Positions 1-64,000 of a DNA stretch of 64,000 bases are shown one piece after another (the stretch's first letter is position 1; every line of letters starts with the position of its first letter). A program made the translations under genes and the position numbers. Source of the DNA: Caldisericia bacterium (GTDB lineage Bacteria; Caldisericota; Caldisericia; JAAYUI01). The notes under the pieces were generated by a model that was given only the letters and a program-made list of their open reading frames with translations, searched no databases and was not told where the DNA came from. The stretch is taken from positions 448,001 to 512,000 of the forward strand of contig OY771555.1 in the NCBI GenBank assembly GCA_963674785.1, read 5' to 3'.

Positions 1-2
1 AT

Positions 3-2314
3 GATTCAACACTTATCACAAGAAAAAATATTGAAACAGGGGACTCTTACTCTTGGATAACATCATGCACACCAATTGAAGGGACAAAATGTGTTGGAAG
101 AGTAGTTTTTGATGATAATGAGGAGTTCTATAAATTCCGAAGGCAGGTATGGGATAAAACTGGTCATCTCTGGACATGGCCTTCACATAATCAAGATACT
201 TTCGACTATAACCCAATCTCTGAAGAAGCTATCACTATATCCGATAAACCATATGAGATTTATGTTGACACAGGAAAAGAATGGAATCGCTACTATATAA
301 CAGACGGTGAAATAGCAGTTAGTAGAACATACTCTAAGATTAAAGAAGAAAAATATCTTGTCTTCAACCGAAAAACCAGAGAACACATCGGATATTTACC
401 ATTTGAAATTGTTCGTATTACACCAGAGTATCTTGAAACAGGACGAGAAAACCTTGATGATGGAACCAGAAGACTTGTCAGATACAAGAGAGATACACTT
501 GAAGAGATCGAAAGGTCTGATGATTTTCCACATACCCTAGGGTTCAATTACTATAAAGGCATTAAGTTGTATGAAGAATACGAACTCATAGAAACTGAAA
601 ATAAAATTAAATACAATTACTACTATCGAATCAAAAAAGATAAGAATGTTATTCTCGAAAAACCTCAATATACCCACAAAAAAGAAAATGGAACCGAAGA
701 AAAAATCTTTTACGGCGAAATGCGCATCCAAGACCATTTTGCTGTCTACATCACAGATTTTGAAGTAGAGTTTTATGATCTTGATATGATAGATCCAGAC
801 ACTGGAGAGCCCAAGCTTGTCAAAGTCATCCCAATTCCAAACCGTGTTGAGCTGATTAGAAATGGCGATAATTTCATCTCTGCAAACTATGATGGAAGTG
901 GGATCAGAATTAGGAAGATCGATCCAGATAATCTCAGAGTAGACCCAACAAAAGAAATCTATCTGGAAAACATCAAAGACTATAACTGGAATGATGGATA
1001 TACAAACAGAATAAACCCTGATAATACTGGTATTTGGTTTATGGATATTCATGATGAAAAACTAAAACTCAGGCATTTCCAGTGGAATTCATTATGTCCT
1101 GATAAAGAAATAATTCTGGTTGATGAGATCGGTGGAAGTATTGAAGCAACAATCTGGGGTGGGATGAGAATATATGTAGCGGTAAGTGATGAAACTGAAT
1201 CAACTGTATACATGATTTCACCTGGTTTTGAGACAAAAAAGATACCTCTAGAAGAAAAATATAGAATCGTGACAATAACAGCTGATGGTGACAGGATCGC
1301 TCTTGCTGCCACTCTTGGGCATACGAGTAAATCTATTGTCGTAAACGCACAGGATGGATCAATAAAAAGCAAATACTATGGAAACGCTCATATTGGAGTT
1401 AAAGGGGATCTATTTATCGAGTTCAACAACTCCGCAGGTCAATTATACAAAATAGAAGTCTCGAAAGAATTTGTCAAGCAATAGTTCTTGGATACAAAGA
1501 TGGCTGTCTTTATATATCAGATTATGATAAAATAAAGGTCTTTGATATTGGGCTTCTCAAGTTCACGGATGAAGTTGATATAAATGGTGATCTTTATAAG
1601 GAAAATAATGGATATACTATGAAATCAACATCAACCAGAAACGCGATACTCTCAGATTATCTCTTTTTTGATTATGATGGAAACATAATTCAACATGCTC
1701 CGAAATTCAATTCAATTGAGATTTCTACTCCTTACGAAATCCATGGAAACTCACTTCTTAGAAATACAAATGGAATCATCATCAAGTCTGATCCTTGTCC
1801 CTCATACAGTTTGAAACAAGTAGAAAGTGATGACCCACTCAAAGTGAGTTTTGAAATCACAAACACAAGAACCGATGGACTTTCTGATGTTTTAGATGGT
1901 AAAGCCTTTGTTGTAGCCTGGGGTGAAAAGAAGGAAAGAGTTGGATACGAAAACAATGAAATCATCTATGCAGATGTCCCTGCCGCACCAATATGGGGCA
2001 ACCTTGATAGCGACGAAAAACTTGATATTGGTTCTCTTTCAAAAGGAGAATCGGTGATACTTTCATTTACACTTCCAAAACCTAACTCTGTTGTTCAACA
2101 TCCCGAATTTGATTATTCAGATTCAGATGACCCAAATGATCTGAAATATGTTGCTCTTGTTACCTACTCAAATGGACTACTCGATGTAGCAAACTCTGAG
2201 CTTTCTGAAATTGATGACAAAGTAAGACCACTTTTTGATGGAACACCAGTTTCATTTGAGGATCAGAAGGCTGTATCTTTGACTGTGTGGGAAATCGGTG
2301 ATTTGATGAAATAA
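3..2314 (+). pseudogene. 5'-partial secreted beta-propeller-like protein with conserved C-terminal domain, split by a 1-nt frameshift near 1449-1452
   Basis: Frame 3 is open from base 3 to TAG 1484. Frame 2 is open from at least 1442 (NRSLERICQAIVLGYKDG...) through ORF 1619-2314, whose C-terminus (PCPSYSLK...SNGLLDVANSELSEIDD...KAVSLTVWE) matches that of 2332-4710. Confidence 0.7.
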
Positions 2315-2331
2315 AAAAAGGAGCGTATCTC

Positions 2332-4710
2332 ATGAAAAAGGTTTTGTTTTTAGTGACCATCATCTTGGTAGCATCAATTGGGTTTTCATATGCCTCAGAA
2401 ATAAAATTAACCGCTCCATATCTTCCCTGCGGCACCTCTGGAGTCGGATGTACTAGTATTGGCAGGTTTACAGATGGAAAAATCCTGATAGATAATCATA
2501 ACTCATATCAAGTTTATGATGTAGAAACTTATACTTTCTCAAAACTGGATTTGGGGACAGAATCAATCTGTCAAATCGAAAAAGATTGGTATGTAACTTC
2601 CACCCAATTTGATATGGAACTCTTCAAATATACCATCTATCCAGATATGAAAGAATTCATCTCAACAAATTCAAAACCATTATTCCTCGATAAATCCGGA
2701 ACAAATATCCAGTTTTCCAAAGATTCAAAAACAATTACAAAATTTGATCATACCGGTAAAACTATATGGACAAAAGAGACCGGTTTAGAACCAAAAAGCT
2801 CTTCTGAATTATTCAAAATAAATGATGATTTTTTTGTGGTTTCAACAACTGGAGAAACAGAGATATTTGATGTGGAAAATGGGGAGCTGAAACATCACCT
2901 TGATTTTGGAGTCAGCAAATGGGCTGAAAACATTTCATCTGAAAAACTGGCAATTCTTTCAGGCAGGATTTATTCTCTACCTGATTTCAAACTTATTACT
3001 GAAATTGTTGATGCTGAACTCTTTGAACTAGATGATGATGGTTTTTCAGCAGTTTTTAAAAACGATAATTCAATTGAGCTCATATATTTTGATTCTTCCG
3101 GGAAAGACATTGAAACGCTCAGTTATGAAATAAAACTAGAGGAAAGAAAGCATCCACTTCAAAGAATCGGTGAACACCTTTTGGTTCTTCATGAAAAAAA
3201 TCAGTCATTTGATGTTATCAACATTCGAACCGGAGAAATTGAAAAATTATTTCCATATCAAAAGCTCGATGAAAACCAATTCAGAGGATTCAAAATAAAG
3301 GATTGCTTCATGCTCTATCATGGAAGAGTCATGAATATCTACAATCCTGTCACAACTGAACTGAAGGAGATTGAAGTTCCCACAAGAATGCGCATGATTG
3401 ATGATGATCATTACTGGTACTATGGCTCAGACAATATCACCATAAAATCACTTGATACTGATTTTGAAAGGACTATTCCGATTGTTCCCGGTGGATATGA
3501 TTATTATGAAGAGGGTTATGGGATATTGTTTGAGATTGATGGAGAGAATATTCTCGAGTTTACAGTTCCAAAGGATTCCAAATACTGCCCCATCATACAC
3601 AGTGAAAAAGTTAGAACAAAGATTCCAAGACCAATTGATGGAAGACTTATCAGTTATGAAAATGGATACGGACTTTTCAGGATAATGCATGGTGAATACT
3701 ACGACTATTCATATTATCTATATGAATTCAAAGACAGAAAGTGGAATCTGCTCAAAAGTTGGGAGCATGTTGATGGCTATTATTTTGAGATAAATCGTGA
3801 GAAGCAATTACTCTCTATCCGATTCGATATGGATCTGCAGATACTTGATTTAAGTAGTCTTGAGATTATCAATGAACTTAAAATGGCTTTTTACTCATCC
3901 GAGAGAGCTGTTTTCATGATTGATGATCTTCTCTACACAAATGTGAGGGTTTTTGATTATTCAGAAGAATCTTTGTACTCGGGGAAGAAACTGGAATACC
4001 TGGGAAGAGATGATAATAACCTTTATTTCAAGGATGGTCATTATTTCATTACCATCGAAGATGGAAGATCAGCAAAATGGATTAAGTTTGAAGATGATGA
4101 ACCTGAAGCTCCTTTTGGTAACAATGTTTATGCTCCACCATTTTTGTATGATATGAATGTAAATCGGATTCAGTGGCTGCCATATGGAACCAGTTACAAT
4201 GCTCCATCATCAAACAAAATTTGTAGTTTTGTTGATGATGACTCAGTTTGTCTTATGTCAAAAAAAGAGTATAGTGGTTCGGCAACTCCAATCACAAAAT
4301 ATAAACCCTGCCAGACTTTTTCCCTGAAAAAACTGGAATCAGAAAACCCTGATGAAGCCACATTTGAAGTAAAAGCAACAAGAGATGATGGGTTATCAGA
4401 AAAGTTTTCAGGTGAATTTTATCTCATCTCCTGGGATACAGACAACACCAAGCCCATTTTTGCCCCTCTTGGTGAAAGCATAGAGATTACAAGCCTCAAA
4501 CCAGGATTATCAAAAAAAATCACATTCACGCTTCCAGAGTCATCTGAAAATGTTGTATTGGTAACAAAATCAAATGGTCTACTTGATGTAGAAAACTCAG
4601 AGCTTTCAGATATTGATGATTTGTTCAGAACAAAATATGATGGAATAATAACTTCATTTGAGGAGCGAAAAGCCGTTTCTTTGACAATCTGGGAGGGAGT
4701 GAAAAAATGA
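2332..4710 (+). CDS. Secreted beta-propeller-like protein (792 aa) with conserved C-terminal domain
   Basis: RBS AAGGAG; signal peptide MKKVLFLVTIILVASIGFSYA; beta-rich repeats (GKTIWTK); C-terminus PCQTFSLK...KAVSLTIWE. Confidence 0.8.
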   Translation: MKKVLFLVTIILVASIGFSYASEIKLTAPYLPCGTSGVGCTSIGRFTDGKILIDNHNSYQVYDVETYTFSKLDLGTESICQIEKDWYVTSTQFDMELFKYTIYPDMKEFISTNSKPLFLDKSGTNIQFSKDSKTITKFDHTGKTIWTKETGLEPKSSSELFKINDDFFVVSTTGETEIFDVENGELKHHLDFGVSKWAENISSEKLAILSGRIYSLPDFKLITEIVDAELFELDDDGFSAVFKNDNSIELIYFDSSGKDIETLSYEIKLEERKHPLQRIGEHLLVLHEKNQSFDVINIRTGEIEKLFPYQKLDENQFRGFKIKDCFMLYHGRVMNIYNPVTTELKEIEVPTRMRMIDDDHYWYYGSDNITIKSLDTDFERTIPIVPGGYDYYEEGYGILFEIDGENILEFTVPKDSKYCPIIHSEKVRTKIPRPIDGRLISYENGYGLFRIMHGEYYDYSYYLYEFKDRKWNLLKSWEHVDGYYFEINREKQLLSIRFDMDLQILDLSSLEIINELKMAFYSSERAVFMIDDLLYTNVRVFDYSEESLYSGKKLEYLGRDDNNLYFKDGHYFITIEDGRSAKWIKFEDDEPEAPFGNNVYAPPFLYDMNVNRIQWLPYGTSYNAPSSNKICSFVDDDSVCLMSKKEYSGSATPITKYKPCQTFSLKKLESENPDEATFEVKATRDDGLSEKFSGEFYLISWDTDNTKPIFAPLGESIEITSLKPGLSKKITFTLPESSENVVLVTKSNGLLDVENSELSDIDDLFRTKYDGIITSFEERKAVSLTIWEGVKK

Positions 4711-6272
4711 AGAAAACAAAAATCATTGGCTTTACGATAGTTATTATCATTACAGCTTTTCTTTTCTTAACAATCGCAGCAGGCAAAAATACTACTGAGA
4801 ACACCGGACATTTTGGTTACCCATACTTTTTTTCATCAGTTTCACAAGATGGTTTTTTCCAGATGATTTCACTAAAGTGTGGCTTATCACAATTTAGAGA
4901 TGTTGAATCTGGTAGACTAATCAGCGTTTATGACCATGATGTTTTTGCAGATCATCCAGAAATCATTGGTAAGTACATCCAAACACTTGGAGAAGATGAA
5001 CATGGAAAAATCAATGAAATATATCTGGAAGACCGAGATGGAAACAAGCACACCCTCGACCCAAAAGATGGTATGCAAATTCTACTTTTTGATGATGAAA
5101 TAATTCAGCTTCATCAAGAGTTCGGCAAAGATGACAGGAAGATTTGGCGGGAAGTTGATGGCAAGATAATTTGGGAGCTTGGATTTTCAGAGGAATCAGG
5201 CATGTCAGGCGATTTTGGTCAAGAAATAAATGGATTTCAAACAACCGATCTTTTTAGAGACTATGTTTGGATAATTGACAATGAAAACTTAGAGTACAAA
5301 GTGCTTGACCCTAGGGATGGTGAAACATGTTATGAGATAGGTAGCCAGATTTTAACTGGTTTCAAAACCAATGGTTTGCTTGCTGTTTTGACACTTGAAA
5401 ACCTAGATCATAAAAGAAAGATGATATCAGTGGTAAACACAGATACCTGGGAAACAGTTTTCGAAATTAAAAAAGATGAGTACTTCAAATCCTATATCTA
5501 TGAAAACAAAGCAACAATTGTCATTGGTCCAAAACCTAGTGGAATCTGGGATAAGATCACCCACAAGGTTTATATTATCGATAAAGATAATGGACTTGAG
5601 GGTGAATATCAGGTGACTTTTCCAACTCCATATGTCAAAGGGTCGACAAGCCTAAAAAATGCAAAAGAGCATCTACTTTGCTATTCCATTCCCACAAAGA
5701 ACGGACTGATAATCAAAGATGCAAGAACAGACACAACCATTTGGGAACCAGATTATTTGATATATTATCCAATAGTCAGAGTTTCAGGAGACACGATGGT
5801 CATCGGTAATGGCTCAGAATCTGTTATTGCACTGGATACAAAGAATTTTGATATACTTTGGAAATACAGACTTACGAACACCCAAGAAGTGGTAGCTGAA
5901 TTTGACGGACTTGAATACATCAGAGTCGAGCATGTTATCAAGGTCAGGGATACAAAATTTAATGTGATTGAGCCATATGAATACGATATTTCTGATTCTC
6001 TCGCTGAGGCTGATTGCATTCCCTCAAAATATGGATTGGTCATTGTTCCAAACTCAAAGTATAGCACCTTACATGAAATCAGCTTTCTAAAACCTGGAAT
6101 AGATGAGCCAGTATACTCAAAATTCATTAGAGGTCGGTGGGTAGAGAGCTGGGAAAGAATGGATAACCCTGAATACATCAAGCTTTCAACAACCAGCAAT
6201 GAAAGCTACATGAAAGACATTGTTTGGTACCTGCATATTCCAACAGGATTTATGTCAATTGAAGCACCATGA
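4707..6272 (+). CDS. Secreted PQQ-like beta-propeller protein, paralog family 2
   Basis: N-terminal hydrophobic segment; DGKIIWE and DILWKY blade motifs; EFDGLEYI...EPYEY...KPGIDEPVY block shared with the next three genes; ATGA overlap with the upstream gene. Confidence 0.8.
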   Translation: MKKTKIIGFTIVIIITAFLFLTIAAGKNTTENTGHFGYPYFFSSVSQDGFFQMISLKCGLSQFRDVESGRLISVYDHDVFADHPEIIGKYIQTLGEDEHGKINEIYLEDRDGNKHTLDPKDGMQILLFDDEIIQLHQEFGKDDRKIWREVDGKIIWELGFSEESGMSGDFGQEINGFQTTDLFRDYVWIIDNENLEYKVLDPRDGETCYEIGSQILTGFKTNGLLAVLTLENLDHKRKMISVVNTDTWETVFEIKKDEYFKSYIYENKATIVIGPKPSGIWDKITHKVYIIDKDNGLEGEYQVTFPTPYVKGSTSLKNAKEHLLCYSIPTKNGLIIKDARTDTTIWEPDYLIYYPIVRVSGDTMVIGNGSESVIALDTKNFDILWKYRLTNTQEVVAEFDGLEYIRVEHVIKVRDTKFNVIEPYEYDISDSLAEADCIPSKYGLVIVPNSKYSTLHEISFLKPGIDEPVYSKFIRGRWVESWERMDNPEYIKLSTTSNESYMKDIVWYLHIPTGFMSIEAP

Positions 6273-6291
6273 TTCAAAAGGGAGAGTTATA

Positions 6292-7848
6292 ATGCAAAGG
6301 TTTTATCTAATAATCTGTTTCACAATTATTTTGGTGATTATTTTTTCTGTTTCTGTTTCAAGTGCAGAAAACAAAAACTCTGAAATAGGTTATCAGTTCA
6401 AGTTTGCAGGTATATCTGATAATGGTTTTTTTCAAATGAAATCCGATAAACTGGGAGTATCAGAGTTTAGGGATTTGGGAAGTGGAAGATTGATTGCAAG
6501 GATTCCCCACACGAAAGATTTCACACCATCAGTTTACGATAATAACAAGATTTTTCTGGGTTACGCAAAACAAGATGAACACTATATTTACAATTTTATG
6601 GATAGAAATGGAGTTGAAAGCAGCATAAAACGTAGGGCGGGACTTGAATATTTCACATCAAATAATGAAGAAATTGGTATCAAGATAGAATCTTTTGTGG
6701 CCGATAATAAAAATAAAGTCAAACTAACTGGTTCAGATGAAAATGGAGATATTGTTTGGCAAAAAGAATTCTTTGGGTCATGGGTGCAAGCAAAAGCTCC
6801 TCAGAATGATTTCGTGTATAAACATCATCTCTGGCTAACAAACTCATATGATAACTCGACAAAACTGGTAAACCCAGCTGATGGAGAGACACTTCTTGAG
6901 TTTGATTTCAGTATTCGAAATTTGCAAACCAATGGATATATAACGATTTTGTCTAGTGCTAATCTAACTGAACCACATCATTTAGCACTCAATATGGAAA
7001 ATCTGGAAACTGTCTGGACAAGCGGCAAACCAGAACCTTATCTGACATTCATAAACAGTGGCCAGCTGACAATCCTTTTTTACAGTACAGACCACAATTT
7101 TAATGAAGCAATGAAAGTTGAGGGCTTTGTTGTTGATAAAGACCATGGACTTAAGGAGTCATACACCTTCACAATTCCTGGATATGAAGCAGATCTCAGT
7201 CTTGTTTCCCCAAAAATGATTTATGATGCGGTAGGTCATTACATATGCCACACATCTGCCGACAAAAAACACATGGTTTTGAAAGATGCAAGATTTGATT
7301 TGAAACTACTTGAAATTGATGCAGACTACTATGCCTTGGGTGCAGTTTTCCACGAACACTATTTACTCTACCAGACTCTCACAAAATGTGGACTTATTGA
7401 TATAAACAAACTAGAACATGTCTGGAAATTTGATATTACACCATACCAGAGAAGAGTTGCTGAATTTGATGGACTTGAATACATCGAAGAGGTTGGAAAA
7501 ATCATCGTAAGGGACATCAAGTTTGACAGCTTGGAACCATATTTCTATGATATTTCAGGTTTAGGATATCCAGCTCGTGTTGCTTTTATCCCAACAAAAT
7601 TTGGCTTACTGCTGATCCCTAATTCAGGAAACAATAACTCATTCAATGAGATAACATTGATGAAACCAGGAATTGATAAACCAGTTTATTCTCACTATAT
7701 TCAATCAGGTTGGCTCAAAAGTTGGGAGCGAACTGAAGATGATGAAATCATCAAACTTATTTGGACATATCATGGCGATAAGATTGATGATGACACATGG
7801 TACTTGCATGTCCCAACGGGAATTCTTTCAACTGACCCACCAAAATAA
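6292..7848 (+). CDS. Secreted PQQ-like beta-propeller protein, paralog family 2
   Basis: RBS GGGAGAG before ATG 6292; signal peptide; clear paralog of 4707-6272 (GFFQM..FRD..SGRLI; EFDGLEYI; WYLHVPTG). Confidence 0.8.
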   Translation: MQRFYLIICFTIILVIIFSVSVSSAENKNSEIGYQFKFAGISDNGFFQMKSDKLGVSEFRDLGSGRLIARIPHTKDFTPSVYDNNKIFLGYAKQDEHYIYNFMDRNGVESSIKRRAGLEYFTSNNEEIGIKIESFVADNKNKVKLTGSDENGDIVWQKEFFGSWVQAKAPQNDFVYKHHLWLTNSYDNSTKLVNPADGETLLEFDFSIRNLQTNGYITILSSANLTEPHHLALNMENLETVWTSGKPEPYLTFINSGQLTILFYSTDHNFNEAMKVEGFVVDKDHGLKESYTFTIPGYEADLSLVSPKMIYDAVGHYICHTSADKKHMVLKDARFDLKLLEIDADYYALGAVFHEHYLLYQTLTKCGLIDINKLEHVWKFDITPYQRRVAEFDGLEYIEEVGKIIVRDIKFDSLEPYFYDISGLGYPARVAFIPTKFGLLLIPNSGNNNSFNEITLMKPGIDKPVYSHYIQSGWLKSWERTEDDEIIKLIWTYHGDKIDDDTWYLHVPTGILSTDPPK

Positions 7849-7860
7849 TTGCATCCGATC

Positions 7861-7894
7861 TTTCAACTTAAAGTATAGCTGTGGAGTACTTGTA
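7861..7894 (+). promoter_or_regulatory. 34-bp intergenic element, copy 1 (putative alternative-sigma promoter or operator)
   Basis: TTTCAACTTAAAGTATAGCTGTGGAGTACTTGTA; 2 mismatches to 9669-9702. Confidence 0.5.
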
Positions 7895-8006
7895 CAGAGG
7901 ATACAGGTTATGTGCGACAATCTCAGATTTAAATTTGGTGGAAGAAGATTTGGGAAATATAGAAATGGTTGAGTTTCACAAGGTACAGCAAAAAAGGTGG
8001 CAAACT

Positions 8007-9656
8007 ATGAGGGCAAGAGTGGTTACTGTTGTGATTATCGGTCTTGTTTTATTTTCTACAATTGGGATATTGTCTCTAAACGCTGATTCTAAAACAAGAA
8101 TCGAGAATCATTTCTATGGGTTCAGAGAGGTAAAATCATATTCTAATAATGCCTTAAAATGCTTTGTTTCTTATTCGGGTGAAAAATATCAGGTAAGAGA
8201 CGCAAAAACCTTTAGGTTACTAAGTTCAGGATTTTTGAAAAAGGAATCAGAGCAGGTAGCTGGATTGTTTGATGATTTCGTCATAATCTGGAATAAAACA
8301 GAACCAGTAGATTACCAGGAAAAACAGAAATTCACGTTCACCGATTTTGATGGGAATAGGACTAACCATGAATTTTACAGCAAACTCTCATATATTAGTC
8401 CAGGAGAGAATCCAATAATTATTTCTTCTCGATCTGGAAAAGATTTCAAAATTCACATTGAGGCTACTCAAAATGGAAAAACCACATGGGAGAAAGATGA
8501 TGCAACCTATATCAGTGAATTCAAGAATAATGAATGCCCAATGTGGACACAGACGACAAACCAAAATGTCAAGATATTAGATCCAGAGACCGGAGATACC
8601 CTTTATTCACTGAACAATGCTGAACTAACAGAAGAAATGAATAAGAAAATTACAGTTCTAAGAACAAATCGCGAAACACACTCAGATAAAGAAGTTGAAT
8701 TTGTGTTTATTGATAACACCAAAAAACAGGAATTCTACAGAATGAACGTGCAATATGATGATAGGTTTATTTTTCACTTTGATGATGAAAATGTATTTTT
8801 GTTCAAGCTTCCAGAATGGCAAGAAACACCACCGAAAAAGTTTGAATTACAAGTCACCTGTATAAATCTTCATGAGGGAGAGGTTTTAAATAGAAAGCTT
8901 GAAATTGATGATGTATCATCAACAAATAAATGGTCGCTGTCTAAATCAGACATCTTGGGATACACCCTTGCCTATTGGAATGGGGAATCTTCGAAGCTTC
9001 AACTCATTGATCTCAGAACAAACAACATTCTGTGGAAAAGCAAAAAACTTGGAACAACACATGAGCTGAAGTTTTTCGACCATTACCTGTATCTAGATGG
9101 AAAAACAAACATTTCATGCTTTGACATCAATAAAAAGAAGTATGTTTACTGTATAAAAAATGCATCAACTGGTGGATATGAAATTGTTGAGCACAAAGGT
9201 CTGGAGTATTTCATCTATAGGTTCCCAACTGATAAATCCGAGCTGTTTGATGTAGAAATAAAAGTTGCTGACAAGAGGACTGGCAACCTTGAACCTTTTG
9301 AATACAAAATAAAAGATGTTTTAAGCTCAACATATACTTTATTCGACATAATTCATCCCACAAAACATGGAGTCCTCCATATCCCAAGATTCATCAGATC
9401 AAAAAGAATATCCCTTTACAAACCAGGTGTAGATGAGCCTTACTATGAAACTGACCCAATCTTTTTTGAGAGAGCATTTGACGTAAACAGTGTTTCCTAT
9501 GTCAGAGATGGGGAGTTTTTGGAGCTTCGATGCTCAAAAAACTATAACAATCTAATCTCTGATGAGGATACAGTAAATATCTATCTAGAGATTGAAACGG
9601 GGAAGATTTTTGACAAGGAAAGATATGAAAGGGAGATCATCGGTGAGACAAAATAA
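8007..9656 (+). CDS. Secreted PQQ-like beta-propeller protein, paralog family 2
   Basis: ATG 8007 after AAGGTGG gives a signal peptide (MRARVVTVVIIGLVLF); GLEYF..EPFEY..PTKHG..KPGVDEPYY. Confidence 0.75.
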   Translation: MRARVVTVVIIGLVLFSTIGILSLNADSKTRIENHFYGFREVKSYSNNALKCFVSYSGEKYQVRDAKTFRLLSSGFLKKESEQVAGLFDDFVIIWNKTEPVDYQEKQKFTFTDFDGNRTNHEFYSKLSYISPGENPIIISSRSGKDFKIHIEATQNGKTTWEKDDATYISEFKNNECPMWTQTTNQNVKILDPETGDTLYSLNNAELTEEMNKKITVLRTNRETHSDKEVEFVFIDNTKKQEFYRMNVQYDDRFIFHFDDENVFLFKLPEWQETPPKKFELQVTCINLHEGEVLNRKLEIDDVSSTNKWSLSKSDILGYTLAYWNGESSKLQLIDLRTNNILWKSKKLGTTHELKFFDHYLYLDGKTNISCFDINKKKYVYCIKNASTGGYEIVEHKGLEYFIYRFPTDKSELFDVEIKVADKRTGNLEPFEYKIKDVLSSTYTLFDIIHPTKHGVLHIPRFIRSKRISLYKPGVDEPYYETDPIFFERAFDVNSVSYVRDGEFLELRCSKNYNNLISDEDTVNIYLEIETGKIFDKERYEREIIGETK

Positions 9657-9668
9657 CTCCACCCGTTT

Positions 9669-9702
9669 TTTCAACTTAAAGTGTAGCTGCGGAGTACTTG
9701 TA
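9669..9702 (+). promoter_or_regulatory. 34-bp intergenic element, copy 2
   Basis: TTTCAACTTAAAGTGTAGCTGCGGAGTACTTGTA directly before the RBS GAGGTG of 9718. Confidence 0.5.
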
Positions 9703-9717
9703 AAAGAGAGGTGAAAT

Positions 9718-11415
9718 ATGGAGATGCATTACAAAAAAGCATTGATTGTCGCAATTAGTCTTTTGATTATTGCGGTTTTCTTTTTCCCTTTTTCTGGAGC
9801 AGATAGCCACACTAGTAATCAAACAATCTTTCCCCCAGAAGAGATTGCAAAATATTTCTATCCAAAAACTTACAGTATTCCATATTCTCTTCCAAACATC
9901 TGTTTTCAAATTGGGAATAGTATACATGTTAGAGATTGTGAAACTGGAATGACAAAGAATATATTCAATTTAAAAGATAATGAGTTTCAAATCCTTTTTG
10001 ATGAAAAATCAGTTTTTACCTATCAGCATGAGAAGGGTTATGATCAGAAAAAACAGAAATTCAGAAAAATTGATTACGATGGGTTGGTCGAAGAGTTTGA
10101 GATAAACTATGTCGACTTCAAAATCACCGGTGAAGAGAGGATAGATTATCGATACAAAATTTCCGATAACCAACTATATCAGTTAGTGATAAAGAAAACT
10201 ATAACTGAAATCTCCCCCTGGGAGGAGGAGATCAAAAGTGTGTTGTATGTTGATTCAAAAGATGGAGTGCTTTGGGAAAAAACAGCCGAAGATGGACATG
10301 AGTTTTTCTTTGGGAAAGGAGACCTGATACAGGGTTTAGATATTGTTTATGTAACCAACGCATCCAAATCATCTGAAGGATATAAAGAAGAAATAGTAGC
10401 TTTTGATTTATTGACAGGTCAGGAATTATTCAGAAGAGAGGGTATGTTTGTCATGCATACATCATGGCACCAGTGGAAGACAAGTTTTTTATACATTCAA
10501 CCTGAGATAAACAATATCGATAAAACTGAGATAATAAATAGTAAAACTGGAGAATTGTTGTATAGTGGAGATAGGTCATACTACCCGTACTTTCTGGATG
10601 ACATAATCTGGATAACAACAGCTTCCCAAAGCAACTGGTATAAGTACGATGAATCAGACCCTATCAAAATCTTAAAGATAGATATGTCCGGTGAAGTACT
10701 AGAAAAAATTGATTTCAATCCAAAAACACCAGGAAGGTCATACAATAACTGCAAGATAATCTCAGAGAATATTGCGATGATGGTTGACAGTAGACAAACC
10801 AGATTTTTCAACTTCCGATCCAATCAGCAACTCTATGTTTACCCAAGAAAAATAAATAATGCATATATTCATGACTCACTAATAATCTGTCAGGATGATT
10901 ACAGACTTTTTGCACTTGATAAGCTCACATTCGACCTTGTCTGGGAATTGGAAATAGTTGAGTCATACAAAGTAGATATTGTTGAATCGGATTCTCAATA
11001 CTTACTCGGTTACAAATATCAAAACATCAACTCAGAATGTATTGAAAGATCTGATTATCCAGAATGCAAAACATTGAGAATCAAAGCTATAAATAAAGCT
11101 GACATGTCAGTTGAGCCATATGAATACAGGATTAACCCATGCATATTTGATATGGATGACATCGTCTTTTCTCCGTATGGTCTTTTGTTTATTGGCAGAG
11201 AGACTCTGAGTCTGTATCGACCTGAAAACATCAAGGTTTATGAGGTCAGATTAATCGGAGAGATAATAGAACATAAAATCACTGATGACCCGAGATATAT
11301 TGAAATCACATATCTTTATTCAAAATCCAATAATGAATATAAAACTGTGATTTTTGATGTTGAGATGGGGACGTGGGAAAAGAAAACACTCGAATCCTCA
11401 GAATCTCAAAAATGA
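9718..11415 (+). CDS. Secreted PQQ-like beta-propeller protein, paralog family 2 (divergent)
   Basis: Signal peptide; DGVLWEK, DLLTGQELFR, DLVWE; EPYEY..SPYGLL..LYRP. Confidence 0.75.
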   Translation: MEMHYKKALIVAISLLIIAVFFFPFSGADSHTSNQTIFPPEEIAKYFYPKTYSIPYSLPNICFQIGNSIHVRDCETGMTKNIFNLKDNEFQILFDEKSVFTYQHEKGYDQKKQKFRKIDYDGLVEEFEINYVDFKITGEERIDYRYKISDNQLYQLVIKKTITEISPWEEEIKSVLYVDSKDGVLWEKTAEDGHEFFFGKGDLIQGLDIVYVTNASKSSEGYKEEIVAFDLLTGQELFRREGMFVMHTSWHQWKTSFLYIQPEINNIDKTEIINSKTGELLYSGDRSYYPYFLDDIIWITTASQSNWYKYDESDPIKILKIDMSGEVLEKIDFNPKTPGRSYNNCKIISENIAMMVDSRQTRFFNFRSNQQLYVYPRKINNAYIHDSLIICQDDYRLFALDKLTFDLVWELEIVESYKVDIVESDSQYLLGYKYQNINSECIERSDYPECKTLRIKAINKADMSVEPYEYRINPCIFDMDDIVFSPYGLLFIGRETLSLYRPENIKVYEVRLIGEIIEHKITDDPRYIEITYLYSKSNNEYKTVIFDVEMGTWEKKTLESSESQK

Positions 11416-11430
11416 TTTGAATAAGAAAGT

Positions 11431-11463
11431 GCACCTCAAACATTAAAAACATGCTTGAGGTGC
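11431..11463. terminator. Hairpin between convergent genes
   Basis: GCACCTCAAACAT-7nt-ATGCTTGAGGTGC. Confidence 0.6.
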
Positions 11464-11482
11464 CCAGAACTTATGCCAAAAT

Positions 11483-12268
11483 CTAAATTCTTCTAGTCAG
11501 TGCACTTTTTGTTGCATATGCTGCAACCGCAATCAATCCAAAGGCAAGCGGCCAGGTGATGTCAATAATTCCACCAGTTTTATATGTTCCAGTATTCATC
11601 AAAATATTAAAGAATTGATCACCAATAAAGTACAAAATAAATCCAGCAATCATAATCCAAAGCTGGTTTCCGATGATCCCACCAAGCAGTGATGATGCAA
11701 GCAAAACCGTAAAGAAAACCAACAAAGGATCCAAAATTGCATATAGATAGGTAACAATAATGCCAAGCTGTGTTATCTCTTCACCAGCCTGTGCAGCAAG
11801 TACTAGACCTGTTTTTGACAGTGAAATTGCCCAGAACAATGCAAGCCCAAGAATCACAAGCGAGACAATCCATCCCCACATTGGGACTTCAGATTTAAGC
11901 GATTTCCAAAGGAAATAGATACCTATCATCACGAATACCGCAAGTAGCATGAAAAAAATATCCGTGTAGAAAGGAAACGGAACAGTCTGTTTTGTTATTA
12001 GCTCATAGAGGAAATAAATTATCTGGCCAATTCCCCACGAAAGTACACCAAGCCCAATAAACATCCAACCTGTTCTGCTTGAATCACCTCTGTCGAAGAC
12101 ATTCATTGTGATAAAGCAGAAGATTGCTGAGATGAAAGCTGCCAGCATCTGGACAATATTACTGTATGTTGCAATCACAGATCCAGACGTTTCCATTGCC
12201 CCAAAGAGCAACAGAAGCAAAAGGGGGATAGCCCACAAAAACAGCATAACAATCGAAGATAAGTTCAT
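11483..12268 (-). CDS. Polytopic membrane protein (about 8 TM), resembling stand-alone membrane sensor domains of GGDEF proteins/kinases
   Basis: Hydrophobic helices with motifs 'RTGWMFIGLGVLSWGIGQIIY..YE..PFP.YTDIFF' and 'YAILD', 'GDQFF..YKTGGIIDITWPLAF'. Confidence 0.7.
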   Translation of the reverse strand: MNLSSIVMLFLWAIPLLLLLLFGAMETSGSVIATYSNIVQMLAAFISAIFCFITMNVFDRGDSSRTGWMFIGLGVLSWGIGQIIYFLYELITKQTVPFPFYTDIFFMLLAVFVMIGIYFLWKSLKSEVPMWGWIVSLVILGLALFWAISLSKTGLVLAAQAGEEITQLGIIVTYLYAILDPLLVFFTVLLASSLLGGIIGNQLWIMIAGFILYFIGDQFFNILMNTGTYKTGGIIDITWPLAFGLIAVAAYATKSALTRRI

Positions 12269-12286
12269 TTTATTTCCTTTCTTTAT

Positions 12287-13060
12287 CTATTTTTCAAGAT
12301 ATTCAATATCGCTTCTCATTTTAAAATGGAGGTCTTTCTTTGCCTTCTCAATCACCTTTGAAACAAACGTTTTTGAAACAACTCCATTTAATGCTTCATT
12401 CAACCCGATAAACCGCCTCTTTATATCATCTATAGCGATACAGGCAGGATACTCTTCGGCTCTTTCAATGATGCTTTTTGTAAGCTTATCGCACATCCCT
12501 TGCCCAAAGAGGCTTTTTACGCCAAGCAAAATATTTTTTTCGTATGCCTCAAGAGATGCAATAAGAGTCTCATCAAAAGAGCAAGAAATCCTTCCGATTC
12601 CAACTGCATATAACAAAACTGTTATACTGCTGGAAAAGAGCTTGCCACCTGAATAGAGATCTGATAATCTTCCACCTGTTCTCATCTCAACAGGCAAAAG
12701 TGATTGATTTATTGTCGAATCAAAAGTCATTGGGCTTTCGGTTGTCTTAAAATAAAGAAAATCGAAAAATGGAACTCTACCCATAAAACGCTCATCCAAT
12801 CCAGAAACTACCTCAAGAAGGGTCTTATTATAATCAAACTCATCTTCGTTTCCCGCTTTGCCTTCGGATAAATCAAAAATACTCGCCAAAAGAATTTCCT
12901 TCAGTTTTTCAGGATCAGAGCATGTTTTGACAACTCCACTTTTTAACCCGACTGACACACCATTATTAAAAAGAATTGAGCCTGAATAAAGATTAGTGGC
13001 ATGTCTTCCTACAATCTGCAATCCAATTGTGTCTTTACATTCCATATACACATAGTACAT
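12287..13060 (-). CDS. Hypothetical cytoplasmic protein (possible PATAN/DUF4388-like N-terminus)
   Basis: 257-aa ORF co-oriented with the membrane gene; weak 'GSILFNNG..LLEVVSGLDE' resemblance. Confidence 0.5.
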   Translation of the reverse strand: MYYVYMECKDTIGLQIVGRHATNLYSGSILFNNGVSVGLKSGVVKTCSDPEKLKEILLASIFDLSEGKAGNEDEFDYNKTLLEVVSGLDERFMGRVPFFDFLYFKTTESPMTFDSTINQSLLPVEMRTGGRLSDLYSGGKLFSSSITVLLYAVGIGRISCSFDETLIASLEAYEKNILLGVKSLFGQGMCDKLTKSIIERAEEYPACIAIDDIKRRFIGLNEALNGVVSKTFVSKVIEKAKKDLHFKMRSDIEYLEK

Positions 13061-13140
13061 AGATTGTCTATATTGTCAAATAGTTAACTCATTATAATTA
13101 AGAATTATTAATTATAATCTAGCTGACTTTTTAACTAAAT

Positions 13141-13168
13141 CTGCCCAGTGCAATACTACACTGGGCAG
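13141..13168 (-). terminator. Intrinsic terminator-like hairpin
   Basis: CTGCCCAGTG-8nt-CACTGGGCAG just past the stop of 13189-15417. Confidence 0.6.
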
Positions 13169-13188
13169 CAAAAACTGAAATCGATTTT

Positions 13189-15417
13189 CTACTTCAAAAG
13201 TTTTTCAAACTCCTCACTAAACTCAGTTTCAAGTTCTGGGCTAAATCCAACTTTTGTGAAGGCTTTTTGGCCTTTTGAATCAAGGATGACAAAATGAGGA
13301 ATTCCACCAATTCTGAAGACATCTGTAAGTCTTTCCTCGGTATCAACAAGAACAGTCCATGGAATCTCGTGTTCTTCCACCATCCCCTGAGCTGTTTCCA
13401 TGTCTTCTCCTTTATCAACAGAAATTATTGTGACTTTGTCTTTGTATTTTTCATGAAGTGCTTTGAGTGCCGGAAGTGCTCTAATGCACCACACACACCA
13501 TGAAGCTGTAAAATCAAGTAATACTGGTTTCCCAAGATAATCATCAATCTTGTGAGTGTTGCCTTCTGTGTCTGTGAATTCGTAGCCACCAAACTTGCAA
13601 AGGGGATTTGTATAATCAATAGTTATTATTTTTTTGTCAGCATTCCAGCCCACAAAAAAGCCAAGAGATTCAGATATAAACCTGAGTGGAAGCATGGTTC
13701 TTCCGTTTTCGATGAACGGGACAACCTCATCATTTCCATCTTCTATCTTTGCATCATTGCCATTTACTACAGCATCGGGTTTTCCAATCCAAAGCTTTAT
13801 TTTATCTCCAACAATACCTGTGATTTCAACCGCTCTTTCATCCTCAATCCAGGAAAGCTCAGCTCCAGCTTTTTCAAGGATACTTCTAATCTCAACAAAT
13901 GTTCTGTCACTATTTATCATTGGTGCAGAGTCAAGGTTCTTTTCAATCGAAATCCCGTTTGTTGCCCAGCTTTTGTTTCCAATCTGCAGATACATTTTGT
14001 GGGTGCACTCAGAATCATTCATCTCAGTCAAAATATCTGAAAGATCCCCAGAGACCATCTCTTCATCATACTGATACCTCACCAAAGGTCTTGTGTTTTC
14101 TACAGTATCTTGAAATGTATATATCCCATATTTAGAAAACGCCAGAGATTCCCTTGAGGAAATCCTTATGTCTCTATCCAGCCAGGAAAGCTCACCACTT
14201 TTCAGATCAATTTTTCCGAGATAGAAACTATTCCCCTTATCTGAAACTGGGAGATAGGCATAATCATTTGTGGCGTAAACATTTGAATGAAAAATGAGAT
14301 TAACATTTTGTATTGAATTGAGATGTTTCAAATCAGACCTGTTAAAAATCTGTACTCTTTCCTTTTGGACAAGCACAATGTACTGGTGGTTTACAGCAAA
14401 CTCTGCATCATAATATGAAAATTCAGAGTCAAGCTGGACTTTTTCGGTTATTTCTGTTTCCATATCATAACAAACAAGCTCGACAATCTCTGTTTCAATA
14501 TCCTCGATTGTCAGATAAAGCTTTTCTTCAAAGAAACACATGTTGTCTCCCTCGTGGAATTTGCCCTCTTCACCAAGAAGAGTTTTTGGGTTTCCATCTG
14601 CATCAATCTCGAGAAGCTTGTTTGCACCATCGTTCAAATCAAACACCCCATAGACTTTGTCTTGATATGTGTAGATGAACGGGAAAATCCCGCTGAGATC
14701 AAGGTCTTTATCATACTCAACCTTGCCTGTAAGCTCAAAATTCTCAAGCGAATAAATAAGGATTCCCTCTGATGCCATGCCTTCGGGATCACCTAAAACA
14801 TACTTAGAAAACATCTTGCCATCCATAACCACAGGAGGAAGAAGATAACCCCAATAGTTGCCCTCTGAATTATCAACCTCCAGTGAGTTATACAAATCCT
14901 GCCTCGCAAGCTCTCTTCCAAATTTCACATCAAAAATATGGATGCCGGTTGAAAGGTCTGTGTAGAATAGATTATCTCCGTCAACTGTGAGAACAAAGGG
15001 TCTACCTTCTCCAATCACAGTAGACCATTTTTCTGTAAGTTTCTCAGAATCCAGACACTTGATAATGTACTGGTCTTTGGTCTCTGATTCTTCACCAACA
15101 TCTTTTCCAACAACAAAAAGAAAACCATTCTGTTCAACAATATTTGCGTATCCTGTTTTGAAGTCTTGATCAATGAACTCAGCTTTTTTTGTTGGCCTTG
15201 AAAGGGTTTCGTCACAATCAATGATTCCTGGTGGGATATAACCAGTTCCGTCAAAACCGCCACGCCAGGTTGGGAATGAAAACTCATCATCACCATAAAG
15301 AGTGGGCGCTGGATCATTTGCAGTAATTGCAACTGCAAATCCTGCAATATTCACATTGAATGTGAAAAAAAGCATCGTGATAAGTGCCACTGTAATCAGA
15401 ATTCTAACCTTACTCAT
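13189..15417 (-). CDS. Secreted PQQ-like propeller + copper-amine-oxidase-N (stalk) + TlpA-type thioredoxin fusion
   Basis: RBS GGAGG before ATG 15417; signal peptide; FPTWRGG..GTG; APMINSDRTFVEIR and PFIENGRTMLPLRFISESLG; GKPVLLDFTASWCVWC...IGGIPHFVILD. Confidence 0.85.
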   Translation of the reverse strand: MSKVRILITVALITMLFFTFNVNIAGFAVAITANDPAPTLYGDDEFSFPTWRGGFDGTGYIPPGIIDCDETLSRPTKKAEFIDQDFKTGYANIVEQNGFLFVVGKDVGEESETKDQYIIKCLDSEKLTEKWSTVIGEGRPFVLTVDGDNLFYTDLSTGIHIFDVKFGRELARQDLYNSLEVDNSEGNYWGYLLPPVVMDGKMFSKYVLGDPEGMASEGILIYSLENFELTGKVEYDKDLDLSGIFPFIYTYQDKVYGVFDLNDGANKLLEIDADGNPKTLLGEEGKFHEGDNMCFFEEKLYLTIEDIETEIVELVCYDMETEITEKVQLDSEFSYYDAEFAVNHQYIVLVQKERVQIFNRSDLKHLNSIQNVNLIFHSNVYATNDYAYLPVSDKGNSFYLGKIDLKSGELSWLDRDIRISSRESLAFSKYGIYTFQDTVENTRPLVRYQYDEEMVSGDLSDILTEMNDSECTHKMYLQIGNKSWATNGISIEKNLDSAPMINSDRTFVEIRSILEKAGAELSWIEDERAVEITGIVGDKIKLWIGKPDAVVNGNDAKIEDGNDEVVPFIENGRTMLPLRFISESLGFFVGWNADKKIITIDYTNPLCKFGGYEFTDTEGNTHKIDDYLGKPVLLDFTASWCVWCIRALPALKALHEKYKDKVTIISVDKGEDMETAQGMVEEHEIPWTVLVDTEERLTDVFRIGGIPHFVILDSKGQKAFTKVGFSPELETEFSEEFEKLLK

Positions 15418-15604
15418 ATTCAAATCCTCCGAAATTGGATTGCAATACTTCAAATATACGCACAGGTCACTCTTGTTCAATCTCAATTACAGAGTAATTC
15501 AGATTAAGATTGGACTACCAAAATATTCTGAAGATATTGGGAGTATTTGCATTAACACTGATGTGTTCATATAATCAACTCAAAGAGTTTGATGGAGGAT
15601 AATC

Positions 15605-17122
15605 ATGAAAAAGATTATAGGAGTTTTATTTTTCTGTCTCGTTGTGATCATTACTTTTTCTACCTGTACTGAAGATTTTCTATATATGCACCTAAACAGC
15701 ATTCCCATTAGCGAAGATGAATTTAATACATACATAAGTAAATATACTAAACAAACATTGGACAACTCAATAGCCCTCGACTCAAAAGACAATCCTCATA
15801 TTGTTTGGTGTGATCGGATCAAGAACAATGAAAATTATTCAAGAAAATACCGTGTAAACTACATAAAATGGGACTCAGATTTAAGTAAATGGTTATGCGC
15901 AAATGGAGATATATATGATCCAATAAGTGATAATGCCAACATAAGTGGATTTAGAGATGGGAGCTCGAAACCAAAAATAATCCTGGATGAAAATGATATT
16001 CCACACATTATGTGGAATGATGATCGTAGATACTCATCAGTAGGATATTTCATTTATATAAAATGGGATACCAAAAAAACCTACTGGGTTCGAGAAACGG
16101 GTGAAAAATATATACCTATCGACACAACAGAAACAATAAGCTCCGGCACTCCATTTGGCTTTTGTTTTTTACTAGATTCAAAGGGAAATCCGCATATTCT
16201 TTGGGAAACTCACGGTAGTTATGAAGATAGATATTGTCAAATAGTTCAGTATGCAAAATGGGATGACACAAAAAAGCTTTGGGTTGATGCCCATGGCGAC
16301 GAATATAACAAGAAAAAGAGTAATGTTGAAATTTTTGGAAAAGGATATGATTTCCAATCAACTCTCGCACTTGACTCAAAAGATAACGCACACATTGCAT
16401 GGGTAAATCCAAACCATGACGGGATTACAAAAATCCATCATACTAAATGGGATGCAAAACTTGATTGTTGGGTAAATATTGATGGCACAAAATATGACCA
16501 CCAAAAAGATGCTGACAATATAACAAAAAATGGTTTCGATAGGTTTGTAACTGACCTTTCAATTGATTTAGATTCAAAAGATATTCCACACATTCTATGG
16601 AATAATTATGATTGGGGAGAAGATAATAGTAAGCTACAATATATAAAGTGGGATAATCAAACTAAAAAATGGATTTGTAGCAACAATGAAGAATTTGATC
16701 CAATTTCAAACCCTGGACAAATTACCGGTGAGATGCACTTAAGAAAGTATCGGATTTATTCAAAACTTTTATTGGATAAAAATGACAATCCAAACATCAT
16801 TTTTCATGATGAATTCTGGGACAAAGAGATTAGAAAAGATTTTGGAAAGATTTATTTCATAAAATGGAACCCCAATGGAAAATCGTGGATTCGTGTTGAT
16901 GGTGATCCGTTTAACCCAGATAGCAATAACGCACTAATCAGCGGAGATAGAAATGTTTATTACCCAAACTTTGCACTTGACTCAAAAAATAATCCACATG
17001 TTGTTTGGTCAAGATTTTTCGAGATCGATTTTCATGACAATAATGGAGTGATCTCGAATATTACTTCTGGAGTGAAAAAGATTGGAAGTTTAAAAAATAA
17101 CATCCGAATTAAACAAATTTGA
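15605..17122 (+). CDS. Secreted LDSxxNPHIxW-repeat (propeller) protein; probable frameshift near the C-terminus
   Basis: Seven LD(S)KDNPHI(V/L)W...YIKWD repeats; another frame at 17044-17100 reads WSDLEYYFWSEKDWKFKK*, which completes the last repeat. Confidence 0.8.
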   Translation: MKKIIGVLFFCLVVIITFSTCTEDFLYMHLNSIPISEDEFNTYISKYTKQTLDNSIALDSKDNPHIVWCDRIKNNENYSRKYRVNYIKWDSDLSKWLCANGDIYDPISDNANISGFRDGSSKPKIILDENDIPHIMWNDDRRYSSVGYFIYIKWDTKKTYWVRETGEKYIPIDTTETISSGTPFGFCFLLDSKGNPHILWETHGSYEDRYCQIVQYAKWDDTKKLWVDAHGDEYNKKKSNVEIFGKGYDFQSTLALDSKDNAHIAWVNPNHDGITKIHHTKWDAKLDCWVNIDGTKYDHQKDADNITKNGFDRFVTDLSIDLDSKDIPHILWNNYDWGEDNSKLQYIKWDNQTKKWICSNNEEFDPISNPGQITGEMHLRKYRIYSKLLLDKNDNPNIIFHDEFWDKEIRKDFGKIYFIKWNPNGKSWIRVDGDPFNPDSNNALISGDRNVYYPNFALDSKNNPHVVWSRFFEIDFHDNNGVISNITSGVKKIGSLKNNIRIKQI

Positions 17123-17167
17123 CAGACAACTCCTCTTTAATTATCATCTTATCCACGAGGTGGAGTT

Positions 17168-17950
17168 ATGAAAAAAGTTTGGGTGTTTCTGCTTGTTTTG
17201 GTTCTTTTTGTTAGCCCTGTGATTGCACAAGAGGGTCTTCCAGATAATCTTTCTGCCAGTTTGGATGATGGACAAGTTATATTATCATGGAATGCTCCCG
17301 AAAATCATGAAGAGATTGATGGCTATAACATCTACCTCAAAACAAAAACAGAAATCTATGATGAATACACAGAAACACTTTTAAACAGTGAACCCATAAC
17401 CGAACTCCAATTTGTTCACGAAGAAGCAGAGCGTGAAAACAGCTATTTCTACAAAATAACCTCGGTTGACCATGATGGAAATGAATCTGTATTTTCAAAC
17501 GATATTGAGTTTTATTACCCGAAATTCATTGACCCAGTGGAAAACCTCGAAGCTGAGATTGATGATGGAAAAGTCTCGCTTTCCTGGGAATATGAATTCG
17601 CAGATGATGATGATGAAACAATCTTTTCCATATCAAGGAATGGTGAGGAACTCGAGTCAACAGAAAAACTGAGTTTCACAGATTTTGAACCGCCAAAAGA
17701 ACTGCTTGAATACACTATCACAGCAACAAAAGGTATTGACTTCAGCGAAACAGTGGAAGTCAAAGTTGACCTTGAAGAAAAAACATCCGAAAGAGAAATA
17801 AGATATGTCGGTGCAAAAAGCACCATGAAATTCCATCACGCAGATTGCCGCTATGTCAAAAGAATAAAGGAAGAAAACCGAGCCTATTTCTACACTCGGG
17901 AGGAAGCCATAGAGCAGGGATATGTTCCTTGCAAGGTTTGCACACCGTAA
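17168..17950 (+). CDS. Secreted fibronectin type III protein with C-terminal Ada-like metal-binding domain
   Basis: Signal peptide; LSWNAP..GYNIY..YFYKITSVDHDGNES (FN3); YVGAKSTMKFHHADC..FYTREEAIEQGYVPCKVCTP. Confidence 0.85.
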   Translation: MKKVWVFLLVLVLFVSPVIAQEGLPDNLSASLDDGQVILSWNAPENHEEIDGYNIYLKTKTEIYDEYTETLLNSEPITELQFVHEEAERENSYFYKITSVDHDGNESVFSNDIEFYYPKFIDPVENLEAEIDDGKVSLSWEYEFADDDDETIFSISRNGEELESTEKLSFTDFEPPKELLEYTITATKGIDFSETVEVKVDLEEKTSEREIRYVGAKSTMKFHHADCRYVKRIKEENRAYFYTREEAIEQGYVPCKVCTP

Positions 17951-17984
17951 AAACAGTCAGCCCAATAAAACGAAATTGAATTGA

Positions 17985-18422
17985 TTAGATATTGGATTTT
18001 CTAGGTTTGTGTCCACGAATTTGAAGAATAATCGAGATAAGGAAAAGTAGTGAAGCCAAAATCAAGAATTCCTGCTTTTTCAAAAAAGACAAGTGTATAA
18101 CAAAGAGAATAATTCCAATAATCCGGGTAAGAAAACCATAAAACTCAAAACCAGAGGCAAAGCCTCTATTTGAAGCATCTTTCTGCTGTTTTATGAAATT
18201 TGTTATCCAGAAAACAAAATAAAACAGCAGAAAAACTATGGAAACAGCAAAAAGAATCACTATTACCCTGAAGAAAAGGCTGTTTTTTGATGTAAAAATT
18301 ACAATTTATTCAAGGCAACACCAAAACAAAAACATCGCTGAGGTCACAACCTCATAAACAATGTTATTCTTTGGATTGTCATCTGTGATTTTTCTAAACC
18401 AATTCCCCAATTTCTGAAACAT
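17985..18422 (-). pseudogene. Small membrane protein, paralog of 18425-18853, with in-frame TAA at 18308-18306
   Basis: ATG 18422 reads MFQKLGNWFRKITDDNPKNNIVYEVV...CCLE*IVIF... in frame into ORF 17985-18260; N-terminus resembles FFDKITADNIHVNFVYDII of the neighbour. Confidence 0.7.
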
Positions 18423-18424
18423 CT

Positions 18425-18853
18425 CTACCCCTTCATATCAAACCTACTGAGCAGTTCCATTTCTCTCTCTTTGATATACATATGTGAAAAAAGAACGATA
18501 GAACCACCAAGATAAAGAATAGCAAAGATATATACAAAAATTGCATTACCAAGAAACAATACCTCAATCACCCTAAACATTATTCCAAGAAAACAAACAG
18601 AAAGGAAGATAGCAGAGTTTCTTGCATCAATAAACTGTTTGTTTCTTTTTCTTCTGAAAAGATTGATAAAAAGTAGTACCGTAAAAATCGCCCACAGAAT
18701 AAAAAAACTCCAAAAATCAATGAACCTGAATAGCTCAAAAAGATTTATAAGGATGATGATTATCACAAGACTTCTCAGGATTATATCATACACAAAATTC
18801 ACATGGATATTATCAGCCGTTATCTTGTCAAAAAAGTTTCTGTTTTCTTTCAC
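18425..18853 (-). CDS. Small 4-TM membrane protein
   Basis: 142-aa ORF with four hydrophobic segments. Confidence 0.65.
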   Translation of the reverse strand: MKENRNFFDKITADNIHVNFVYDIILRSLVIIIILINLFELFRFIDFWSFFILWAIFTVLLFINLFRRKRNKQFIDARNSAIFLSVCFLGIMFRVIEVLFLGNAIFVYIFAILYLGGSIVLFSHMYIKEREMELLSRFDMKG

Positions 18854-18966
18854 AAGACCACATTATACAGACCAAATTATATTTTTTAAACCTTTCATGA
18901 GCCTTTATAATATGTGCCATGTAGTTATGATATGATAGACATGCGAAAAATCCAAAGGGGTGTTAT

Positions 18967-20910
18967 ATGAAGAAAGTATTTACAGTAGCTCTAATAGTTT
19001 TGATAGTTACTGGGATTTTATTGGGAAATACCAAGATAGATGCATCCTCAAAAAATAATGAATCATTTTGGATAGGGATTGACGAAACACCTTTTTTTGG
19101 AGCAGATTTTAACTACTCAGAGAATTTAAGTTTTACATCTCAAATGGATAAAGAGATGGGAGAAATCTTCAAACAAAGTGGTTTTGAAACCCTAATTGAT
19201 TCAAAAGGAAACCCCCATGTTTCATGGATATCGAGTTTGGGGAATATGACAAATATCGATTCAGATTTGATGTATATCAGATGGGACGGGAAAAACTGGG
19301 TTTGCATTGATGGAAGCATGTTCAATCTCACAAAAAACAACTTCAAAGAAAATCCTGCAAATATCTCAAAAAATCACGTGACTTCAAATCATTCATTTAA
19401 ACTTGATAGTGATGATAACCCTCATTTTGCATGGATTCAAAACCTAGGGGATTTTGAGGCGGTCGCTTATATTTACTGGGATGGGGAAAAACGGGTAAAC
19501 ATTGATGGATCAGCTTATGAGTCAACAACTGATTCTGAAGTTGATAGTTCAACAATCGTAGCAAAATGTCCGAGGAATAAAGAGAAGTATTTCAGCCTTC
19601 CCACCCTTACCATTACTCATTCCGGAAACCCTTGCATCACATGGAAACTGCATGAGAGATTCAAAGATTCTGTAACTAACTCACTTTGTTTCCTGAGGTG
19701 GAATGGGCACCAGTGGTCAACAATTCTAGATTATCCGGTTGATACTGGCGACTACGATAATTCGCAATTTTATTCACCCGGAGGTACAATCTACGATTAC
19801 AAATTTGTTCTGAATGAATATTCATATCCAGCATTCCTTGTTGACAATGGCAAACTAGATATCGAATATCTGATACACACAACCAGTGGATGGAAAACGA
19901 TTAATGACAAAGAGCTAAAAAATGATGAGGATGAAAAAATAAAAATCTTTACGCATTTGAAAGATTCAAACATCTCGAAATATTCTATCCACCTTGATGA
20001 AAACGCCACTCCTCACATCTTTTATCAGAAAAATATCCTTGGAAATGGGTATGAGGATGATAGAGCAGAACTTCACTATGAAAAATGGACAGCAGAGCTT
20101 CAGGAATCTGAGTCTCTCATGAGTGGTATTAGTGAAGGGGGAGTAGAGATTCTTCATTCAAAAATCCAGATTGACTCGAGTGGATTTCCACAGATTGCTT
20201 TTTGTTTATCAAAAAAATATCCAAGGGATTCCAAGGTTTTCTATATAAAATTTGACGGGTTAGGCTGGGTAAACATTGATGAAGAGAAGATTTCAAATGA
20301 ATTGAGCTTAGATAATCCTGCTTCAATTACAGACAAAAATTCCGATAAGAGATTGCTCTTTGATGATTTTGTGCTTGATGAAAATGATAATCCATATCTG
20401 ATAACCGAGATGATCTACTCCTATCCTGAATCCGAAATACCAGAGGATGGCTGGCAGGAAAACCCAATCTTTTTTATCAAAGGTAATGAAGGGCTCATTA
20501 AAGAAACTAGATGCAAAACAAAAGCCATTGAGCTTTGGATAAACAAAAGGGAGTTTCAGGTTGATGGTGAAAAGATGGAGTTTGATGTTCCTCCACAAAT
20601 CATCGATGACTCGACATACGTTCCACTTCGTGCTTTGGGTGATGTTTTGGGATGCAATACCGAGTGGGTGGCAGATGAGAGAAAAGTAATCTATACCTAC
20701 AACGATAAGTGTAATGGTGAAATCACAACACTTGAAATCTGGATTGGAAAACAAATCGGCAAGAAAAGTGGTGAAACCTGGGATATGGGACTTGCACCAT
20801 TGATTGTAAATGATAGGACTGTCGTCCCACTTCGAGCGATTTCTGAGGGGCTTGGGGCTGATGTTTCGTGGGAGGCAGAAACACGGAAAATCATAATAAC
20901 TCAAAACTGA
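18967..20910 (+). CDS. Secreted LDSxxNPH-repeat protein with C-terminal copper-amine-oxidase-N (stalk) domain
   Basis: IDSKGNPHVSW, LDSDDNPHFAW, YIRWDGKNWVCIDG; PQIIDDSTYVPLRALG and PLIVNDRTVVPLRAISEGLGADVSWE. Confidence 0.85.
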   Translation: MKKVFTVALIVLIVTGILLGNTKIDASSKNNESFWIGIDETPFFGADFNYSENLSFTSQMDKEMGEIFKQSGFETLIDSKGNPHVSWISSLGNMTNIDSDLMYIRWDGKNWVCIDGSMFNLTKNNFKENPANISKNHVTSNHSFKLDSDDNPHFAWIQNLGDFEAVAYIYWDGEKRVNIDGSAYESTTDSEVDSSTIVAKCPRNKEKYFSLPTLTITHSGNPCITWKLHERFKDSVTNSLCFLRWNGHQWSTILDYPVDTGDYDNSQFYSPGGTIYDYKFVLNEYSYPAFLVDNGKLDIEYLIHTTSGWKTINDKELKNDEDEKIKIFTHLKDSNISKYSIHLDENATPHIFYQKNILGNGYEDDRAELHYEKWTAELQESESLMSGISEGGVEILHSKIQIDSSGFPQIAFCLSKKYPRDSKVFYIKFDGLGWVNIDEEKISNELSLDNPASITDKNSDKRLLFDDFVLDENDNPYLITEMIYSYPESEIPEDGWQENPIFFIKGNEGLIKETRCKTKAIELWINKREFQVDGEKMEFDVPPQIIDDSTYVPLRALGDVLGCNTEWVADERKVIYTYNDKCNGEITTLEIWIGKQIGKKSGETWDMGLAPLIVNDRTVVPLRAISEGLGADVSWEAETRKIIITQN

Positions 20911-20933
20911 TGGTTGACTTGCTAACAACAAAA

Positions 20934-21356
20934 CTATTTAAATGGTGGGAAAACTCCGAACTTTTCCTGTTGTTTTAAAATGACTTCCTCTGCATCTGTA
21001 ACATATTCAACAACAGCAGAACCTTTGCCCATAAATAAAAACATCAGTTTGATCTTTAGTCTTTGGTTTGTTGATGAGACAACTCCTACAATATCAAAAA
21101 CATTTTTGGAAAGAATACCCTTTAACTCAAGATCTTTTGGAACAGTTCTGAAACTTGGGACATCAAGGTCTCTAATATCCAATACCATCCATATCTTTGA
21201 ACCAGCAGTCTTTACTGCTTCCTCAATTGCTTCTATCCAATCACCAACACTCTTTTCAATCTCCGCTGTCGACTCAGGAGAGCCAGATAGAATAACAACG
21301 AGAGTGTTGCTGTCCTTATTGTAGTTTAATACAGTATCAGAACTAACTTCGATCAC
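20934..21356 (-). CDS. Hypothetical protein, STAS/SpoIIAA-like fold possible
   Basis: Start (GTG 21356) uncertain; upstream TTGCAA/TATAAT promoter-like pair; 'LVVILSG..MVLDIRDL..IVGVV' pattern. Confidence 0.5.
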   Translation of the reverse strand: MIEVSSDTVLNYNKDSNTLVVILSGSPESTAEIEKSVGDWIEAIEEAVKTAGSKIWMVLDIRDLDVPSFRTVPKDLELKGILSKNVFDIVGVVSSTNQRLKIKLMFLFMGKGSAVVEYVTDAEEVILKQQEKFGVFPPFK

Positions 21357-21435
21357 CCCAATCCATTTTTTCTGATTATAACAAAAAGAATGGTTTTTGC
21401 AAATTCTGAAATTCTTTAATTGAGCGAGTAAAATA

Positions 21436-21459
21436 ATTGTGGTATACGTATACCACAAT
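21436..21459. promoter_or_regulatory. Perfect 24-bp palindrome, putative Rrf2 operator
   Basis: ATTGTGGTATAC|GTATACCACAAT overlapping ATG 21458 of the Rrf2 gene. Confidence 0.7.
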
Positions 21460-21892
21460 GAAGAAAGACATTATAAATACTGACATTTTTAAGCTCAATG
21501 AGGCAACCTCAATTGCAGTTCACGCAGCCACCTACATGGCACTAAATATGGACAGGTTTGTTGGTGCGACTGAAATTTCAGAATCTCTCAAGGCATCGCG
21601 TGACCATGTCGAAAAAGTGATGCAACGCATGGCAAAAGCAGGATTTATCACAGCAAAACGTGGTCCAAAAGGTGGCTTCAAATTAAAAAAAAATCCCGAT
21701 GAGATAACACTTCTTGAACCATTTGAAGTATTTGAAGGTGAAGTCACAAAAGACATTCACTGTCCACTTGGACAATCCTTTTGTGGAGGAAAACTTTGCG
21801 TAATTGGTAAACTTTTTTCAAAACTCCAACATGAAGCAGTCCAATTTTTAAGCAAGATCACTCTTGCTGATGTCGTTAATGGCAACTTTTAG
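21458..21892 (+). CDS. Rrf2 family transcriptional regulator (NsrR/IscR-like)
   Basis: AVHA..A..EISE..KVMQRMAKAGFITAKRGPKGGFKL..PDEITL; three Cys (CPLGQSFCGGKLC). Confidence 0.9.
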   Translation: MKKDIINTDIFKLNEATSIAVHAATYMALNMDRFVGATEISESLKASRDHVEKVMQRMAKAGFITAKRGPKGGFKLKKNPDEITLLEPFEVFEGEVTKDIHCPLGQSFCGGKLCVIGKLFSKLQHEAVQFLSKITLADVVNGNF

Positions 21893-21900
21893 GAGGGACA

Positions 21901-22632
21901 ATGAAGGTAAGGGAAATAGTAAGAATAGACGAAGAAAAATGCGATGGATGCGGACTATGTGTTCCAAATTGTGCTGAGGGTGCAATAAAGATTATTGATG
22001 GAAAAGCAAAGCTTATTACTGATGCACTCTGTGATGGGCTTGGTGCTTGTCTTGGTCACTGCCCACAAGGTGCAATCACAATCATATCTCGAACAGCTGA
22101 TGAGTACGATGAGGAACTTGTGAAATCAGAGCTTGCAAGGAAAGAAAAATGTCATACCACAGAACCTCATGGGGAGTCATCAAAATCTCTTGCTTGCGGA
22201 TGTCCTGGATCGGTGGCAAGAACTCTCAAGAAAACACAAACAAACACAGACACCTCAGCAAAAATAGAATCAGAACTCACCCACTGGCCTGTACAGATGC
22301 ACCTTGTTCCAACTGGTGCCACGTATTTTAAAAACGCAGACATCCTACTTGTGGCAGACTGTGTCCCATTTGCATATGCAGATTTCCATAGAAAAATATT
22401 GAAAGGCAAACCTGTAATCATCGGGTGTCCAAAACTTGATGATGCAGAAAGCTATGTCAACAAACTCTCAAGAATTCTAAGGGAATCCACACCTAACAGT
22501 ATTACAGTTGTACATATGGAAGTCCCATGCTGCTCTGGACTCTCAAGGATTGCCAAGCTTGCAAAAGAATACGCGGATGTAGAGATACCAATCTACGATT
22601 TAGAAGTAAGTGTCGATGGACACATAAAGTAA
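21901..22632 (+). CDS. 4Fe-4S dicluster ferredoxin-domain protein (hcp-associated)
   Basis: CDGCGLCVPNC and CDGLGACLGHCP; WPVQMHLV, ADC, GCPKLDD, MEVPCC. Confidence 0.9.
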   Translation: MKVREIVRIDEEKCDGCGLCVPNCAEGAIKIIDGKAKLITDALCDGLGACLGHCPQGAITIISRTADEYDEELVKSELARKEKCHTTEPHGESSKSLACGCPGSVARTLKKTQTNTDTSAKIESELTHWPVQMHLVPTGATYFKNADILLVADCVPFAYADFHRKILKGKPVIIGCPKLDDAESYVNKLSRILRESTPNSITVVHMEVPCCSGLSRIAKLAKEYADVEIPIYDLEVSVDGHIK

Positions 22633-22644
22633 AGGAGAATACTC

Positions 22645-24300
22645 ATGGATATGTTCTGTTACGAATGTGAACAAGCAGCAAACGGAAAAGGCTGCATGGT
22701 AAAAGGTGTTTGCGGAAAATCCCCAGAGGTCGCAAAACTTCAAGACCTTTTAATTCACGCCACAAAGGGGCTTTCTGTCTGGGCTAACCTAGCAAGAGCA
22801 CACGCAGTCACAAACAAGGATGTCGATTGGCACGTGATTGAATCACTCTTTACAATTGTTACAAATGTTGATTTTGACCCAGAAAGAATTGCTGGAATCT
22901 TAAGAGAAACCTACAAACTTAGAGAGTCTCTGAAGGCAAAGGTTGTTCCAATCTTCAAAAAAATCAAAGGGTTCGAACCACCTATTGATGAAGCCTGTGC
23001 AAACTGGATTCCTGCTGACAGCCTCTCTGGGCTTATCGCACAGGCAGAAGAGGTTTCTGTCCCAAAGAGACAAGAAAAAGTTGGAGAATCGCTTGCTGGA
23101 CTTGAGCAATTCACACTTTATGGTCTCATGGGTGCAGCAGCATACATCCATCATGCAGCGGTTCTTGGAGTTTCTGATGATGCTGTTTTTGCAAAGGTTC
23201 ATCAGGTTTTAAATTTCCTTGCAAACGATAATTCAGTAGATGATGTTCTCAAAACTGCTCTCGAGGTTGGGGAACTCAATCTCAAAGCAATGGAGATGCT
23301 TGATAAAGCAAACACTGATACATATGGTCACCCTGAACCAACACAGGCTCGAATGACACCGGTTCCAGGAAAAGCAATCCTTGTCTCCGGTCATGACCTG
23401 AAAGACCTCGAACTACTGCTTGCACAGACCGAAGGAAAAGGAATCAATATTTACACCCACTCTGAGATGCTTCCAGCCCTTGCCTATCCAGAACTCAAAA
23501 AACACAAACATCTTATCGGAAACTACGGCACCGCTTGGCAGAATCAGCACAAAGAATTTGATGCTTTCCCAGGTGCAATCCTCATGACAACAAACTGCAT
23601 CCAGGAACCAAGGCAATCTTATAAAGACAGAATCTTTACAACAGGACTTGTTGCATTCCCAGGTGTCACACACATCGATAGCAAAAAAGATTTCGCTCCA
23701 GTAATTGAAGCGGCACTTTCTGCTCAAGGTTTTAGTGACATTCCAGATGAGAGAGTTATCCCAATCGGTTTTGCAAGAAATACTGTGATGTCTGTTGCAG
23801 ATAAGGTAATCGAGGGTGTTAAAGCTGGGGCAATCAAACACTTCTTCCTTGTTGGTGGATGTGATGGTGTCAAATCAGAACGTAGCTACTACACAGAACT
23901 TGCGAAACAAATCCCTGACGATTGTGTGATTCTCACACTTGCCTGCGGAAAATATAGGCTCAACCATCTTGACCTTGGAGACATCGGTGGAATCCCAAGA
24001 CTTCTTGACCTTGGTCAATGTAATGATGCCTACTCAGCAATACAGATTGCAGTCGCTCTCGCAAATGCCTTTGAATGTGGAGTAAACGATCTTCCGCTCT
24101 CACTTGTCCTGTCTTGGTACGAACAAAAGGCTGTTGCAATATTACTTACACTCCTTCACCTTGGAATTACAAACATAAGAATTGGCCCATCACTTCCTGC
24201 AGCCCTCACACCAGATGTTCTAAAGGTTCTCATCAAAAAATTTGCCGTCAAACCCATAGGTGACCCTGCAGGTGACCTTAAGGACATGCTTGGAAAATAG
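22645..24300 (+). CDS. hcp: Hybrid cluster protein (hydroxylamine/NO reductase)
   Basis: MFCYECEQ..GC..GVCGK, ILVSGHDL, YTHSEMLPA, GGCDG, TLACGKYR, GQCND, SWYEQKA. Confidence 0.97.
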   Translation: MDMFCYECEQAANGKGCMVKGVCGKSPEVAKLQDLLIHATKGLSVWANLARAHAVTNKDVDWHVIESLFTIVTNVDFDPERIAGILRETYKLRESLKAKVVPIFKKIKGFEPPIDEACANWIPADSLSGLIAQAEEVSVPKRQEKVGESLAGLEQFTLYGLMGAAAYIHHAAVLGVSDDAVFAKVHQVLNFLANDNSVDDVLKTALEVGELNLKAMEMLDKANTDTYGHPEPTQARMTPVPGKAILVSGHDLKDLELLLAQTEGKGINIYTHSEMLPALAYPELKKHKHLIGNYGTAWQNQHKEFDAFPGAILMTTNCIQEPRQSYKDRIFTTGLVAFPGVTHIDSKKDFAPVIEAALSAQGFSDIPDERVIPIGFARNTVMSVADKVIEGVKAGAIKHFFLVGGCDGVKSERSYYTELAKQIPDDCVILTLACGKYRLNHLDLGDIGGIPRLLDLGQCNDAYSAIQIAVALANAFECGVNDLPLSLVLSWYEQKAVAILLTLLHLGITNIRIGPSLPAALTPDVLKVLIKKFAVKPIGDPAGDLKDMLGK

Positions 24301-24331
24301 TCAATAAAACACACTCTTTTCATATTTTTCT

Positions 24332-24366
24332 AATCCCCTGGTGGAAGGAATACCAGGGGATTTTTT
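24332..24366 (+). terminator. Intrinsic terminator
   Basis: AATCCCCTGGT...ACCAGGGGATT followed by a T-run. Confidence 0.8.
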
Positions 24367-24549
24367 GATGTTACATTCACGAGCTCGCATCAAAGTATTC
24401 CCTGCCCATATCGATTTTCAAGAATCAGCCAGTCACAGATTTCAAAAAATCGTACTGATCAAAAGTTAAACTAAGCTTGAGATCGATTAAATAATGGACT
24501 TGTTAGGGAAGTCGTTCTGATGATATATTTATTCCAAGGAGGCAGTTTC

Positions 24550-25686
24550 ATGAAAACCAGAAGAATAGTTACATCAGTTCTCGTTTTTGTTCTAGCAAGT
24601 ATGCTTTTAATGGGGTTTGTGTTCGGGTCAAATACCGCAAAAACAAAAAAGATGGAAATATTTGGTGATTTTACTGTTTTCATCTCAGATGGCGAAGATA
24701 TTCCATTTATAAAGCATTCAAAAGACAATGGAATCACAGTCTACAAGATGGATTATGATGCAGAAACCTTTGAAATCGAGCCTGTCTATGACGATGAGGG
24801 CAATCAGGTTGTTTCTCAATCATCCGATAAAGATTTCATTGAAAATCTGAACAATGTTTTTTGTACGAAAAACGCATGCAATCTAGAGGTCACGAATATC
24901 GAAGGTGTCACTGATCTCTTTTTTGGAATTTCTGTTGGAGAGATATCCGGGAAATTCTGCACTGTTACTCTACGAGAAGGTGAACCAGATGAAACAACAT
25001 TGCAACTATCGCTTCTGACTCCTCGTGAAAAAAGGGAGATGGATAGAGAAGATATCGCAATTGGAAGCATTTTCTTTATGGATGAAGACTTCAATTATGC
25101 CTGTTACAAATACACGGGAGATGACCTTGTTCTTTATGAACAGAAAGCCCTCAACCCGGACATTGATTATGGGAATAACCCAGCACTATCAAATAAGACA
25201 ATCCCTAATGAATGGCATTGGTCAGGAAATACATCAAAAGGGTATCTTTGGGTAAAACCTTTTAGTGATGAGTTTTATGCCGGTGGAGTAAAAGGTCATT
25301 TGATTGGCCAATATAAACTTAGAGTGGGTGATGAATACGATCAGATAATCCACCCAAAGAATGAGAATGATCCCATTATGGTTGATGCATCATGGTTTAT
25401 CAAGATGCTTTATGGAGTTGAGACTTATGACTCAGAACATAGAGAACCAAGAAAATCAAGCCTATATATGCTGAAAGAAGTTGATGACAGAACAATTGAA
25501 ACAATAAAACTACAGATTGAAGAGGATAACAAAACTGGGTTGATTAACGACGAAATCGAGTATGAATTTTCTAAAACGCCTTATAATCGAGTTTATGCAC
25601 CCCTTTTTGATCTCTGTGATATATTCAAAATCAACTACCATTACAGACCATTTGACCACAGTGTGCTGATCGAGAGATTTAGATAA
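24550..25686 (+). CDS. Secreted hypothetical protein with degenerate stalk-like C-terminus
   Basis: RBS GGAGG; signal peptide; C-terminal NRVYAPLFDLCDIF. Confidence 0.65.
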   Translation: MKTRRIVTSVLVFVLASMLLMGFVFGSNTAKTKKMEIFGDFTVFISDGEDIPFIKHSKDNGITVYKMDYDAETFEIEPVYDDEGNQVVSQSSDKDFIENLNNVFCTKNACNLEVTNIEGVTDLFFGISVGEISGKFCTVTLREGEPDETTLQLSLLTPREKREMDREDIAIGSIFFMDEDFNYACYKYTGDDLVLYEQKALNPDIDYGNNPALSNKTIPNEWHWSGNTSKGYLWVKPFSDEFYAGGVKGHLIGQYKLRVGDEYDQIIHPKNENDPIMVDASWFIKMLYGVETYDSEHREPRKSSLYMLKEVDDRTIETIKLQIEEDNKTGLINDEIEYEFSKTPYNRVYAPLFDLCDIFKINYHYRPFDHSVLIERFR

Positions 25687-25729
25687 GAACCACTACCTTT
25701 TTTTGAGTTTTTTACTCATCCCAAAACTT

Positions 25730-25758
25730 TTCCCTGGACTTGATTTAAGTCCGGGGAA
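25730..25758. terminator. Hairpin
   Basis: TTCCCTGGACTT-5nt-AAGTCCGGGGAA. Confidence 0.45.
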
Positions 25759-25948
25759 CACAAATATTCCTTATTTCAGATAAACAAGCATATCTTTGTC
25801 CAAAAAAAATAATCAGATTAATGATTCAAATCCACAGGGGTATTTCAAAAAAACTAAACTCATCTCAAAATTTGCTATTGTTCAGAACTCAAATACAATA
25901 ATCATGGTGTTTTTTTCGATTGACAGTTAGCTAACATTTGGCATATAA

Positions 25949-28159
<2,211 letters not shown>

Positions 28160-28175
28160 AAATTCAATTCCAAAG

Positions 28176-28201
28176 ATTGGGGCAACCTAGATTGCCCCAA
28201 T
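28176..28201 (+). terminator. Terminator-like hairpin
   Basis: ATTGGGGCAA-6nt-TTGCCCCAAT. Confidence 0.6.
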
Positions 28202-28313
28202 TCATATAAAAACTGATAAATTCTATATTTCTTTTAGTACTACAGATTTTTGGAACTATTTATAAGCACTCGTTGTATGTAAAGTAAAAGAAAAGGAAGG
28301 AAGGATAAATAAA

Positions 28314-29351
28314 GTGTATAAGAAATATAAACCATGGATAATTATCGGAGTCGTAGCCATCATGATTTTGTCAGTTGTAATGATGGTTGTTATCGGTCGA
28401 AACGGAAATGATTATTATGGATATGATTATGATGAGGGATATTCGGATAATGGTTATTATGAAGAGGATGGAGTAAGGGACGAATGGGGAGCTCAACCGG
28501 GAGAAATTAATGATGATATTGAGTCAGCAGCAGGCAGCATGGAAAAAAGAGCCATGAAGGTTGATACAGCCGACATGCTAGCATCAAATAGTCAAGCACC
28601 TGCACCATCAGTGGTTGAATATGACCTTGAAAAGAGACCTGTTTATGCTGGTGAAATAATAGAAATGGTGAAAAAGGATGGCACAATAGTCATTTCTGGT
28701 GAAAAGCCAGTTGATATCTATTCACAAGCAAAACAAAGAGCATTCTCAGTAGGTGGATCAGTTTCAAACTACAACAGTGAAACAAGTACATATAATGGTA
28801 TGAAATATCAAACCATTACCTGCACACTTGTTGTCCCAACTTCCGAATTTTCCCAAGTTTTTGATTACGTTTTGACATTAGGAGAAGAGAAGAATTCAAA
28901 CATTAATGAGGTGAAAGTAACTGAGGAATACTATGGACTCAAAGATGACCTTAACAACAGAAAAAGAGCAATTGCAGAACTTGAAAAAATCTATGCAAAA
29001 GCAAAAAATGTTGAAGATTCATTAAGTGTTTATTACCAGATTCAAGATATTCAAAGAGAGGTTGACAGAATCCAAGGAAAGATGAATTACCTCCAGACTG
29101 TCAGCTCAGAATCAAGAATCCATATGACAATCACCCAGCCTGATGAAGACTCTGTTACACCTCCAACAACAAGCAGATTCATGAGAGGACTACAGAGACT
29201 CTGGAATGATATTCAAGATGGAGTCATCTGGTTAATCGGATTCCTCATCATGTTGGTCTTCATTGGAATAGTTGTATTCCTGCTTGTTCTTCTCGGAATA
29301 TTCATCTACAGAAAAGTAAAATCATCACTTGGGAACAAACAGATAGAATAA
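28314..29351 (+). CDS. DUF4349-like membrane-anchored coiled-coil protein
   Basis: N- and C-terminal TM segments; GGSVS..LVVP..F..V..LG..VTEEY..L..AKNVED..IQ.EVDRIQGK..YL..SRI. Confidence 0.8.
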   Translation: MYKKYKPWIIIGVVAIMILSVVMMVVIGRNGNDYYGYDYDEGYSDNGYYEEDGVRDEWGAQPGEINDDIESAAGSMEKRAMKVDTADMLASNSQAPAPSVVEYDLEKRPVYAGEIIEMVKKDGTIVISGEKPVDIYSQAKQRAFSVGGSVSNYNSETSTYNGMKYQTITCTLVVPTSEFSQVFDYVLTLGEEKNSNINEVKVTEEYYGLKDDLNNRKRAIAELEKIYAKAKNVEDSLSVYYQIQDIQREVDRIQGKMNYLQTVSSESRIHMTITQPDEDSVTPPTTSRFMRGLQRLWNDIQDGVIWLIGFLIMLVFIGIVVFLLVLLGIFIYRKVKSSLGNKQIE

Positions 29352-29429
29352 CGTGTAGTAGATATGTTACGAAAGTAACAATTGCAAAAAGTAACGATAA
29401 CTCTCCTTTATCGTGAGTATTTGATCACG

Positions 29430-29466
29430 AGAGACCCTTTGTCAGCCACCAAAGGGTCTCTTTTTT
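29430..29466 (+). terminator. Intrinsic terminator
   Basis: AGAGACCCTTTG-8nt-CAAAGGGTCTCT followed by a T-run. Confidence 0.8.
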
Positions 29467-29761
29467 ATGTGGTCGATAAAAAATCTCGATTCCGCATCAA
29501 TTCAACAGGTTTTTCCAAATTTGCAATTTTTTTGATTCCTCAAGCAGAAGAGAAGTAACCATAAAGGTTAACAAAGAGATTTCTCTGCTATCCCTTCCAA
29601 GCATATGAAGAATTATTCCCGATAACTAAGACAAACATAAAATTTTTGTAAATTTTTTTTGTATAAAAAATCCGAATCCGAAAAAAGGAATTTTATCACT
29701 GTATACGTACATTATCAACAAAACAAAATAAATATGCATATATGTTTTCAACTGAAAAAAG

Positions 29762-29790
29762 TTGCAATTATTTAACATACAAGCTAGAAT
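29762..29790 (+). promoter_or_regulatory. Sigma70-type promoter
   Basis: TTGCAA-17-TAGAAT upstream of RBS GGAGG. Confidence 0.5.
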
Positions 29791-29824
29791 ACACTACATC
29801 GTTGTACCTTGGAGGTATATGAAC

Positions 29825-32800
29825 ATGAAAAACGTGATTAAGCTTACGCTTGTTCTTGCCCTAGCTATTTCGGCTTTGTGGTTTGTGCCAGCTGGACAAC
29901 CCGAAAATGTTTCCGCATATTTAGGATGGGTTGGTGCAGATGGATCACCATATTTCGGTGGAACATTACCACAGCCATTTGACATAAATGTAAGTAACGA
30001 TGGTGGAATCTCTGTATCAGGCTTCGATAGAGACCTCGTGCTTGATGCATACAATGATCCACATATTGCATGGTTTAGCAATAGCGCCTCAGGTTCTCAA
30101 GAACTATTTGTCTATTACGTGCATTGGGACGATACACAGCAAACATGGCTCTGTGCAAACGGTGACGATTATGCTGTTACCCCAGGAAGTGCAAGAGTCG
30201 GCACAAGAACCGCTGATGTTGACGATGATTACGCATCACTCTCACTCGCACTCGACAGCAACAGAAGACCACATCTGGCAATAAGTGGTGTTGATAATGG
30301 TGACGGAGATATTGTTTATGTTCGCTGGAATGGAACAGCATGGGTTTCCCTTGATGGAGTAGACTATCTCACAAATCCAGATGCAGCAAACGTAACTGAC
30401 TCAGCTAATTTCACTGGCGGTGGTCAGCCAGTCATGCAGGGAATTGATGCGTTCCCATCACTTGCTCTTGATGCTGAGAACAACCCAAATCTTGCCTGGC
30501 AGCATGATTCAGACGATAACGCCGTAAATCGCAGCTGGGAGATTTATTTCATTCACACAGTACAGAACCAGACAATCTGGAGATCAAGTGGTGCAAACGG
30601 TTTCCAGTTCTGGCTAAAAAGTCATTATGACAAATGCCGTGTGAGCAATAATGATGGCGACTCGATTTACCCATCAATGGTCTTAAGTTTCAATGACCCA
30701 CTTGATACAGCAGGGCTTGGAATGCCACATATCGCTTGGCAGGACGATACCTGGAATGGAAATGAAGAAATTGCTTATCTTCTCTGGCACGGAGACGAAA
30801 ATGGTGGAAATACCTCACCGTGGTATTGTGTTGATGGAAGTGCTTATGACCCATCAATCGCAGTTAACCCTGTAAACGTCAGCAGGAATACAGGAGACTC
30901 CAATAATCCATCACTAGTTGTTGATTCATCAAATAGTCCACTTATTGCATGGGAAGATGAAACAAACGCTGTGAATGGAAATATGGATATTTTCTTCTCC
31001 AGATGGAGCACAACCAACACAGATTGGATTTGTGCTGACGGAACACTCTACAATCCAGTAGCAAATCCAAACCCAGTTAATGTTACCAGAAATGTTGGAG
31101 ATTCAGTTGAGGTCTCACTTGATATGGACTCATCAGAGGAACCACATATTGTATGGTGTGATGATAGCTACACCAGCACATATTCAGATTTCAATTTATT
31201 CTACATGGGTTGGGATGGTTCAAATTGGCTCTATGCTGACACAACCTCCTATGATGAGACAGAGGATCCAAACCATTGTAATGTCAGTGAAAATGATTAT
31301 TTCTCATGGGCACCTTGTCTTGTAATTGATAGTACTGATGTGCCACATATTGCCTGGACAGATGAAACCGGAGCAGGACTTCCTGGTCCATTACCGTTTA
31401 GCACACCAACTGGTGGCGAGTACGAAACCCAGGATTGGAATGATGACTACAGCGGATGGAGCACGAGCGAAGTTTACTATGTTACATGGGAAAACTCATT
31501 TGACGGCGTACTCAGCCTCGAAAAATCTGTTGATTCAGATAATGACGGACTGTTTGATGATGACGGAGAGCTTGTTGTTTCAAATGGAACTCTGACATAT
31601 CAGGTTGATTATGAATATGTTTCTGGCAATGACCCAGTTCTTGACGGATATATCTATGACTCAGTCCCAGATGGTACCTATTACATTGGTGGATCGATGT
31701 CCCCGATATATGAGTACTCAACAGACAACGGAGTAACATGGATTCCAGGTGAAGCACCAGACGGAAGCCCAGGTGGCACAATGTTTAGGTGGGCACTTGA
31801 TACAAATAATGGCTGGAGTCCACTCACAATCCTTTTCTCAGTAAGAATAATCAACCCACCACTGGCATGGGTTTTCTGCAACACTGCGTCTCTTGACCAT
31901 CTCCAGATTGAAGACCCAATGGAATCAAACACTGTCTGCAACACCCTCGATTATCAATTCACAGGCACATTTGAAGTATCAAAAAATGTTGATGTTGACG
32001 GTGATGGATTCTATGAAGATAGTGGATATCCAGTTGAACGTGGTGAAGCTCTTTGTTATGAACTGGAGTGGAGCTTTGATAACCCAAATAATGACCCTCT
32101 TGCAGCTGCTTATCTTTATGATGTAATCCCTGAAAACACAACATATCTTGCAGGAGCAATACCAGAATATAATCTTTCATACTCCGTAGATGGTGGGACA
32201 ACCTGGCTTTCAGGCGAACCAACAGTTGGAACAGCCTCTGGAACAATCCTCAGATGGGGACCACTGCCAAGTGGATGGGTCGGTGCAGATGACTCACAGT
32301 ATATTGGTTCAATGGTAAGTCAGCCAATGGATATTGATGTGAGTAGATCTCTTACCAACTCTTATACTGATGAGGACAGATTCCTTGCACTTGATTCAAA
32401 CAACTACCCACACATTGCTTGGAGAGAGAGACTTCCAACAGACGAAGACATCTATTATGTAAGATGGGATGGCTCAAACTGGGTAACAGCAAACGGTAGT
32501 GTTTATGACCCATTAACAGAAAATGCAAACATAAGCAGAACAACTGCAGAATCAAGAAGTCCATCATTTGCCCTCGATTCAAATGACCTCCCACATATTT
32601 CGTGGAGAGAGCTTGACCCACAGGTAACCGGCGGCGGATACGACATTGTATACATCAAGTTTGATGGAACAAACTGGGTTTGTGCGGATGGAACTGTATA
32701 TGACCCAACAACTACCAATTCAAATGTATCCGATAATGATGGATCATCACAGCACCCATCACTTGTACTTGATTCAAATGATAACCCATGTATCGCATGG

Positions 32801-34486
32801 TATGATTGGGATCCACCAACCATAAATGGCAATGAATACGACATTTATTTTGTAAGACATGATGGAACAGACTGGGTTAATGCAGATGGTACAAACTACG
32901 CTGCAAACCACGCCGGAGCAAATGTCAGTTATAACCCAGGAATCTCAGCAATGGTAAGACTTGCTGTTGATAATAATGATAATCCACATCTTGTGTGGCA
33001 CGATACAACAACCGCAATAACCGGTGGAGACTTCGATGTTCTCTATGTCAGATGGGATGTAAATCAGTGGGAATGTGCAAATGGAAGCCCATACACTGCC
33101 ACGGAATCAGATGCAAATGTCAGCAACAATAACGGAGGATCGAATAACCATCCAGCAATTGAGATTGACAGCAACAACCTTCCACATATCGCCTGGTTTG
33201 ATAATGAATCAACTGCAGTAAACGGTCTTGAAGATATATATTACGTACATTGGGCAGGAAATGCCTGGCTTGCAGCAGATGGGACTCCATACTCAACAGA
33301 CCACGCATCAGCAAACGTAAGCAGAAATGATGGTAGATCTTACAGACCTTCATTGGCACTCGACAGCAATGATATACCTCATCTTGCCTGGTATGACGAA
33401 ACTGCATCGATTATTTTTGGTACAGGATCAGATGTTTTATATGTAAGCTGGAATGGAACAAATTGGGTTTCAGCAAGTGGCGATAACTACAGCCCAGCAA
33501 ATTCAACCTCAAACGTCAGTGTTGATGACGGTGGCACACTGCTCACATGTCTTACACTCGACTCATACGATGAACCCCATCTTGTCTGGGAAGAGTTTTC
33601 AAATGGTTCTTATCAAGTTACATACGTTCACTGGGCACCAGTTGAAAGAACATTCAATTTCTGTGTTGAGGTTGCTGATTTTGATTGCTGGGATAATGAT
33701 GGTGAACCTATCATCCGTTCAATAACAAACAGAGCATACTTCACCCACGCATTTGGTACAGCTCCACAGTACACAAATTATGTGATAAACCCCGTAAAAT
33801 TCTGCCCAGTCCCCGACGAAGAAAAAGCAGAACTTGCAATCGAGAAAACAGCTCAGAAACTTCAATATAAACTCGGTGATGTAGCGGTATTTAATGTAAC
33901 CGTCTCAAACACTGGAAATATTGATGTTACCGATGTAGCACTTTCGGATGTCTTCCCAAGAGAACTTGTTTATCTCTCATCAAAACCTGAAGGCTCATCA
34001 AGCATAAACGGCTGGAAATACAACATCGGAACTCTAAGAGCCGGCGAAAGCAGACACTTCCAGTTCAGATTCAGAATTGACCCAGCAATCAAACTCGGTG
34101 AATCCCCACTCGTCATTGAAAACATCGCCACCGTCACTTGCAACGAGCTTGACGCATTGACAGATTCTGCAGTTATAACTGTTTACAAAAATATCGTAAC
34201 AGAGCAAATCAATCTTGTTGTTGTTTGGACTGGAATCGACATTGAGACCTCACAGGGTGAATCAGGTAGCGAGATCACACTCGACATGGTTGCATCAGGC
34301 GGATCATCACCATATGAAATCTATATCGATTGGGGCAACGAAGATGAAACCGTTATCTCAGAGGTTGTAAGAGAGGCCTCAACAACATACACATACAACT
34401 CATCTGGAGAATATAAAGTTGTTATCAAACTCGTGGATAGGTTTGGAAAAACCAAATATGTCGAAAGGGTTCTTTATATCGATTAA
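29825..34486 (+). CDS. Large secreted surface protein: two LDSxxPHIAW propeller regions, DUF11-type Ig domains, C-terminal PKD-like domain
   Basis: Signal peptide; about 14 PHIAW/YVRWDG.NW.CADG repeats; KSVD..LTYQ..D.VP.GT.Y; EKTA..VSNTG..LSDVFPREL; YEIYIDWG...GEYKV. Confidence 0.88.
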   Translation: MKNVIKLTLVLALAISALWFVPAGQPENVSAYLGWVGADGSPYFGGTLPQPFDINVSNDGGISVSGFDRDLVLDAYNDPHIAWFSNSASGSQELFVYYVHWDDTQQTWLCANGDDYAVTPGSARVGTRTADVDDDYASLSLALDSNRRPHLAISGVDNGDGDIVYVRWNGTAWVSLDGVDYLTNPDAANVTDSANFTGGGQPVMQGIDAFPSLALDAENNPNLAWQHDSDDNAVNRSWEIYFIHTVQNQTIWRSSGANGFQFWLKSHYDKCRVSNNDGDSIYPSMVLSFNDPLDTAGLGMPHIAWQDDTWNGNEEIAYLLWHGDENGGNTSPWYCVDGSAYDPSIAVNPVNVSRNTGDSNNPSLVVDSSNSPLIAWEDETNAVNGNMDIFFSRWSTTNTDWICADGTLYNPVANPNPVNVTRNVGDSVEVSLDMDSSEEPHIVWCDDSYTSTYSDFNLFYMGWDGSNWLYADTTSYDETEDPNHCNVSENDYFSWAPCLVIDSTDVPHIAWTDETGAGLPGPLPFSTPTGGEYETQDWNDDYSGWSTSEVYYVTWENSFDGVLSLEKSVDSDNDGLFDDDGELVVSNGTLTYQVDYEYVSGNDPVLDGYIYDSVPDGTYYIGGSMSPIYEYSTDNGVTWIPGEAPDGSPGGTMFRWALDTNNGWSPLTILFSVRIINPPLAWVFCNTASLDHLQIEDPMESNTVCNTLDYQFTGTFEVSKNVDVDGDGFYEDSGYPVERGEALCYELEWSFDNPNNDPLAAAYLYDVIPENTTYLAGAIPEYNLSYSVDGGTTWLSGEPTVGTASGTILRWGPLPSGWVGADDSQYIGSMVSQPMDIDVSRSLTNSYTDEDRFLALDSNNYPHIAWRERLPTDEDIYYVRWDGSNWVTANGSVYDPLTENANISRTTAESRSPSFALDSNDLPHISWRELDPQVTGGGYDIVYIKFDGTNWVCADGTVYDPTTTNSNVSDNDGSSQHPSLVLDSNDNPCIAWYDWDPPTINGNEYDIYFVRHDGTDWVNADGTNYAANHAGANVSYNPGISAMVRLAVDNNDNPHLVWHDTTTAITGGDFDVLYVRWDVNQWECANGSPYTATESDANVSNNNGGSNNHPAIEIDSNNLPHIAWFDNESTAVNGLEDIYYVHWAGNAWLAADGTPYSTDHASANVSRNDGRSYRPSLALDSNDIPHLAWYDETASIIFGTGSDVLYVSWNGTNWVSASGDNYSPANSTSNVSVDDGGTLLTCLTLDSYDEPHLVWEEFSNGSYQVTYVHWAPVERTFNFCVEVADFDCWDNDGEPIIRSITNRAYFTHAFGTAPQYTNYVINPVKFCPVPDEEKAELAIEKTAQKLQYKLGDVAVFNVTVSNTGNIDVTDVALSDVFPRELVYLSSKPEGSSSINGWKYNIGTLRAGESRHFQFRFRIDPAIKLGESPLVIENIATVTCNELDALTDSAVITVYKNIVTEQINLVVVWTGIDIETSQGESGSEITLDMVASGGSSPYEIYIDWGNEDETVISEVVREASTTYTYNSSGEYKVVIKLVDRFGKTKYVERVLYID

Positions 34487-34582
34487 TCAGATGATCCTCA
34501 ACATCGCTTAAATGCGTTTTTTACGCTTTTAGGAATAAAACACCCAGGGAATGCACACTCCCCTGGGTGTTTTTTATTGGTC
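34445..34582 (+). repeat. 138-bp direct repeat copy 1 (gene 3' end + terminator)
   Basis: Near-identical to 37238-37375 (offset 2793); contains hairpin AACACCCAGGG...CCCTGGGTGTT. Confidence 0.9.
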
Positions 34583-34690
34583 TTTAATTTTTTCTCGGCT
34601 CAATGAGCAATCAAAAATGATTAAGTTGAATGATAAACTAACAACAAATATAATTATTCCTGCTTTGAAAACTATGCCAGGAGAACTCAC

Positions 34691-37279
34691 ATGAAAAATC
34701 TCACAAGATTTATTTTGATTTCGGCACTTATAATATAAACCCTGTGGTTTGCACCAAGTGGTGCACCGGAAAGCGTTTCTGCGTATACCGGCTGGGTTGG
34801 TGCTGCCGGTTCTATCTATGATGGAAGCACGATAAATCAGCCTTTCGATATCAATGTTAGTAGTATTTATTCACAAGATTCATCAATGGTGCTTGATGGT
34901 AATGGATATCCACATATTACATGGGAGGTCGATACAATCGTCAACTCTGAAATCTACTATGTTCACTGGAATGGCACAAACTGGGAATGTGCAAATGGTG
35001 ATGATTACAGCACAAACCAAGCAAGTGCGAATGTGAGCAATAATGCTGGACCTTCATGGAGACCGTCCCTAGCACTCGATGATAATGGATATCCACATAT
35101 TGCATGGAATGATTATACACCCGGAAACGCTGAAGTTCTGTATGTTCATTGGAATGGAACAAACTGGCAGTGTGCAAATGGTGATGATTACAGTGTTAAT
35201 CCTGGAAGTGCGAATGTGAGCGGCGTCAATAGTGGTTCAGGCTATCTATCCCTTGCAGTTGACAGCAGTGGATATCCACATATTGCATGGCGTAGTAATG
35301 TTTCTGGAAGACTTGAGATCCTGTATGTTCACTGGAACGGAACAAACTGGCAGTGTGCAAATGGTGATGATTACAGTGTTAACCCCGCAAGTGCAAATGT
35401 GAGTAATAATATCGGGTATTCAGAACACCCGTCTATTATACTCGATGACAATGGATATCCGCATATTGCATGGATCCAAAACACCTCTGGAAATTACGAA
35501 ACCTACTATGTTCATTGGAATGGTTCAAACTGGGAGTGTGCAAATGGTAATAATTACAGTGTTAATCCAGCAAGTGCGAATGTGAGCGGCGTCAATAGTG
35601 GTTCAGGCTATCTATCCCTTGCAGTTGACAGCAGTGGATATCCACATATTGCATGGCGTAGTAATGTTTCTGGAAGACTTGAGATCCTGTATGTTCACTG
35701 GAACGGAACAAACTGGCAGTGTGCAAATGGTGATGATTACAGTGTTAATCCCGCAAGCGCAAATGTTAGCATCAATAGCGTGTATTCAGAAAATCCATCC
35801 CTGACACTCGATGATAATGGATATCCACATATTGTATGGGATGATACTTCACTCGGGAATTATGAAATCTTGTTTGTCCATTGGAATGGTGGGAGTTGGG
35901 AGTGCGGAAATGGTCATGATTACAGTGTTAATCCTGCAAGTGCAAATGTGAGTAATAGTAGTGGGAGCTCGTACAATCCATCTCTAGAACTTGATGGTAA
36001 TGGATATGCTCATATTGTATGGCGTGATTTCACACCAGGAAGCTCTGAAATCTATTACTTACATTGGAACAGCTTTGAGTCTACTTTTTCTCTTTTAAAA
36101 TCAGTTGATGTGAATAATGATGGGGTGTATTCTGATGACCACACAGTTATTCAGAATGGTGATGTGCTTACATATCAGATCAATCTTGATAAACAATCAG
36201 GTTTTGATCCAGTTTTTGATGGATATGTCTATGACATGATTCCATCTGGGACAGTGTATATTTCTGGTTCTGCGATGCCACTCTCACAGCTTTCCTATTC
36301 TGATGATTTTGGTACATCATGGACACCTGGAGAGCCACCAGGTACTGCCCCTGCCAGTACATTGCTCAGGTGGGATGTAATTGACATTCCTCCACTGACA
36401 AGCGGAAATCTTATAAACGCATTCTTTTCAGTAACTGTTGTGGATTCAACCATCATGGGCATCAACAATACTTCATATTTTAATCACAGAGATAGCGAAC
36501 TAACCGGATTCCTTGCATCAAACATCATTTCAAATACAACAGTGGAATGTTCTGGCTGTCCAGACTGTCCTGAATGCCCAGAGTGTCCCGATGACCCAGA
36601 CGACCCACCCACAAACTCAGCAAATCTTGAGGTAACCAAAACAGCAGGTTCAATGCACTACTACAAGAATGATCTGTTTACATTCAAAGCAAAGGTTGGA
36701 AATGTTGGTGACTTAGAGGCAACAAATGTGATGCTTACTGACAACTTCCCAAGAGAGATGGAGATTGTAGGAAGTAGACCAGAAGGTGTCATCTCAAATG
36801 GAAAATGGACATACAATGTCGGAAGACTAAACCCTGGTGAGGGCAGACTTTTTGACTTCATCTTCAGACTCAAAGGTGGTGTGAATCTTGGCAGTGAGCC
36901 ACTCTCACTTACAAATATCATCACAGCAACATCAGATGAAACCGATAAAGCAACTGACAACGCATCGATAGTCATCAGTAGTAAAACAGGAAGTAGTCCT
37001 CTTTCACTTGATGTCAAATGGGATGGAATTGATGTCAAAACCTCAACTGGAAAAGCTGGTGAACTCATAACCCTAGCACTTACCCCAGATGGTGGAAGTT
37101 CCCCGTATGAAATAGTTGTTGATTGGGGAGATGGGGAAAAGACATTTGCATCGGAAGTAACAAATTCAAAAGAAGTTTTCCACAAGTACACATCATCAGG
37201 CAAATACAAAGTCATCATCAAACTTACAGACAACTATGGAAAAACAAAGTATGTAGAGAGGGTTCTTTATATCGATTAA
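34691..37279 (+). pseudogene. Paralog of 29825-34486 with in-frame TAA (34736-34738) in the signal peptide
   Basis: RBS GGAG then MKNLTRFILISALII*TLWFAPSGAPESVSAYTGWVG, which aligns to MKNVIKLTLVLALAISALWFVPAGQPENVSAYLGWVG; in frame with ORF 34886-37279. Confidence 0.85.
35206..35748 (+). repeat. Intragenic duplication, 366-bp period
   Basis: 35206-35382 is identical to 35572-35748. Confidence 0.85.
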
Positions 37280-37375
37280 TCAGATGAACCTCAATATCGC
37301 TTAAACGCGTTTTTTACGCTTTTAGGAATATAACACCCAGGGAATGCACACTCCCCTGGGTGTTTTTTATTGGTC
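37238..37375 (+). repeat. 138-bp direct repeat copy 2 with bidirectional terminator
   Basis: See 34445-34582; overlaps the stop of the convergent gene at 37367. Confidence 0.9.
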
Positions 37376-39214
37376 AATTTTTTTCAAAGCCTCAAGGGAA
37401 AAAGGAAGCTTAGCCCCACCAACCTCAAGAAAACCATCACCCACACAAACTCCAGGCATTTTCATCACATCAAAACTCAAGTTTGCTGGGGTATTTTCAG
37501 GATACCTGTCTTTTATGTTGTAGTTTATCTCAAGGCCATCAAACCGGCAGAAAAGATTTGATTCAGTTTTCTTGGTTTCAAATTCAATCCGTCCACTCCA
37601 ATTTGCAATATCAGATTTTTTATCAACACCAGAAAAGACCTCAAGAGCAAACCCACAAAAAACGTCATCAACCTTTATTTGACGTGGGTCAAAACTCATT
37701 AGTTCAAAGTCAATGATATTGCCCGGAAAAGGAAGGTTTTTCTCAATATGAATTTTTGGTACCATCTGGTCAGAAATAAAAAAAGGCTTCACAAAAACTG
37801 AGGTCTCCCCATCAGAAACCGAAAAAGAGTTTTCGTGTGTTTTTATCTCAAGGTGTTTGGGGATGATGAAAGTCTGGGCTATCCGGTTTACGTCTTTTGA
37901 GGTATCACCTGAAAAAAGAATATGAGAAAGCTGAATGAGTCTCTTCCCATCATGATTTGTGTAAACTGGAATCCTCAGATGATTGTGACCCGAACCACCA
38001 CCCAGACTTGGAAGAAGCCAAGGTTTTTTATTAACTGAAATCACAGGTACAAATTGAGAAGAATTAGCATCTTCAGAAGGAAAATCAATCACAACATTTC
38101 TATCCTGCGATCCATAACTTCTGCCTGATGTTCCAATCGAAAAATCTCCATCGAAAAAAGTCTGCCTGACCTGCCACGGATCAAATCCCCATCTTGATTC
38201 AAATAAAAACGATTCAGGAAGATTATCAACAAATTCTGAAAGCCAGGAAGGCAACTCATGGTCATAATAAAATGGGGTAATATCACCAACATCTGAAATC
38301 AAGTCTTTTGACATGTATCCATTTGTAAGCCTCACAAGTTCTTTAATTGTTCCACCAGAACCAGAGAAAACATTGTAGCTTCGGGAGTTAGCACCAGATA
38401 AGCTTTTAGTAGATGGATTATAATGGATCAACAAATCAAGAAGGATGAGGTCTACCCAATTTTTTGCGAGGGTTTTCATATCGGAGTCAGATGAATACTT
38501 CTCAATCAGATATAGAGCTTGAAGGTCAACTGCCTGATAGGTTGGTGAATTGAACTCATAAATCCCATTTGAAAGAGAATATTTGATGAAAACATCAAAA
38601 GCGACTTTTGCAAAAAACTGTCCAACAGGATTATTGGAAATCTCAGACGAAAGAAGAAGATCACACACAAAAAGTAGATGATAGTTAGTGTGAGTGAGTG
38701 TCGACTGGTAATCACTAAACCATGTCCTGATAAGTCCTTTTGAGCATGTTTGTAGAGACTCCAAAAGAAGCTCTTTTGTTTCAGGTTCAAGTCTACATGC
38801 AAGTTCAAAATATATCTGAAAAATTGTTATCGGCACAAACATATCCCACTCAAGCCCCGACATAGAATCCAGAAGCTCGGGATAATACCACGCCCCATAA
38901 TAAGGACTTTCAGGATCTTTGACCTGAGAACTTAGATATTTTCTAAGAATCATGTTTCCAAGTTCCTGATGACCTTTATTTTCTGATGAGAGAAGACAAA
39001 GAGAAAATCTGAATTCTGATCTGCAGGTTGGGATGTTGCCAACCGACTTGAATCTCAGTTCATCAAAATCATAGATGTCTTTTTCCTGTACAGCATCAAT
39101 GATGATTAGTGCAGCCTGCTCAACAGAAAGTTCTTCCGAACCAGCACCTGAAGTAATCACAGAGCAGAAAAAGACAAAAGCAAGAAGAATTGAAATGATT
39201 CTTTTTCTTATCAC
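37367..39214 (-). CDS. Secreted protein, possible alpha/alpha-toroid polysaccharide-lyase-like enzyme
   Basis: Signal peptide; helical N-half with HTNYHL and GIYEFNSPTY motifs, beta-rich C-half. Confidence 0.6.
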   Translation of the reverse strand: MIRKRIISILLAFVFFCSVITSGAGSEELSVEQAALIIIDAVQEKDIYDFDELRFKSVGNIPTCRSEFRFSLCLLSSENKGHQELGNMILRKYLSSQVKDPESPYYGAWYYPELLDSMSGLEWDMFVPITIFQIYFELACRLEPETKELLLESLQTCSKGLIRTWFSDYQSTLTHTNYHLLFVCDLLLSSEISNNPVGQFFAKVAFDVFIKYSLSNGIYEFNSPTYQAVDLQALYLIEKYSSDSDMKTLAKNWVDLILLDLLIHYNPSTKSLSGANSRSYNVFSGSGGTIKELVRLTNGYMSKDLISDVGDITPFYYDHELPSWLSEFVDNLPESFLFESRWGFDPWQVRQTFFDGDFSIGTSGRSYGSQDRNVVIDFPSEDANSSQFVPVISVNKKPWLLPSLGGGSGHNHLRIPVYTNHDGKRLIQLSHILFSGDTSKDVNRIAQTFIIPKHLEIKTHENSFSVSDGETSVFVKPFFISDQMVPKIHIEKNLPFPGNIIDFELMSFDPRQIKVDDVFCGFALEVFSGVDKKSDIANWSGRIEFETKKTESNLFCRFDGLEINYNIKDRYPENTPANLSFDVMKMPGVCVGDGFLEVGGAKLPFSLEALKKIDQ

Positions 39215-39271
39215 ATTCTAAATTCTATCAATATCCATTTGAGAAATCCAGAGAATTAAACAACCCACCCC

Positions 39272-39299
39272 TTGACCTTAAGGAAATCTATCGCATAAT
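39272..39299 (+). promoter_or_regulatory. Promoter of tRNA-Tyr
   Basis: TTGACC-16-CATAAT, 14 nt upstream of the tRNA. Confidence 0.55.
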
Positions 39300-39313
39300 A
39301 TCCGAACTGTCGT

Positions 39314-39399
39314 GGGTAGTTAGCGAAGTGGTCAAACGCGGCAGACTGTAAATCTGTTGACATAAGTCTTCGGAGGTTCGAATCCTTCACTGCCCACCA
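39314..39399 (+). tRNA. tRNA-Tyr (GTA)
   Basis: Acceptor GGGTAGT/ACTGCCC, anticodon arm GCAGA-CTGTAAA-TCTGT, long variable arm, GGAGG-TTCGAAT-CCTTC, encoded ACCA. Confidence 0.97.
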
Positions 39400-39897
39400 T
39401 TCCCATCCTAAAAATAGTCATTAACTCCTTATACCCAGGCATTTATCAAATTGGTGCAAACTCGACATCCTTTCAATCTGCCACCATAAGTCTTAAGGTT
39501 GGAAAGATATTCACTGCCCACCATCTCAAAACATCCCATCATTCTCGACGTATCTGTGTTTCCAGGTATTTATCGAGTAGCCAAAACTCGGCTGCCTGAA
39601 CATCTGCCACCATAAGTCTTGAAGCTAAGGACTTTTCACTGCCCACCATTCCCATCCTAAAAATAGTCATTAACTCCTTATACCCAGGCATTTATCAAAT
39701 TGCTACAAACTCGACATCCTTTCAATCTGCCACCATAAGTCTTAAGGTTGGAAAGATATTCACTGCCCACCATCTCAAAATATCCCATCATTCTTGACGT
39801 GTCTGTGTTTCCAGGTATTTATCGAGTAGTCAAAACTCAGCTGCCTGAACATCTGCCACCATAAGTCTTGAAGCTAAGGACTTTTCACTGCCCACCA
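39400..39897 (+). repeat. Tandem array of four degenerate tRNA-Tyr-derived units (A-B-A-B)
   Basis: Units end in TTCACTGCCCACCA at 39523, 39648, 39772 and 39897 (124/125-bp period; 249-bp dimer nearly identical). Confidence 0.92.
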
Positions 39898-39958
39898 TCT
39901 CAAAATTCCTTAGCCATTCATTCCAAATTCTTGTGCTGGGCATATCGTGATTGACCTT

Positions 39959-40335
39959 AACCCTCCCTGATGCCTACGGCATCTTCCCTCCCTGAAAGGG
40001 AGGGTTTTTAAAACTCGTCATTCTTGGCTACTCTCCCACCTCATGCCGTGCTTGACCGTGAATCTCACCACCCTTGTCATTCCGTGCTTGACACGGAATC
40101 CAGGGTTAGTTTTGAATCACAGATTATTTTGTGATGATTCTTGATGTCGGAAAAATCATTTCACCAGACAAAACAAATACGCTTTTTTATACCCTAGACC
40201 CCGGGTCTTCACCCAGGATGACGGAAAGAGGGTGCAGTGTGAAAGGAAAGTACATGGTTTACAGTATTATCAGTGAAAGGCTCAACCCATTCCTCCCTGG
40301 TGACTTCGTCACCGTCCTTCACTGATAGGAAGGAC
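39959..40335. repeat. REP/REPIN-like palindrome cluster
   Basis: CCCTCCC..GGGAGGG element at 39959-40005; GTCATTCCGTGCTTGACACGGAATCCAGGGT at 40076-40106 with an inverted partner at 40191-40224; degenerate double hairpin at about 40290-40335. Confidence 0.75.
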
Positions 40336-40470
40336 ATTTTAACCCTTCATTCCAAACTCTTGTATTGAGCACAAAAAAACTATTTATATGCAACAGAACT
40401 TTTGGAATTATATTCTCATATCCAATTTTGAGATGTTCGATCAAGCGATGGGCTATCTCAGTTTATTGCC

Positions 40471-40501
40471 AAAAAAATCCCGTACTCCAAAGCGTACGGG
40501 A
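40471..40501 (-). terminator. Intrinsic terminator
   Basis: TCCCGTAC/GTACGGGA stem next to an A7 run (U-tail on the minus strand). Confidence 0.7.
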
Positions 40502-40536
40502 CAGATTTTTTTTTACCAATTCATGTTGAAAAGTTG

Positions 40537-41049
40537 TTAAGCTTTCCACTCGTATTCAAAAACAGTTCTGCCATGTATTGCCATATTTTCAACCAAGTCG
40601 GCTCTTGTTAGAAGTTTGTTATAGAATCTAATAAATCCTTCACCGACTCCTATATGAAAACCTTCATCAAGAGGACTTCTTGTTACTACTCTAATAAAAC
40701 CATTTTGAAGGGTTTCAATTTTATACTCATCAACATCAGCACCCTTATTATTTTCCTTGTACATCTCTGTGATGATTGTAAACGCCTTGACGACATATTC
40801 TGCTTTTGTAAGTGCTCCGGTCATCCCATCGAGCGTTTTTGCAATCTGTTTTCCAACCAGTCTCGGACCAATCTGCCCAACTTTTTGTCTTAATGCTGCC
40901 ATGTAATTGTTAAACTCTTTATGTGGTACCCAACTGTTTTCAAGCATTGTGAAATCGATACTAGCATTACTCCTACAAAAATCTCTATTTGTTGGTGCAA
41001 CAAGCGAATCCGCCATCATCAAAAGCTCACCCTTTATATATGCGTCCAT
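40537..41049 (-). CDS. V4R/H-NOX-like small ligand-binding protein, paralog 1
   Basis: RBS AGGAGG; MDAYIKGE..WVPHKEFN..GPRLVGKQI..Y.ENNKG..SPLDEGFHIGVGEGFIRFY..FEYEW. Confidence 0.7.
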   Translation of the reverse strand: MDAYIKGELLMMADSLVAPTNRDFCRSNASIDFTMLENSWVPHKEFNNYMAALRQKVGQIGPRLVGKQIAKTLDGMTGALTKAEYVVKAFTIITEMYKENNKGADVDEYKIETLQNGFIRVVTRSPLDEGFHIGVGEGFIRFYNKLLTRADLVENMAIHGRTVFEYEWKA

Positions 41050-41247
41050 TCTGACCTCCTTATACCTTAAATTTAACAAATAATTCATTTGAATGCAAAT
41101 CTGGATTCTGATTAAAACTAAATGTAAATTTTTATATAAAATTAGATTTCTTTCTCCAGTTTCAGATCATATTAAGAATACTTATTAAAAAATTATCTAA
41201 CACCGAATTGATTAATTATCTCTTTGATTGACTCTTTAATTATCTAT

Positions 41248-41275
41248 AAAAAAAGGGGTATCTCAAGGATACCCC
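41248..41275 (-). terminator. Intrinsic terminator
   Basis: GGGGTATC/GATACCCC stem preceded by an A-run. Confidence 0.7.
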
Positions 41276-41353
41276 CAGAGCGTATGAACGAACAAAAAAA
41301 ACAAGCAACCGCAGTGTTTTCTAGTTAATGCTCAATTCTTTTTTGTGGTAAAA

Positions 41354-41878
41354 CTAGCTTGCTAGGCCATCTTTCCAGGAAACCTCAAAAACTGACTTTC
41401 CATCTTTTGCATATGTTTGGGTGATTTCAGCTTTTGTGATCACCTTCTTATAAAACCTAAGTAGACCCTCAAGAAGCCCAAGGTGAAATCTTTCATTTAT
41501 GTTGCCGGTAAAAGTGAGTTTCATGAATCCATCATTTAGTTCATCGATAATAAACTCACCGGAGTCATTCCCCTTGTTATTTTCTTTGTAAAACTGTGGG
41601 ATAGGCTTGAAGCCAACTTTTGGATCATTTGACTCAGCAAGCTCGGGCACATTTTGAGAAAGTGCAACACCTGCTTGTCTTCCGGCAATCTGTGGTCCGA
41701 TGTTCCCAGCTTTTTTAGTTAGTGCATCAAAATACTTATTGAATTCCTGATGGGATACCCATTTGCCAACGAGATCATTAAAATCAACATTTGTATTAGA
41801 CCTGCAAAATGACTTGTTCTGTGTGCCAACGACCGAATCAACCATCAAGAATATCTCGCCTCTTATGTATGCATCCAT
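41354..41878 (-). CDS. V4R/H-NOX-like small protein, paralog 2
   Basis: MDAYIRGE..WVSHQEFN..FYKENNKG..FHLGLLEGLLRFY..FEVSW. Confidence 0.7.
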   Translation of the reverse strand: MDAYIRGEIFLMVDSVVGTQNKSFCRSNTNVDFNDLVGKWVSHQEFNKYFDALTKKAGNIGPQIAGRQAGVALSQNVPELAESNDPKVGFKPIPQFYKENNKGNDSGEFIIDELNDGFMKLTFTGNINERFHLGLLEGLLRFYKKVITKAEITQTYAKDGKSVFEVSWKDGLAS

Positions 41879-42077
41879 ATCTCCTCCTTACATAAAAAAA
41901 TTTACCAACTGTTAACATTAAATACAAGTCAGTTTTGATGTAGATAAGGTTATCTCTTTGAGATGATACACATTTCTTTTATGAAAAAATAACATTTCAA
42001 AGGTATAATCTCAAAATTCTCAAAACTGTAAACAAATGGTATCTTTTTGAAGATATATCTAAATATGAAAAACCTAC

Positions 42078-43076
42078 TTAGCAAATTCTTGGGAGAAGTT
42101 CACCTGCAGGTGGTTCGAGAATCCTTGATCCACCAATCTCTGTGATGAGATATGTTTTTCTTTTGTGGTCTTTTGTCGCCAGTCCTATAATCGATGATTT
42201 TGTTCCATGCTCGGTACTTGAAAGCATCAAAACAACTGCATCAGCTATCTCAGGTTTGACAGCAAGAAGCACTCTTCCCTCGCAAGCAAGTGTGAGAGGG
42301 TCTATTCCAAGTGCAGCGCAGATTCCAGAAACATCAGCATCAACAGGAATTCTCTCCTCATGTATTTCAACACCGACATCAGATGAATGGGAGAGTTCTG
42401 AGATTATCGCAGCAAGTCCACCGCGCGTGACATCGCGACAGGTTTTTATGTCCTCGCCAAATTTATCAAAAATTGGAACAAGCATCGAAGAAAGATTGGC
42501 AACATCAGAAACCAGTTCCGATGAGAAACCAAGCTCTTCGCGTTTCGCCATGATAGCTGCACCATGTCTTCCGATACTTCCCGATACAATAAAAAAGTCT
42601 CCTGGCTCAATCCTCGAAGCTGATGGTTTTGCATTTATAAGCTGTGCACCAACTCCGGTTGTAGTAATAAAAATTCCATCGGCACTACCACGTTCTACAA
42701 CCTTGGTATCACCGGTAACAATGGGTACATCACCGGCGGTTTCTTTTATTGAGTATAAAATTTGTTCAAGATCGGTCTTTGAGAAACCCTCTTCAACAAT
42801 CAGCGAGAGTGAGAGTGCAAGTGGTCTTGCACCCATGACTGACAAATCATTTATTGTCCCACACACAGCAAGTTTACCAATATCTCCACCTGGGAAAAAA
42901 ATCGGTTTAACAACAAATCCATCAGTTGTAAATGCAAGTTTTTCATGAGGAAATTTGAGAATTGCAGAATCCTCAAGAGAATTGAGAATCGGATTCCCCA
43001 AAATCGCAACAATCGAATCAATCAGATTTCGGGAGTCGATTCCTCCACCGCCGTGTGAAAGTTTTATTTTATCCAC
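42078..43076 (-). CDS. hypE: Hydrogenase maturation carbamoyl dehydratase HypE
   Basis: LSHGGGG, FTTDGFVVKPIFFPGGDIGKLAVCGTINDL, TGDTKVV, RDVTRGG, C-terminal LPRIC. Confidence 0.96.
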   Translation of the reverse strand: MDKIKLSHGGGGIDSRNLIDSIVAILGNPILNSLEDSAILKFPHEKLAFTTDGFVVKPIFFPGGDIGKLAVCGTINDLSVMGARPLALSLSLIVEEGFSKTDLEQILYSIKETAGDVPIVTGDTKVVERGSADGIFITTTGVGAQLINAKPSASRIEPGDFFIVSGSIGRHGAAIMAKREELGFSSELVSDVANLSSMLVPIFDKFGEDIKTCRDVTRGGLAAIISELSHSSDVGVEIHEERIPVDADVSGICAALGIDPLTLACEGRVLLAVKPEIADAVVLMLSSTEHGTKSSIIGLATKDHKRKTYLITEIGGSRILEPPAGELLPRIC

Positions 43077-43081
43077 AATGT

Positions 43082-43597
43082 TTATTTCAGATAAATCTCT
43101 TCAAATTTTTTTGTAAATTCATCGGGATTATCTTTGAGCATATGCAAAGTGTTGAGGTCGTCTAAATCAGCCCCGCGGTAAATGAAATAATTTATGACGG
43201 TTGATGGTTGAAAGCCGCTTGTGCCGGCAACAAATGTTTCATAGACATATTTAATATCATCTTCTGTGAGTTCATTTTGAGGATTTTGTGCCCAGGTTCT
43301 TCGCTCTTCTTCGATAATTTTCCACTGCTTGCTGGTTGTCATATTTTTCTTCAAAGACACTGAGGCATCCAAGACTTTTTCGGCTTTCATGAATGTTTCA
43401 CAGGCAACCCAAAGGGCAGGCTGGTCGGGAGCTTCCTGAAGCTCCCTCTGGTTCTGATTTGTATTTTTCGACTCTGTTGATTGATTTGTTGTATTATCTG
43501 TAGATTTGTTTGTGTCCACTGGCTCAACCTTTCCGCCACACGAAACAACAAAAAATGCGACCAACAGGACAGTTATGATTACAGTAAATCTTTTCAT
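43082..43597 (-). CDS. Lipoprotein of unknown function
   Basis: RBS GGAGG; signal peptide with lipobox VVS-C; T/N/Q-rich linker. Confidence 0.75.
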   Translation of the reverse strand: MKRFTVIITVLLVAFFVVSCGGKVEPVDTNKSTDNTTNQSTESKNTNQNQRELQEAPDQPALWVACETFMKAEKVLDASVSLKKNMTTSKQWKIIEEERRTWAQNPQNELTEDDIKYVYETFVAGTSGFQPSTVINYFIYRGADLDDLNTLHMLKDNPDEFTKKFEEIYLK

Positions 43598-43688
43598 ATC
43601 ATTCCTCCAAGCTTTCCTACACAATGAGATAATAAATGGTTTCAATTCTTTATCAAGAGAATAAGGACTGTACTCATAAAAAAAGCTA

Positions 43689-44126
43689 TTGCATATGCAC
43701 TTTATTTATGTTAAAATCTCCTTCGTGCCACTTCGAATAAAACATATTGAATCAAGCGGGAGATTGATAAGAGCCGAGAAGAAAATGCAAGCAGGGCATT
43801 TTGGTTCAGCTCTCAAGGATGTTTCAATCTCATTTTATGCTGCCCTTGGACACTACGGAATTCATCTTGAGTCCAATCCGACAAACATAACAGGCTCTGA
43901 TCTATTGAGATTCTGGATTCGCAAGTTTGGAGTAGATGCAAAAAAGTTTTCAAAATTCGAAGTTATAGCCCCAAATGTAAAATTCAATTTTGTTCTTCAA
44001 AGATTCGAACCCACAAAAGAACAAAAAACATTTTTGCTTTCAAAAAACGAAGTCCAATTCTGTTTTGATTTCGCACTTCAATCAATCCTTCAAATCGAGT
44101 CTGAATTTGAAAGATTAATGCGCTGA
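43689..44126 (+). CDS. Hypothetical helical protein (possibly an HEPN-like fragment)
   Basis: 145-aa ORF without a clear RBS; amphipathic helices ending KNEVQFCFDFALQSIL. Confidence 0.4.
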   Translation: MHMHFIYVKISFVPLRIKHIESSGRLIRAEKKMQAGHFGSALKDVSISFYAALGHYGIHLESNPTNITGSDLLRFWIRKFGVDAKKFSKFEVIAPNVKFNFVLQRFEPTKEQKTFLLSKNEVQFCFDFALQSILQIESEFERLMR

Positions 44127-44196
44127 GTTTTTTGAACTAAATCAAATCTTATTCGTTATATATCATACAGACCGCCATCGGAGGAACTTTGATACT

Positions 44197-45321
44197 ATGA
44201 CTTCAAAAAAGGCAAAGATAGTTGCAGATGCTTTTCTTATTTTGGTTTTACTGGTTGGAATAAACCCAGCTTTTACCGTAACAACCGATGCACCTGAAAA
44301 CATCAAGTGGATCAGCAAAACAGTGAATGTTGATGGCAAAGACTACAGACTGAGTTATGTGGAGATTGATGCGAGAAAGGGAGCTGTAGAAATTGGTCTG
44401 GCACTTGCATATCAGCAGATGTGGTATCGAGATGACCCTGATAGGATTGCAAGATTTGTGGGAGCAACAGCTGCAATCAATGGACCATTCCACAATGAAT
44501 CCGGAGGATGGTCACAATACCTTTTTGATTCAACAATTGTAGAAAACGGAAAAGCCATGCATATCTTCAACTCAGGTTCACAATTTTGTGCAACAAAATC
44601 TGGAAACTGGTATTTTGGAAAACTTAGGTTCAAGATGATGGGGGCTGTAAAGGAAAACCTGCTTCCACCATCTCTTAAAACAATTTATGTAAGTGGACTT
44701 AATCAACCAACTGCAAAAAATTCAACGGTTCTCTACACCGATGACTGGAGAAAGGAAACCCCAAGTGATTCAGTAAACGTCGTCATTCAGGGTGGAGTTG
44801 TAACCGATGTTATTACCGGTTCAATCAATATTCCTTGGGGGGCATACGTTCTTTGTTACACTGGAACAAATAGAGAGAGAACCTATAAATCCCGCTGGCC
44901 AAAGGGTTACCTGAGAAAAGGTCTTCATATCAATATCTATTGGGCACCAGAGGCTGGAAATGAGGTAAACCTTGGTGCTTGGAGAAATTGTGAAACAATC
45001 TTCGGTGGTTCACCAACCCTTGTGAAATACGGAAAACCATATTGGAATCTTGAAGCCGACAACCACCAGAATTATTCAGCTTTGTCATACTCATCAAGGA
45101 GAACAGCCTTCGGAATTGATGGGAATGGCAAGGCTTTTTTTGTGAATTTCCTCAATGGTATCAAAGTGCAAGAAATGGGGAAAGTGCTTGTGAAGCTTGG
45201 TGTAAACTACGCCTTCAATCTTGATGGTGGATGTTCAACATATCTTTGGTATGACGATGCCGAGAGAATCGAAAACTGCCGAAACCTCCCTGGGGTTATT
45301 TATGTGAAACCAAGGGAGTAG
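44197..45321 (+). CDS. Phosphodiester glycosidase (NAGPA-like) family protein
   Basis: AAINGPF, GGSPTLVK.G, RRTAFGID, LG..YAFNLDGGCST. Confidence 0.88.
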   Translation: MTSKKAKIVADAFLILVLLVGINPAFTVTTDAPENIKWISKTVNVDGKDYRLSYVEIDARKGAVEIGLALAYQQMWYRDDPDRIARFVGATAAINGPFHNESGGWSQYLFDSTIVENGKAMHIFNSGSQFCATKSGNWYFGKLRFKMMGAVKENLLPPSLKTIYVSGLNQPTAKNSTVLYTDDWRKETPSDSVNVVIQGGVVTDVITGSINIPWGAYVLCYTGTNRERTYKSRWPKGYLRKGLHINIYWAPEAGNEVNLGAWRNCETIFGGSPTLVKYGKPYWNLEADNHQNYSALSYSSRRTAFGIDGNGKAFFVNFLNGIKVQEMGKVLVKLGVNYAFNLDGGCSTYLWYDDAERIENCRNLPGVIYVKPRE

Positions 45322-45389
45322 CTCCCAAGCAAGAACAATCTTGAGTTTTACAATTATGCAAATTAGAATTTTCGTGTGAGATTTCATAA

Positions 45390-45951
45390 AAAGCTGTAAA
45401 TGGTTGTGAGCTTACATACACATTTCCAAGAGAGCTTGAGTTTGTGACATCCAATCCAAAGGTTACTTTTGGTGCAGGAAGTGTGACAGTGCCTGCAGGT
45501 ACTATTAATCCGGGACAGAGTAGTTATTTTGAGTTTGTGTTTAGGGCAAGGAATATTGGTGTTTCAGGTGACGGAACAGCCATGAGCAACACGGCAACAA
45601 TATTTGGTGAAGAGATTAATCCACTCTCAGCAACATCCACAGCCGTCTATAAAGAAAAAAGGGTCAGTAGAGAATTACTTGTTGATATTTCCTGGAATGG
45701 GATTGAGACAAAGAACAGTTCATGTTCTGTCGGAGATGAAATTGAACTCTCGTTTGATATCTCTGGTGGATCTGCTCCATACCAAATAAAGATTGACTGG
45801 GGGGGATGGGGAGAGGTCATTTGTGAGTACTGATAATACAGTGGTGTTATCTCATGTTTGGAATGAGGCTGGGGAGTATGAGGTGATGATTTTTGTGACT
45901 GATATGTTTGGGAAAATGAAAAGCATGGAGAGAATTTTACTAGCAGAATAG
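45390..45951 (+). pseudogene. Orphan DUF11 + PKD C-terminal module fragment with a G7 frameshift
   Basis: TFPRELEFVTSNP..GTINPGQSSYFEF..GGSAPYQIKIDWG; removing one G at 45799-45805 continues DGERSF..GEYEV..DMFGKMKSMERIL*; no N-terminus. Confidence 0.8.
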
Positions 45952-45961
45952 TAGACCGGAG

Positions 45962-46471
45962 TTACCTCCACTCATAGTACAATGCGGTTCTACTGCTTGT
46001 TATCATGCTTTCTTTAAGCTCAGCAGTTTGTATAAACTTATTGTAAAAACGAATGAAGCCTTCACCGACTCCGAGATGGAATCCCTCGTCTAATGGGCTT
46101 GTTGTAATAACATAAACACTGTTGTTTGTGAGGTCTTCGATTCCGAGTTTACCCGAGTTTTTTCCTTTATTGTTTTCAGCATAAATATTTGTCCACGCAT
46201 GAAGCATATTCTCAACAGAGCCTGCCTTAGAAAGTGACCCAAAGAGCTTTTCAACTGTTGGCCCTATCTGTCGACCAACGATTCGGGGTCCAATATGACC
46301 AGCTTTTTGCCTTAAAGCTTGCATATAATTATTGAACTCCATGTGGGGCACCCACGAACCTTCAAGCTTTGTAAAATCCAAAGATGTGTTGTCTCTACAA
46401 TACTGTCTGTACATTTCAGCAGTAAGAGAGTCAGCCATCAACATATGTTCGCCTCTTATGTATGAATCCAT
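45962..46471 (-). CDS. V4R/H-NOX-like small protein, paralog 3
   Basis: MDSYIRGE..WVPHMEFNNYM..SPLDEGFHLGVGEGFIRFYNK..YYEW. Confidence 0.7.
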   Translation of the reverse strand: MDSYIRGEHMLMADSLTAEMYRQYCRDNTSLDFTKLEGSWVPHMEFNNYMQALRQKAGHIGPRIVGRQIGPTVEKLFGSLSKAGSVENMLHAWTNIYAENNKGKNSGKLGIEDLTNNSVYVITTSPLDEGFHLGVGEGFIRFYNKFIQTAELKESMITSSRTALYYEWR

Positions 46472-46690
46472 ATACCCCTCCTAGGTATCCAAATTTTACC
46501 TGAAGTTAACAATTTGTCAAGTGGCAGCAACCCAGAAGATATGAATGTAATTAAAATATTATAGTTATCATTTATGTTGCATAATCCGACATGATCATTT
46601 GTAACTTTGAAAAAACAATTTAGCATTTCCTTCAGAACAAGAAAATCCGTTTTGTTGTAAGATTCACCACTAAACCGATAATTATGGCAT

Positions 46691-48253
46691 ATGGATACAG
46701 ATTTTGAGATAAAAGCATTTCTGGGAATCTTCCCTGCTCCTATTCAAGAAGCGCTTCTAAACCACGGTGAAATTGAGAACCTATATGAAGTGGTAATGGA
46801 TATTGGCAGGAAACCAGAGGCAAGATACAAGGATAAATCGCTGTTCCTTACTGACGGGGTTGTTTCTTTTTTTGATCTCGAGTCAGTGATTTCAAGGGTG
46901 GGAGATTTTGACCGGGATAATCGCTCAGGGATTGAGCGTACACTTCATAGAATCTCAGGAATCATGAACAGGAGAGGAAGACCCGTTGGTCTCACATGCA
47001 GATTTGGTAGAGCAATCGAGGGAGTAATTGATGCCGTAAAGGACGTATTCGAACGAGGCGAATCGGTTCTTCTACTTGGAAGACCTGGTGTCGGAAAAAC
47101 AACAATCCTTCGTGAGGCTGCAAGAGTGCTTGCTGACAAGGCTGGGAAGCGAGTAGTTGTCGTCGATACATCAAATGAAATCGCAGGAGATGGGGATATT
47201 CCTCATGGTGGAATTGGATTTGCCAGAAGGATGCAGGTTCCAATAGGGGTTGAGCAACACACAATCATGATTCAGGCTGTTGAAAACCACATGCCAGAGG
47301 TAATAATCATCGATGAGATTGGGACAGAGCAAGAAGCTGCCGCTTGCAGAACAATAGCAGAGCGTGGTGTTCAGCTTGTGGGGACGGCACATGGTCACAG
47401 TCTTCCAAATCTTTTGATGAACCCAACACTCTCTGATCTTCTTGGTGGTGTCAACTCTGTCATCCTATCTGACGAAGAGGCTTACAGGCGAGGTACCCAA
47501 AAAACAGTTCTTGAGCGTACTGCTCCACCAACATTTGATGTACTCATTGAGATTGCAGACCGTGGTAAATTCGTCATCTATGACAACATCGCAAACACAG
47601 TCGATGAATACCTCAGATATGACAGGCTCAACCCAGAGGTCAGGGTTCGACATTGGGATGGACGAGTTGAAAAAATCAGTAGCCCAGAATCAGTTCCAGA
47701 GCCACTTGAGACAAGAAAAAAAGAGCCAACACCAGAAGAGGAAGCAAAGATAAAAATTAAGCCTGTGAATATCTACACCTTTGGTGTTTCAAAGGATTAT
47801 ATCAGGCGTGCAATTCACCACTTCCATATTAATGCCCAGGTTGTTTCAATCCTTGCTGAGGCAGACATGGTTTTGACAACAAGTTCATATGAACAGAAAA
47901 AACCAAAATCCATAAAAACCGCTCACAGCCTTGAAATCCCAATATATTCTATCCCAAAAAACACACTCTCACATGTCAAAAGGATAATCAAGGGAATCAA
48001 GAGAAATCGCACCCAGCAAGAGGTTGACCAGGCTGCTCTTGATGATGCAATAGAGGTCGTATTTAAAGAAAACAGGTCTGTCAGATTACCCGCTGCACCA
48101 GCATCAGTTCGAAGATTTCAACACAAGTTCGGAGAAAGATTCGGGCTGATCACATCATCAATCGGCAGAGAACCAGACAGGTCAGTGGTATACCATCCAC
48201 CAGATTTTACTGAATTTGAAACGGAGTTTGAAGAAGAAAATGAGAACATCTAA
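46691..48253 (+). CDS. SpoIIIAA/Ycf45-like AAA ATPase with C-terminal R3H domain
   Basis: EVVMDIGRKP, TLHRIS, Walker A GRPGVGKTT, VDTSNEIAG, ENHMPEVIIIDEIG, GTAHG; RRFQH..SIGREPDR. Confidence 0.9.
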   Translation: MDTDFEIKAFLGIFPAPIQEALLNHGEIENLYEVVMDIGRKPEARYKDKSLFLTDGVVSFFDLESVISRVGDFDRDNRSGIERTLHRISGIMNRRGRPVGLTCRFGRAIEGVIDAVKDVFERGESVLLLGRPGVGKTTILREAARVLADKAGKRVVVVDTSNEIAGDGDIPHGGIGFARRMQVPIGVEQHTIMIQAVENHMPEVIIIDEIGTEQEAAACRTIAERGVQLVGTAHGHSLPNLLMNPTLSDLLGGVNSVILSDEEAYRRGTQKTVLERTAPPTFDVLIEIADRGKFVIYDNIANTVDEYLRYDRLNPEVRVRHWDGRVEKISSPESVPEPLETRKKEPTPEEEAKIKIKPVNIYTFGVSKDYIRRAIHHFHINAQVVSILAEADMVLTTSSYEQKKPKSIKTAHSLEIPIYSIPKNTLSHVKRIIKGIKRNRTQQEVDQAALDDAIEVVFKENRSVRLPAAPASVRRFQHKFGERFGLITSSIGREPDRSVVYHPPDFTEFETEFEEENENI

Positions 48254-49955
48254 GTTTTTTGCACCAACACTACGCGAAGTACCCGTCGAAGCGGAGGCAG
48301 TCAGCCACAAACTGATGCTTCGTGCTGCACTCATCAGGAAGCTTTCAGCCGGAATCTACACCCTGCTTCCACTTGGAAAAAAAGTCCTCGAAAACATCAC
48401 AAAGATTGTTCGTGATGAGATGGATGACATCGGATGCCAGGAAATCCTTATGCCTGCACTTCTACCATCTGAACCATGGCAGGAATCTGGAAGATGGGAT
48501 GTTTATGGTGGAGAGATGTTCAGGGTAAACGACCGTAAGGGTCGTGAATTCTGCCTTGGCCCAACACACGAAGAGATTGTCACTCTACATGTCAGAAACG
48601 AACTGAAGTCCTACAAACAGATGCCACTCATGCTCTATCAGATTCAGACAAAATACCGCGACGAGAGGCGTCCAAGATTTGGTGTCATTAGAGCCAGAGA
48701 ATTTTTGATGAAGGACATGTACTCATTTGATGTGGACGAGGAAGCACACGAAAAAAGCTACAAGATTGCATATGACTCATACTGCAGAATCTTTGAAAAA
48801 TGCGGTGTCTCATATATTCCTGTTGAAGCAGATACTGGTGCTATTGGTGGCTCAGCCTCACACGAGTTTGTTGTTGAGGCAGAAAACGGCGAATGCAGAT
48901 TTGCTCACTGCAAGGCATGCGGATATTCAGCAAACACTGAGATTGCTAAAGCCGGCAAAAGAACCGACCTACCAAAAAATGAGGAAGTTGAACTCAAACT
49001 TGTTGATACTCCAAATGCAAAAACAATCGCAGAGGTAGCATCATTTTTAAGCATTAAACCAAAGAAACTCATCAAAGCAATCATCTACAAGGTAGACAAG
49101 GAATTTGTCATGGCGCTTACTCGGGGTGATGATGAAATCTCTGAGGTGAAACTTCAAAAAGCCTTGGGTGCAGGAAGTATTGAGATTGCAACCGAAGAGG
49201 ACACAGCAAAAGTAACAGGCGCACCTGTCGGATTTGCAGGACCTATTGGGTTTGATGGATTCATTGTTGCTGACAATGAACTCATGGACAGTGCCGGACT
49301 TGTTTGTGGTGGAATGGAAAAAGACAAACACTACATGGGTGTTTCACATGGTCGCGACTGGAATCAAAAGGTTTACGCTGACATCCGCGAGGTAAAAGAT
49401 GGTGATACCTGTCCAAACTGCCCAGAAAAAATGGTCATTTCAACAGGGCTTGAGGTCGGACAAACGTTCACGCTTGGGACAAAATACTCAGCACCAATGA
49501 ACTGCAATTTCCTTGATCAGAATGGTAAATCCATGCCAATGATCATGGGTTGTTACGGAATCGGAGTCAGCAGAACAATCGCTGGCGTAATCGAACAAAA
49601 TCATGACGATAAAGGAATCATCTGGCCAGTCAGGATTGCACCATTCAAGGTATGTGTAATCCCTGCAAATGTCAAAGATGAAGCTATCATGGCAGCTGCT
49701 GACAAGCTTTATGACCAGCTAAGGGATGCTGGAATCTCCACAATCATTGATGACAGAAAAGATAGACCAGGTGTAAAATTCAATGACGCTGAGCTTATCG
49801 GATATCCTGTAAGAGTTGTCATAGGAAAAAAACTTGCCGAAAATTTGGTCGAAGTAACTATTCGTAGGACTTGTGAAACTAAACTTATGGAGCCTGAAAA
49901 AGTTTTGGACTTCGTAAAAGATTTCATTAAGGAGAGTCTTTCGACCAATAAATAG
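48240..49955 (+). CDS. proS: Proline--tRNA ligase (with editing insertion domain)
   Basis: PTLRE..SHKLMLRA, LGPTHEE, QTKYRDERRPRFG..REFLMKD, MGCYGIGVSR, DDR..PGVKF. Confidence 0.97.
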   Translation: MRTSKFFAPTLREVPVEAEAVSHKLMLRAALIRKLSAGIYTLLPLGKKVLENITKIVRDEMDDIGCQEILMPALLPSEPWQESGRWDVYGGEMFRVNDRKGREFCLGPTHEEIVTLHVRNELKSYKQMPLMLYQIQTKYRDERRPRFGVIRAREFLMKDMYSFDVDEEAHEKSYKIAYDSYCRIFEKCGVSYIPVEADTGAIGGSASHEFVVEAENGECRFAHCKACGYSANTEIAKAGKRTDLPKNEEVELKLVDTPNAKTIAEVASFLSIKPKKLIKAIIYKVDKEFVMALTRGDDEISEVKLQKALGAGSIEIATEEDTAKVTGAPVGFAGPIGFDGFIVADNELMDSAGLVCGGMEKDKHYMGVSHGRDWNQKVYADIREVKDGDTCPNCPEKMVISTGLEVGQTFTLGTKYSAPMNCNFLDQNGKSMPMIMGCYGIGVSRTIAGVIEQNHDDKGIIWPVRIAPFKVCVIPANVKDEAIMAAADKLYDQLRDAGISTIIDDRKDRPGVKFNDAELIGYPVRVVIGKKLAENLVEVTIRRTCETKLMEPEKVLDFVKDFIKESLSTNK

Positions 49956-50705
49956 ATGGATGTTGCAGTAATTATTCCGGTTTACAACGAAGAAATAGGG
50001 ATTGGTGGCGTTTTAGAGTGTGTGAAAAAAGCCACCATCCCAAATGAAATAATTGTAGTTTCAGATGGGTCAACTGACAAAACTGTAGAGATTGCAAAAA
50101 GCTTTGAGGGAGTCAAAGTCTTTGAGCAACACCCAAACCAGGGCAAGGCTGCTGCAATGAGCAGAGGTATCCACGAAACCGAAGCTGAAATCATTCTTTT
50201 CCTTGATGGCGACCTCGTAAATCTCAGATCAAAAGATGTCGACGCACTCATCAAACCTGTTTTAAAAGATGAAGCGGATGTCACGATTGGTCTTTTTTCA
50301 GGTGGACGCTTTTCAACTGACTGGATTCAAAAAGTTTTCCCGTTTTTGACCGGTCAAAGGTGCATCAGACGTTCGATGTGGGTGAAGGCAAAAATCGATG
50401 AGGACATCGGTTTTGGCGTCGAGGTGATGTTGACAAAATACATCGCCGCAAACAACCTTCGTGTTGAAAACGTTCTTCTTAAGGGTGCAACACACCTTCT
50501 CAAAGAGGAAAAAGCAGCTGAGGGTAAAGCTGTTAACGGATTTGCAAGAAGAATGAAAATGGCCTGGGAGGTCAGCAAACTCATGCTCACCCCTCCACCC
50601 GCCGAATACAAACAAGACAAAAAGAACAACAAAAAGAAGAAAAAGAATGGGAAGAATGGGTTTTGGAATAAAAAGGAAAAGGATAACCCATCCTCAAATT
50701 CATAA
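49956..50705 (+). CDS. Glycosyltransferase family 2
   Basis: VIIPVYNEE, VVSDGSTD, NQGKAAA, FLDGD, GQR; Lys-rich tail. Confidence 0.9.
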   Translation: MDVAVIIPVYNEEIGIGGVLECVKKATIPNEIIVVSDGSTDKTVEIAKSFEGVKVFEQHPNQGKAAAMSRGIHETEAEIILFLDGDLVNLRSKDVDALIKPVLKDEADVTIGLFSGGRFSTDWIQKVFPFLTGQRCIRRSMWVKAKIDEDIGFGVEVMLTKYIAANNLRVENVLLKGATHLLKEEKAAEGKAVNGFARRMKMAWEVSKLMLTPPPAEYKQDKKNNKKKKKNGKNGFWNKKEKDNPSSNS

Positions 50706-50770
50706 ATTGTTCATTTATTCTTTCATCTATCTGTTGAATAAGCAATAGCAAACAATAAAATAATCTTATC

Positions 50771-52225
50771 ATGGATAAAGCAAATAAGATTGACAAAGTA
50801 GTTTTGGGAGTGATTGTTGCACTTATTATAGTTGGGTACACCATACATCATAGAAACCCGATATATCTAGCACCTGGAAGCATGTATTATTCACAAGCTT
50901 TTACTCTTCTTGACAGCCAAAAACCACCAAAGGAAGAATTTTCACTTACAACAGACATTCAATACCCCGAAAACTCGATATATAAACCAACCGATGATTT
51001 TGAGCTGATAACAAAGGGTTTAAAGCAACCAACTATCTTGTCTACCTATAAATCTGAATACAAGGCAAAAGAAAAAACTCAGAGAGCCTATGAAGAAATT
51101 GGTGATCTTGAAAAAGTATGGGAATATGACGCAAGTGATATCTATTTAAGTTTTGAAACATCACTCGTAGAACTTCCAGTTTCGATTGATGATAAGATTT
51201 GGGGGTTGCCGAGATATAATAACACTCGTATTTTCATTGACCCTGATACTGGGAAAGAAATTGAGCAATTAAACGAGAATGATTTTTTCAAATACGATCC
51301 AGATTTATTGATACTTGAAAATGGTAATATTTTAAAATTCGAAAGATTTTATTCTGGGAAAAATCACAAAAGTATTGGGCTTTATGATAAAGAAAATCGG
51401 GTAATTTGGAGCTATAGATTCAAGTATTTCTTTAGTGACCCAATCGAAACCCATTACCCACGGTATATCACGAGCCATAAAGATTCAGCATTTATATTTC
51501 ATAAGGGCAATCTCTACTGTGTAGATTTATCATCGGGAATTATGAAATGGATACTAAAAAGCATTAATATGTTGGACATTCTTTATTTTGAAAAAGTCAA
51601 TAATTACTTGTTCCTTCAACTCACTAAGGATTATAAAGATGCTGACCATAAATTTGAAGAATCGAAATTCTATAGATTAGATTTAGAAAATCTGGAGTTA
51701 AAAGAATTAGTTTTTGAGCGTGAACTCTTTTATAGAAAGCTTTTCTTCAGAGGTGGCAAGATTTACTCCTATCAAAGATTTAGCCCAGGTCTTGAAATGA
51801 AATCTTTTGATTTTAAAAGTGGCGTATTTATCGATTCATTTTCGCGACCAGAGGGAAAAGAATGGGGTAACAGTTACAATGATAATCCATTTTTATTAGA
51901 ACACTATTCTGATAACCAAGTTGATTATTCGATTTTTGACCCAACAACAAAAAAAGAAACAATGATTAATATCCATCAATACAATTTTGAAAAAGATTTT
52001 GATTGTTATATTCAAACAAACTACGAGGTTTATCATGTGTTGGGGAATATGTATGTTGAAGATGAAAATCGATTCTGGGGTTACGACATGGATACACACA
52101 AAAAAACATGGTTTATTGAAAAAAATGGGTTTTCAGAAAATACAAAAGTTTTATTAATCGATTCGAATGGAGTACTTGTTTATGACAACAAAAAGCTTAT
52201 ATGCTTCAAGAAATCTGAAAACTGA
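50771..52225 (+). CDS. Membrane-anchored PQQ-like beta-propeller protein (AT-rich)
   Basis: N-terminal TM; LEKVWEY, DPDTGK, LYCVDLSSGIMKW, GYDMDTHKKTW. Confidence 0.75.
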   Translation: MDKANKIDKVVLGVIVALIIVGYTIHHRNPIYLAPGSMYYSQAFTLLDSQKPPKEEFSLTTDIQYPENSIYKPTDDFELITKGLKQPTILSTYKSEYKAKEKTQRAYEEIGDLEKVWEYDASDIYLSFETSLVELPVSIDDKIWGLPRYNNTRIFIDPDTGKEIEQLNENDFFKYDPDLLILENGNILKFERFYSGKNHKSIGLYDKENRVIWSYRFKYFFSDPIETHYPRYITSHKDSAFIFHKGNLYCVDLSSGIMKWILKSINMLDILYFEKVNNYLFLQLTKDYKDADHKFEESKFYRLDLENLELKELVFERELFYRKLFFRGGKIYSYQRFSPGLEMKSFDFKSGVFIDSFSRPEGKEWGNSYNDNPFLLEHYSDNQVDYSIFDPTTKKETMINIHQYNFEKDFDCYIQTNYEVYHVLGNMYVEDENRFWGYDMDTHKKTWFIEKNGFSENTKVLLIDSNGVLVYDNKKLICFKKSEN

Positions 52226-52249
52226 AATAACTGTCTTATCTGATCTCAA

Positions 52250-52299
52250 ATCTAGATAAAATGACGGGGGAGATTCCCAATCAGGTAGAGAATGACGGG
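52250..52299 (-). repeat. Degenerate REP-like copies
   Basis: AATGACGGGG and GATTCCC....GAGAATGACGG resemble the tandem pair at 57078-57141. Confidence 0.45.
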
Positions 52300-52390
52300 T
52301 AGTTGGGAACAACATAGGAGACTGCACAGACGGAGAAGCAACACAGAATGCTGTTGCAACACCCACACAAATATATAAAATACTACACAC

Positions 52391-53773
52391 ATGAAGAAAT
52401 CAAAAAGACGAAAGAAGCTGATTAAGGTTCTTTTCAGGCTCAGTCTGCTTGCGTTTGCCGGAGTGTTTGTTATTTGGGGGCTTTGGGCAGGTGCATCATG
52501 TTTGATTGGAAGAAGCAGAACAACCCAGAATGTAAATATCTTTTTGTATGACGATATTATTGGCAAACTTGTTCCCGTGCAAAGAGAGATTCCAAAAGAA
52601 AACATCCATGAGGGAATCATCAGGTCACTTATAGCGGGACCCGAAAAAGGTGAGTTTGTTCTACCAACAATCAATCCAGAGGCAAAACTCAGATCAATTA
52701 AGGTCACAGAAAGAATCGCAACAGTTGATTTCACAGCAGAGATTAAAGACATTGGTAACATCAATGTTCCCGAAAAAGAGATAGCATATTCGGTCATAAA
52801 CACTCTTCTTCTGCTGCCAGACATTGATAGCGTCGCGTTCAAAATAGCTGGCGAAAAACCATCATACCTCTCTGAAACGTTTGATATATCCGGTGTTTTT
52901 TCAGATATTTCAGAAGATGCTCCGCCATCACATGACTACATCCTCTACTTCCCAGACAAAAGAGGAAGGTTTATTGCTGCAGAAACAACAAAAATCAAAG
53001 AAACCGCGGACACAAAGGATGTCGCTTCCTTCCTCGCCAGAAGATATATCCAGGGAACTGAAAACTCAAAATTCTACTGTGCGCTTTCTCCAGAAACAAA
53101 GGTTTTAAGTACATCCCTTACACAAACACTTCTGACTGTGAATTTTTCATCAGATATTATCAAATCCAGCCTTTCAGCTGAAGAAGAATCAGACTTTTTG
53201 AAGTCATTCATCTGGACAATGACAGAGCTTTCTGGAGTTGAAAGCGTCATGATCGAAATTGAGGGGTCTGTTGTGGATTCAGTTTTTGGACATCACTACT
53301 ACAAAAATCCATTCACAAGGCTTGATGAAGAGCGAATCGTAGACACAGAGGGAAGTGGACTTCCGGTTTTGATCTATTTTGCTGTCGAAACAGGGGACGA
53401 GGAATACCAGCTTGTACCGAGACTTCGGTATATATCAGCAATAAATGATGTGCTTCCACAGGTTGTAAACATTCTGCTTGCGGGACCCGACGGAAGTGAA
53501 TCTGAAAACACAATTATTTCCTGCATCCCAAAAGATTTTACAGGAAAAGCGACACTTGAGGGTGGGACAGTAAGCATCAATCTAATCCCCGAAAATGATT
53601 TCGCAAAACTGAAAAACAAAGCTGTTGAGGAGATGTTTGTCAGACAGATTGTAATGACGCTGACAGAAAACAGGGTCGGAGCAGACCTTGTAAACATCTC
53701 AATCGACGGAATGACACAGGAAAAACTCCCATATGGTACATTCCTGTCAGGTGACCTTCAAAGGAATCCATGA
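52391..53773 (+). CDS. GerMN domain protein (three domains)
   Basis: LVPVQREI..LIAGP..ATVDF..SVINTL..VAFKIAG pattern repeated three times; N-terminal TM. Confidence 0.88.
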   Translation: MKKSKRRKKLIKVLFRLSLLAFAGVFVIWGLWAGASCLIGRSRTTQNVNIFLYDDIIGKLVPVQREIPKENIHEGIIRSLIAGPEKGEFVLPTINPEAKLRSIKVTERIATVDFTAEIKDIGNINVPEKEIAYSVINTLLLLPDIDSVAFKIAGEKPSYLSETFDISGVFSDISEDAPPSHDYILYFPDKRGRFIAAETTKIKETADTKDVASFLARRYIQGTENSKFYCALSPETKVLSTSLTQTLLTVNFSSDIIKSSLSAEEESDFLKSFIWTMTELSGVESVMIEIEGSVVDSVFGHHYYKNPFTRLDEERIVDTEGSGLPVLIYFAVETGDEEYQLVPRLRYISAINDVLPQVVNILLAGPDGSESENTIISCIPKDFTGKATLEGGTVSINLIPENDFAKLKNKAVEEMFVRQIVMTLTENRVGADLVNISIDGMTQEKLPYGTFLSGDLQRNP

Positions 53774-55398
53774 AAAAAATATTCATCATCATTCTTGTTA
53801 TTTCTGTGTTTTTGTCTTTGGGATTGAAACCTGAAGAGTACAGGATTTATGTTGAGTCAGATAACCCTATTGGTGAAGTAGCTTTCCATCTTCTTGATGA
53901 TGATACATATTATTGTATCTGTGAACCAGAAGAGATTACCCCTGATTCTGTAGTTATCTCAAAGATTGTAAACGGCCAGAAACCAGGACTTTTCCATACC
54001 TATGACGAGGTCAATGCTGAGCTTGAAAAACTTGCTACAGATTATCCTGAGAAATGCCAGATGTTGACAGTTGGTTCATCATTTGAGGGAAGAGAGATTA
54101 ACGCTCTCAGGTTTTATCCTGGAAGCCCCTCCCCAGGATTTTTGTTTGTTGGAACACACCACGCAAGGGAATGGATGAGCACAGAAATCCCACTTGAACT
54201 CTGCCATTATCTTTCCAAAAACCCCGACTCCGACCCAAGAGTTGATGAATGGTTATCGAAATTCGATATCTGGATAATTCCAATGCTCAATCCAGATGGT
54301 CACCAGTTTACGGTTGACCATGACAGGATGTGGAGAAAAAACAGAAAGCCTGTTGGCATGACTGGTGAGACTGGAGTTGACTTGAACAGAAACTACGGTT
54401 ACCACTGGGGTGGAGAGGGTGCATCTGGCGATCCAAGTAGCATTGTTTACCACGGAGAAGGTCCTTTCTCAGAGCTTGAAACCCAGGTCATCAAAAAACT
54501 TGTGCAAGAATTTCCCATGATTGGATGCCTGACCTACCATACCTTTGGAGAATTGGTGCTTTACCCGTGGTCATATGCCAGTGAACGGGCACCATATGAA
54601 GAGCTCATGCAGGAACATGCAATTGGGCTAGCCGAAAAAACAGGTGAACCAGATGATGAAGAGGACAAAAACTCAAAGCACGAGTTTGCTGGAAAATATG
54701 ACTACCTTCCAATCAAGGCCTCCGAGCTCTACTGTGCATCTGGTGAGATGTGCGATTATCTCTACTCACAACACGGCACGGCATCATTTACAATTGAAGT
54801 TGGCTGCAAAAAAGACGGCTTTACACCTGAAGACTCACTCATCGAACCAACAATCGATCAGCTTCTGGACTTGAATTTCTACATGCTTGATGAGATTCCA
54901 AAGGATTTTTGCATTGTAGAAGGATTCATCAAAACCGCCATTGGCACAGTGCCTGATGCAAAAATCTATCTTGGCAAGAGCTATTTTGAGATCGAACCCG
55001 ACCCATTCACCGGTTATTACTTCAGGGTGCTGCCTATCGGAAAACATCTGCTCAAAGCGGAGTGGACAAAAGATGACACCCACCGTGAGATGGTGGAGCT
55101 GACAGAAGGCATCAACAGGATTGATCTCACCTGGGTTCGTGAGGATGGACTCACACTTTCAGGGGACATCCTTGATGAAACAGGAGAACCATCAAAAACC
55201 CACATCACACTGATCGACTCAAACGGCACCACCGTTTCAGAAGGGTTTTTTGAAGGGGAATATACTTTTTCAAACCTCAACAAGGACGAGTACACCCTGA
55301 TCGCCAGCCAACCCGAAACCCCACCTGTCAGCTACAATGTTAGCCTTGTCTGGGATCTGTCTGTTCCTGTTATGGTGAAGGGTGTTTTTGGGTATTAG
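53770..55398 (+). CDS. M14 zinc carboxypeptidase (carboxypeptidase T-like) with C-terminal regulatory-like domains
   Basis: HHAREW, NPDG, WRKNR, GVDLNRNY, PFSELET, TYHTFG, FTIEV. Confidence 0.93.
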   Translation: MKKIFIIILVISVFLSLGLKPEEYRIYVESDNPIGEVAFHLLDDDTYYCICEPEEITPDSVVISKIVNGQKPGLFHTYDEVNAELEKLATDYPEKCQMLTVGSSFEGREINALRFYPGSPSPGFLFVGTHHAREWMSTEIPLELCHYLSKNPDSDPRVDEWLSKFDIWIIPMLNPDGHQFTVDHDRMWRKNRKPVGMTGETGVDLNRNYGYHWGGEGASGDPSSIVYHGEGPFSELETQVIKKLVQEFPMIGCLTYHTFGELVLYPWSYASERAPYEELMQEHAIGLAEKTGEPDDEEDKNSKHEFAGKYDYLPIKASELYCASGEMCDYLYSQHGTASFTIEVGCKKDGFTPEDSLIEPTIDQLLDLNFYMLDEIPKDFCIVEGFIKTAIGTVPDAKIYLGKSYFEIEPDPFTGYYFRVLPIGKHLLKAEWTKDDTHREMVELTEGINRIDLTWVREDGLTLSGDILDETGEPSKTHITLIDSNGTTVSEGFFEGEYTFSNLNKDEYTLIASQPETPPVSYNVSLVWDLSVPVMVKGVFGY

Positions 55399-55406
55399 AT
55401 AAAACG

Positions 55407-55569
55407 CCCTCCCTCATCAGGGAGGGATGTCACCAAAGGTGACAGGGAGGGTTAATCCCAATCACCTTCATTCCCGCTTTCCCCAACGTCATTCCCGGCT
55501 TGACCGGGAATCTTCACCCTCCATCATTCCCACTCTCTCACACGTCATTCCCGCGCAGGCGGGAATCCA
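55407..55569 (+). repeat. REP-like cluster left of the SIR2-like gene
   Basis: CCCTCCC..GGGAGGG double-hairpin element at 55407-55453; CGTCATTCCCGGCTTGACCGGGAATC at 55487-55512; GTCATTCCCGCGCAGGCGGGAATCCA at 55544-55569. Confidence 0.85.
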
Positions 55570-55726
55570 TGTGTTTTCTGATGCAAACAAAATCTTCGAA
55601 TCTACATATTTTCATATGTAAAACTTTATAATTTAGAGTTGATAATAACTTAGGATTTGACGTTGTGAGCCTTCCTTATATCATTTCAATATAATTTGAA
55701 TCCAGTATTGGGAGAAAAAAGGCTTT

Positions 55727-56821
55727 ATGAGTCAAGAATATATAGAAGTTAGCTCAGAGGAATTATGGAATGAAGTTTTTCCAAAAGCAAGTATAGAAAA
55801 CAAAATAAGGGTAGATCGAGATGGTAAACCAAAAACTGCAATTCTTCTCGGTGCAGGATTTACAAACAAATATATTCCAAACACTTGGGGATATGACAAC
55901 ATATGGGATTATGCCAGCAGATTTGCTTTTGATAATGATGAGAAAGACATTCTAGAGTTAATGGACAATTATTTTAAAGAAATGGGGAACAAGAATTTTG
56001 AAAGGTTGATTGCATTATCAAATGAATGTACAGATTTTCTCAATTTAGCAAAAAAACCATTCAAGATTTTTCTAAATAGCAAACAAATTCTGAGAATCAA
56101 AGAAGTTTTCATAAATGCTATGCACAATGCTGGAATAGACTCAGAAAAAAGACTATGCAATAACACCCCAGCTAGAGAGATAGGGAGCTTTTTAACAAGA
56201 TTCGACCAAGTTTTTACAACCAACTACGATCCATTAGTTTATTGGTCAATAATGAAGCACACAAATTCAGACGAAAATCGATATACTATTGGAGATTTTT
56301 TTCATCGTGGGGAGTATGCCCCAGAAAATCCAAACTTTGTTAATGCAGTTTTAGAAAGGGATAAAACTCTCGTCTCGTATCTTCATGGAGCTTTTTTTAA
56401 TACAGACACCGATTCAATATATAAAATATCAACATCTCCTGATTCAGATGAATCCCTAATGAAGTTAGCAAAGAAGCGATATGGCATTCATAATATAAAA
56501 CCATTGATTGTTACAGACGGTAGTTCTGAACAAAAGATTCTTGCAATTGATCACAATAGGTATCTGAGTGATTCATTGAGCAGACTTAGAAGATTTGACT
56601 TAGATTATCTTTGCACAATAGGTTTTGGGTTTACACCACCAGACAAACATATTATTGACTCAATAAGGCATAATAGACCAAGTAAAATTGCTATAGGCTA
56701 CTATGGCGAAATAGGTAATAATATGAAGAAATTCATCAAAGATATAATGCAATGGAATCCAAAGTGTGAAATTATGGTTTTTAAAACAAATCAGCTTCCT
56801 TGTGATGAAACACCCCCGTAG
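55727..56821 (+). CDS. SIR2-like (DUF4917-type) protein, putative defence NADase
   Basis: ILLGAGF, VFTTNYD.LVYW, YLHGA, PLIVTDGSSEQK..I..NRYL, IGFGF..DKHI; AT-rich. Confidence 0.8.
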   Translation: MSQEYIEVSSEELWNEVFPKASIENKIRVDRDGKPKTAILLGAGFTNKYIPNTWGYDNIWDYASRFAFDNDEKDILELMDNYFKEMGNKNFERLIALSNECTDFLNLAKKPFKIFLNSKQILRIKEVFINAMHNAGIDSEKRLCNNTPAREIGSFLTRFDQVFTTNYDPLVYWSIMKHTNSDENRYTIGDFFHRGEYAPENPNFVNAVLERDKTLVSYLHGAFFNTDTDSIYKISTSPDSDESLMKLAKKRYGIHNIKPLIVTDGSSEQKILAIDHNRYLSDSLSRLRRFDLDYLCTIGFGFTPPDKHIIDSIRHNRPSKIAIGYYGEIGNNMKKFIKDIMQWNPKCEIMVFKTNQLPCDETPP

Positions 56822-56847
56822 GGAGAACATTCATTTCTTAGGCTTCC

Positions 56848-57141
56848 TGGATTCCCGCCTGCGCGGGAATGACAGAGAGAAGATGCTGTCATAAGTGCGG
56901 AATGAAGGTGTTGCTAGCCAGGTAAACTTTCTTCGCTTATGTCTTTCCAGCGATGCTTTGACAACTCAGCAACCAGCTGGAAACCAAGGTACATAAAAGC
57001 GTGTTTTTTTATCTGGTCGGATTGCTTGACCTAGAACAAAACTCTTTACGAAATAGTTAATGTTACAATTCTAACCCTGGATTCCCGGTCGTAGCCGGGA
57101 ATGACGGGGTGGGGGATTCCGGGTCAAGCCCGGAATGACGG
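56848..57141 (-). repeat. REP-like cluster right of the SIR2-like gene, including a REPIN-like unit at 56960-57107
   Basis: 56848-56873 is the exact reverse complement of 55544-55569; further GGATTCC...GGAATGAC copies at 57078-57105 and 57114-57139. Confidence 0.85.
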
Positions 57142-57215
57142 GAAGAGATTGAGGGAGGGCAAAGGGGCTGGATAATCTCCAAAAATCGGCTATCATAAAA
57201 AAGCGGAGGTTTGAA

Positions 57216-58844
57216 ATGCCAAAATTCCTGTTTGTAACGGGTGGAGTTCTGAGTTCCCTTGGAAAGGGAATTGTGTGTGCATCGCTTGGAATGCTTTTGA
57301 AAGCGAGAGGTTACAAGGTAACCGTTTTGAAGTTTGACCCATACCTGAATGTTGATGCGGGTTCACAAAACCCATTTCAGCATGGTGAGGTTTTTGTGAC
57401 AAATGATGGTGCAGAGACCGACCTTGACCTTGGTCATTATGAACGCTTTTTAAACCAGCCGCTTGGAAGAATGAACAACGTGACCACAGGCTCTCTTTAT
57501 CAGTCTGTTCTCGCAAAAGAACGTCGTGGAGACTTCCTTGGTTCAACCGTTCAGATTATTCCACACCTCACACAAGAGATAAAATCACGTATCCTTGCGC
57601 TTGCTGATGAAACCGAGTCGGATATTGTGCTTTGCGAGATAGGCGGAACTGTCGGAGACATTGAGTCTCAGCCGTTCCTCGAGGCTATCCGTCAGTTTGG
57701 TGCTGAGCGAGCAGAAGACGATGTTCTCTATATCCATCTAACATATGTTCCACATCTGAAGATCACGGGTGAACTCAAAACCAAACCAACACAGCACTCC
57801 GTCATTGAGCTCAGACGTTCCGGTATCAAACCAGACATAATCGCCTGCAGGTGTGAAGTCCCAGTTGGTATTGATGTTCAGGAAAAAATCGCAATGTTTT
57901 GTGATGTGCCATTTGACCATGTTTACTCAATCCCTGACTTACCAAGTGTCTACCGAGTACCACCGATGATTGATAGCCAGGGCATGGTTGACCAGCTTTC
58001 AAAACTTTGGGGAATGCTTCCACGAACAGGTGATTTGACTGAGTGGAACGCAATGCTTGATAAAACTGAAAAGCTTGATGAAAACGTCAAGATTGCGATG
58101 ATTGGCAAATATTCAAAACTCACGGATGCCTATCTTTCTGTTAATGAATCACTCAAACATGCTGGCATCCACCTTGGTGCAAAGGTCGACATCGAATGGA
58201 TTGAGGCAGAAGCACTTGAAAAACCAGGCGGAACCGATGTCTTGAAGGACTATCATGGCGTGCTTGTTCCTGGAGGATTTGGTTACCGTGGAGTTGAGGG
58301 AAAGATAAACGCTGCAAACTACGCAAGAGTCAACAGTGTTCCATATCTTGGACTCTGCCTTGGTCTTCATATGATGATAATCGAGTTTGCAAGAAATGTC
58401 TGCGGACTCGAAGGTGCAAACTCCACAGAATTCCTTCCTGATGGTAAATATCCTGTTATTGATGTCATGGCTGACCAGAAATATGTCACAGAAAAAGGTG
58501 GCACAATGAGACTTGGTGCTCAACCTTGTGTGATCGAAGAGGGAACATATACGGGTGAGATTTATAATCAGGCAAAGATTTCAGAACGTCATAGACATCG
58601 ATTTGAGGTAAACAACAAATACCGTGAACTCATGCAGGATAAAGGTATGGTTTTCTCTGGAATCAATCCAAACCTCGGGCTTGTTGAGATTGGAGAACTT
58701 AAGAATCATCCATTTATGATCGGTGTACAGTTCCATCCAGAGTTTGGGAGCAATCCGCTCAAACCACATCCGTTGTTCATGGAGTTTGTAAAAAAAGCAC
58801 TAAATCTGAAAAGGAACCCAAACCCACCTCAACTGGATATGTAG
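57216..58844 (+). CDS. pyrG: CTP synthase
   Basis: [60 protein letters not shown]. Confidence 0.98.
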
Positions 58845-58850
58845 TATATC

Positions 58851-61844
58851 ATGCCAAGAAAAACAATTTTCATCAAAGGTGCCAGAGAGCACAACCTGAA
58901 AAATATTGATTTGACAATCCCAAAACATTCAATGGTGGTTGTCACAGGACTATCTGGTTCTGGAAAATCATCACTTGCCTTTGACACACTTTATGCCGAG
59001 GGGCAGAGAAGATATGTTGAGTCACTTTCTGCGTATGCAAGACAGTTTATCGGCATGATGCAAAAACCTGATGTCGACAATATCGAAGGGTTATCTCCTG
59101 CAATCTCAATTGATCAGAAGGCTAGTTCAAAAAACCCAAGGTCAACTGTTGGCACCCTCACAGAAATCTATGATTACCTAAGACTTCTGATGGCAAGGGC
59201 TGGAATCCCACACTGTCCAAAGTGTGGAAAGGCTATCCAAAGGGTGACCGTTGAACAGATGGTTGACCGTCTCATGGAAGAGCATGAAAATTGGAGATGC
59301 ACAGTTCTTGGACCAATTGTAAGACAACGCAAAGGTCAACACAAAGACACCATCAGTAAGATGCAGAAGGCTGGATACACAAAACTTCGTGTCGATGGAT
59401 TCACATATGATATTGATGAGCAGATTGATATTGCAAAAACAAAACGTCACGACATTGATGTTATTGTTGATAGACTTCTTGTAAATGAGGAATCCAAGGG
59501 AAGGCTTGCTGATTCACTTGAAACTGCACTCAAACTTGGTGAGGGAGTCCTGAAGGTTCTTGTTGCCAAGTCTCGAGATGATGAACCAATCGAGATGACA
59601 TTTTCTGAAAACTTCGCCTGCCCTGACTGTGATATTTCAATTGAGGAGATTGAACCAAGATTGTTCTCCTTCAACTCACCATTTGGTGCATGTCCTGAGT
59701 GTGATGGTCTCGGCAACAAGCTTGTGGTTTCTGAAGACCTCATGATCCCTGACCAGAGCCTTTCAATCGAAGAAGGAGCAATCAAAGCCCCCGGTTTCAA
59801 TTCTCCTGATAGCATGAGCAATGGTTTTTTGAAGCAGATTGCAACACATTTTGAAATTGATCTTAAAAAACCCTGGAAGGATATTCCACAGGAGAAAAAA
59901 GACAAACTACTATACGGAACTGGCAAGAAAACAATCCGCCTCGAGTGGACAAACAGTGCCGGTGACACCTACAAAAGACGAATATATTTTTCAGGACTAG
60001 CAAACACGATTGAGCGAAGATATAAACAGACCACATCACAGGGGATGCGTGAGTGGTACGAGCAGATGATGGAACCAGTCCCTTGCACAACCTGTGGCGG
60101 CAAAAGACTCAAACCTGAGGCTCTTGCTGTAACACTAGGCGAGAAAAATATCGCAGAGATAACCGCAATGCCAATCGATGCCTGCTTTGATTTCTTTGAG
60201 GGAATCAAGCTGACTGCAAGACAACAGGCAATCGCAAAGCAGGTTTTGATTGAGATAAAATCCAGACTCAGATTTTTGCTTGATGTTGGGCTTTCATACC
60301 TGACTCTAAACCGAGCATCAGCAACCCTTGCTGGAGGTGAAGCACAGAGACTGAGACTTGCAACCCAGATTGGCTCAGGGCTTGGTGGAGTTTTATATGT
60401 TCTTGATGAACCTTCAATTGGGCTTCACAGCCGTGACAATACAAGGCTTCTTGCCACTTTGAAGCGACTCAGGGATTTGGGTAATACCCTTGTTGTGGTT
60501 GAGCATGACGAAGAGACCATAAGAACTGCTGACTTCCTTGTAGACATTGGGCCAGGTGCTGGTGTTCATGGTGGACATGTTGTCGCAACCGGATCACCTG
60601 ATGATATTGCAGCTGTTCCAGAATCAATCACAGGGCAGTTCATCGCAAAAAAAAGAACGATTGCTGTTCCAGAAAAAAGAAGACGTGGAAACAAACACGC
60701 TTTGAAAATCATCAACCCTCAGGAACACAACCTGAAAGGTGGAGAGTTTGAAATTCCCCTTGGTGTGATGTGCGTCGTGACAGGTGTTTCAGGATCAGGT
60801 AAGTCCACGCTCATCAACGACATTCTTAACAGATACATTAGCAGAAGATTCTACGGCTCAAGAAAAATGCCAGGCAAGGTTGATAAAATTGAGGGACTTG
60901 AACATATCGACAAGATTGTAACAGTCGACCAATCACCAATAGGAAGAACACCACGCTCAAACCCCGCTACATACACAGGAATTTTTACACCAATACGTGA
61001 GCTTTTTGCAAAACTACCTAAGTCGAAGGCAAGGGGATATGGCCCCGGAAGGTTTTCCTTTAACGTGAAGGGTGGAAGGTGTGAAGCCTGCAAGGGTGAT
61101 GGAATGCTCAAAATCGAGATGCAGTTCCTTCCAGATGTCTATGTTCCCTGCGAGGTCTGCAAGGGGAAACGTTTCAACCGGGAAACACTTGAGATTGAAT
61201 TCAAAGGCAAGTCAATCTCTGATATCCTTGATCTTTCAGTTGAAGAGGGTGAAAAGCTATTTGAGAACTTCCCAGGAATCCACCGCAAACTCAAGATGCT
61301 AAATGAAGTTGGGCTTGGTTACATCAAGCTTGGTCAACCTGCAACAACTCTTTCTGGTGGAGAGGCCCAAAGAATAAAACTCACATCAGAACTTGCAAAA
61401 CGTGGAACAGGAAGAACTCTTTATATCCTTGATGAACCAACAACAGGACTTCACATGGCAGATGTTGACAGACTTATTCAGGTTCTAAATCAGCTCGTGG
61501 ACATGGGCAATTCTGTTCTCATAATTGAACACAACATGGATGTCATAAAGTCTGCTGATTATATACTCGACCTTGGCCCCGAGGGAGGCGACTGGGGAGG
61601 ATTGCTTGTCGCTCATGGAGCACCAGAGGAAATCTGCATGGTGGAACAATCCTACACAGGAAAATATCTAAAGGACTACATCAAGAAATCAAGGTGGGGT
61701 AAACCAAAATGGAAGGATTATGAATCCCCAATTGATGATGAGAAAGTCAGATCACCAAGACGCAAAGTTCGCCAAAGGAAAGCATCTGAAGAGGAACTTG
61801 CCGAGGAGATCATGGAGCAGTTCATCGACTCCATGGATGAGTAG
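58851..61844 (+). CDS. uvrA: Excinuclease ABC subunit A
   Basis: [23 protein letters not shown], zinc fingers, two ABC cassettes (GGEAQR, LDEP). Confidence 0.98.
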
Positions 61845-61855
61845 GAAAACACACA

Positions 61856-63067
61856 CTACAACCTCAGAATAAAATCTGTCAGAGCCTCAGCTATCTCTGT
61901 GATCCTTTCGAAACTCACAATATCAAGGTTATCCTTTGGTGTATGGGTAATTTCTTGACTATCAATATTTTCTGTAAACCAAGCAGATGATACTGCAACA
62001 GCTGGGATTCCACTTTGAATAAAGATGCTATGATCTCCCTGATACCATTTGACACCCTCTTTTATTTTATCAAACTTTTGGAGGGTTTGATTCGCTTTTT
62101 TATGGATTTCTTCTGGTAAATCGTAGAATGAAAACGCAGATAACCCATCCTTGTATCCTGCCCCATCGATGTTGATGTTGAGCATTATGTCATCGGTTTT
62201 CTTCATGGACTTTTTGATGTATTCCATCTGACCTGAAACTGCATAATAGTCTTCACCGTTTAATGCCACGATCTCGATGAGTTTGTTGCCATCATAGTTT
62301 TTCAAAGTTTCTGCAAGGAGAAGCAGAATTGTAACCCCTGTTGCATTATCGATTGCCCCAGGTGTTCCTTTTTTTGCATCGATGTGTGCTGTGATGATTA
62401 TACGGTTGCCAGAAGGATTACCTGTTTTTGAAATTATATTTTCACCAGTTCCTGGGATTCTCTTTGATCTAGAAACAAGATTTATCTTTTCACCAGCAAA
62501 AGCAAGAAGATTCTTGCCATCTTCTTCTGTCATGAAAACTGACGGGATATCAAAGTCTCCATCCTCAATCAATGGGAATGGGTAAACACCACCGGCAAGG
62601 GCTGCGTTTCTTCCTGTTGCACAGATGATTGCCGTTGGTTTTTTCTCTTCAAGCAGGGATATGATTTTTTTGTGATGGTCGGGATTATAGAAAACAAAGT
62701 TTTTTGGCATGAGCTGTTCAGCCGCAATTCCACCGTGAAGAAGCACAATTTTTCCTGTCAAATCTTTTCTCTCTAGCTCTTTGATATTTGATACTGAGAC
62801 TAATTCGGCAACCCCATCAAAACCAAGAGAATACGGACTTGGACGGCAGTAAAATGATAATCCTGAAGCGGTTAGTTTTGCGCCATCCTCCCACCAATCG
62901 ATGGCATCAAATCCTTGGGTTGTGACATCACAACCCAAGGATTTTACTATGCTTTTAAAAAAATCGGTCGCTTCTCTGTTGCCAGGATTTCCAACCGAGC
63001 GGTCAGAAATCTCGCTGCAAAACTTTTTCATGTAAGCTTTTCCGTGACTCAAAAGTGTATGCTTCAA
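61856..63067 (-). CDS. M28 family aminopeptidase with PA domain
   Basis: AHID, PGAIDNATG, GED, NINID, GDH, HTPKD; start uncertain (TTG 63067 or ATG 63031). Confidence 0.88.
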   Translation of the reverse strand: MKHTLLSHGKAYMKKFCSEISDRSVGNPGNREATDFFKSIVKSLGCDVTTQGFDAIDWWEDGAKLTASGLSFYCRPSPYSLGFDGVAELVSVSNIKELERKDLTGKIVLLHGGIAAEQLMPKNFVFYNPDHHKKIISLLEEKKPTAIICATGRNAALAGGVYPFPLIEDGDFDIPSVFMTEEDGKNLLAFAGEKINLVSRSKRIPGTGENIISKTGNPSGNRIIITAHIDAKKGTPGAIDNATGVTILLLLAETLKNYDGNKLIEIVALNGEDYYAVSGQMEYIKKSMKKTDDIMLNINIDGAGYKDGLSAFSFYDLPEEIHKKANQTLQKFDKIKEGVKWYQGDHSIFIQSGIPAVAVSSAWFTENIDSQEITHTPKDNLDIVSFERITEIAEALTDFILRL

Positions 63068-63963
63068 GAAAGTGCCTTTCTTGCAAATTCGCAAATCTCA
63101 GCCAATGCCTGTTTTGCCTCAGGGAAGAGTGGCGACATGATTGGGAATGCATGCACCATGTTGTCCCACACTGTAAATGTAATATTAACTCCAGCATCGT
63201 GCGCTTTTTCAGCCAGATTTCTGCAATCATCGAGGTGTATTTCGTGTGAACCAACACAGATATAAAGTGGTGGAAATCCATCAAAATCCCCAAACTGAGG
63301 GGAGAGAATCGGGTCGGTTGGGTCAGAGTCTGCAATATACATCTCTGTCCACACCTTCCAGGAATTCATCGGTGCTATATCATTTTTAGCATTGTATGTG
63401 AATGATTCAGCCAAACACCTGAGGTCTGTTACAGGAGAGATAACAAATGCTGCTTTTGGGAGTGGAAGATTCTCACGTTTGACAAGGTGCAAAAGCGAAA
63501 GAGTAAGTGTTGCCCCGGCAGACTCTCCACCGACAACAATATCATCTGCTTTATACCCATTTTCAAGTAGCCACCTGTATGCCTTCAAACAGTCCTCCGG
63601 TGCTGCAGGGAAGGGGTGTTCTGGTGCTAGTCTGTAGTCAAAAAGAAGGCACTTAAGCCCACTTCCTTTTGCAAACTTTGCAACATGCATGCGGTGTGTG
63701 ACAATCGAACCAGAGATAAATCCTCCGCCATGGATATAGAGAAGAATCTTACCAGGGATTGGGTTTTCCGGAGTAATCCACTGCCCATTCATTCCGTTTA
63801 TGTCTACATTTTCTGTATTAACACTTTTTGGAAGCTTCATGCTCCCGACAGCTTTATCGATTTCATCTCGAAATCCCTGCACATCAAAATTCTCATCTAC
63901 AATCTTTTTTTGCTGTCTGTTTTTCAGAGCCCATAATAGTAGTCTTGATCTAAAGCTTTGCAT
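63064..63963 (-). CDS. HSL-family alpha/beta hydrolase (esterase/lipase)
   Basis: HGGGF, DYRLAPEHPFP, GESAG nucleophile, C-terminal MVHAF. Confidence 0.93.
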   Translation of the reverse strand: MQSFRSRLLLWALKNRQQKKIVDENFDVQGFRDEIDKAVGSMKLPKSVNTENVDINGMNGQWITPENPIPGKILLYIHGGGFISGSIVTHRMHVAKFAKGSGLKCLLFDYRLAPEHPFPAAPEDCLKAYRWLLENGYKADDIVVGGESAGATLTLSLLHLVKRENLPLPKAAFVISPVTDLRCLAESFTYNAKNDIAPMNSWKVWTEMYIADSDPTDPILSPQFGDFDGFPPLYICVGSHEIHLDDCRNLAEKAHDAGVNITFTVWDNMVHAFPIMSPLFPEAKQALAEICEFARKALS

Positions 63964-64000
63964 ATTTCATCCTTTCATCGTATCAGTGAACTGACAGAAT

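Follow-up and report, generated by a model that had tools for sequence, protein, structure and literature searches.

Decayed tandem copies behind a tRNA-Tyr gene in Caldisericota: a probable tRNA-linked repeat

The tRNA-Tyr gene of a Caldisericia bacterium is followed by a short array of sequences that resemble the tRNA itself, which raises the question of whether these sequences are functional RNAs, landing sites for integrases, or remnants of gene duplication. The initial annotation of the locus, made from the sequence alone, described four degenerate whole-tRNA copies and favored either processing into tRNA-mimic small RNAs or a bank of spare attachment (att) sites. The analysis covers a 64-kb stretch of DNA, referred to here as the window, the rest of the genome (G000), three sister species (G001, G002, and G003), and further relatives. 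The best reading is that the array is a tRNA-linked repeat (TLR), that is, a set of decayed tandem copies of a tRNA gene located just behind that gene. By sequence comparison, it appears to represent the architecture of the Escherichia coli TLRs in the phylum Caldisericota.

The array and its copy number

The tRNA-Tyr(GTA) gene (39314–39399, plus strand) encodes its CCA, scores 61.2 bits against Rfam RF00005, and is the sole tRNA called by ARAGORN in the window. The array begins at the base directly after this CCA on the same strand and is confirmed to consist of four head-to-tail decayed copies of that gene. Unit boundaries were counted from each CCA, giving unit lengths of 124 or 125 bp. Unit A1 (39400–39523) comprises a 37-nt spacer and an 87-nt decayed copy of whole length, and unit B1 (39524–39648) a 40-nt spacer, which starts with the genus-typical trailer TCTCAAAA, and an 85-nt decayed copy, in agreement with the spacer of about 38 nt and the copies of 85–87 nt described initially. 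Pairwise comparison reveals that unit A2 (39649–39772) differs from A1 at 2 of 124 positions and unit B2 (39773–39897) from B1 at 5 of 125; all units lie on the plus strand. TRF reports a period of 249 with 2.1 copies at 97% (39386–39898) and a sub-period of 124/126 at about 70%. The alignment of every unit covers tRNA positions 2–86 with local scores of 63–67, compared with a maximum of 29 for the shuffled tRNA aligned to the same flanks, which bears out the description of degenerate whole-tRNA copies. In the units, neither the anticodon stem, the anticodon, nor the T arm is intact, consistent with the reported destruction of the anticodon stem and T loop. The sense strand of the array contains no ORF of at least 50 aa; a minus-strand ORF of 50 aa (39539–39691) sits within the repeat DNA.

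Short-read assemblers break at this locus, where the Logan contigs of sequencing run X1 within the array are only 119–146 nt long, and the tRNA-Tyr array of G003 is likewise interrupted by a contig break. These observations would fit an assembly artefact in which the A-B dimer was wrongly collapsed or expanded and the true locus is a single A-B pair. Such an artefact is hardly credible given the contig depths in X1, where the common A-type contig is at double depth (25) relative to the flanks (12.4–13.2) and the B1- and B2-specific contigs are each at single depth (12.4 and 13.2). The depths fit two A copies plus B1 and B2 and agree with the duplication of the A-B dimer, for which the initial annotation had proposed a check by read mapping, but X1 is probably the source sample and hence its support is not independent. 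A contig from another study (X3) spans B-A-B with four differences and harbors B1-like letters in the second B. Other arrangements are present in X4, in which an A unit is joined directly to the downstream flank, skipping 125 letters, with 23 letters that fit both sides, and in X5, in which an A-A junction has 15 letters that fit both sides. The joints of both variants lie in a 14-nt block that all units have in common. Runs X6–X15, with a share of 0.06 or less of the sequence words, carry no information on the locus, and stretches lacking cover in X3–X5 do not indicate absence.

Related arrays in the genome and the genus

Same-strand downstream pseudo-copies are present at 6 of the 47 tRNA genes of this genome. 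The six loci contain 13 units, one to four each: tRNA-Tyr has four, tRNA-Leu(CAA) three, tRNA-Thr(CGT) and tRNA-Ala(TGC) two each, and tRNA-Gly(CCC) and tRNA-Ser(GGA) one each. A scan with 16-nt tRNA tails, allowing at most two mismatches, identified 12 recurrences within 700 nt downstream on the same strand at five tRNA genes, to which tRNA-Ser(GGA) was added; the other strand and the upstream side had no recurrences, and the cross-control gave 7 matches in 2162 pairs. The proportion varies across the sister species, with 5 of 47 genes in G003, 2 of 47 in G002, and 0 of 47 in G001, so that similar arrays do exist behind other tRNAs and in related genomes, where the initial annotation suggested a search. 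The absence of arrays in G001 indicates that they are dispensable, and the view that the copies reflect a function rather than neutral decay is not supported. The array behind tRNA-Tyr in particular is absent in two of the three sister species.

The arrays of the genus form an age series that ranges from copies that are almost intact, through copies in which the T loop alone is altered, to G-depleted arrays. The trailer TCTCA(A/G)AA directly follows the tRNA in G002, and here it follows A1, A2, and the last unit, as predicted by duplication of the gene together with its trailer. In a relative, G009, CCA is encoded by neither the tRNA gene nor its pseudo-copy, which points to copying at the DNA level and not from mature tRNA.

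Most units in the other arrays of the genus run from the anticodon stem or loop (positions 27–37) to the 3′ end. The 3′ parts of tRNAs are classic integrase targets, and integrases of the anticodon-loop type duplicate this very span. Integrated elements leave partial tRNA duplications (attL/attR), and gene-less remnants stack by accretion (CIME-type). The array resembles such remnants in its repeated tRNA 3′ parts downstream of the gene and in the start of most genus units near the anticodon loop, and the gene order downstream of tRNA-Tyr varies between species, as expected if the units were scars of gene-less remnants accreted in tRNA-Tyr or a bank of spare att sites. This origin is nevertheless very unlikely. 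The Tyr units span the whole tRNA, including the 5′ acceptor strand and the D arm, which are needless in an attP copy, and units of 124/125 bp with spacers of 37–40 nt leave no room for an element; the array has no element, cargo, or associated recombinase. A scan of 14 ORFs between 25964 and 49955 revealed no integrase. Genome-wide, PF00589 (tyrosine recombinase) has a single match, at 1885391, about 1.4 Mb away, and PF07508, PF00239, and PF01797 have none, and hence there is no serine recombinase by PF07508/PF00239. The proposed bank of att sites is therefore unsupported, as an enzyme that could use it is lacking in this genome. Unequal crossing-over plainly accounts for both the recent A-B duplication and the strain variants.

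Synteny around the locus is limited, with only the upstream gene (37367–39214) in common with G001 and no downstream gene shared with G001, G002, G003, or G009. Since only the upstream gene is syntenic, there is no orthologous trailer for comparison. A pattern of the two blocks that are invariant in the array was detected in the contig of a sister genome alone among genome contigs and in no metagenome contig, and in a blastn-short search of the first 24 loci, units A and B matched the window's own genome alone. A 25-mer from the T arm and acceptor end was rejected as an array probe because it is common to the tRNA-Tyr of many lineages and hence provides no test of array conservation. Among 120 loci (40 with flanks of at most 300 nt), extra copies occur only at L131, as a full second tRNA-Tyr, and at L059 (score 38; none in the close relative L044). 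Weak matches to the T arm alone (scores 27–34) are found beside tRNA-Tyr in six loci of other families and are taken to be neighboring tRNA genes.

The TLRs of E. coli trace back to Egan and Landy 1978 and Rudd 1999, as cited in PMC8144298, which counts 22 at 10 loci, one to five each. Like the array, the E. coli repeats, such as the 178-bp tyrT/tyrV repeats with rttR and tpr, are located downstream of a tRNA on the same strand, are arranged head to tail, end each unit with a copy of that tRNA's 3′ end and CCA, and occur at several loci with few units each (22 at 10 loci versus 13 at 6). The comparison with E. coli tyrT drawn in the initial annotation is apt: in K-12, tyrV is followed by three copies of its final 19 nt with a 178-nt period, a further copy is located in the tyrT–tyrV spacer, and this tail alone matches the tRNA. 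In contrast to E. coli, in which only the 19-nt tail is recognizable, the whole unit is recognizable as a tRNA copy here. The array further differs in its period (124/125 versus 178 bp), its composition (G 0.14 and C 0.28 versus G 0.26 and C 0.31 in E. coli), the absence of a sense-strand ORF of at least 50 aa, and the phylum of its host. The tail criterion for TLRs is 18–19 bp, whereas 14 bp are identical here and all four Tyr units have two mismatches over 16 bp; the Leu, Gly, and Thr arrays of this genome have 16-nt tails with 0–2 mismatches. Measured against the TLR definition in PMC8144298, the array has the location and the distribution over several loci, and probably the single transcription unit. 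The Rfam family RF00391 (RtT RNA) models enterobacterial tRNA-linked repeat units, and the array is not a member, with no match at E≤1 in the whole genome or in the region 37000–42000 (gathering score 45 bits) in a search whose control matched in E. coli only.

Invariant blocks and directional decay

The units have nested ages, with A and B identical at 84 of 129 aligned columns (65%) and A1 and A2, as well as B1 and B2, 96–98% identical. Two blocks are invariant across both types, as the initial annotation noted. The first is a 19-nt block consisting of the 3′ strand of the anticodon stem and the altered variable arm (39476–39494, with further copies at 39602–39620, 39725–39743, and 39851–39869, plus strand). 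The second is a 14-nt block that equals the tRNA 3′ end at 39386–39399 (39510–39523, with further copies at 39635–39648, 39759–39772, and 39884–39897, plus strand). In the 2.23-Mb genome, the 19-mer has four occurrences, every one within the array, and the 14-mer has five, which are tRNA-Tyr and the four units. In 100,000 shuffles of the match vector, a longest A/B identical run of at least 19 has P = 0.006 and both runs together P = 1e-4, although every array statistic is thin as the array has only two independent unit types. The uneven, block-wise divergence pointed out initially is thus beyond chance in these shuffles; it exceeds the expectation of uniform decay (P about 1e-4) and counts against the explanation preferred here. 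Conversion from the tRNA cannot be the upkeep of the 19-nt block, since the block differs from the tRNA, and selection may act on it.

Decay of the units is directional. The tRNA letters are retained at 125 of 188 G, 175 of 196 C, 144 of 174 A, and 166 of 195 T positions, and the changes include 32 G>T, 24 G>A, 21 A>C, and 19 T>C with only seven to G; A1/A2 and B1/B2 are near-duplicates, and hence the Tyr counts are roughly doubled. Throughout 21 units of 13 arrays in four genomes, identity is 0.57 in the T-stem and 0.72 in the anticodon-stem 5′ strands, versus 0.87 in the anticodon-stem and 0.86 in the acceptor 3′ strands. Across arrays, then, the CCA end and the 3′ strands of stems survive and the G-rich 5′ strands are lost. 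Loss of G wears away mainly the G-rich 5′ strands of the former stems, so that the pyrimidine-rich 3′ strands and the CCA end look conserved. The initial annotation also described a second CTGCCACCA end-like motif in each unit. This motif is not supported as a tRNA end and fits the general drift of the arrays to C and away from G: the same variable-arm stretch turned C-rich both in tRNA-Leu units of this genome and in the tRNA-Tyr unit of a sister species.

The genome is 61% A+T, and the gain of C thus opposes the expected mutation pressure, which hints at selection on some target. The pseudo-tRNA-Gly(CCC) copies of G000 and G002 have in common several derived features, consisting of a D-loop insertion, the motif AACTACA, and AAAG in place of the 5′ strand of the T stem. 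Each nevertheless has the anticodon-stem letters of its own tRNA, a pattern of concerted evolution. The spacers around the Gly(CCC) copies are barely alignable between the two species; a neighbor gene compared between G000 and G001 is about 55% identical (tblastx). A pseudo-copy that outlasted the split of two seemingly very diverged species could reflect purifying selection. The Gly copy in two deeply diverged species, the C gain against A+T bias, and the invariant 19-nt block allow a reading in which the pseudo-tRNA arrays of this Caldisericales genus are selected as G-poor, C-rich RNA modules that retain the tRNA 3′ end, which is considered unlikely. If it holds, Rho and 3′ exonucleases could use the modules as loading or processing platforms, or the modules could act as sponges for enzymes that recognize the 3′ ends of tRNAs, and the whole-length homology would reveal the origin of the enterobacterial TLRs as decayed tandem tRNA-gene copies.

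Transcription and possible roles

A promoter-like site (TTGACC, 16 nt, CATAAT; 10/12 consensus match; 39272–39299, plus strand) ends 15 nt before the tRNA. The 1.6-kb region contains four such sites against 3.5 expected from shuffles, and this one is credible by its position. The first intrinsic-terminator-like site after the tRNA (39986–40014, plus strand) is a hairpin at 39986–40004, with eight pairs of which six are G-C, and a T run; it sits inside a module that is repeated elsewhere in the genome. The consensus scan detected no such site between the tRNA and the array or within the array, consistent with the initial annotation, so that promoter-like and terminator-like matches bracket the tRNA and the array. 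The common strand and the lack of a terminator-like site before 39986 suggest that the array belongs to one transcription unit with the tRNA. A 154-nt contig from an RNA library covers an A unit, with zero cover on the flanking genes. Together with the predicted signals, this contig makes the proposed co-transcription plausible, although a single contig could be DNA carry-over.

Such a transcript might be cut after each CCA into small RNAs that mimic tRNA ends and act in trans, whether as regulators or as decoys that occupy anticodon nucleases, TyrRS, or CCA-adding and repair enzymes. The 14-nt tRNA 3′ end, CCA included, persists in every unit, five of the seven acceptor pairs can still form, the conservation of blocks exceeds chance, and the uninterrupted array and the RNA-library cover of the A unit are as such processing would predict. 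In E. coli, three rRNA-linked TLRs undergo processing just past the repeated tail, and in vitro they bind Hfq and CsrA (PMC8144298). The properties of the units render this role unlikely. ARAGORN, which the initial annotation named as a check, calls only 39314–39399 and no unit, and Rfam makes no tRNA call in the array at E≤1. Mimicry of tRNA is likewise contradicted by folding: the minimum-energy folds of A and B differ and neither is a cloverleaf, A1, A2, and B2 have fold z-scores of about 0, and RNAalifold gives A and B a consensus of six pairs at −1.95 kcal/mol and no common fold. The anticodon is lost, with TTC (A) and GAA (B) in place of GTA, leaving no substrate for an anticodon nuclease or for anticodon reading by TyrRS. 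The RNA-library contig crosses a unit boundary and hence represents unprocessed RNA or DNA. Copy number and order vary between strains, and the distribution among sister species, with no arrays in G001 and none behind tRNA-Tyr in a second, also speaks against a role in trans.

A role in cis would require the array to be selected as a G-poor, C-rich trailer that acts as a Rho-loading site or processing platform for termination and 3′ maturation of tRNA-Tyr. The tyrT repeats of E. coli contain a Rho-dependent site. Ranked by C minus G among windows of the genome, the Tyr array falls within the top 1% and the Leu array within the most extreme 0.001%, and C was gained against the A+T bias. The C-rich, G-poor composition, the weak structure of the array, and the presence of Rho in the genome are compatible with a putative rut site. 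For 13 tRNA transcripts of E. coli, Rho-dependent termination in unstructured trailers is assumed (PMC2190699). Selection for this role is nonetheless quite unlikely: a good intrinsic-terminator-like hairpin follows the array anyway, the young units of relatives are not yet G-poor, the trailers of other tRNA genes in this genome are not G-poor and mostly not C-rich (means G 0.175, C 0.187), and G001 manages without any array.

The most probable explanation, held with some reservation, is that the tRNA gene and its trailer were duplicated in tandem, that unequal crossing-over together with gene conversion has kept the copies alike, and that the array is probably transcribed as a long trailer with weak structure. 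Tandem duplication of DNA would have copied the tRNA-Tyr gene together with about 38 nt of trailer. Of the two, the downstream copy presumably lost its tRNA function and then split into the A and B types, which are now 65% identical, and the A-B pair appears to have been duplicated anew recently, leaving two to five differences per unit. Unequal crossing-over and gene conversion at the identical blocks would keep the units partly alike and change their number and order. The units have been reshaped on the sense strand, where G was lost and C gained, and are neither tRNAs nor alike in fold. Transcription probably proceeds from the tRNA promoter and gives a trailer of about 600 nt ending at the hairpin at 39986–40004. 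Most likely, the array does nothing in trans; at most, it may be a C-rich trailer of weak structure that is handled by 3′ exonucleases or Rho to let the upstream tRNA mature. In E. coli tRNA operons, unstructured trailers are removed by PNPase and RNase II (PMC2190699).

The finding does not amount to a novel type of system, and at least one sister species can dispense with the arrays. TLRs have been known in E. coli since 1978 without an agreed origin or function, and the units described here are young enough to reveal an origin. The age series suggests a route from duplication through directional loss of G-rich stem strands to survival of the 3′ tail, and thereby offers a testable account of the apparent conservation of the tail. 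The occurrence of the array in a deep-branching phylum makes the TLR class more general.

A mosaic of interspersed short repeats (39935–40353), including a hairpin element at 40076–40100, adjoins the array and lies outside it. In this genome, GTCATTCC...GGAATC hairpins occur within 1.2 kb downstream of only five tRNA genes, all of which bear arrays, on the same strand. A link between these hairpins and the arrays fails across genomes, as G001 has 20 hairpins and no arrays, and in G002, which does have arrays, the narrow pattern detects no hairpin. The depth of contigs in X1 is raised over the mosaic.

Layout and strain variation of the tRNA-Tyr array

The window (448001-512000 of the single-contig 2.23-Mb genome G000) contains one tRNA gene called by ARAGORN, a plus-strand tRNA-Tyr(GTA) at 39314-39399 that encodes its CCA and scores 61.2 bits with the Rfam tRNA model; this model makes no further call touching the array in 37000-42000. 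Tandem Repeats Finder reports a period of 249 bp in 2.1 copies with 97% matches at 39386-39898, and a sub-period of 124/126 bp at ∼70%. With boundaries counted from each CCA, four plus-strand units follow the gene: A1 (39400-39523), B1 (39524-39648), A2 (39649-39772), and B2 (39773-39897), each consisting of a 37-40-nt spacer and then 85-87 nt that align to tRNA positions 2-86. Local alignment scores of the units against the tRNA are 63-67; shuffled tRNA on the same flanks reaches 29 at most. The anticodon stem, anticodon, and T arm are broken in the units, GTA having become TTC in type A and GAA in type B, and five of the seven acceptor-stem pairs are still able to form. The initial annotation described a tRNA-Tyr trailed by four degenerate whole-tRNA copies with destroyed anticodon stems and T arms, and these analyses confirm that observation in every particular.

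Types A and B agree at 84 of 129 alignment columns but have two uninterrupted identical stretches, of 19 nt and 14 nt. When the match vector is shuffled 100,000 times, P is 0.006 for the 19-nt stretch by itself and 1e-4 for the two combined, which upholds the two invariant blocks and the uneven divergence along the units noted earlier. The 14-nt block is the tRNA 3′ end, the 19-nt block departs from the tRNA at four variable-arm positions, and a search of the 2.23-Mb genome finds neither outside tRNA-Tyr and the array. Comparison within types says little, as the two differences between A1 and A2 and the five between B1 and B2 all lie outside the blocks with a chance of ∼0.1 for seven differences.

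Copy number was judged from the depths of assembled contigs in X1, a sequencing run, probably of the source sample, that contains 0.86 of the words. The A-type piece (39386-39531) has a depth of 25, the B1-specific piece (39502-39620) 12.4, the B2-specific piece (39751-39869) 13.2, and the array flanks 12.4-13.2, as predicted for two A copies, one B1, and one B2; the duplicated A-B dimer is therefore supported. Three other studies hold near-identical pieces in different arrangements: a 220-nt contig in X3 reads B-A-B with four differences, two of which put B1 letters in the second B; a contig in X4 links an A unit straight to the downstream flank (skipping 125 nt, with 23 letters fitting either side); and a 154-nt contig in X5, an RNA library, runs from an A unit into an A spacer (15 letters fitting either side). 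The joints of these variants fall in the 14-nt block. Because the X1 depths fit and the arrangements in X3, X4, and X5 differ, the array is genuine, and natural strains differ in how many units they carry and in what order.

Pseudo-copies at other tRNA genes

A scan of all 47 tRNA genes of G000 against their own flanks reveals same-strand downstream pseudo-copies at six. Besides the four Tyr units, there are three units behind Leu(CAA) at a ∼77-nt period (genome 672131-672447), two behind Thr(CGT) (512713-512984, 713 nt past the window end), two behind Ala(TGC) (1824135-1824421), and one each behind Gly(CCC) (1382888-1383131) and Ser(GGA) (324247-324415). With up to two mismatches allowed, the 16-nt tRNA 3′ tails have 12 further occurrences in the 700 nt downstream on the tRNA strand, compared with none downstream on the opposite strand or upstream on either strand; matching tails to the trailers of other tRNA genes gives seven matches in 2162 pairs.

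The census of three sister species covered the surroundings of every Rfam-tRNA match. Pseudo-copies are present at 2/47 tRNA genes in G002 (Ala(TGC) and Gly(CCC)), at none of 47 in G001, and at 4 of the 45 genes scanned intact in G003 (Ala(TGC) x2, Pro(CGG), Ser(GCT), and Ser(GGA)); a G003 tRNA-Tyr array of two units with a ∼165-nt period, cut by a contig end, brings that species to 5/47. At the loci selected from the two other genera of the order, one partial tRNA-Tyr copy is found in the relative G009 and none at the fetched Leu(CAA), Thr(CGT), Gly(CCC), and Ala(TGC) loci. Testable loci are positive in 2/10 cases for Gly(CCC) and 3/9 for Ala(TGC), and all copies found lie downstream of their tRNA gene on the same strand. 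Arrays are gained and lost between strains and species, G001 having none, and this wider pattern changes the reading of the Tyr array.

Two identical units behind a tRNA-Ala(TGC) of G003 (locus L274) copy tRNA positions 35-76 and depart from the gene in the T loop only (TTCGAAT to TTAAAAAT), a very young array with changes confined to the T loop. A metagenome contig from an unrelated lineage (L131, 243-447) carries two full-length tandem tRNA-Tyr genes 40 nt apart, which may represent the intact starting state that the window's array once had. The 69% complete genome G010 holds tRNA-Tyr twice (C41 4174-4259 and C38 2034-2119), which could reflect genuine duplication or redundancy in the assembly.

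A family of hairpin repeats (GTCATTCC-stem-loop-stem-GGAATC, in many copies with CAGGG behind it) occurs at window positions 40076-40100, at ∼55488-57139 (genome 503488-505139), and genome-wide. A loose pattern matches 50 copies in G000 (33 plus, 17 minus) clustered at ∼0.3-1.08 Mb; a narrow one matches 8 copies in G000, 20 in G001, 28 in G003, and none in G002 or genus g2. Stems vary between copies by paired changes (CCCGCG..GCGGG, CCCACG..GTGGG, CCCGTG..ACGGG), and no Y1 (REP-associated) transposase is found in the G000 genome. The hairpin lies within 1.2 kb downstream of only five G000 tRNA genes, Ser(GGA), Tyr, Thr(CGT), Leu(CAA), and Gly(CCC), all of which carry arrays, and always on the strand of the tRNA; across the sister species, this link does not hold.

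Origin and directional decay

The sequences point to copies arising by DNA-level tandem duplication of gene plus trailer, since the genus-typical trailer TCTCA(A/G)AA lies directly behind the tRNA in G002 and behind A1, A2, and the last unit in G000, CCA is encoded by neither the tRNA-Tyr gene nor its copy in G009, and the G003 Ala units are mutually identical, spacer included. The pseudo-tRNA-Gly units of G000 and G002 have in common derived features that neither tRNA has (8-10 nt inserted in the D loop, AACTACA where the tRNA reads AGCTCA, and AAAG replacing the 5′ strand of the T stem), while their anticodon-stem letters match the tRNA of their own species; this combination means common descent with later exchange with the gene (concerted evolution).

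Summed over the six arrays of G000, tRNA letters are kept at 125/188 for G (0.66), 175/196 for C (0.89), 144/174 for A (0.83), and 166/195 for T (0.85), where the Tyr counts are inflated by the near-duplicates A1/A2 and B1/B2 and the trend is present in each multi-unit array. Among the changes, G>T (32), G>A (24), A>C (21), and T>C (19) are the most frequent, and a new G arises in just seven cases. Array composition is 0.09-0.18 G and 0.24-0.39 C, with Leu(CAA) at 0.09 and 0.39, against 0.196 for each in the genome. By sense-strand C minus G in 200-nt windows, the Tyr array ranks in the top 1%, Thr in the top 1.6%, and Leu among the 0.001% most extreme; Ala, Ser, and Gly do not stand out (6-19%). 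Trailers of tRNA genes are not generally G-poor (means of 0.175 G and 0.187 C over 36 genes).

Region-wise identity was taken over 21 units from 13 arrays in four genomes, excluding the G003 Tyr array, whose gene is cut by the contig end, and with two Ser(GGA) units scoring zero from the T arm onward owing to an internal deletion. Identity is 0.57 and 0.72 for the 5′ strands of the T and anticodon stems, 0.76, 0.86, and 0.87 for the 3′ strands of the T, acceptor, and anticodon stems, 0.69 for the T loop, and 0.81 for the tail. Conservation of the 3′ end and destruction of the T arm are therefore two sides of one process, in which G-rich 5′ strands are lost and pyrimidine-rich 3′ strands kept. 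The second CTGCCACCA in each unit, earlier taken as an end-like motif, results from four variable-arm substitutions (T>C, T>C, G>A, A>C) and fits the general drift toward C; the same stretch has become C-rich in all three tRNA-Leu units of G000 and in unit 2 of the G003 tRNA-Tyr array.

On the best account, which we consider moderately probable, the locus is a tRNA-linked repeat array: tRNA-Tyr gene and trailer would have been duplicated in tandem, unequal crossing-over and gene conversion would homogenize and reshuffle the units, and sense-strand loss of G and gain of C would wear them down.

Transcription, possible function, and related repeats

Consensus matches suggest that the array is probably co-transcribed with tRNA-Tyr. 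A promoter-like site (TTGACC-16 nt-CATAAT, plus strand) ends 15 nt before the gene, although the region has no excess of such sites over shuffles; the first terminator-like hairpin with a T run past the gene is at 39986-40004 (plus strand), and the scan finds none within the array or between it and the gene, the latter in agreement with the initial annotation. The X5 contig covers an A unit, and no neighboring gene has cover in that library; it could be DNA despite the RNA library. It crosses a unit boundary and therefore shows no processing.

Units folded singly form no cloverleaf, and the minimum-energy structures of A and B differ. Fold z-scores against shuffles are −0.01 (A1), −0.17 (A2), −1.72 (B1), and +0.16 (B2), with −1.45 for the whole putative 710-nt transcript; RNAalifold joins the four units in six pairs at −1.95 kcal/mol. 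With neither a tRNA-like fold, a common fold, nor an anticodon, a role as tRNA-mimic decoys finds no support. A bank of att sites fares likewise: no recombinase is detected among 14 ORFs at 25964-49955, and the genome has a single PF00589 match (1885391) and none to PF07508, PF00239, or PF01797. These searches also reject an integration scar tied to an enzyme; in addition, the Tyr units include the tRNA 5′ half, and the spacers are too short for an element. The specific proposals of the initial annotation thus find no support for want of fold, anticodon, or recombinase, and G001 has no arrays; kinship with tyrT repeats, probable co-transcription, and uneven divergence stand.

A functional reading, all forms together, is unlikely. 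It stays alive because C is gained against the A+T bias of the genome, the invariant 19-nt block cannot be refreshed from the tRNA, and the pseudo-tRNA-Gly copy has lasted in two species that are deeply diverged.

Unstructured, presumably Rho-terminated trailers in E. coli tRNA operons are reported to be removed by PNPase and RNase II (PMC2190699). On this basis we tentatively suggest that ridding a co-transcribed pseudo-tRNA of structure may help the real tRNA mature; Rho is encoded in G000.

E. coli tRNA-linked repeats are reported to comprise 22 units, spread over ten loci that have one to five each, and every unit has an 18-19-bp 3′ end identical to that of the upstream tRNA or rRNA; this account gives them no known function, save three rRNA-linked members that bind Hfq and CsrA in vitro, and records the withdrawal of an early claim for the tyrT unit (PMC8144298). 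At the K-12 locus, the 19-nt tail occurs three times behind tyrV, repeating every 178 nt, with one more occurrence between tyrT and tyrV, in line with the likeness drawn earlier; the tail alone matches the tRNA there, and the composition is 0.26 G and 0.31 C. The Tyr array shares this architecture and this genome-wide habit. In contrast, its whole unit is still recognizable as tRNA, the identical tail is 14 nt, and the unit is shorter, lacks an ORF, and is strongly G-poor. Membership of the Rfam RtT family is ruled out, as its model gives no genome-wide match at E<=1 and the control is positive in E. coli only.

Past the array, 39935-40353 is a non-coding patchwork of interspersed short repeats, with 45 BLAST pieces in total that match mostly genome positions 0.5-1.08 Mb, with X1 contig depth up to 38-56 compared with 12-13 in the flanks; one module, which includes the terminator-like hairpin (CCCTCCC..GGGAGGG) with its T run, recurs ∼10 times. 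Two adjacent paralogous minus-strand ORFs of 183 and 174 aa (40537-41088 and 41354-41878), without a Pfam match, neighbor hypE (42078-43076). On the other side, two plus-strand DUF11-domain ORFs encode 1574 aa (29762-34486) and 797 aa (34886-37279), the latter with a strongly repetitive N-terminal half in which the motif YVHWNGTNWQCANGDDYS recurs.
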